DNA of 26,770 bases from Promethearchaeota archaeon (lineage in GTDB: Archaea; Asgardarchaeota; Lokiarchaeia; Sigyniarchaeales; SOKP01). How positions within the stretch are numbered: the stretch's first letter is position 1; each line of letters opens with the position of its first letter. The notes beneath the pieces are model-generated. The model did not search any database and was not told the origin of the DNA. It saw only the letters and a program-made list of their open reading frames with translations. Of this stretch, positions 1-26,770 are shown piece by piece. Position numbers and translations under genes: made by a program. The stretch spans positions 1 through 26,770 of the forward strand of contig SDNY01000046.1 of assembly GCA_004524535.1 (NCBI GenBank), written 5' to 3'.

Positions 1-501
1 ATTACTAAAAAATGTAAGACATGCAATGGCAAAAAGGCTATTCCTGAAAAAAAGAAAATTCATGTGGATATCCCAGCCGGCATTGAAAATGGAGTTCATC
101 TAAAAGTTCAAGGAGCAGGTCATATTCCGTCAACAAAAGCTATTCCAGGCGATCTTTATCTAAAAATTCGGATAATTCAAAATAAAAATTTCATTAGAAG
201 AGGAAATGATCTTTATACTAAAGCAGATATTGATATTGTAACAGCTATTCTTGGAGGCAAAATTACAGTACCGACACTAGATCATAAGAAGAAAATAATA
301 GCAGAAAAAGAATTAACAATCCCTGCAGGAACTCAGTTTGGAACCGAGTTTAGAATAAAAAATAGAGGAGCATCTTATTTGAGAGGCAAAGGGAAAGGAG
401 ACCAATATGTAATCGCTAATATTATTATTCCAAATAACTTAAGCGATGAGCAAATAAAATTACTAGAACAATTTAGGGAATTATATCAAGATCAATCTTA
501 G
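1..501 (+). CDS. dnaJ: Chaperone DnaJ, C-terminal part (5' end outside window)
   Basis: Frame is open from base 1: ITKKCKTCNGKK (last CxxCxG repeat), then VDIPAGIENG..GDLY..F.R.GNDL..TAILGG.I.VPTL..IPAGTQ.G..GDQYV, the DnaJ C-terminal domain; TAG stop. Confidence 0.95.
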   Translation: MTKKCKTCNGKKAIPEKKKIHVDIPAGIENGVHLKVQGAGHIPSTKAIPGDLYLKIRIIQNKNFIRRGNDLYTKADIDIVTAILGGKITVPTLDHKKKIIAEKELTIPAGTQFGTEFRIKNRGASYLRGKGKGDQYVIANIIIPNNLSDEQIKLLEQFRELYQDQS

Positions 502-645
502 TTTCTTTAAAAAAGACTAATTGCTATTTTAAAATAATTACAACCTCTATTTCTAGCTTTTTGGTATGCAAAAGATTTTTATTAAAAATCTATTATTTCT
601 TTTATATTAAAATTTTGAGATACCTATTTATAAAAGGATATTAAT

Positions 646-753
646 TTGCATTGGAAATGCGATAAATGTGGAGTAGTTTTTGATTTAGAAGATATTCCTG
701 AAAAATGTCCTGAATGTGGATCGGACGATGCTACATTTAGTATGGTTGATTAA
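646..753 (+). CDS. Micro rubredoxin-like / Zn-ribbon protein (35 aa, not in ORF track)
   Basis: TTG start after AAGGAT; [35 protein letters not shown] has the WxCxxCG...PxxCPxCG pattern. Confidence 0.8.
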
Positions 754-821
754 TCCTTTTTTTTCATTTAAAACCGGGAAATAGTAGAAAATTCTTTTAT
801 TTATTTTTTCTTATCATTAAT

Positions 822-1031
822 ATGACTGAATGCAATCAAGAACAACTTAAAAAAAAATGTCCTTGTACCTACAGTAGTTGTAGTAGATTAGGAAAATGTT
901 GTGAATGTATAGAATATCATCTTAAAATGAGGGAATTGCCTGGTTGTGTGTTCGCTAAAATTTCAAAAGAAGCTGAGAGTTCCTATAATAGAAGTTTTGA
1001 ATATTTTGCGAATTTAGTGCTTGGAAAATAA
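822..1031 (+). CDS. Small Cys-rich protein (DUF6485-like)
   Basis: CPCTYxxCSRxGKCCECIxYH...ELPGC.F....E..Y.RSFE.F pattern. Confidence 0.75.
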   Translation: MTECNQEQLKKKCPCTYSSCSRLGKCCECIEYHLKMRELPGCVFAKISKEAESSYNRSFEYFANLVLGK

Positions 1032-1119
1032 CTCTTTTTAGTGTTTTGGTAAATGGTCTCCTAAATTCATCCTTAAGATGGTGTGATACTAGTTAAATTC
1101 TATTTCATAAAAAAATATG

Positions 1120-1450
1120 AACGGTTGAGATCTATACCCACCCTTCTGCAGTAATTTCTGTCACCAGAAATACTTGAGACATCAAACTATGCGGCCTACC
1201 TAAAGCTCGTCTCCGAGCAGCTCATCGCTTTCATTTGGCCTTGCTCTGAGGTTTTAGCTCGTCCCAACCATTCCTTCCTACAATTTCTCTGGCTTATATC
1301 CAAATCATTAATGTGCGTAAGAAGGCAGTGTCGTTTCAATTGCTAAAGTATAGTTCTCACCATAATAGCTTGTGCTACTCCTCACTCGGAGCAGAGGGGT
1401 GAGGTTGCTCAACGCGTCAAGCGCATCGTCAGTCTCAAATCTCACACGTT
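1120..1450 (-). ncRNA. rnpB: Archaeal RNase P RNA
   Basis: Minus strand: terminal P1 (AACGTGTGAGAT / ATCTCAACCGTT); P4 ACC-U-CACCC pairs with GGGTGGGT in CAGAAGGGTGGGTATA; conserved blocks GAAACG, GAGCAAGGCC and GGTAGGCCGCATAG; P19-like hairpin GTATTTCTG-GTGA-CAGAAATTAC; GC-richer than flanks. Confidence 0.85.
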
Positions 1451-1513
1451 CAAATAAATTAATAACTAAAAAGGTATTTAAAATTTTTGAAAGAAATTAA
1501 AATGGATTTTATT

Positions 1514-3361
1514 TTAAATAAACTTAATCCAAGGTAAACTCATTTCTTTTCTATATTTTTGCATAAATCTATTTATTGCTTTTAAAATAGATTTTGGATT
1601 ATAGAGCCAAGCACCCTTTTTGTTAAATGTTATACATTCTATTTTCTTAATTTTATTTTTTCTTTTCAGTATTAAAGCATAAATCGCAATCTGTGGAAGT
1701 GAATTGATGAATGAAATAGAAGGTTTACGAGTAGCCAATGGATTCTCATCTGGTTTATAATCACATACATATAACTTATTATCTATAATTACTAACAAAT
1801 CAATATGACCTGTTAGATCTCCTTTCTTTAAGGAATCTAAATATATAGGTATTTCAGATCCAATTACCCATTCGTATTTATATGTTAAATTTGGAAGTAT
1901 TACTTCATGTGAAGGTGATCTATGACTTAAGATATGTTCCTTTCTATAATTTTTATTATTGGATAAAGCTATTAAGATATTAATAAATTCATATGAGCCA
2001 CTTGCTTCATTTGGTTTAAATAATTTTATTTTTGATTTTAGTAATTTTGCTATAAATTTTGATTTAATCTCTGAATCAATATAGGTAATTCTATGATTAA
2101 AACTAGAGATTCTTGTAGCTTTTTGTCTTCTCTCATCTGTGAGAAATACTTCGGGAATCTCTCCTTTATTTTTTTTCACTTGAGAGAGATAATTAGCTAA
2201 TATTTCATATTCCCTAAGACTTTCTTTGAAATTTTCTCCAATAATACACCTTCTTATTAACTGAATAGCTGATGTTGTAGAATATCTATTCTTGTAAAAT
2301 TTAAGATAAGCTATTGTATATTCTTTGACTCTTATGATTGAAATTCGTTTCTCAATAGTAAAAATTATAAGATCAATTTTTTCTCCTGTAATTATCCTCT
2401 CTTCCCGAATATTATTAGGAATTAAGTCAATCCCAAAAGATTCATTAGTAGTTTCTTGAATCCAATTCGCAATCTCTCTAAAAGATGGGACAGGCCCGTA
2501 AAAACCTGTTAAAAATGGATCCAATGTAAAAGCATATAGAAGCATTAATGCAAGTCGACAAGTGGGTTTTTCTAATCGAAATCCATATACAATATCAACG
2601 TAATTATATAGTACGTTTAGAGCACGAGGTTTGTCAATAACAAAATATTTTAGATTAGATAAAACAATTAAAGGTAAAATAGTGGAGATTGCAATTTGAG
2701 TAGATCGCCTTGTATTAACTGTTATCTCATCTTGGAAAAATCTCTTGTAAGAAAACTTAGATCCAAAAAAACATTTCATAATTTTTTGGTTTTCAATTTT
2801 CTTTTTAGGTTTCGTGCAAGCTGCTTGTAATTCCCGTATAAGCTTCATTTTTAATCTAATATCGTCGTCAAAATTACCATATGCAGGACGATGAGGTCTA
2901 TATCTTAACATTCCTATAGTAATTCTCTGGTTCTTATTTAGTAGCAGATTATAAACCCAAATTCGATAATCATCAATTAAATCAAATACAGCTAACATTT
3001 CATCCTTATTTAAACCAATATGTTCAATATTAAATTCTATTGAATCTAATGTTCTAGGAGTAAATACATAATCACTTGATTTCTCAATGACATTCTTAAA
3101 AACATTCTTCTTAATATCAGAAAAGAAGTATTCTCCTAATCCCAGGTGAAGTGCTGCATAATTTTTTGAATCATAATGAGTTTTTAAGATCTTCCATAAT
3201 TCTCTGATAAATTTTATTGTTTTATAATTTTTTATCAATTTATAATCTTTTCTTTCACTTATTACAGAATAAGAATTAGATTTGACTTTACTTTCATCAT
3301 GCATAGAAATTTGACCATTTCGCTCCTCGCTATTTTCATTTTCTTCAGTTTCTAATGGCAT
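1514..3361 (-). CDS. Large protein with C-terminal PD-(D/E)XK nuclease domain
   Basis: C-terminal SEIPI...TGHIDLLVIIDNKLYVCDYKPD...PQIAIYALIL is a RecB/Cas4-like nuclease motif set; the N-terminal ~480 aa are not recognised. Confidence 0.7.
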   Translation of the reverse strand: MPLETEENENSEERNGQISMHDESKVKSNSYSVISERKDYKLIKNYKTIKFIRELWKILKTHYDSKNYAALHLGLGEYFFSDIKKNVFKNVIEKSSDYVFTPRTLDSIEFNIEHIGLNKDEMLAVFDLIDDYRIWVYNLLLNKNQRITIGMLRYRPHRPAYGNFDDDIRLKMKLIRELQAACTKPKKKIENQKIMKCFFGSKFSYKRFFQDEITVNTRRSTQIAISTILPLIVLSNLKYFVIDKPRALNVLYNYVDIVYGFRLEKPTCRLALMLLYAFTLDPFLTGFYGPVPSFREIANWIQETTNESFGIDLIPNNIREERIITGEKIDLIIFTIEKRISIIRVKEYTIAYLKFYKNRYSTTSAIQLIRRCIIGENFKESLREYEILANYLSQVKKNKGEIPEVFLTDERRQKATRISSFNHRITYIDSEIKSKFIAKLLKSKIKLFKPNEASGSYEFINILIALSNNKNYRKEHILSHRSPSHEVILPNLTYKYEWVIGSEIPIYLDSLKKGDLTGHIDLLVIIDNKLYVCDYKPDENPLATRKPSISFINSLPQIAIYALILKRKNKIKKIECITFNKKGAWLYNPKSILKAINRFMQKYRKEMSLPWIKFI

Positions 3362-3519
3362 ATTCGATGTTTTATATAATTCTAAATTATCTTCTACTTC
3401 TATTATTATATAAGAATTATTTAAACTCCCCCTCTCTAAAGATTCATCTAATATTTCCTCATCTAATATATATAATCTAATAGAAAAATCTTTTTTCTAT
3501 GAATAAGACTTTTTGGATC

Positions 3520-3546
3520 AAAAAATTAAAAAAAAAAAAAAATAAA
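3520..3546 (-). terminator. Oligo-T tract, likely archaeal terminator of hppA
   Basis: Long A run on + strand (T run on - strand) ~40 nt after the hppA stop. Confidence 0.45.
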
Positions 3547-3580
3547 TTTTTATTAAGTATTCTTCAATCTCTCAGTTCAA

Positions 3581-5677
3581 TTATAGAAATGCAGCAAGTA
3601 AGCCTCTTCCGCCACCGAACAATAAGAGAAATCCCATAAAGATTGAGGCTGTCAAGGACATTACGACGAGTAATGTGTTTATACTTGGACCAGCAGTATC
3701 TTTGAATGGATCTCCAACAGTATCACCTGTTATTGAAGCTTTATGTGCATCGGTACCTTTACCGCCTAAGTTGCCATCTTCAATGAACTTTTTAGCGTTG
3801 TCCCAGCTACCTCCGGCATTTGACATCAAAATTGCGAATACAAAACCAGATAAAATAGCTCCAGCTAAGAACGCTCCTAACGCTGCAACTCCAAAAAGAA
3901 TTCCAACTGCTATTGGTATCACAATGGATATTATACTTGGTAGAACAAGTTCTCTTAAAGCTCCCCTAGTAGCGATATTAATACATTTATTGAAATCAGC
4001 GGGTTCTTCACCTGTAAGTATTTTTGGATTTTCTTCAAATTGTCTTCTAATTTCACGTACCATCTTCCCTGCATTTCTTTGTACAGCAAGGATTAATAGA
4101 GCTGAGAACAATGCCGGCACTACGACACCTATGAAGGCACCTATTAGGACGTTTATAGTAAGTAAATCGATTATTGAGATTCCCGCCTCTTCAGCAAATG
4201 AAAACAATAGTGCCATTACTGTTAAATTAGCAGCTCCTATAGCAAATCCCTTAGTGATTGCTTTGGCAGTATTTCCAGCGGAATCCATTTTATCCGCAAC
4301 CCGGATGACTTCATCTCCTAAATCTCCTTGTTCAGCAATACCTCGAGCATTATCACATATAGGACCATAGGCATCATTTGCGACAATTGTACCTACAATG
4401 GCTAACATTCCAACAGCAGCCATTCCCACTCCTAGAACACCATATAACATATAAGCTATAGCCATAGCAACTATAATTCCTATAGCAGCTGGAATGATAC
4501 TCATTAGACCGTATGAAAATCCAGAAAGTATAACAACCGCATCGCCTTCTTGAGCAGCTTCAGCTATTTTTCTTGTTGGGGCTCTATCTTCCCTAGTATA
4601 GTAATCACTTGTAAACCCTATCACAATACCACTGATAAGACCAATTACAGTACAAAAATAGATGCCCCATAACCTATCAAAAAACTTAGGATATTCTAAT
4701 ACCATCACATATATTATAAGGAAAGCTAAAACCGCATAAATTACCGTTGCTAAATAAGTCCCTGTATTAAGAGCTTTTCCTGGTTCCTCAGAACCAAACC
4801 ACTTAATAATATAGATTCCAATTAAAGAGGCAATTAATCCAACACTGCATATTACAATAGGTAATATAATGAAAAGAGGTACCAACGTTTTTGACCCAAC
4901 TAATACAACTGATGTCGATAAAATCATTGCCGCTACAATAGACGCTACATAAGAGTCAAATAGATCACTTCCCATTCCTGCTATATCACCAACATTATCT
5001 CCTACGTTATCAGCAATTGTTGCAGGATTACGAGGATCATCTTCAGGAAGTTTATATTCCGCCTTGCCTACTAAATCAGCGCCTACATCAGCAGTTTTAG
5101 TGTAAATACCACCACCGCACTTCATAAACAATGCAACACTACTCGCACCAAAGCTAAATCCTAATACAATCAACGCAGATTGAAAAACCATGTATATAAC
5201 AGAGACACCAATTAACGCTGAACCAACAACGGCAAGCCCCATGACAGCACCGCCGAAAAATGCGACGTTAAATCCTTCTTTGGTTCCAATTGTACAACCT
5301 TGTGCCGCTCTTGTATTAGCCTTGACTCCAACTTCCATTCCTAGCCACCCACTCAGCATTGAAGCAACAGCTCCAATTAAATAGCATAAACTTTGTTCCC
5401 AGTTCATAAATATAATAGCTCGATTATAATCCTTGAGTGGAGAAGGAAGAAATAATAGGGCTACGGCAAGTACAATACAAAAAATACCCAGTATTTTGTA
5501 TTGCGTTCTAATAAATGTACTGGCACCAGATTCTATATAACCTGAGACTTCTACCATTCTTTCATTGCCAGGATCCGCTTTCATTACCTTTTTAGCAAAA
5601 ACAATTGCCATTATAATACTAAGAACTCCCGCAATCAAAGCAATAAAAATATAGATTGGTATTTCCATATTTGTCAC
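3581..5677 (-). CDS. hppA: Membrane-bound H+-translocating pyrophosphatase, K+-independent type
   Basis: GGGIYTKTADVGADLVGK, EDDPRNPATIADNVGDNVGD, GGSWDNAKK and GDTVGDPFKDTAGPS motifs; GNTAKA carries the Lys of K+-independent enzymes. Confidence 0.95.
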   Translation of the reverse strand: MTNMEIPIYIFIALIAGVLSIIMAIVFAKKVMKADPGNERMVEVSGYIESGASTFIRTQYKILGIFCIVLAVALLFLPSPLKDYNRAIIFMNWEQSLCYLIGAVASMLSGWLGMEVGVKANTRAAQGCTIGTKEGFNVAFFGGAVMGLAVVGSALIGVSVIYMVFQSALIVLGFSFGASSVALFMKCGGGIYTKTADVGADLVGKAEYKLPEDDPRNPATIADNVGDNVGDIAGMGSDLFDSYVASIVAAMILSTSVVLVGSKTLVPLFIILPIVICSVGLIASLIGIYIIKWFGSEEPGKALNTGTYLATVIYAVLAFLIIYVMVLEYPKFFDRLWGIYFCTVIGLISGIVIGFTSDYYTREDRAPTRKIAEAAQEGDAVVILSGFSYGLMSIIPAAIGIIVAMAIAYMLYGVLGVGMAAVGMLAIVGTIVANDAYGPICDNARGIAEQGDLGDEVIRVADKMDSAGNTAKAITKGFAIGAANLTVMALLFSFAEEAGISIIDLLTINVLIGAFIGVVVPALFSALLILAVQRNAGKMVREIRRQFEENPKILTGEEPADFNKCINIATRGALRELVLPSIISIVIPIAVGILFGVAALGAFLAGAILSGFVFAILMSNAGGSWDNAKKFIEDGNLGGKGTDAHKASITGDTVGDPFKDTAGPSINTLLVVMSLTASIFMGFLLLFGGGRGLLAAFL

Positions 5678-5858
5678 AATATTTTTTTTTTGTTTGATTA
5701 AAGATTTATTTAATTGTAATTAAACTATTAACTGATTTCTTTAAAACCTTATTGATCTTTATAGTACACGAATATTATCAATAGATAAGGTAAAATTCAA
5801 GAATTCTAAAATTATATAAAATTTTTAAAATTAAAAATTTAAAAAAGTATAGAATGAA

Positions 5859-7442
5859 TCAATATGCGTTGTAAAAAAACCTAAAGAGGGGCCCATATGA
5901 ATCTATTATAATTATCCCGATAAATACAAGATCCCAGAAGAATGAATTGGGAAATGTATTCAATATTGCAATTAAGGGCCAATCTGAACTATCGACCTCA
6001 CATAGGGCTTCAACTAATTCTTCTAAACCTTCTATCCCATACGATTCAATAAAATGATATAACTCCCAGATCTCTAATCTAAAATTTTTATCAGGATAGC
6101 CTAACACCAGTCTACAATCTCTAATGGCACAGTCAATATCTTTCCAACAGAAATACCCCTTATCTTTCCAAGCATTTAAAATGATTATATCATCATTTAA
6201 AAATTTTAAATGGTCAAGAATTTCATTTTGTCCAAAATTATCACGACGATACACCATATAGCTCATTTCTGCATTTGCATCTTCTATTAAACCAAATAAA
6301 TTCATAAGATCATCATCTCCGTCTTGAAAATCGACTCCTTGAAAGATATCTGATGTTATTCGAACATCAAGATTATATTCAGTTTTTATGAAATCATTGA
6401 ACCTAATAAACTCTTTCTGGATATCGTAATATTTGTTCAGTTTACTGATATAATCAGGATTAAGCCCGTATAAGGGGAAAGGTGTATCTATTAATGTTTC
6501 CATATCATATACAAAAGTTGTTATTGGGGATCCTAATAAATTAAACTCTTTGCACATATCTAGTACGGTTTCAATTTGTTTCTTGAGATCTCTAAATGAC
6601 CAGATATTTGAATATCTCCAATCCGTTGGATTTATAGATAAATGAACTTCAATACCAGACTTATTACATCTCATAATCCTACTATAGAATTGGCTATCAA
6701 AATTGTTCTCAGTTATTCCGTAGACGAAATAAATACCCGCATCTGCTAACATTTTTAATGTTTTATCATCTACATATTCATCTTCTCCCTTTTTATTATC
6801 ATCTAAAGATTGTCCATAAGTCCAGATTCCAAATTCGGTTTCTGGAGATTTATTTTGTCGTATTAGTACATTTGAAGCTATATCTTCCTGAATATAAACG
6901 GGATAAGGAATTGTAATTAAGTTAATTGAAAATATAAGCCAAAAAATAAGAGAGTGCTTAAAAATGGTACGCCGAATTTTAAATTTCTTTCTTTTTTTAG
7001 ACCGTTTTAACTTTTTTGATGTTAACCACGAATTTATTTTCACAAAAGGTCTTTTGATAATCATAATCAAAAAGTAGAGAGCGGAAGCTAAGCATATGAA
7101 CAATGCCAGAAATAAACTTGTTAGATTCATATGGATGATACTAATTAAAAGTTTGAAAGCGAAATTAGTAAAAATGACGCATGCCGCTATTAGCGATATC
7201 TTAAAAAATCTTTTAGAATCGCTTCTTGATTGGAAAAAAACAAATTTTAAAACAAGTAAAATAGAAATTCCTAAAATCGCAATTCCTACTGGAGAAAGAT
7301 ATTTAAGTAGAAGTACGATAAAAATCAGAGGATAAATAAGAAGGAAAACAATAATATATAATCTAAGAGCAACAAGAAGATCCCATAAACCACCTGTTTT
7401 ATACCATTCTGATTTTTTAAAATTTAGTATAGTGTTCCGCAA
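5859..7442 (-). CDS. Membrane protein: N-terminal TM helices, large soluble domain, C-terminal TM
   Basis: Hydrophobic N-terminal segments, a basic loop, an ~300-aa acidic soluble domain (FVYDME motif, possibly TIM-barrel/glycoside hydrolase-like) and a hydrophobic tail. Confidence 0.6.
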   Translation of the reverse strand: MRNTILNFKKSEWYKTGGLWDLLVALRLYIIVFLLIYPLIFIVLLLKYLSPVGIAILGISILLVLKFVFFQSRSDSKRFFKISLIAACVIFTNFAFKLLISIIHMNLTSLFLALFICLASALYFLIMIIKRPFVKINSWLTSKKLKRSKKRKKFKIRRTIFKHSLIFWLIFSINLITIPYPVYIQEDIASNVLIRQNKSPETEFGIWTYGQSLDDNKKGEDEYVDDKTLKMLADAGIYFVYGITENNFDSQFYSRIMRCNKSGIEVHLSINPTDWRYSNIWSFRDLKKQIETVLDMCKEFNLLGSPITTFVYDMETLIDTPFPLYGLNPDYISKLNKYYDIQKEFIRFNDFIKTEYNLDVRITSDIFQGVDFQDGDDDLMNLFGLIEDANAEMSYMVYRRDNFGQNEILDHLKFLNDDIIILNAWKDKGYFCWKDIDCAIRDCRLVLGYPDKNFRLEIWELYHFIESYGIEGLEELVEALCEVDSSDWPLIAILNTFPNSFFWDLVFIGIIIIDSYGPLFRFFYNAY

Positions 7443-7454
7443 GCTATTATTTAT

Positions 7455-7538
7455 AAATCTAAAATGATATTTAAACCATTTATTAATTGGCTTCTTACTA
7501 TATTATCTAAAGATATACCAAGAAATTATTCAGAGATA
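7455..7538 (+). repeat. 84-bp direct repeat, copy 1 (copy 2 at 8328-8411)
   Basis: AAATCTAAAATGATA.TAAACCATTTATTAATTGG.TTCTTACT.TATT.TCT.AAGA.ATA...AATTATTCAGAGATA is colinear in both copies. Confidence 0.85.
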
Positions 7539-7709
7539 GGGCTATAAGCATCAATCATTATTATTCCAAAAAAGACTGTATCTTAATAAAAAAAGTATGG
7601 GAATTTATTTGTTATAATTATAGAAGGTCAATCCGAACTATCGATTTCATAAATTGCTACAACTAATTTTTCTAAACCATCCTTTCCAAATAAATGTAAA
7701 AATTGAAAG
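7526..7709 (-). pseudogene. Degraded paralog fragment of the C-terminus of the 5859-7442 protein
   Basis: FGKDGLEKLVVAIYEIDSSD*PSIIITNKFPYFFY*DTVFFGIIMIDAYSPI aligns without gaps to YGIEGLEELVEALCEVDSSDWPLIAILNTFPNSFFWDLVFIGIIIIDSYGPL; both Trp positions are stops. Confidence 0.85.
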
Positions 7710-7716
7710 AAAATTC

Positions 7717-7959
7717 TTATCCAAATAATTCTTGTAAAAGTTGTTCTTTATCTATATTAAGATAGTTTACGATATCTGATAGTATATTATTTAGAGTTCC
7801 AATTTTTAAACTCTTATGCTTGGGAATAGTAATATGAAATTCTCCTCTTATTGTAGTAGTCAATCTCATATGACTTCCTGTCTGTCTTGTAATTTCAAAC
7901 CCAAATCTCTTTAATAGTTTAGATAATTTCATTCCGCTAATATTACGCGGAATTTTCAT
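7717..7959 (-). CDS. hicA: HicA-family toxin (mRNA interferase)
   Basis: L.K.L...GF...RQTGSHMRL....ITIPKH..LK.GTL..IL signature. Confidence 0.9.
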   Translation of the reverse strand: MKIPRNISGMKLSKLLKRFGFEITRQTGSHMRLTTTIRGEFHITIPKHKSLKIGTLNNILSDIVNYLNIDKEQLLQELFG

Positions 7960-8174
7960 AGAGTTATAACCTCTTCTTTAACAAAATGTAATCTGATAAT
8001 TCGAGGCATTTCCTTCTCATTATAATGACATTTTACGGCATCTTTAATTGAGTTTTTTAATTCAGCTAAAGTATCAGCTTCAGTATGAATGGAGGTTTCT
8101 AAAGCTCTTGCTTCATAACCTCCTTCTAAAGATTCTTCAACAATAAATATTATTTCATTCATTGTATTTACCAA
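7956..8174 (-). CDS. hicB: HicB-like antitoxin (short, no DNA-binding domain)
   Basis: EIIFIVEESLEGGYEARAL..SIHTEADTL.EL...IKDAV.CH; 4-nt overlap with hicA. True start may be the ATG at 8162. Confidence 0.8.
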   Translation of the reverse strand: MVNTMNEIIFIVEESLEGGYEARALETSIHTEADTLAELKNSIKDAVKCHYNEKEMPRIIRLHFVKEEVITL

Positions 8175-8327
8175 ATGTTGTTTTTATAAAATTATTGTTG
8201 AAAAAGAACATTTAAAAAAATATCTTTTTTTCCTTATAAATCGTAAGAGAATTTTAAAAATTAAATTTATCGGATGGCAAAGTAAAATTTTAAACAATTG
8301 TATTTATAAATTTCTGTAATAAATTTA

Positions 8328-8411
8328 AAATCTAAAATGATATATAAACCATTTATTAATTGGTTTCTTACTGTATTGTCTGAAGAGATATCATGTAATT
8401 ATTCAGAGATA
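8328..8411 (+). repeat. 84-bp direct repeat, copy 2
   Basis: Matches 7455-7538. Confidence 0.85.
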
Positions 8412-8511
8412 TATTAAAGATCATGAAAGGGTAATTCAAGAATTTTAAAAAATAAAATAATAAAACTAAAAAAATAAATTTAGATAATACTATTATATTA
8501 ATTGTAAAAGC

Positions 8512-8754
8512 ATGACTGAATTAAAAATATCTATTTCTGATGATTTAGTAAAGAAAATGGAAGAACATCCTGAAATCAATTGGGATTCCATAGCTAAAGA
8601 TGCTATTGAAGATTATCTGAAAACTCTAGAATCAGACAAGGAACCAATTACCAGAAGAGAATTAGAAGAACTTTCTGAACATTCATTAAAAGAGTTCTTA
8701 GAAAACGAACCAGATATTTATACTGATCAAGATTTAATCGAGCGATACAAATGA
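8512..8754 (+). CDS. Putative antitoxin (RHH-like N-terminus, acidic C-terminus)
   Basis: MTELKISISDDL..KM..HPEINW..IA..AI (RHH-like); ends EPDIYTDQDL; ATGA overlap with the downstream toxin gene. Confidence 0.65.
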   Translation: MTELKISISDDLVKKMEEHPEINWDSIAKDAIEDYLKTLESDKEPITRRELEELSEHSLKEFLENEPDIYTDQDLIERYK

Positions 8755-9080
8755 AAGGAAAAATAATCCTATTACCCTTCCCTTTTACGGATTTAACAAC
8801 AACTAAACGAAGACCAGCTCTTGTTATCCTTGAAAGACCGAATGATGTTGTTGTAGTATTCATTTCCTCCAAAATACCTATAAGTCAAGAAAATCAACAT
8901 ATTGTCATAAAAAAGCACGATAAGAATTTTTAGATTACTGGTTTAAAAGTTAGTTCTACAATTTATTTAGATAAAATCGCCACTATTAGTAAAAAACTTA
9001 TAATTGGTGAATTAGGTCAGATAACTAAACAAATAAAACGTGAATTCAATAAAAAGATTAAAAAAATTTATCATCTTTAA
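8751..9080 (+). pseudogene. PemK/MazF-family toxin with in-frame TAG at 8931-8933
   Basis: KGKIILLPFPFTDLTTTKRRPALVI...VVVFISS...KNF*ITGLKVSSTIYLDKIATISKKLIIGELG...YHL*; family-like sequence continues in frame past the amber to TAA at 9078-9080. Confidence 0.8.
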
Positions 9081-9233
9081 TAATATCTAATCTATATCAT
9101 TTCTTAATTTTTTTAGAACTTATTATGCAGAGATGCACAACAAACCGTGAAATAGGTGTTTCACGAAAAAGAATAATACACAGATAACACACTAAAAATT
9201 GCTCAAAATATAATATGAGGGTGATAGTCAATT

Positions 9234-9419
9234 CTAAATATCGAATAAGGTAATATTTACATAATTTGTGTTGCTAAAAATCGCATGAGGTAATATTTAC
9301 ATATCTTGTGTTGCTAAATATCGCATGAGGTAATATTTACATATCTTGTGTTGCTAAACATCGCATGAGGTAATATTTACATATCTTGTGTTGCTAAACA
9401 TCGCATGAGGTAATATTTA
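9234..9419. repeat. 40-bp tandem repeat, ~4.6 copies, no spacers
   Basis: Unit TCGCATGAGGTAATATTTACATATCTTGTGTTGCTAAA(C/T/A)A starts at 9241 (diverged), 9281, 9321, 9361 and 9401 (partial). Confidence 0.95.
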
Positions 9420-9585
9420 TCATTAATGAATAATTATTCATAATTCTTAAATTATATCAGATATTTATCCTTAATGTGATATTTAATTAAGTAAAAAAGT
9501 CATTTTTATATATATAAAAAATAACTCTTAGAATCTATTTTAAGATTTCATATGGAATAAAATGATAAAGGAATTGTGATAAAAA

Positions 9586-10530
9586 TTGGATGATAAAAGT
9601 GAAATAGATTTAGCAATCATTGGTGGGGGACCTGCAGGATTAACAGCTGCAATTTATGGGCCAAGAATGGGATTAAAGACTATTCTTTATGAGGGTGAAG
9701 CTTTTGGAGGTTTAGCTGGGACAGCCCCTAAAATCGAAAATTATCCCGGATTTGAAACTATTATCGGGCTTGAATTAACAGAAAAAATGAAGAAACAAGC
9801 TGAAAAATGGGGGGCTACATTTGTATTTGATAAAGTTTCTGCTATCAATCCAAAAGAAATGACCTTAAATACCGCGGAAGGTACGATAAAAGCAAAAGCC
9901 ATAATAATTGCTACGGGATCGAAACATCGAAAGGCTGGATTATCAAATGAGAGTGAATTAGAAGGTAATGGAATTTCTTACTGTGCTATATGTGATGGTC
10001 CTTTATTTAGAAATCAAGTGGTTGCTGCGGTTGGCGGCGGTAATGCAGCTGGTTTGGAAGTAATTTATTTATCAGGTGTAGCAAAAGAAGTATATCTTAT
10101 TCATAGACGTGACCGTATGCGTTCAGAAAAACCAATTGCAGATGAGGTTCAATCATTAAAGAACGTTATAAAAATGTTTAACTGCACCATTGAAGAAGCG
10201 ATAACAGAAAATAACAAATTAAGTAAATTAATAATCAAAAATCATAAAACTAACGAAATAACTGAAATAGATTTAAAGGCTCTCTTTGTTGCAATAGGAG
10301 TTGATCCACAGAGTGAGATAGCGAAAAAAGCAGGCATTGAAACTGATGAAAATGATTTTATTAAAGTCAATGAGAAACAAGAAACTAATTTTCCTGGTAT
10401 TTATGCAGCGGGAGATGTAACAGGTGGAATGCGACAAGTCACAACAGCAGTAGGGGAAGCATCAACAGCAGCAATGAATGCATATTTATTTATTAAAAAA
10501 GGATGGTATGGAGAAGGAGAGCCAAAATAA
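9586..10530 (+). CDS. trxB: Thioredoxin-disulfide reductase
   Basis: IIGGGPAGLTAA FAD motif, SYCAICDG active site, VGGGN, IHRRD and GIYAAGDV. Confidence 0.93.
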   Translation: MDDKSEIDLAIIGGGPAGLTAAIYGPRMGLKTILYEGEAFGGLAGTAPKIENYPGFETIIGLELTEKMKKQAEKWGATFVFDKVSAINPKEMTLNTAEGTIKAKAIIIATGSKHRKAGLSNESELEGNGISYCAICDGPLFRNQVVAAVGGGNAAGLEVIYLSGVAKEVYLIHRRDRMRSEKPIADEVQSLKNVIKMFNCTIEEAITENNKLSKLIIKNHKTNEITEIDLKALFVAIGVDPQSEIAKKAGIETDENDFIKVNEKQETNFPGIYAAGDVTGGMRQVTTAVGEASTAAMNAYLFIKKGWYGEGEPK

Positions 10531-10748
10531 ACTAAATAAATACTTCTTTGAAAAAGGCTCAAAGAGTTTTTATTAAGTAATTTTAATTCCTATTATTTTC
10601 TTTTAATCTCGAAATCTATAGTAACCATAAAATTTCTCATGAAGTCTAAGTAAACCAGATGGATCGATTTGCGAGATATCTGTAATCTTGTATACTATAT
10701 GCATATTACTCTCATATTTGAAATTTAACCCATATTTATTCATTAGAT

Positions 10749-11672
10749 ATGGAAGATAGTAAAATTTCAGAAGTCATCGAAGAATTTCTATTTGCTAAAG
10801 AAATTGAAGAAGGGTGCGCATTATCTACAATAAAAGCGTATCGATACGATCTTCATAAATTTTTTAATATAATAGGAGATATGAGCGTTAATTCTCCATT
10901 GTTACGTCAAAAAATCAGATTATTTTTAAAAAAGTTAAAAGAAAAAAACTATTCAAAGAAAGCTATTGCAAGAAAAATTGCTTCTTTACGATCCTTTTTT
11001 AAGTTTTTAATACTAAATGAGTTAATTATAAAGAATCCTATGGATAGAATCCAAAGTCCAAAAATTAAAACCGAAGAAAATCTTCCTAAATTTCTTGATA
11101 TTTCAGATATAAAAAAAATTTTCACGAGATTAAAGGATGAAAAGCAATTAAACTCTGAAAAAAGTCAACTTCAGTATTTAATTGTTAGGTTGCTGTATTC
11201 TACTATGGCTAGAGTCAGTGAACTATGTAATATTAAAATTAAGGATGTAAATATTACACAAGGCTATATTAGACTACGAGGAAAGGGGAACAAAGAAAGA
11301 TTTGTTCCTGTCGATGAAAAAACTTTAGAACTTATTAAGGAATATCTGCAAAATAGAATTTTTTATAATTCTGACAACTTTTTATTGCTAAATACAAGAA
11401 ATCAGAGATTAAATCCTCGAGTTGTGCAGGAATACGTAAAAAACATAAAATTAAAATGTGATTTCCCAGATTCTAAGATAATAACTCCGCATGTGTTTAG
11501 ACATACAGGTGCGACTCATCTTAGACGCTCAGGGATGGATATTAGCGAATTACAAGATATTTTAGGGCATTCAAGTCCGAATACAACCAGAATTTACGCA
11601 AAAAATGATATATCTAAAGTAAAGCAATCGTATAATACGATGCATCCATTAAATACAATCGAGGATTTATAA
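10749..11672 (+). CDS. xerA: XerA/XerC-like tyrosine recombinase
   Basis: N-terminal SAM-like domain (TIKAYRYDL, ARKIASLRSFFKFL); catalytic R (ARVSEL), GKGNKER, TPHVFRH, LGHSS and TTRIY. Confidence 0.88.
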   Translation: MEDSKISEVIEEFLFAKEIEEGCALSTIKAYRYDLHKFFNIIGDMSVNSPLLRQKIRLFLKKLKEKNYSKKAIARKIASLRSFFKFLILNELIIKNPMDRIQSPKIKTEENLPKFLDISDIKKIFTRLKDEKQLNSEKSQLQYLIVRLLYSTMARVSELCNIKIKDVNITQGYIRLRGKGNKERFVPVDEKTLELIKEYLQNRIFYNSDNFLLLNTRNQRLNPRVVQEYVKNIKLKCDFPDSKIITPHVFRHTGATHLRRSGMDISELQDILGHSSPNTTRIYAKNDISKVKQSYNTMHPLNTIEDL

Positions 11673-11841
11673 AAATAGATAAGTTTTCATTCGTTTTTTC
11701 AATATTATTGATATTTATTATAATTAATGACTCAGTTTTAGTCGTAATCTAAATATGAACTAATAGATACCAGAAAATTTAAACTTAAAATGTAATATAA
11801 TTATTTATACAATAAAAAAATAAAAAAATCAGCGATTTTAC

Positions 11842-13038
11842 ATGGATGAGGATGAATTTCGAGCGCAATTCAATAAAAAATCAGTTTTTAAACAAGCAAG
11901 CTCATTAGATTTAAGCTACGTTCCAGAAAAATTATATTGCCGAGATGAAGTTATTAAAAAACTAATCTATAATTATCGCAGAATTTTTGAAGAAACCGAT
12001 GAGCCTCCTAGTATAAATTGTTTATTATTGGGAAAAGGAGGGATTGGGAAAACCATAACAGCTAGATTTTTCGGAAAAACCTTTCATACAATTGCTTTAG
12101 AAAAAGATTTTAAACTTTTTATTGAGTATTATAATTGTATTAATTTCAGATCCAAAAGCAAAATTATAAGAGAATTATTAGCAAAATATACCCACGGATC
12201 TGGAAGGGGTTTTTCTGATGATGAAGCATTGAAGTTAATTTTGACGCAACTGGTCAGAAATAATGGATACATGTTTTTGGTAATTGATGAAATTCATCTT
12301 TTAAAACCTGAAGATGTCTTAGCTTTTCTGGATATAGCCGAAACTTTTGGACATCAAAATGCAAAGCTTTCCATATTACTAGTTAGTAGAATTAAAGATT
12401 GGATGACAATTGAGACTGAAAGAATTTTAAGTAGATTAAATGATAAAATTAGACTTAAACCCTATGATTTTGAGGATTCAATGTTAATTTTGCAATATAG
12501 AAGCGATTTAGCATTTAAGGAAAACGTCATTGATGATGAAATTTTGACTATGATTGCTCAAATTGTCGTAGCGCACAAAAATATGCGACATGGTATCGAA
12601 ATATTACGAAAAAGCGGTTTATATGCCGATAAAGAAGGAATAAATCATATAACGGCAGATATAATAAGGGCTGCTTCAAATGAGGTATATCCTACATTCA
12701 GAGGAGATATTGTGGACCAATTAAACGACCAAGAACTCCTTGCTTTATATGGAATTGTAAAGACTTTAATAAATAATGATGAGCCGTTTACTCTAGTTGA
12801 TGATGCTTACGAAGAATATTTAGTAGTATGTGAAAATTATTCAATCTCCCCCCATGTTAAAATGAGCTTTCGGAAATATGTTCGACAACTTAATCAACTG
12901 AAAATAATTGCGTCTAAAACCGTGAGGATCGAAGAAGCCCAACGTGGTCGACATTTACAAATTACTTTATTAGATATCCCAGCTATAAAACTTAAAGAAC
13001 TATTAGAAGATATATTTGAAAAAAAATTTGTATCATAA
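11842..13038 (+). CDS. cdc6: Orc1/Cdc6 family replication initiator (AAA+ plus winged helix)
   Basis: LDLSYVPEKLYCRD, Walker A GKGGIGKT, YYNC, Walker B VIDEIH, L.PY....IL..R and a C-terminal winged helix with GR. Confidence 0.9.
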   Translation: MDEDEFRAQFNKKSVFKQASSLDLSYVPEKLYCRDEVIKKLIYNYRRIFEETDEPPSINCLLLGKGGIGKTITARFFGKTFHTIALEKDFKLFIEYYNCINFRSKSKIIRELLAKYTHGSGRGFSDDEALKLILTQLVRNNGYMFLVIDEIHLLKPEDVLAFLDIAETFGHQNAKLSILLVSRIKDWMTIETERILSRLNDKIRLKPYDFEDSMLILQYRSDLAFKENVIDDEILTMIAQIVVAHKNMRHGIEILRKSGLYADKEGINHITADIIRAASNEVYPTFRGDIVDQLNDQELLALYGIVKTLINNDEPFTLVDDAYEEYLVVCENYSISPHVKMSFRKYVRQLNQLKIIASKTVRIEEAQRGRHLQITLLDIPAIKLKELLEDIFEKKFVS

Positions 13039-13130
13039 TTCTACATTCAGCTTAAGGATTTATTGTCGACACTTGCGTTGATTTCGGATTTAAATGTTAT
13101 TAATCATAAATTACAACTGATGGAAAAAAA

Positions 13131-14372
13131 ATGAATGAAAATACTAAATGGTTTAACAATAAATGGTGGATTTCCCCTCTCAACTACGATGGAGAATTGA
13201 GAGAAGGTTTTGATTTGCCTGCAAAAGTTTATGTGAGAGACTCAACGATTCGAGAAGGCGAAGAAACTCCAGGTGTTTATTATACATTAGAGCAAAAAAT
13301 TAAAATCGTTGAAAAACTCGAAGAATTAGGAGTCGAGCACATAGATTGTGGGTATATTGGACAAGTTCAAGACCAGTGGGACTTAGCAAACGAAATTAAA
13401 GAAAGGGGCATCAGATTAAAGACATATTCTCATTTAAGTACAAATCCCACACGTTGGGAGGATGAAATAAAAAAATCTTTAGAAGCTAAACTTGATTATA
13501 TTGGCTTTGGAATTGTTTTAACTCCTTGGCAGCTCCAATTATTTACTGGTAATGATAAAGTAACTCCAGAAGTGATGATCGGTTTAATACCATCTGTTCT
13601 AAGGAGAATTAAAAAGTTAGGTGGTCAAGCAATCTTAGATTGTGTTGACGCCACTCGCTCAGAGATGCCTATTTTAAAAAAAGCAATTGAAAAAGGAGTT
13701 AAAATGGGTGCTAATATGGTGATGTTATATGACACTGTAGGAGCATGCTGCGTTCCCGCAATTTCTTACATGATTAAACAATTAAAACCAATTGTCAATG
13801 AGGTACCGCTTGGAATACATGTTCACGATGATTTTGGCTTGGGAACTGCTTCCACTATTGCTGCTGTAGAGCAAGGAGCAATATATATGGACTTAGTTGT
13901 TAATAAATTAGGAGATCGTGCAGGAAATACCTCTCTTGAAGAAGTTGTTGTTGCACTAGAGATGCTATATGGGATTGATACCTCGATAGAATTATCGAAA
14001 TTATACGAGATTAGTAAATATATTGAAAAAGTTTCTGGAGTACCATTGCCTTATAATAAACCCGTGGTAGGCCGGAATACATTTATACATGAAAGCGAAC
14101 TTCATGTTATGAGCGCATTAGAAAAAGATAAATATTGGATGTGTTTCACACCCTATAGACCTGAAGTTGTTGGTCAAGAAGAAAATATAATTTTTGGTCC
14201 AACCACATTACATGGCGATGCTATTAGAATGAAATGTAAACAACTTGGAATCGTTAATTACGAAAAATATGTTGACGAGATATTAGAAAAAACACATTCC
14301 ATTATTACTAAAAAGAAATTCATTACCGAAAAAGAATTAGAATTGTTAATTAAAGAATTAAAAATTGATTAA
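13131..14372 (+). CDS. DRE-TIM metallolyase, homocitrate/isopropylmalate synthase-like, lacking the LeuA regulatory domain
   Basis: RDSTIREGEETPG, YDTVG, GIHVHDDFGLG, LGDRAGNTSLEEV and NKPVVG.N.F.HES..H. Confidence 0.8.
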   Translation: MNENTKWFNNKWWISPLNYDGELREGFDLPAKVYVRDSTIREGEETPGVYYTLEQKIKIVEKLEELGVEHIDCGYIGQVQDQWDLANEIKERGIRLKTYSHLSTNPTRWEDEIKKSLEAKLDYIGFGIVLTPWQLQLFTGNDKVTPEVMIGLIPSVLRRIKKLGGQAILDCVDATRSEMPILKKAIEKGVKMGANMVMLYDTVGACCVPAISYMIKQLKPIVNEVPLGIHVHDDFGLGTASTIAAVEQGAIYMDLVVNKLGDRAGNTSLEEVVVALEMLYGIDTSIELSKLYEISKYIEKVSGVPLPYNKPVVGRNTFIHESELHVMSALEKDKYWMCFTPYRPEVVGQEENIIFGPTTLHGDAIRMKCKQLGIVNYEKYVDEILEKTHSIITKKKFITEKELELLIKELKID

Positions 14373-14420
14373 ATCACCCCATTTCAGTTACTATAACTCT
14401 AAAATTTTATTATTTTAATT

Positions 14421-14444
14421 TTTCTTTTAAAAGTAGAAGATTTA
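14421..14444 (+). repeat. 24-bp direct repeat, left of three-gene cassette
   Basis: TTTCTTTTAAAAGTAGAAGATTTA; 23/24 identical to 16952-16975. Confidence 0.65.
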
Positions 14445-14579
14445 ACTTCACTATTTCTTACTAAATTCGCAAACTCTTAACGATTATTAGAAATTATATG
14501 TTGCATTTTAAACAATCATATTGATATATATAAAAATACAATGTAATATTTGAAGAATAATTACTTGAAGAGGTTGAAT

Positions 14580-15137
14580 ATGAATAGTGAAGAAGATTTA
14601 GATGAGCTTAAAATTATTGAACAGTACATCATTCTTCTTTTGGGGGTAATGGATAAGCCGATTCCATCAACGACTCATTTACAAAAAGAGTTATTCTTTC
14701 TTTCCCAAGCAAATCCAATTATTAGAAATTTCATTACTTTTCAAAAACATTATTTTGGACCATATTCGGATGTAGTAGATGATTTATCGAGAAATCCAGT
14801 TCATTTTAAAGATCCGTTTGAATATGACAAAGATGACAAGTTTATATTAATGGAAAATGGTAAAGAAATATTCAAAAAATTAGTTGATCATAATAATGCT
14901 AATGAAGACTTCCAAAAATTGCTAAGTGCTATGAAATTAGCCAGAAAATTATATGAGAAATTAACTACTGATGAGTTGCTATTTCTAATATATATAACTT
15001 ATGGAGAATATATTGAGAAATCACATAAAGCTAAAGAACTACTTAGTGAAAGAAATAGATTAAAAATTGCTCAACGGTTATTAAAAAAGGGCGTAATTAC
15101 GAAGGGACGATATTTAGAATTGGTGGAATCTCAATGA
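14580..15137 (+). CDS. SocA/Panacea (DUF4065/YwgA)-like winged-helix protein
   Basis: I.STTHLQKELFFL ... F..HYFGPYS..V motif; ATG 14580 follows GAGGTTG (ORF track starts at TTG 14550). Confidence 0.6.
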   Translation: MNSEEDLDELKIIEQYIILLLGVMDKPIPSTTHLQKELFFLSQANPIIRNFITFQKHYFGPYSDVVDDLSRNPVHFKDPFEYDKDDKFILMENGKEIFKKLVDHNNANEDFQKLLSAMKLARKLYEKLTTDELLFLIYITYGEYIEKSHKAKELLSERNRLKIAQRLLKKGVITKGRYLELVESQ

Positions 15138-15679
15138 ATAAGATACGGGTAATTCCTGACAGCAGTTTCTATATTTGTTTCATTGATAATATTAAAGACC
15201 ATAAAAGCATTATTGAAATAATCAAAAATGATAAATTTAAATTTATAATAGGTGTTGTTGTTAAAAGTGAGATAGCGAAATCACCCAATTACAATAGAAT
15301 TGAAGCTGTAATTGAACCAGATGTAGAGTTATTCTCAGAAATAAATTATGGAGAAATATTAAGACCTTTGTTTTCAAAAGAGGAATTGAAAAAAGGTGAA
15401 AATGAAGTAATAACAATTTCATTTATATTATTTGATTTAGATTATGATATTATAACTATTATAGATGATGAGGAACCAAGACAATTTTTTATTAATAATT
15501 TAACTGAATGTGCTGATAAATTGACAGGTACTATTGGATTTATTGGAGATTGTGTCTGTATTTATGAGGTTTTTAAAAAGGATAAAGGATTAAGTATCTT
15601 GGTGGCTATCAAAAATTCAAAATTTAGAATTACTAAAGTCATAATTAATGAGGTAATGAATAAGATTAGAGATTGTTAA
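15134..15679 (+). CDS. PIN-domain protein
   Basis: VIPDSSFYI, V.SEI, GENEVI, IIDDEEPR and GTIGFI give the PIN acidic residues; ATGA overlap with the upstream gene. Confidence 0.65.
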   Translation: MNKIRVIPDSSFYICFIDNIKDHKSIIEIIKNDKFKFIIGVVVKSEIAKSPNYNRIEAVIEPDVELFSEINYGEILRPLFSKEELKKGENEVITISFILFDLDYDIITIIDDEEPRQFFINNLTECADKLTGTIGFIGDCVCIYEVFKKDKGLSILVAIKNSKFRITKVIINEVMNKIRDC

Positions 15680-15680
15680 A

Positions 15681-16874
15681 ATGGTAAAGGATATTAATAT
15701 TAGGGAAGCAATTATGGATAAAACTTCCCATTTTAATATAAAAAGATTTAAGATTGGGAATTTAAGGATAAATGGCCCTACTAAGATAATAGATATTAGA
15801 GATACAACAAAAGACTTATTTAATAGAGAAAGTAATAAATTTAAAAATATTATTTTAGAAAATTCAAAGCTGGTTATAGAGGATACAATCAACAAAGTTT
15901 TACAAGAATCTGATGACCAAAAAATAAAGCAGCAATTCGGTTATAAAGAATGGTTTTCTATATATCCTTTCATAATTTCTCATACTTTTAAATTTAATCC
16001 CTATCAAAATTATGATAAAATAGAAAAGATTGCTGAATATTTTGACTACTATTATGAATTTTCTAATCCCTTTTTATTGATACCAAATATAAAAATTGAA
16101 AAATATATTTCAGAAAAAGATAAATCAGGGAAGATTCAAACTAAAAAGATAAAAATAATTAATCTTGAGGATTACATCAAATTCGTTGATGAAACCTATG
16201 ATATATTGAATTATAAAAATAAAAAACCAATTTTTGTACCCTTATCTTTAAAATTTGGAATAACAGACATCAAAAAATTAGCTCAAGAATTTATTAAAAA
16301 GGAGTATTTCAATATTTGGATTGATTTTGAAGGCTCTGCGATATCTAAAACTAAGATAGCAAGAATTAGAGCTTTCTGGAGGCAATTTGATGAAAAATTA
16401 AGAACAAAAGATATTGTAATTTATTCTACAAATCTAAAAAGAGAAATAATATCCAATAAATATGATGATGAGAGTCCCTCCTCGGATATTTTAGCTTCAA
16501 TAATAGGTTCAAATATAATTGGCGTTAATAGAGAACCCCCGAGAATCCCAAATCGTGCTTTAAGTCCAGAAGAGTTACTAGAATTGAAATTACATAAAGC
16601 AAGAATATTCGATTCCAATACTTATTATTATCTTAAACTTAAGGCATCAAATCTTAATAAAAAACAACAAAAAAATCTCATGAAACCTAATTTTAATAAA
16701 ATATTTAATTCAGGACTTTTAGAAAATGAATTTAAAAATCAATCCCAATATTTTCTAGACAATAATCAAATTGAAGGATATATTTCCAATAAAGAAATGA
16801 TTCAGAACTATAAAGATGGAGAATTAAAACGTGATTTATTCCATAAAGATATTAAAATTTCATCATGGTTCTAA
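15681..16874 (+). CDS. Hypothetical protein (possible TIM-barrel/TGT-like fold)
   Basis: 397-aa ORF starting 1 nt after the PIN gene stop; alternating beta/alpha pattern (LLIP, IFVPL, IWIDFEG, VIYSTN, IIGVN). The fold call is inference only. Confidence 0.5.
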   Translation: MVKDINIREAIMDKTSHFNIKRFKIGNLRINGPTKIIDIRDTTKDLFNRESNKFKNIILENSKLVIEDTINKVLQESDDQKIKQQFGYKEWFSIYPFIISHTFKFNPYQNYDKIEKIAEYFDYYYEFSNPFLLIPNIKIEKYISEKDKSGKIQTKKIKIINLEDYIKFVDETYDILNYKNKKPIFVPLSLKFGITDIKKLAQEFIKKEYFNIWIDFEGSAISKTKIARIRAFWRQFDEKLRTKDIVIYSTNLKREIISNKYDDESPSSDILASIIGSNIIGVNREPPRIPNRALSPEELLELKLHKARIFDSNTYYYLKLKASNLNKKQQKNLMKPNFNKIFNSGLLENEFKNQSQYFLDNNQIEGYISNKEMIQNYKDGELKRDLFHKDIKISSWF

Positions 16875-16951
16875 ATTCATTAAAGATTTAATAGCTTTAC
16901 TTTTATCTTCTTTTTTTTTCTCAAAAATTTATAGCTTATATTTGCAATAAC

Positions 16952-16975
16952 TTTCTTTTAAAAGTAGAAAATTTA
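16952..16975 (+). repeat. 24-bp direct repeat, right of three-gene cassette
   Basis: TTTCTTTTAAAAGTAGAAAATTTA; matches 14421-14444. Confidence 0.65.
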
Positions 16976-17041
16976 TAATAACTATATTTTGAAGAATATC
17001 AACTAATTAACAGAATTTTTTTCTTGAAAGACTATAAAATT

Positions 17042-17303
17042 CTAATATCTCTCTTTTTCTGACTTGGATTTACTATACCAATCCAACCATTCTTTACGAC
17101 GACTTTTTTGGCGCTGAAAATCATCACCATCGGAAACATTTTGATCTCTAATCTTTTTCCAATAACGGTCTAATTCAGCTCTTGTTAAAGACAAGCCACA
17201 TGACTTACAGACCATTGATTTTGTATCGGGGATATATTTCATGACCCCAGCGCAAACCAGAAGCGCCTGACATTACAAACGCTCTTTCTGGGCATCTAGC
17301 CAT
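17042..17303 (-). CDS. Small Zn-ribbon protein, 76 aa after splicing; exons 17303-17286 and 17254-17042
   Basis: Joined product MARCPE|CAGVMKYIPDTKSMVCKSCGLSLTRAELD...RRKEWLDWYSK has two CxxC knuckles. The ORF-track version (from 17242) lacks the first knuckle. Confidence 0.85.
17255..17285 (-). other. 31-nt BHB-type intron in the Zn-ribbon gene
   Basis: UGC-CCAG-AA^A-GAGCGUUUG-UAAUGU-CAGGCGCUU-CUGG-UU^U-GCG: 4-bp central helix, two 3-nt bulges, paired inner and outer helices. Confidence 0.88.
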
Positions 17304-17458
17304 TGTTTTTAAAACATCCTCTGTAATTGTTAGGTGATCATGATTCTTTTCTTATTTATTATAATATTAGAATTATTTAATTTTAAAATATTTATTGAAT
17401 TAATTTTCTTAACTCATAAATTATAATGTAATAACTTATGTTTTTGAAGTGAGAATAT

Positions 17459-18685
17459 TTGAAGTCAGATGTTTATTTTTTTACAGCAAGAACTAATACT
17501 TATGATGAAAGCCTATCGAAGATAAAAGGACCTTTAGCTTTAGAAAAATTAGGTATTAAACAGAAAATAAATAATAAAGATAAAATCGTAGTTAAAACCC
17601 ATTTTGGTGCCGAAGAAAATGTCAGATATTTAAGACCATCCTATATAAGGTTTTTGTGTGATTATGTAAAAGAATTAGGGGGTGTTCCTTCTGTTGCTGA
17701 ATCCTGTGGTTGGGGTGTCCCTGGTGCTAAGGGGGAATATGGAGGTCGAGCAAATGAAGAGGAATATTTAGCTGTTGCGTTAAAACACGGTTTTACTGAA
17801 GAGACAATGGGAGCTCCTCTTATGATGTTAGATGGTCCAGATGGAATAGATTATGAGATTCAAAAAATAAATGGGAAAAGATTTAAAGAAGTTTTAGTAG
17901 CTGGTCGATTGAGAGAATTTAACTATTTGATTTTAGCTTCCCATTTTAAAGGCCATCCAGGGGCGGGTTATGGAGGAGCAATTAAAAATTTAGGAATTGG
18001 ATGTGTCTCTAAAGGAGGAAAAATTCAAGCTCATAATGGAAAGAAGTTTAAATTTGATTTTAATGCTCCAATCTCTGATTATGAGGATTGTATAAAAATC
18101 TGTCCTACAAAAGCATTAACCGAAGGAAAAAATGGAAAATTAAATAGGGACGAAAATAAATGTAGATTCTGCTATATGTGTAAATCTGTTTGTAAAAACG
18201 ACGTTATAGATATTGGGGCTTCTACGCAAGAGGAATTTATTATACAGATGGTCGATAATGCAAAAGGAGTTGTTGATTATTTTGGCGGCAAGGAAAAAAT
18301 TTTTTATATTAATTATGCAATTGATATTACTTATCAATGCGATTGTAGTGGCGGTTCCGATGTTCCTTTTATCCCGGATATTGGAATTTTATCATCTTCA
18401 GATCCAGTTGCATTAGACCAAGCGTGTATTGATTTAGCACATTTATCTTCTATAAGTCCCCATTCAATTTTAGGTGAAATTAAGAATTTACCAATAAAAG
18501 ATGGAAAATGTGAGTGGTTTTCATATATTCCACGATTCAATCCAGAAACTAAAAAAGTTGATTTAAATCCTGATGGTAAAATATCAAAACTATGGGAAAT
18601 TCAATTGAAAGCTGCTGAAGAGGTTGGTCTTGGAAATAGGAATTACAACTTAATAGAAGTAGAAATTGAGAAAAAAAAAGAATAA
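17459..18685 (+). CDS. DUF362 domain Fe-S protein with inserted ferredoxin-like module
   Basis: VVKTHFG, SHFKGH..AGYGGAIKNLGIGC, CRFCYMCKSVC, QCDC and DPVALDQAC. Confidence 0.85.
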   Translation: MKSDVYFFTARTNTYDESLSKIKGPLALEKLGIKQKINNKDKIVVKTHFGAEENVRYLRPSYIRFLCDYVKELGGVPSVAESCGWGVPGAKGEYGGRANEEEYLAVALKHGFTEETMGAPLMMLDGPDGIDYEIQKINGKRFKEVLVAGRLREFNYLILASHFKGHPGAGYGGAIKNLGIGCVSKGGKIQAHNGKKFKFDFNAPISDYEDCIKICPTKALTEGKNGKLNRDENKCRFCYMCKSVCKNDVIDIGASTQEEFIIQMVDNAKGVVDYFGGKEKIFYINYAIDITYQCDCSGGSDVPFIPDIGILSSSDPVALDQACIDLAHLSSISPHSILGEIKNLPIKDGKCEWFSYIPRFNPETKKVDLNPDGKISKLWEIQLKAAEEVGLGNRNYNLIEVEIEKKKE

Positions 18686-18703
18686 TATTTCATAACAACC
18701 AGA

Positions 18704-19384
18704 TCAAGAATTTTCTTGTTTAATGAAGTATATTCCGTGGATAATTAACCATAATAATAATGAACCAATAGAGATCCATTCAATGGCGTAGGTGAAGGGT
18801 TGTGGGGGAACTGCGGTATAGACGACTATGGTAAAACCTGTAATCCAAATTCCAAACAAAACACTGGTAAGCAATGTAAACGGCACTAAAAAGTTTGCTA
18901 TTTCAGTATTTTTGTATTCAATATATCCATAAAGAAATAACGTAATTGAAAGTGTAGAACTACAAAGTACTGCCATTATATTATGCATTTCAAAGGAAAA
19001 AGGAAGGACCGGATCGTAAGGAAAAACTCCGACCAATATAAACCAAATGCCAGTTAAAATTCCAAGTAATACATCCAGTTTAATAAGCGTGGGATCTTCA
19101 TTTTTTTGTTCCAGATCGCTTCCAATAAATAAAACAATAACAATTAGCAGTGTTCCTCCAACTATTCCTTGAATAAGCATGATTAATTTGACTTCTACTG
19201 GTCCAGCACCCATATCGCTAACATAATTTGTAAACATTCCAAAACTAGGATCAGTTTGGAGATAAATAGATTGAGCCGTCAGACTTAATATAAGTAATAT
19301 TACTACTGCCATAATGCAGAGATAACCACCATTTATTTTTTCAAAAATTCTATCGACTTTTTCCATTTTTTTAGTCATAATCAT
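18704..19384 (-). CDS. DUF998-like membrane protein
   Basis: NYVSDMG, LVGVFPYD...MH..MA and a C-terminal EW; several TM helices. Confidence 0.6.
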   Translation of the reverse strand: MIMTKKMEKVDRIFEKINGGYLCIMAVVILLILSLTAQSIYLQTDPSFGMFTNYVSDMGAGPVEVKLIMLIQGIVGGTLLIVIVLFIGSDLEQKNEDPTLIKLDVLLGILTGIWFILVGVFPYDPVLPFSFEMHNIMAVLCSSTLSITLFLYGYIEYKNTEIANFLVPFTLLTSVLFGIWITGFTIVVYTAVPPQPFTYAIEWISIGSLLLWLIIHGIYFIKQENS

Positions 19385-20736
19385 TTACAAATCCGTATGA
19401 TTGTATCTGCTTTATCTATGTTTTCTTTAGAGATTGATAAAACAAATTTATTCTCTTCTTTCTTAAGGTCTACATCAGTCTTCATAGGTTCAAGAATTAT
19501 CTTTTTAATGTTTTCCCAATGTTCTAAAGAAAATTTAAGAGTTATATCGCCATTTTTACCTTCTAGGTTTATTAAATGAATTAGATTATCACCTTCATGA
19601 ATAGCCCCGATAACACCAAAATCTTTATCACTTATCTCCACACCAGGAACGCTCTTGCTTTTATAATCCATGGGTATAGCATCTCTAAACAATGAAGTCC
19701 TTTGTTTATACCATTCCCCAAAAAGTTCAACATTCTTAGCGGGTTCTGGATACATTTCTCCATTCATCTGGGATGGTAATCCAAAGCAATACTTACCACC
19801 ACTTGCTATAATAATTGCTGCGATTCTAAAGATCTCAAAAGGGTCGGGACGTGCTCTAGGATCGTCCCACATTTTGGCAGCGGGACCACACAACTCCCAA
19901 GGTCTTTCCATTCTCCTATATTTATTTCCTAAATTCCATGCTGCCTTAACATCATGAGCTTCACCAGATAAATAATGCGCATATCTCACTTTTTTATTTA
20001 TGCTTTGGTTATAAGTAAGAACTATATTAGGATATTCTTTTTCTAGTAAATCCATAACTAAAAAAGTTCCGGCATCATCATCATCCCAATACCAATCCAT
20101 CCACATGCCATCGACTTTGTAATTCTCTATTAATTCTTTTACTTGTTTTAACAAGTAGTCCTCGTAGATTTCTGGATTATATGTGAATTCTTTATAAACA
20201 ATGAGATTTTCCTCGCGAGGTATATCATCTTCATTAATTATATTCTCAAACATTTTTAGAAGTGCTTTACCAAAATTTATACAATATTTTACTACCTCTT
20301 CTTTTGAATCTTTATGTAAAGCAATGAAGGAGGGGGTAATTGATCTCAAAGGTTGGATCTCATCAAATTGGGGATTATGGTCAAAGATATTTGAGTAATA
20401 CCATAGAAATGGAATATCATTCTTTTTGCTTTCTTCAGCGAAATCCTTACAATAATCTTTTGGGGTCTTCCACTCAGTATATTTCGTATCCCAATAACAA
20501 ATTCCATCGTGCCATTTCGCTTCAAAAACATGGTAATCTACACCAACTCTTTTAGAAAGGGCGACCCAATCTTTCATTTTACAAAAAGGGCCGTTAAATT
20601 TAAGATTACCATTCTCATCTTGCATGGATGCGTTAAATTTATTATAATCTCGATTCCAACGCCAACCAGGTCTTGCTTCAATCTGATACATTATACCTAA
20701 TCCTGGTTTTTCCCACCATTCTTTTTCTTTTTTCAT
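19381..20736 (-). CDS. Glycoside hydrolase family 29 (alpha-L-fucosidase-like)
   Basis: W...K..GVDYHVFEAKWHDGICYWDT, WYYS, QVKELIENYKVDGMWMD (nucleophile Asp), PWELC and ASGG.Y..G.P...G. Confidence 0.8.
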   Translation of the reverse strand: MKKEKEWWEKPGLGIMYQIEARPGWRWNRDYNKFNASMQDENGNLKFNGPFCKMKDWVALSKRVGVDYHVFEAKWHDGICYWDTKYTEWKTPKDYCKDFAEESKKNDIPFLWYYSNIFDHNPQFDEIQPLRSITPSFIALHKDSKEEVVKYCINFGKALLKMFENIINEDDIPREENLIVYKEFTYNPEIYEDYLLKQVKELIENYKVDGMWMDWYWDDDDAGTFLVMDLLEKEYPNIVLTYNQSINKKVRYAHYLSGEAHDVKAAWNLGNKYRRMERPWELCGPAAKMWDDPRARPDPFEIFRIAAIIIASGGKYCFGLPSQMNGEMYPEPAKNVELFGEWYKQRTSLFRDAIPMDYKSKSVPGVEISDKDFGVIGAIHEGDNLIHLINLEGKNGDITLKFSLEHWENIKKIILEPMKTDVDLKKEENKFVLSISKENIDKADTIIRICK

Positions 20737-20756
20737 TTTAATCTTCTCTTATTCTT

Positions 20757-21968
20757 TTATTTTTCTGGACCTAAATGTTTTAACATAACAAGATTTTCTA
20801 CTTTACTATTATTTTTAATTTCGATACCATTTTGAGCTGCTTCAGCAGTAATAAATAGCTCATCTTTAGTCATTTCTCCGAATCTAATCATCGAAGGTGA
20901 TTCAATGTCTAAAATACCAAACTTGCCATGTCCCTGAATTACAATTATTCCATACGCACTGCTCTCTTTAAATGTTATAGATTTTCCTGGAAGGATTATC
21001 AATTCTTTCGCTGAATAAGCATCTGAATTGTACACAACTAAATATTCTTCATATCCTTCTTCTTTCATTTCTTCAAGAGGTTTAACTGGTTTAGGTTCTA
21101 AGAATCTGTTTTTATAAAAATCAGGATCTGTATTCAAATCCCAATCTATTAAATCCACTATAAAATCCAAATCCATTCTACGCTCTTCAGGTACATCTTT
21201 AACTAAAAGATCTCGAGGGATATACTTATTCCAAGTTATGTTTTGAAACATTGAGAATACATCCGAAGCGTATTGAGGTTCATACGTGAGTAAGGAGCCT
21301 GGTGCATGTAATACACCCGGTGGAACATCCCAGCCTGTTCCAAGCTTTAATTTATAAGCCTTTGACAGATATAGGATTCCATTATCTTGTTTATTCCAGA
21401 GTTCCAAACATTTTTTAACATCTTCTCTTGTAGTCCCGGGATTTAATCCAAAATATGTATGTGGAAAATAAGCAGGATGATTATTTAATTGTTTTGGAAA
21501 ATAATAACCTTCGGGCTTGCCTTTAAGCCCAACTAAGCCTGCTTTCTCATCATCTTGATGTAAGTGAAGAGGTAATGGTTCTAAATTATCAAAAAATTTA
21601 GAATACATAAGCCACCCCTTATATTTATCCATAATATTCTTACCTATGATATCATTTCCCATAATATTAATGGCATCACCCAACAACAATTTATTTACTT
21701 GATTTTCATTCTCTATGTAAATATAACTTAAGCCTTCGTCTTCTAAAGTTAGGGGTCCATTATCCGCCTTGGTAGTTGAGCAAAACCACCTCTCATCAAT
21801 CCCACCTCTATGAGTCCCGAAAGAATAATAATCATCAGGATGTAATTTTAGACGCCTTCCAGGGATGCAAAATTCCCGAGGTACCCAATTAGGAAAAAGT
21901 CTAAGAATGCCTTCTCCCAATTCTAATGCTCTATTCAAGACTTTTTCTGTATCTACCAAGAAGAACAC
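20757..21968 (-). CDS. Cupin-fold sugar-phosphate isomerase-like protein (type I PMI-like)
   Basis: ERW, SKFFD..PLPLHLHQ, GKPEGYYF and VPPGVLHAPG..TYEPQ..SDV metal-binding cupin motifs. Confidence 0.7.
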   Translation of the reverse strand: MFFLVDTEKVLNRALELGEGILRLFPNWVPREFCIPGRRLKLHPDDYYSFGTHRGGIDERWFCSTTKADNGPLTLEDEGLSYIYIENENQVNKLLLGDAINIMGNDIIGKNIMDKYKGWLMYSKFFDNLEPLPLHLHQDDEKAGLVGLKGKPEGYYFPKQLNNHPAYFPHTYFGLNPGTTREDVKKCLELWNKQDNGILYLSKAYKLKLGTGWDVPPGVLHAPGSLLTYEPQYASDVFSMFQNITWNKYIPRDLLVKDVPEERRMDLDFIVDLIDWDLNTDPDFYKNRFLEPKPVKPLEEMKEEGYEEYLVVYNSDAYSAKELIILPGKSITFKESSAYGIIVIQGHGKFGILDIESPSMIRFGEMTKDELFITAEAAQNGIEIKNNSKVENLVMLKHLGPEK

Positions 21969-22051
21969 CTTTTTTAATTATATTTTAATTTTTTAAAACC
22001 TAAAAATATTTTAGAAAAGCGATAATCGCATTTGCAGCGTTAAATTTTTAT

Positions 22052-23515
22052 TTATTCAATATCCAAGATATCTTTAATTAATTGTTTTTTCTTTTCCAAA
22101 TTAGATTGACGGGTTATCATAATTCTTTGTGCTTGTGGAGAGCCTGCTCCATGCATTGATTCTACCTTATAACTAACTGCTGCTACACCCATACTAATAT
22201 TTTCAATGAATCTTAGTAATTTATATCGATCTTCCACAGAAACTCCATCACATACGGACAGATATTTTTTTAATAATGGCCCGACTTCTTCGGACTTAAG
22301 ATCCGCTTCAGAAGGAAGTGTACATATAATCCCTCCGACTAAGTCGTCAATGAGTCTGCTAATCTCATACGGAAATCGGGTTACATTTTGCTTACATACA
22401 TTTGCTAATAGCATGTCCATTTCATAGTTCCCAGCTTCCCTTTTGAAGCCTAGCGAACTACAAGCAATTCCGCAGCAATAGAGCGTTTCATTTAAATGAA
22501 TCATTTCTATCAATTTATCTTTAATATGAGAAGCATTGTTAACACCTTGATATTCTGTAATTAAACTTGTTGCTCCGATTAATACATCTCCAATACCTAC
22601 TTTACATCCCCCATAACTTTGCCTGTGAAACCCAGCAAATCTATTAACTAATTCCCCAGAGAATTCTACTTCTCCTTTCATAAAGATATTTTCATTAGGA
22701 ATAAAAACGTCTTCAAAAATGACGAAAATTTCTTGTCCTCCATACTTATAATTTCCAACTTCCATTTTGCTATCTTCCATTTTACGGGTGTCGCAAGATT
22801 GCCTTCCGTATACCATTGTTATTCCCTTTGCGTCAGTATCGACTCCAAAGCTTACAGCATATTCTTCCTCTCCGGGGCGTATTGTAAGTGTAGGCATAAC
22901 AATTGCGCGATGCGAATTTAGCCATCCTGTTTGATGAACTTTAGCTCCTCTAACAATAATTCCATCATCGGTTTCATCAACCATGTGTAAATATTGATCT
23001 GGATCGGTTTGATCACTCGGTCTTTTTCCTCGGTCTCCTTTAGTATCGGTCATTGCTCCATCTACCATAAGATCTTGATTTTGAACTTCAATCCAATAGT
23101 TTTTAAATCTCTCATGGTAGTTTGTATTATACTTTTTGTCCAATTCGTGAGTTACTGAATATAACGCATTAGCAGCATCAAATCCTACACATCTTTGGAA
23201 GCAGCATGCTACTTTTTGCCCTATAAGTCTTTGCATTTTTACTTTTTTAATCAAGTCATCTACAGATTGATGAATATGAGTGAATCGATTTATAATTTCT
23301 CCTGTCATATGCGAGTGGGTGGTCATCAAATCTTTATATTCTTCCATTTGAGCTAATTCGTAAATCTTCGCTACAGTATTTATAGAAGGTTTTATGATTG
23401 GATGGTTCCAAAACTCTTTGACTTTTTCACCAAACATATATAAATTCATATCTCGTTTAATACTTTCTAAATATTCTTCGGGAGTTTTTAATGCCATTTT
23501 TAAATTTTCTCTCAA
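22052..23515 (-). CDS. abfD: 4-hydroxybutyryl-CoA dehydratase (HpaB/AbfD family)
   Basis: CFQRCVG and FHRQSYGGCK (Cys/Cys/His/Cys Fe-S ligands), GAMTD.KGDR, RGAK.HQTG and ESMHGAGSPQAQR. Confidence 0.9.
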   Translation of the reverse strand: MRENLKMALKTPEEYLESIKRDMNLYMFGEKVKEFWNHPIIKPSINTVAKIYELAQMEEYKDLMTTHSHMTGEIINRFTHIHQSVDDLIKKVKMQRLIGQKVACCFQRCVGFDAANALYSVTHELDKKYNTNYHERFKNYWIEVQNQDLMVDGAMTDTKGDRGKRPSDQTDPDQYLHMVDETDDGIIVRGAKVHQTGWLNSHRAIVMPTLTIRPGEEEYAVSFGVDTDAKGITMVYGRQSCDTRKMEDSKMEVGNYKYGGQEIFVIFEDVFIPNENIFMKGEVEFSGELVNRFAGFHRQSYGGCKVGIGDVLIGATSLITEYQGVNNASHIKDKLIEMIHLNETLYCCGIACSSLGFKREAGNYEMDMLLANVCKQNVTRFPYEISRLIDDLVGGIICTLPSEADLKSEEVGPLLKKYLSVCDGVSVEDRYKLLRFIENISMGVAAVSYKVESMHGAGSPQAQRIMITRQSNLEKKKQLIKDILDIE

Positions 23516-23638
23516 AATAGATTAGTCTACTTAAATTAAAATTCATTTATTATTAAAAATAACTCAAATACAATTTAAGTTTCAAATACTCCATAATTAT
23601 TAAAATCATAAAAGAAAGAAAAAAAAAGAGTTAAGTTT

Positions 23639-23663
23639 GTATTCAACCCTTAGGTTGCAATAC
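23639..23663 (-). terminator. Hairpin followed by T-tract downstream of the 23670-24284 gene
   Basis: GTATTCAACC-CTTA-GGTTGCAATAC inverted repeat, followed on the - strand by a long T-rich tract. Confidence 0.4.
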
Positions 23664-23669
23664 TGGTCC

Positions 23670-24284
23670 TCATCTTACATGACTTAAAGAAGCTAATTTA
23701 TTATAACCAATGATTTTAAGAATTGGTCCTATGAAATTAAGAATTATAGTTATCTCTAAAATGGCAGCAATCTTTAGATATTTAGCTCCTTTTTTTGCAT
23801 CCTCACATATATCCCCTGGAAACATTGTCATGTTATTTTCGAAAAAGGTTTGTAAACGACCCCATGCTTGAATGGTCAAGATTGCGGCAATTATTATAAG
23901 AATGACCGCAATAACGATAATAGTTATAGGAATGATAATTGTTGGTGTAATTGCTCTAATTAGAAATAACTGTATTCCTATACCAATCCATCCTAGTGCC
24001 ATGAAGATCCAACCAATAATAAGTAAGATAAGACCAAGAATAATTTTAGAATGGAATGCTAATAGATTTTCATTATTAAGCTCTTGACCAGCTTTTTTAA
24101 TGTCTCCTAAGGCAGATAAGAATGTAAAGAATATAATTATATGAATAATTGCAACGATTATTACTACAAATTCGATAAAAATAGCAATTATGGCTAAAAT
24201 CAAACTAACAATAGTCAATATCATTAAGAAGTACATTCTGCCACCAAATTGTTCGAAATGTGTTAAATCAACTTTTTCTTGCAT
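23670..24284 (-). CDS. Hypothetical integral membrane protein
   Basis: About five hydrophobic segments, 204 aa. Confidence 0.65.
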   Translation of the reverse strand: MQEKVDLTHFEQFGGRMYFLMILTIVSLILAIIAIFIEFVVIIVAIIHIIIFFTFLSALGDIKKAGQELNNENLLAFHSKIILGLILLIIGWIFMALGWIGIGIQLFLIRAITPTIIIPITIIVIAVILIIIAAILTIQAWGRLQTFFENNMTMFPGDICEDAKKGAKYLKIAAILEITIILNFIGPILKIIGYNKLASLSHVR

Positions 24285-24368
24285 TTTAAATTCATCTCGT
24301 AAGAAATTACGTTAGATATTATTGAAAATAGCAATAATTATTAATAAATCTATTTTTTTAATTTTTAG

Positions 24369-25292
24369 TTAGAATTCAGATAATTCTTCTTCTACCAATC
24401 TTTTCTCAATTTCCGCATCATCTTTTTCTTCTTCAAGTGCACTTATTCTATGTTCTAAAATAGTCATAGTCTCGATAATGTTGTTGATTTTATTGTTTAC
24501 CCTCTTTAATTCTATTTGAATTGTCCCCAATTGATTTAAAGCCCATAAGGTAACGTCAGACTCCTTTACAGGCTCCAATAACCAAGATATTAAATTCAAC
24601 ACAAATTTTCGATTATCCAAGCAATTTAATCCAATATTACTGTCATTAGAAAAAATATCAATATCTCCTATTGCTACAACCTTACCCCGCCCATATTCCG
24701 CTGATGCGGATATAATTTGTTTCATATTTTCATTTTCTTTTGACCATTGTTCATTAGACCCATTATAAATCTCCGTCCATGATTCATTCAAATACAATAA
24801 AGGATTTGATTCTTTCTTTAATAATAAAGAACATGTTCCACTAATTACTATTTCCCTTAATTGTTTTGTTATCTGATGTTTTTGAAAATTTTGAATGGAT
24901 ATAATACTTGAACAATTTTGATTAATGCTATTATTTTGTTTAACTATATTCTTTTGAAAATAAATGCCAAAATTCTTTCCTGTGATGTCGTTTAGATTTG
25001 TTTTTTGAAGATAATCACCGCCATATTCGCTTATAAGTAACAATCGACCTCCATCTCGCACAAAATTAATAATATTTTTAATTTCGATATTAGAAAAATA
25101 ATCATCAATTGGATTTCCTATAACTAATATATCGACTCGCTGCAGTTGTTGATTTGTTAAATTCTTATTTTCATTTGTTATAATCTTTAAAGTCAAAGAT
25201 TTTAAAAGATTAATAAATTCAGAAAAGTCTTGATCTTTAATGCTAAGCATTTCTGAATGCGACTGCTCAAAAAGTACCACTTTTTTTGGCAT
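24369..25292 (-). CDS. GIFT-domain (GldG/IFT52-like) protein with C-terminal coiled coil
   Basis: VLFEQSHSE, DILVIGNP...F...EI..I..FV.DGG.LLL..E.GG....TNLN, GKVVAIGD.DIFSN...DN..F..NL..WL, then a heptad-rich acidic tail. Confidence 0.7.
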   Translation of the reverse strand: MPKKVVLFEQSHSEMLSIKDQDFSEFINLLKSLTLKIITNENKNLTNQQLQRVDILVIGNPIDDYFSNIEIKNIINFVRDGGRLLLISEYGGDYLQKTNLNDITGKNFGIYFQKNIVKQNNSINQNCSSIISIQNFQKHQITKQLREIVISGTCSLLLKKESNPLLYLNESWTEIYNGSNEQWSKENENMKQIISASAEYGRGKVVAIGDIDIFSNDSNIGLNCLDNRKFVLNLISWLLEPVKESDVTLWALNQLGTIQIELKRVNNKINNIIETMTILEHRISALEEEKDDAEIEKRLVEEELSEF

Positions 25293-25419
25293 CTTAATCT
25301 AAAAATAAAATTAAAAATTAATTAAATCTAAAGCCTTAAAGTAAATTCATAAATAAAAATCATTCCCCAATTTTAACATAAAAAATTTTTTAAACTTAAT
25401 TAATTAAAACTTAGTGGAT

Positions 25420-26770
25420 ATGATTGAAAATACTTTGGCTGTTATTGGGCTAAGTTGGGGAGATAAAATATCTGAAAACAGATTTTACCCTAGATGAAGG
25501 CAAAGGTAAGTTTGTCGATTTCTTAGCCCAAAAAGCAGATATAGTCGTTCGTTATGCTGGTGGAAGCAATGCGGGTCATTAAAATAAATCTCTTCGATTT
25601 TCTAGGCTAAACGGTTGTTGCCAACGGCATTAAGTATAAGTTTAAATTGATTCCATCTGGTGCTCCATTGGAGAAAGAGGTTGTTATAGCAAATGGATGC
25701 GTAGTAGATCCAGTTGTCCTGCTTGAAGAAATAGAAAACTTAAAAAACTTGAATAAGCAAGTCAATTTAAAACTAAGTAGCACAGCACACATTATTTTCC
25801 CATTCCAACGTGTTTTAGACGGATTAGAGGAAGAAGCGAAGGGAAAACATGCTGCTGGAACAACAAAAAGAGGTATAGGCCCCACATACTCTGATAAGGC
25901 CGCTCGTTGGGGAATTAGAGTCTATGATTTAATTAATCCTGATTTATTAAGACTAAAATTAATGAAATTATTTGAGCTAAAGAAGGCTCTTATTAAATCA
26001 TTCGATCCCGAATGGGATATGGATTTTGATATTCTTTTTGAAGAATATAAGACATATGGTGATATATTAAAACCTTACGTAATTGACACGGCATATTATT
26101 TGAATAAAGCGATAGATTCCGGAAAAAAAGTAGTTTTCGAAGGTGCCCAAGGTACTTTATTGGGGATAGATCACGGTATGTATCCCTATGGAACGAGCTC
26201 AAATGCAAACGCACTTGGAATATCTGCGGGCACGGGAGTTCCTTCTAAAAAAATTGGTAAAATTATTGGAATTGTCAAAGCTTACACATCAAGAGTTGGG
26301 GGAGGCTTATTTCCAACTGAGTTAACAAATACAATAGCAGAAAAAATCCGAGAACAAGGAAAAGAGTACGGTACAGTAACAGGTAGACCGAGAAGAGTAG
26401 GATGGTTGGATCTCTTTAATATCAAATATTCGATTATGATAAATGGTGTGGATAGTATTATTATCACACTTTTAGATGCTTTAGAAGGCATTAATCCACT
26501 AAAAATTTGTACGGCATATGAATTAGAGGGAAAGATTCTTGAGAGTTGGCCCATCCAATCAGAGATAATAGAAAAATGTATACCCATATATAAAACTTTT
26601 GACGGGTGGGAACAAAAAACTAGTGAAGAATGGTCTGAAATAGCAAAACAAGGTTATGATGCATTGCCTTTAACAATGAAAACATACATTCAATTTATAA
26701 AAGATGAACTTCAAACAGAAATCGCAATGATCTCAATTGGACCAGACAGGAATGACACAATAGTATTGGA
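25420..26770 (+). CDS. purA: Adenylosuccinate synthetase with two introns; exons 25420-25462, 25494-25579, 25611 to beyond the window end
   Basis: Joined product [14 protein letters not shown]|[29 protein letters not shown]|[17 protein letters not shown]...[14 protein letters not shown]...FEGAQG.LL.IDHG.YPY.TSS...[13 protein letters not shown]...[16 protein letters not shown]; exon 3 is open to the window end. Confidence 0.93.
25463..25493 (+). other. purA intron 1, 31 nt, BHB-like
   Basis: GGGG-AG^A-UAAAAUAUCUG-AAAA-CAGAUUUUA-CCCU-AG^A; removal gives TGG GGA GAT GAA GGC (WGDEG). Confidence 0.88.
25580..25610 (+). other. purA intron 2, 31 nt, BHB-like
   Basis: AGCAAUGCG-GGUC-AU^U-AAAAUAAAUC-UCUUC-GAUUUUCUA-GGCU-AA^A-CGGUUGUU; removal gives GGT CAT ACG GTT (GHTV). 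Confidence 0.85.

Follow-up and report, generated by a model that had tools for sequence, protein, structure and literature searches.

A candidate 31-nt BHB intron in a zinc-ribbon gene of an Asgard archaeon and similar short inserts in other protein genes of the same genome

Why does the reading frame of a small zinc-ribbon gene in a Promethearchaeota genome break off inside its first CxxC, when the rest of the protein follows only 31 nt further on? The gene lies on the minus strand at positions 17042 to 17303 of the window, that is, of the whole 26,770-nucleotide stretch analysed here, which is one entire contig (C126) of a genome of 3.66 Mb that is 99% complete and has 30% GC (G000). An RNase P RNA marks the window as archaeal, and its relatives place it in the Asgard phylum Promethearchaeota. 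Every genome in our comparison is a metagenome bin, and one of them (G008), from a sister species of the same genus, was used as the reference. The layout on the minus strand is as the preliminary description gave it: exon 1 (17286 to 17303) reads ATG GCT AGA TGC CCA GAA, 18 bases or 6 codons for M A R C P E; the 31-nt candidate BHB intron occupies 17255 to 17285, as judged by the fold, the register and its absence in orthologues; and exon 2 (17042 to 17254) begins TGC GCT GGG GTC ATG AAA and runs for 70 codons plus a stop. The translations agree with what had been claimed of them. Read without splicing, the frame ends after 32 aa (17205 to 17303), and the truncated call expected from the internal Met was found as an ORF of 66 aa (17042 to 17242), its in-frame AUG lying four codons into exon 2; with the 31 nt removed, the product is a complete 76-aa four-Cys zinc ribbon whose first CxxC is C-P-E-C and whose second CxxC (CKSC) and basic, Trp-rich C-terminal tail are encoded by exon 2. 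The claim that the element is GC-rich against its flanks stands in part, as the insert has 48% GC versus 30% for the genome, but the gene body itself has 33 to 42%. Our answer, which we hold to be probable, is that the 31 nt at 17285 to 17255 (minus strand) are a BHB intron spliced by EndA and RtcB from the mRNA of the 76-aa zinc-ribbon gene; cleavage, ligation and translation of the joined mRNA are steps that we infer.

The whole hBHBh' motif extends over 17247 to 17299 (minus strand), and all of the pairings first listed for it, in the outer helix, central helix, bulges and inner stem, are present. Of the last six bases of exon 1, CCAG (17291-17288) is the 5' strand of the central helix and AA the first two bases of the bulge. 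The intron then supplies the third base of the 5' bulge, A (17285), the 5' arm of the inner stem (17284-17276), a 6-nt loop (17275-17270), the 3' arm (17269-17261), the 3' strand of the central helix, CUGG (17260-17257), and the UU of the 3' bulge (17256-17255), all on the minus strand. The third base of that bulge, the U of the Cys7 codon UGC, is the first base of exon 2; after it, GCG-CUGG (17253-17247) forms the 3' strand of the outer helix. The outer helix pairs CUAG-(A)-UGC with GCG-CUGG (4 bp and 3 bp across one bulged A), the central helix CCAG/CUGG has 4 bp, the bulges AAA and UUU have 3 nt each, and the inner stem has 9 bp. The central helix has the 5' bulge at its loop-facing end and the 3' bulge at its outer end, which is the strict hBHBh' geometry, and cleavage after the second base of each bulge would excise exactly 31 nt. 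A single register yields the joined sequence, and in that register 4/4 central, 3/3 outer and 9/9 inner pairs form.

Folding with RNAfold returned the motif as the minimum-energy structure of 17232 to 17310 (79 nt), at -24.0 kcal/mol and a moderate z of -2.26, a stability that 4 of 200 shuffles attained. The program draws the central helix with 5 bp (CCAGA/UCUGG), which makes the 5' bulge AAG; this register variant has the same energy as the 4-bp reading. When the context is widened to 181 nt, the inner stem and central helix persist (z = -1.34, 19 of 200 shuffles as good), and the inner hairpin alone, at -10.6 kcal/mol and z = -4.2, was matched by none of 1000 shuffles. The motif was also the top candidate in a BHB scan of the window, with a score of 23 against 20.5 for the next. 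Shape alone is nevertheless no evidence, because a strict pair-count pattern (all 4 central pairs, 3 outer and 7 inner ones, with G-U counted as a pair and an L of 24 to 60) is equally frequent in reversed sequence, with 881 occurrences there and 913 in the genome. A genome scan that joined ORFs and asked for a central helix gave no peak at any length and no excess over mis-registered controls (about 49,900 versus 48,600 to 50,500), so a motif search without homology is uninformative in a genome of 30% GC. What argues for a BHB intron is the exact register of the motif at an insert that the orthologues define independently.

In the mechanism that we propose, the transcript would fold such that the UGC|CCAG of exon 1 finds its partners in exon 2 (GCG) and at the 3' end of the intron (CUGG), displaying two 3-nt bulges that flank a 4-bp helix. 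The splicing endonuclease would cleave each bulge between its second and third base (GAA|A and UU|U), RtcB would ligate the exons and probably circularise the intron, and ligation would restore the codon pair GAA-UGC and with it both the first CxxC (C-P-E-C) and the reading frame. Candidates for both enzymes are encoded in the genome, which has two matches to PF01974 (tRNA-intron endonuclease, EndA) over the Pfam cut-off, in open frames of 203 and 202 aa, and one match to RtcB (PF01139) of 561 bits. The Asgard EndA is reported, in a portion of one paper, to be an (alpha-beta)2 enzyme, with an L1 loop or insert linked to broad specificity (PMC5829648). Asgard tRNA genes are described in passages of two others as heavily interrupted and hard to find (10.64898/2026.10.13.758758; PMC11291895); Aragorn found only 12 tRNA genes in our genome, 8 of them with introns, which fits the difficulty described in those passages.

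The insert itself is defined by the orthologues. Starting from the 66-aa ORF, we collected 61 database homologues and compared 24 homologue sequences, among which those of 72 to 79 aa start M..RCPEC[AG]G.MK. with no interruption. The gene is present in 35 of 40 related genomes, and its N-terminus is contiguous at all 18 related-genome loci matched by the pattern, including that of G008, whose zinc-ribbon protein is 92% identical to that of our genome and has no insert. A wider survey of 80 species-representative genomes found 61 contiguous genes, 16 with an insert at the same codon boundary (E6|C7, here site 1), 1 with an insert elsewhere (L115) and 2 unmatched by the pattern; the 80 metagenome loci divide into 39 contiguous, 5 with a site-1 insert, 3 cut by contig ends and 33 distant relatives unmatched by the pattern. 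The predicted junction GAA|UGC reproduces the N-terminus that is contiguous in the orthologues, and the motif ..RCPEC[AG]G.MKY.. expected of them was found in the uninterrupted homologues. Orthologues that truly start at MKY, which would have spoken for a shorter protein, were not encountered: 11 of the 61 database homologues are 66 aa long, and these belong to the insert-carrying clade. Judging by the DNA of that clade, which carries an insert at the site, the 66-aa "MKY..." entries are truncated gene calls and not orthologues lacking the first CxxC.

Within its family, 112 of 133 genomes have the protein; among Asgard genomes, 145 of 399 do. In full-length homologues, which have the four Cys, every Pfam zinc-ribbon match begins at residues 1 to 7, so these matches need the first CxxC; without it, the zinc ribbon cannot form. 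PF08271 (TFIIB-type zinc ribbon) scores 17 to 26 bits, below its cut-off of 29, and PF09297 (NUDIX-type ribbon) is passed by one homologue (26.6 against a cut-off of 24.8). The 66-aa ORF alone gave no significant Pfam match, and a search for a close solved structure of the protein found none.

With 16 of the 80 genomes and 5 metagenome contigs interrupted at E6|C7, we could ask what the inserts at this boundary have in common. Their sequences differ widely, and their lengths of 28, 29, 31 or 32 nt are never divisible by 3. In each of the 17 genome copies with an insert (ours included), exon 1 reads MARCPE, with only synonymous differences, at codons 2, 3 and 4. Because the change is synonymous only, exon 1 appears still to be read as protein, and such selection would make no sense unless the insert were taken out of the RNA; the pattern points to purifying selection on exon 1 and to its translation together with exon 2. 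The helices are likewise kept. The inner region folds with a z below 0 in 17 of 17 genome copies (range -0.7 to -4.2), and the central-helix strand CCAG faces CUGG in our genome, AUGG in L044, L046, L051 and L250, and CUGA in the rest, such that most of the orthologous introns have 3 of 4 central pairs. In an alignment of the 17 sequences, 85% of cells are paired versus 20 to 39% with slid partners, and two pairs have changed on both sides; in the 31-nt class (8 rows) the values are 82% versus 36 to 46%, and 4 of 9 inner pairs show two-sided changes. The covariation score was reached by 24 of 500 shuffles for the 17 sequences and 18 of 500 for the 31-nt class, with rows that are related to one another. 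Changes on both sides, of the kind that the preliminary description told us to look for, are seen at some pairs and the helices are retained, but as covariation the signal is supportive and modest; conservation of exon 1 is the stronger evidence. In L115, the genome with an insert elsewhere, a separate, independent insert of 31 nt interrupts the zinc-ribbon gene about 30 nt in, after C-P-E-C-A-G-K and four codons downstream of site 1. Its central helix, CCGG/CUGG, pairs 4/4, and L114, the closest relative of L115, has no such insert.

The zinc-ribbon insert does not appear to be a lone oddity. Nine further inserts of 29 to 34 nt were found in protein genes of the genome, which with the zinc-ribbon intron makes at least ten. 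Two of them, both of 31 nt and without counterpart in G008, lie in purA (adenylosuccinate synthetase; region at 25420-26770 of the window), at 25463-25493 and 25580-25610 on the plus strand, and are probably the other two motifs meant by the preliminary description, which had counted three. Both are in canonical BHB register with 4/4 central pairs (GGGG/CCCU and GGUC/GGCU) and have weak outer helices. At the first purA site, two other genera (G009 and G013) have 30-nt inserts with in-frame stops, in which the central GGGG faces CUCU or CUUU.

The remaining seven came from a tblastn census of 1.61 Mb of G008 against our genome, with open frames of at least 80 aa (query sets of 591 and 1759 open frames, 451 and 1317 of them with close matches). 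blastn gaps split inserts into pieces, and tblastn was used instead; the tblastn census is blind to in-frame inserts without stop codons. These seven are in the genes for RNA polymerase A' (rpoA1; 31 nt, contig C17, 449-479, minus strand), a B12-binding mutase subunit (32 nt, C113, 6524-6555, minus), a UBC/E2-like protein (29 nt, C123, 17016-17044, minus), a BcrAD-type ATPase (29 nt, C65, 33272-33300, plus), a class-I aldolase (32 nt, C16, 3517-3548, plus), an ABC ATPase (34 nt, C138, 12707-12740, minus) and CdhC (29 nt, C32, 3790-3818, plus). Eight of the nine inserts found by the census, the two in purA included, have a 4/4 central helix in the register that restores the G008 junction peptide, or in one as close to it; the RNA polymerase A' insert has 3 of 4 central pairs. 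Counted over the ten inserts, nine pair 4/4 in one of their 22 sequence-equivalent registers; among 268 control registers, only 11 do so. Not one of the ten lengths is divisible by 3, and four inserts measure exactly 31 nt. Neither a second zinc-ribbon gene nor a second purA was found in the genome, no other close match to rpoA1 or CdhC was seen in the comparisons with it, and the zinc-ribbon insert has no other copies there. Comparison of the ten inserts with one another gave no convincing similarity that would indicate a common origin (best z 3.3 of 45 pairs, mean 0.69).

In the reverse comparison, for inserts present in G008 and absent from our genome, a single 31-nt insert was found (C22, about 94226-94256, minus strand), in a gene that is uninterrupted in our genome (query frame C146_+_12928). 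The script register gives it 1 of 4 central pairs; moved one base to the left, by eye and with the same joined sequence, it has 3 of 4 and an adjacent inner stem. The 17-nt rows of this reverse census look like start-region differences, and rows with an extra 97 to 166 were left out of the insert count, as were the census rows C79 (extra 16) and C145 (extra 8). Several candidates were rejected as introns: C135 (two rows) is an intergenic difference read through by a long frame, C39 is a low-complexity spurious frame, and C28 is a start region. At the aldolase locus (C16, 2850-5634; L293), exon 1 is 98% identical to G008 and the 45 aa after the intron only 76%, and the original C-terminus survives as a 97%-identical remnant some 2 kb downstream; the aldolase intron may have arrived together with foreign replacement DNA. 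A 381-aa frame between the intron and the C-terminal remnant has a LAGLIDADG-like motif, and a homing endonuclease at this locus is not supported, the Pfam match (E = 0.44) not being significant. Taken over the genome, we think it reasonably likely that the zinc-ribbon intron is one of a recently gained population of BHB introns of about 30 nt in Asgard protein genes, with at least ten in this genome and one or two in the parts of the sister species that were compared.

Three other explanations have to be weighed against splicing. The insertion might simply have disabled the gene and never be removed, leaving it dead or reduced to a 66-aa protein that starts at the internal Met and lacks the first CxxC. 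The 66-aa length of 11 of the 61 database homologues and the in-frame AUG four codons into exon 2 agree with this, and a 66-aa product lacking the first CxxC could still be made from that AUG. A dead or truncated gene is contradicted, however, by the conservation of exon 1, which is intact with synonymous change only in all 17 genome copies, and by the similar inserts in indispensable single-copy genes: purA (twice), RNA polymerase A' and CdhC are interrupted in the same way, and neither other copies nor close matches were found in a genome that is 99% complete. An insertion that merely breaks a gene would also not be expected in exact BHB register, and the Pfam zinc-ribbon matches of full-length homologues need the first CxxC that it would remove. 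We regard a disabling insertion as unlikely.

It is also conceivable that no RNA is cut and that the ribosome skips the 31 nt, as in the bypass of T4 gene 60, or frameshifts. The resemblance is of a short non-coding gap with a hairpin inside an ORF: a stable hairpin follows the would-be take-off point, and GAA recurs near the 3' end of the insert in many orthologues. The bypass in gene 60 depends on a take-off and a landing codon that match, which is not the case here: the codon before the landing point in our genome is GUU, unmatched to the take-off GAA, and an orthologue landing on its second GAA would be one base out of frame. What the ten inserts of the genome share is BHB geometry and not matched codons, and a simple frameshift would place about 10 extra residues inside the CxxC; we consider this very unlikely. 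An assembly or binning artefact of a metagenome-assembled genome would account for the four of ten inserts that are exactly 31 nt, a common k-mer size, and for the absence of the G000-type insert sequence from the other records searched. The inserts are not duplications of their flanks, however, and their lengths range over 29 to 34 nt; the same site is interrupted in 21 independent records, namely 16 genomes assembled independently and 5 metagenome contigs, which come from several studies, and an artefact would not fall in BHB register. There is hardly any probability that we would assign to it. The BHB-intron interpretation, by comparison, is supported by the contiguous orthologues, the minimum-energy fold and the same-site inserts with their retained helices.

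If the insert is a BHB intron, it seems to have a history of its own. The gene tree (97 rows, a short alignment and many open forks) places our genome in a group of 31 rows in which the other 30 members have no insert; the other 16 site-1 carriers are intermixed with 28 insert-free genes in another group, and at least four changes of state are forced by well-supported branches. The intron sequence is unlike all other site-1 introns and, as mentioned, was not found in any other record searched. Most likely, our genome gained its intron separately, at a site where the exon sequence can contribute half of the motif; the alternative is that many parallel losses took place.

BHB introns are a known kind of intron, and what is new here is the phylum and the unexpected numbers. 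The closest precedent in a protein gene is reportedly the intron of the cbf5 pre-mRNA of Crenarchaeota (Aeropyrum and Sulfolobus), said to have been described by Watanabe in 2002 and Yokobori in 2009. According to a passage of one article, cbf5 is the only archaeal gene with confirmed pre-mRNA splicing, and its introns are short, of the BHB type, removed by the tRNA-splicing endonuclease and patchily distributed in a way that implies gain and loss, with the gene mis-called in annotation (PMC2738675). Going by that passage, the two cases are alike in having a short BHB-type intron in a protein gene, patchy gain and loss, and gene mis-calls, and the mechanism proposed here is that of cbf5, here predicted from sequence. 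They differ in that the host there is cbf5 (a pseudouridine synthase) of Desulfurococcales and Sulfolobales, and here a 76-aa zinc-ribbon gene of Asgard archaea (Promethearchaeota); host gene and phylum rule out membership in the cbf5 orthologous intron family. With the BHB introns of archaeal tRNA and rRNA, the candidate shares the two 3-nt bulges, the 4-bp helix, the flanking helices and the expected use of EndA and RtcB, but here the exons are coding, and the outer and central helices are built from Cys, Pro and Glu codons that would serve both the protein and the RNA fold. The papers on Asgard introns deal, in the portions consulted, with tRNA genes (10.64898/2026.10.13.758758; PMC11291895). 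In a full-text literature search of main articles, no mention of BHB introns in the protein-coding genes of Asgard archaea turned up. There is a further parallel in eukaryotes. The IRE1-dependent splicing of HAC1, XBP1 and bZIP60 removes a very short intron (26 nt in XBP1) that is cut at stem-loops by a protein endonuclease; in XBP1-type splicing, an RtcB-type ligase does the joining in animals, the reading frame is altered once the intron is gone, and stress regulates the reaction. The likeness is in the very short, frame-changing intron, the protein endonuclease and, in animals, the RtcB-type ligase; the IRE1 kinase-RNase, the twin 7-nt loops and the stress regulation are theirs and set that system apart.

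For Asgard archaea, the observations amount to sequence-level evidence of endonuclease-type mRNA splicing, covering many genes of one genome and, for one gene, many species. If this is true, the archaeal lineage closest to eukaryotes would use the tRNA-splicing endonuclease and RtcB as a general system for splicing mRNA, and introns would repeatedly enter coding sequence at sites capable of forming the motif, with the same codon boundary hit independently in separate clades. Since no insert length is a multiple of 3, an unspliced message would be out of frame, and splicing could therefore act as an on/off control of translation, as in XBP1 and HAC1. Confirmation would mean that gene calls in such genomes are systematically wrong, with truncated or "frameshifted" proteins in core genes, and that intron gain into coding sequence can be observed over times as short as those separating sister species. 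The nearest archaeal kin of eukaryotes would also have an mRNA splicing carried out by proteins only, which bears on ideas of the origin of mRNA splicing and of its regulation. For searches in other genomes, the cases suggest a simple rule, namely an insert relative to orthologues whose length is not a multiple of 3, in which exon bases -6 to -3 should pair with intron bases -6 to -3.

Some other features of the window were recorded. The zinc-ribbon segment has on either side a block that the syntenic region of G008 lacks (13038-16923 and 18697-22046). The two blocks code for an HMGL-like enzyme, a DUF998 protein and an alpha-L-fucosidase-like protein and contain several frames without a Pfam family, and no integrase or endonuclease family was seen in them by Pfam. 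The second-best BHB-like candidate of the window scan (5589-5633, minus strand) is 45 nt long, an in-frame length, with an A/U-rich outer helix of 10 pairs and an inner one of 8, near the start of a 698-aa ORF (3581-5677); it may be due to chance. The only Rfam match in the window is an archaeal RNase P RNA (RF00373, 119 bits) at 1122-1448 on the minus strand.
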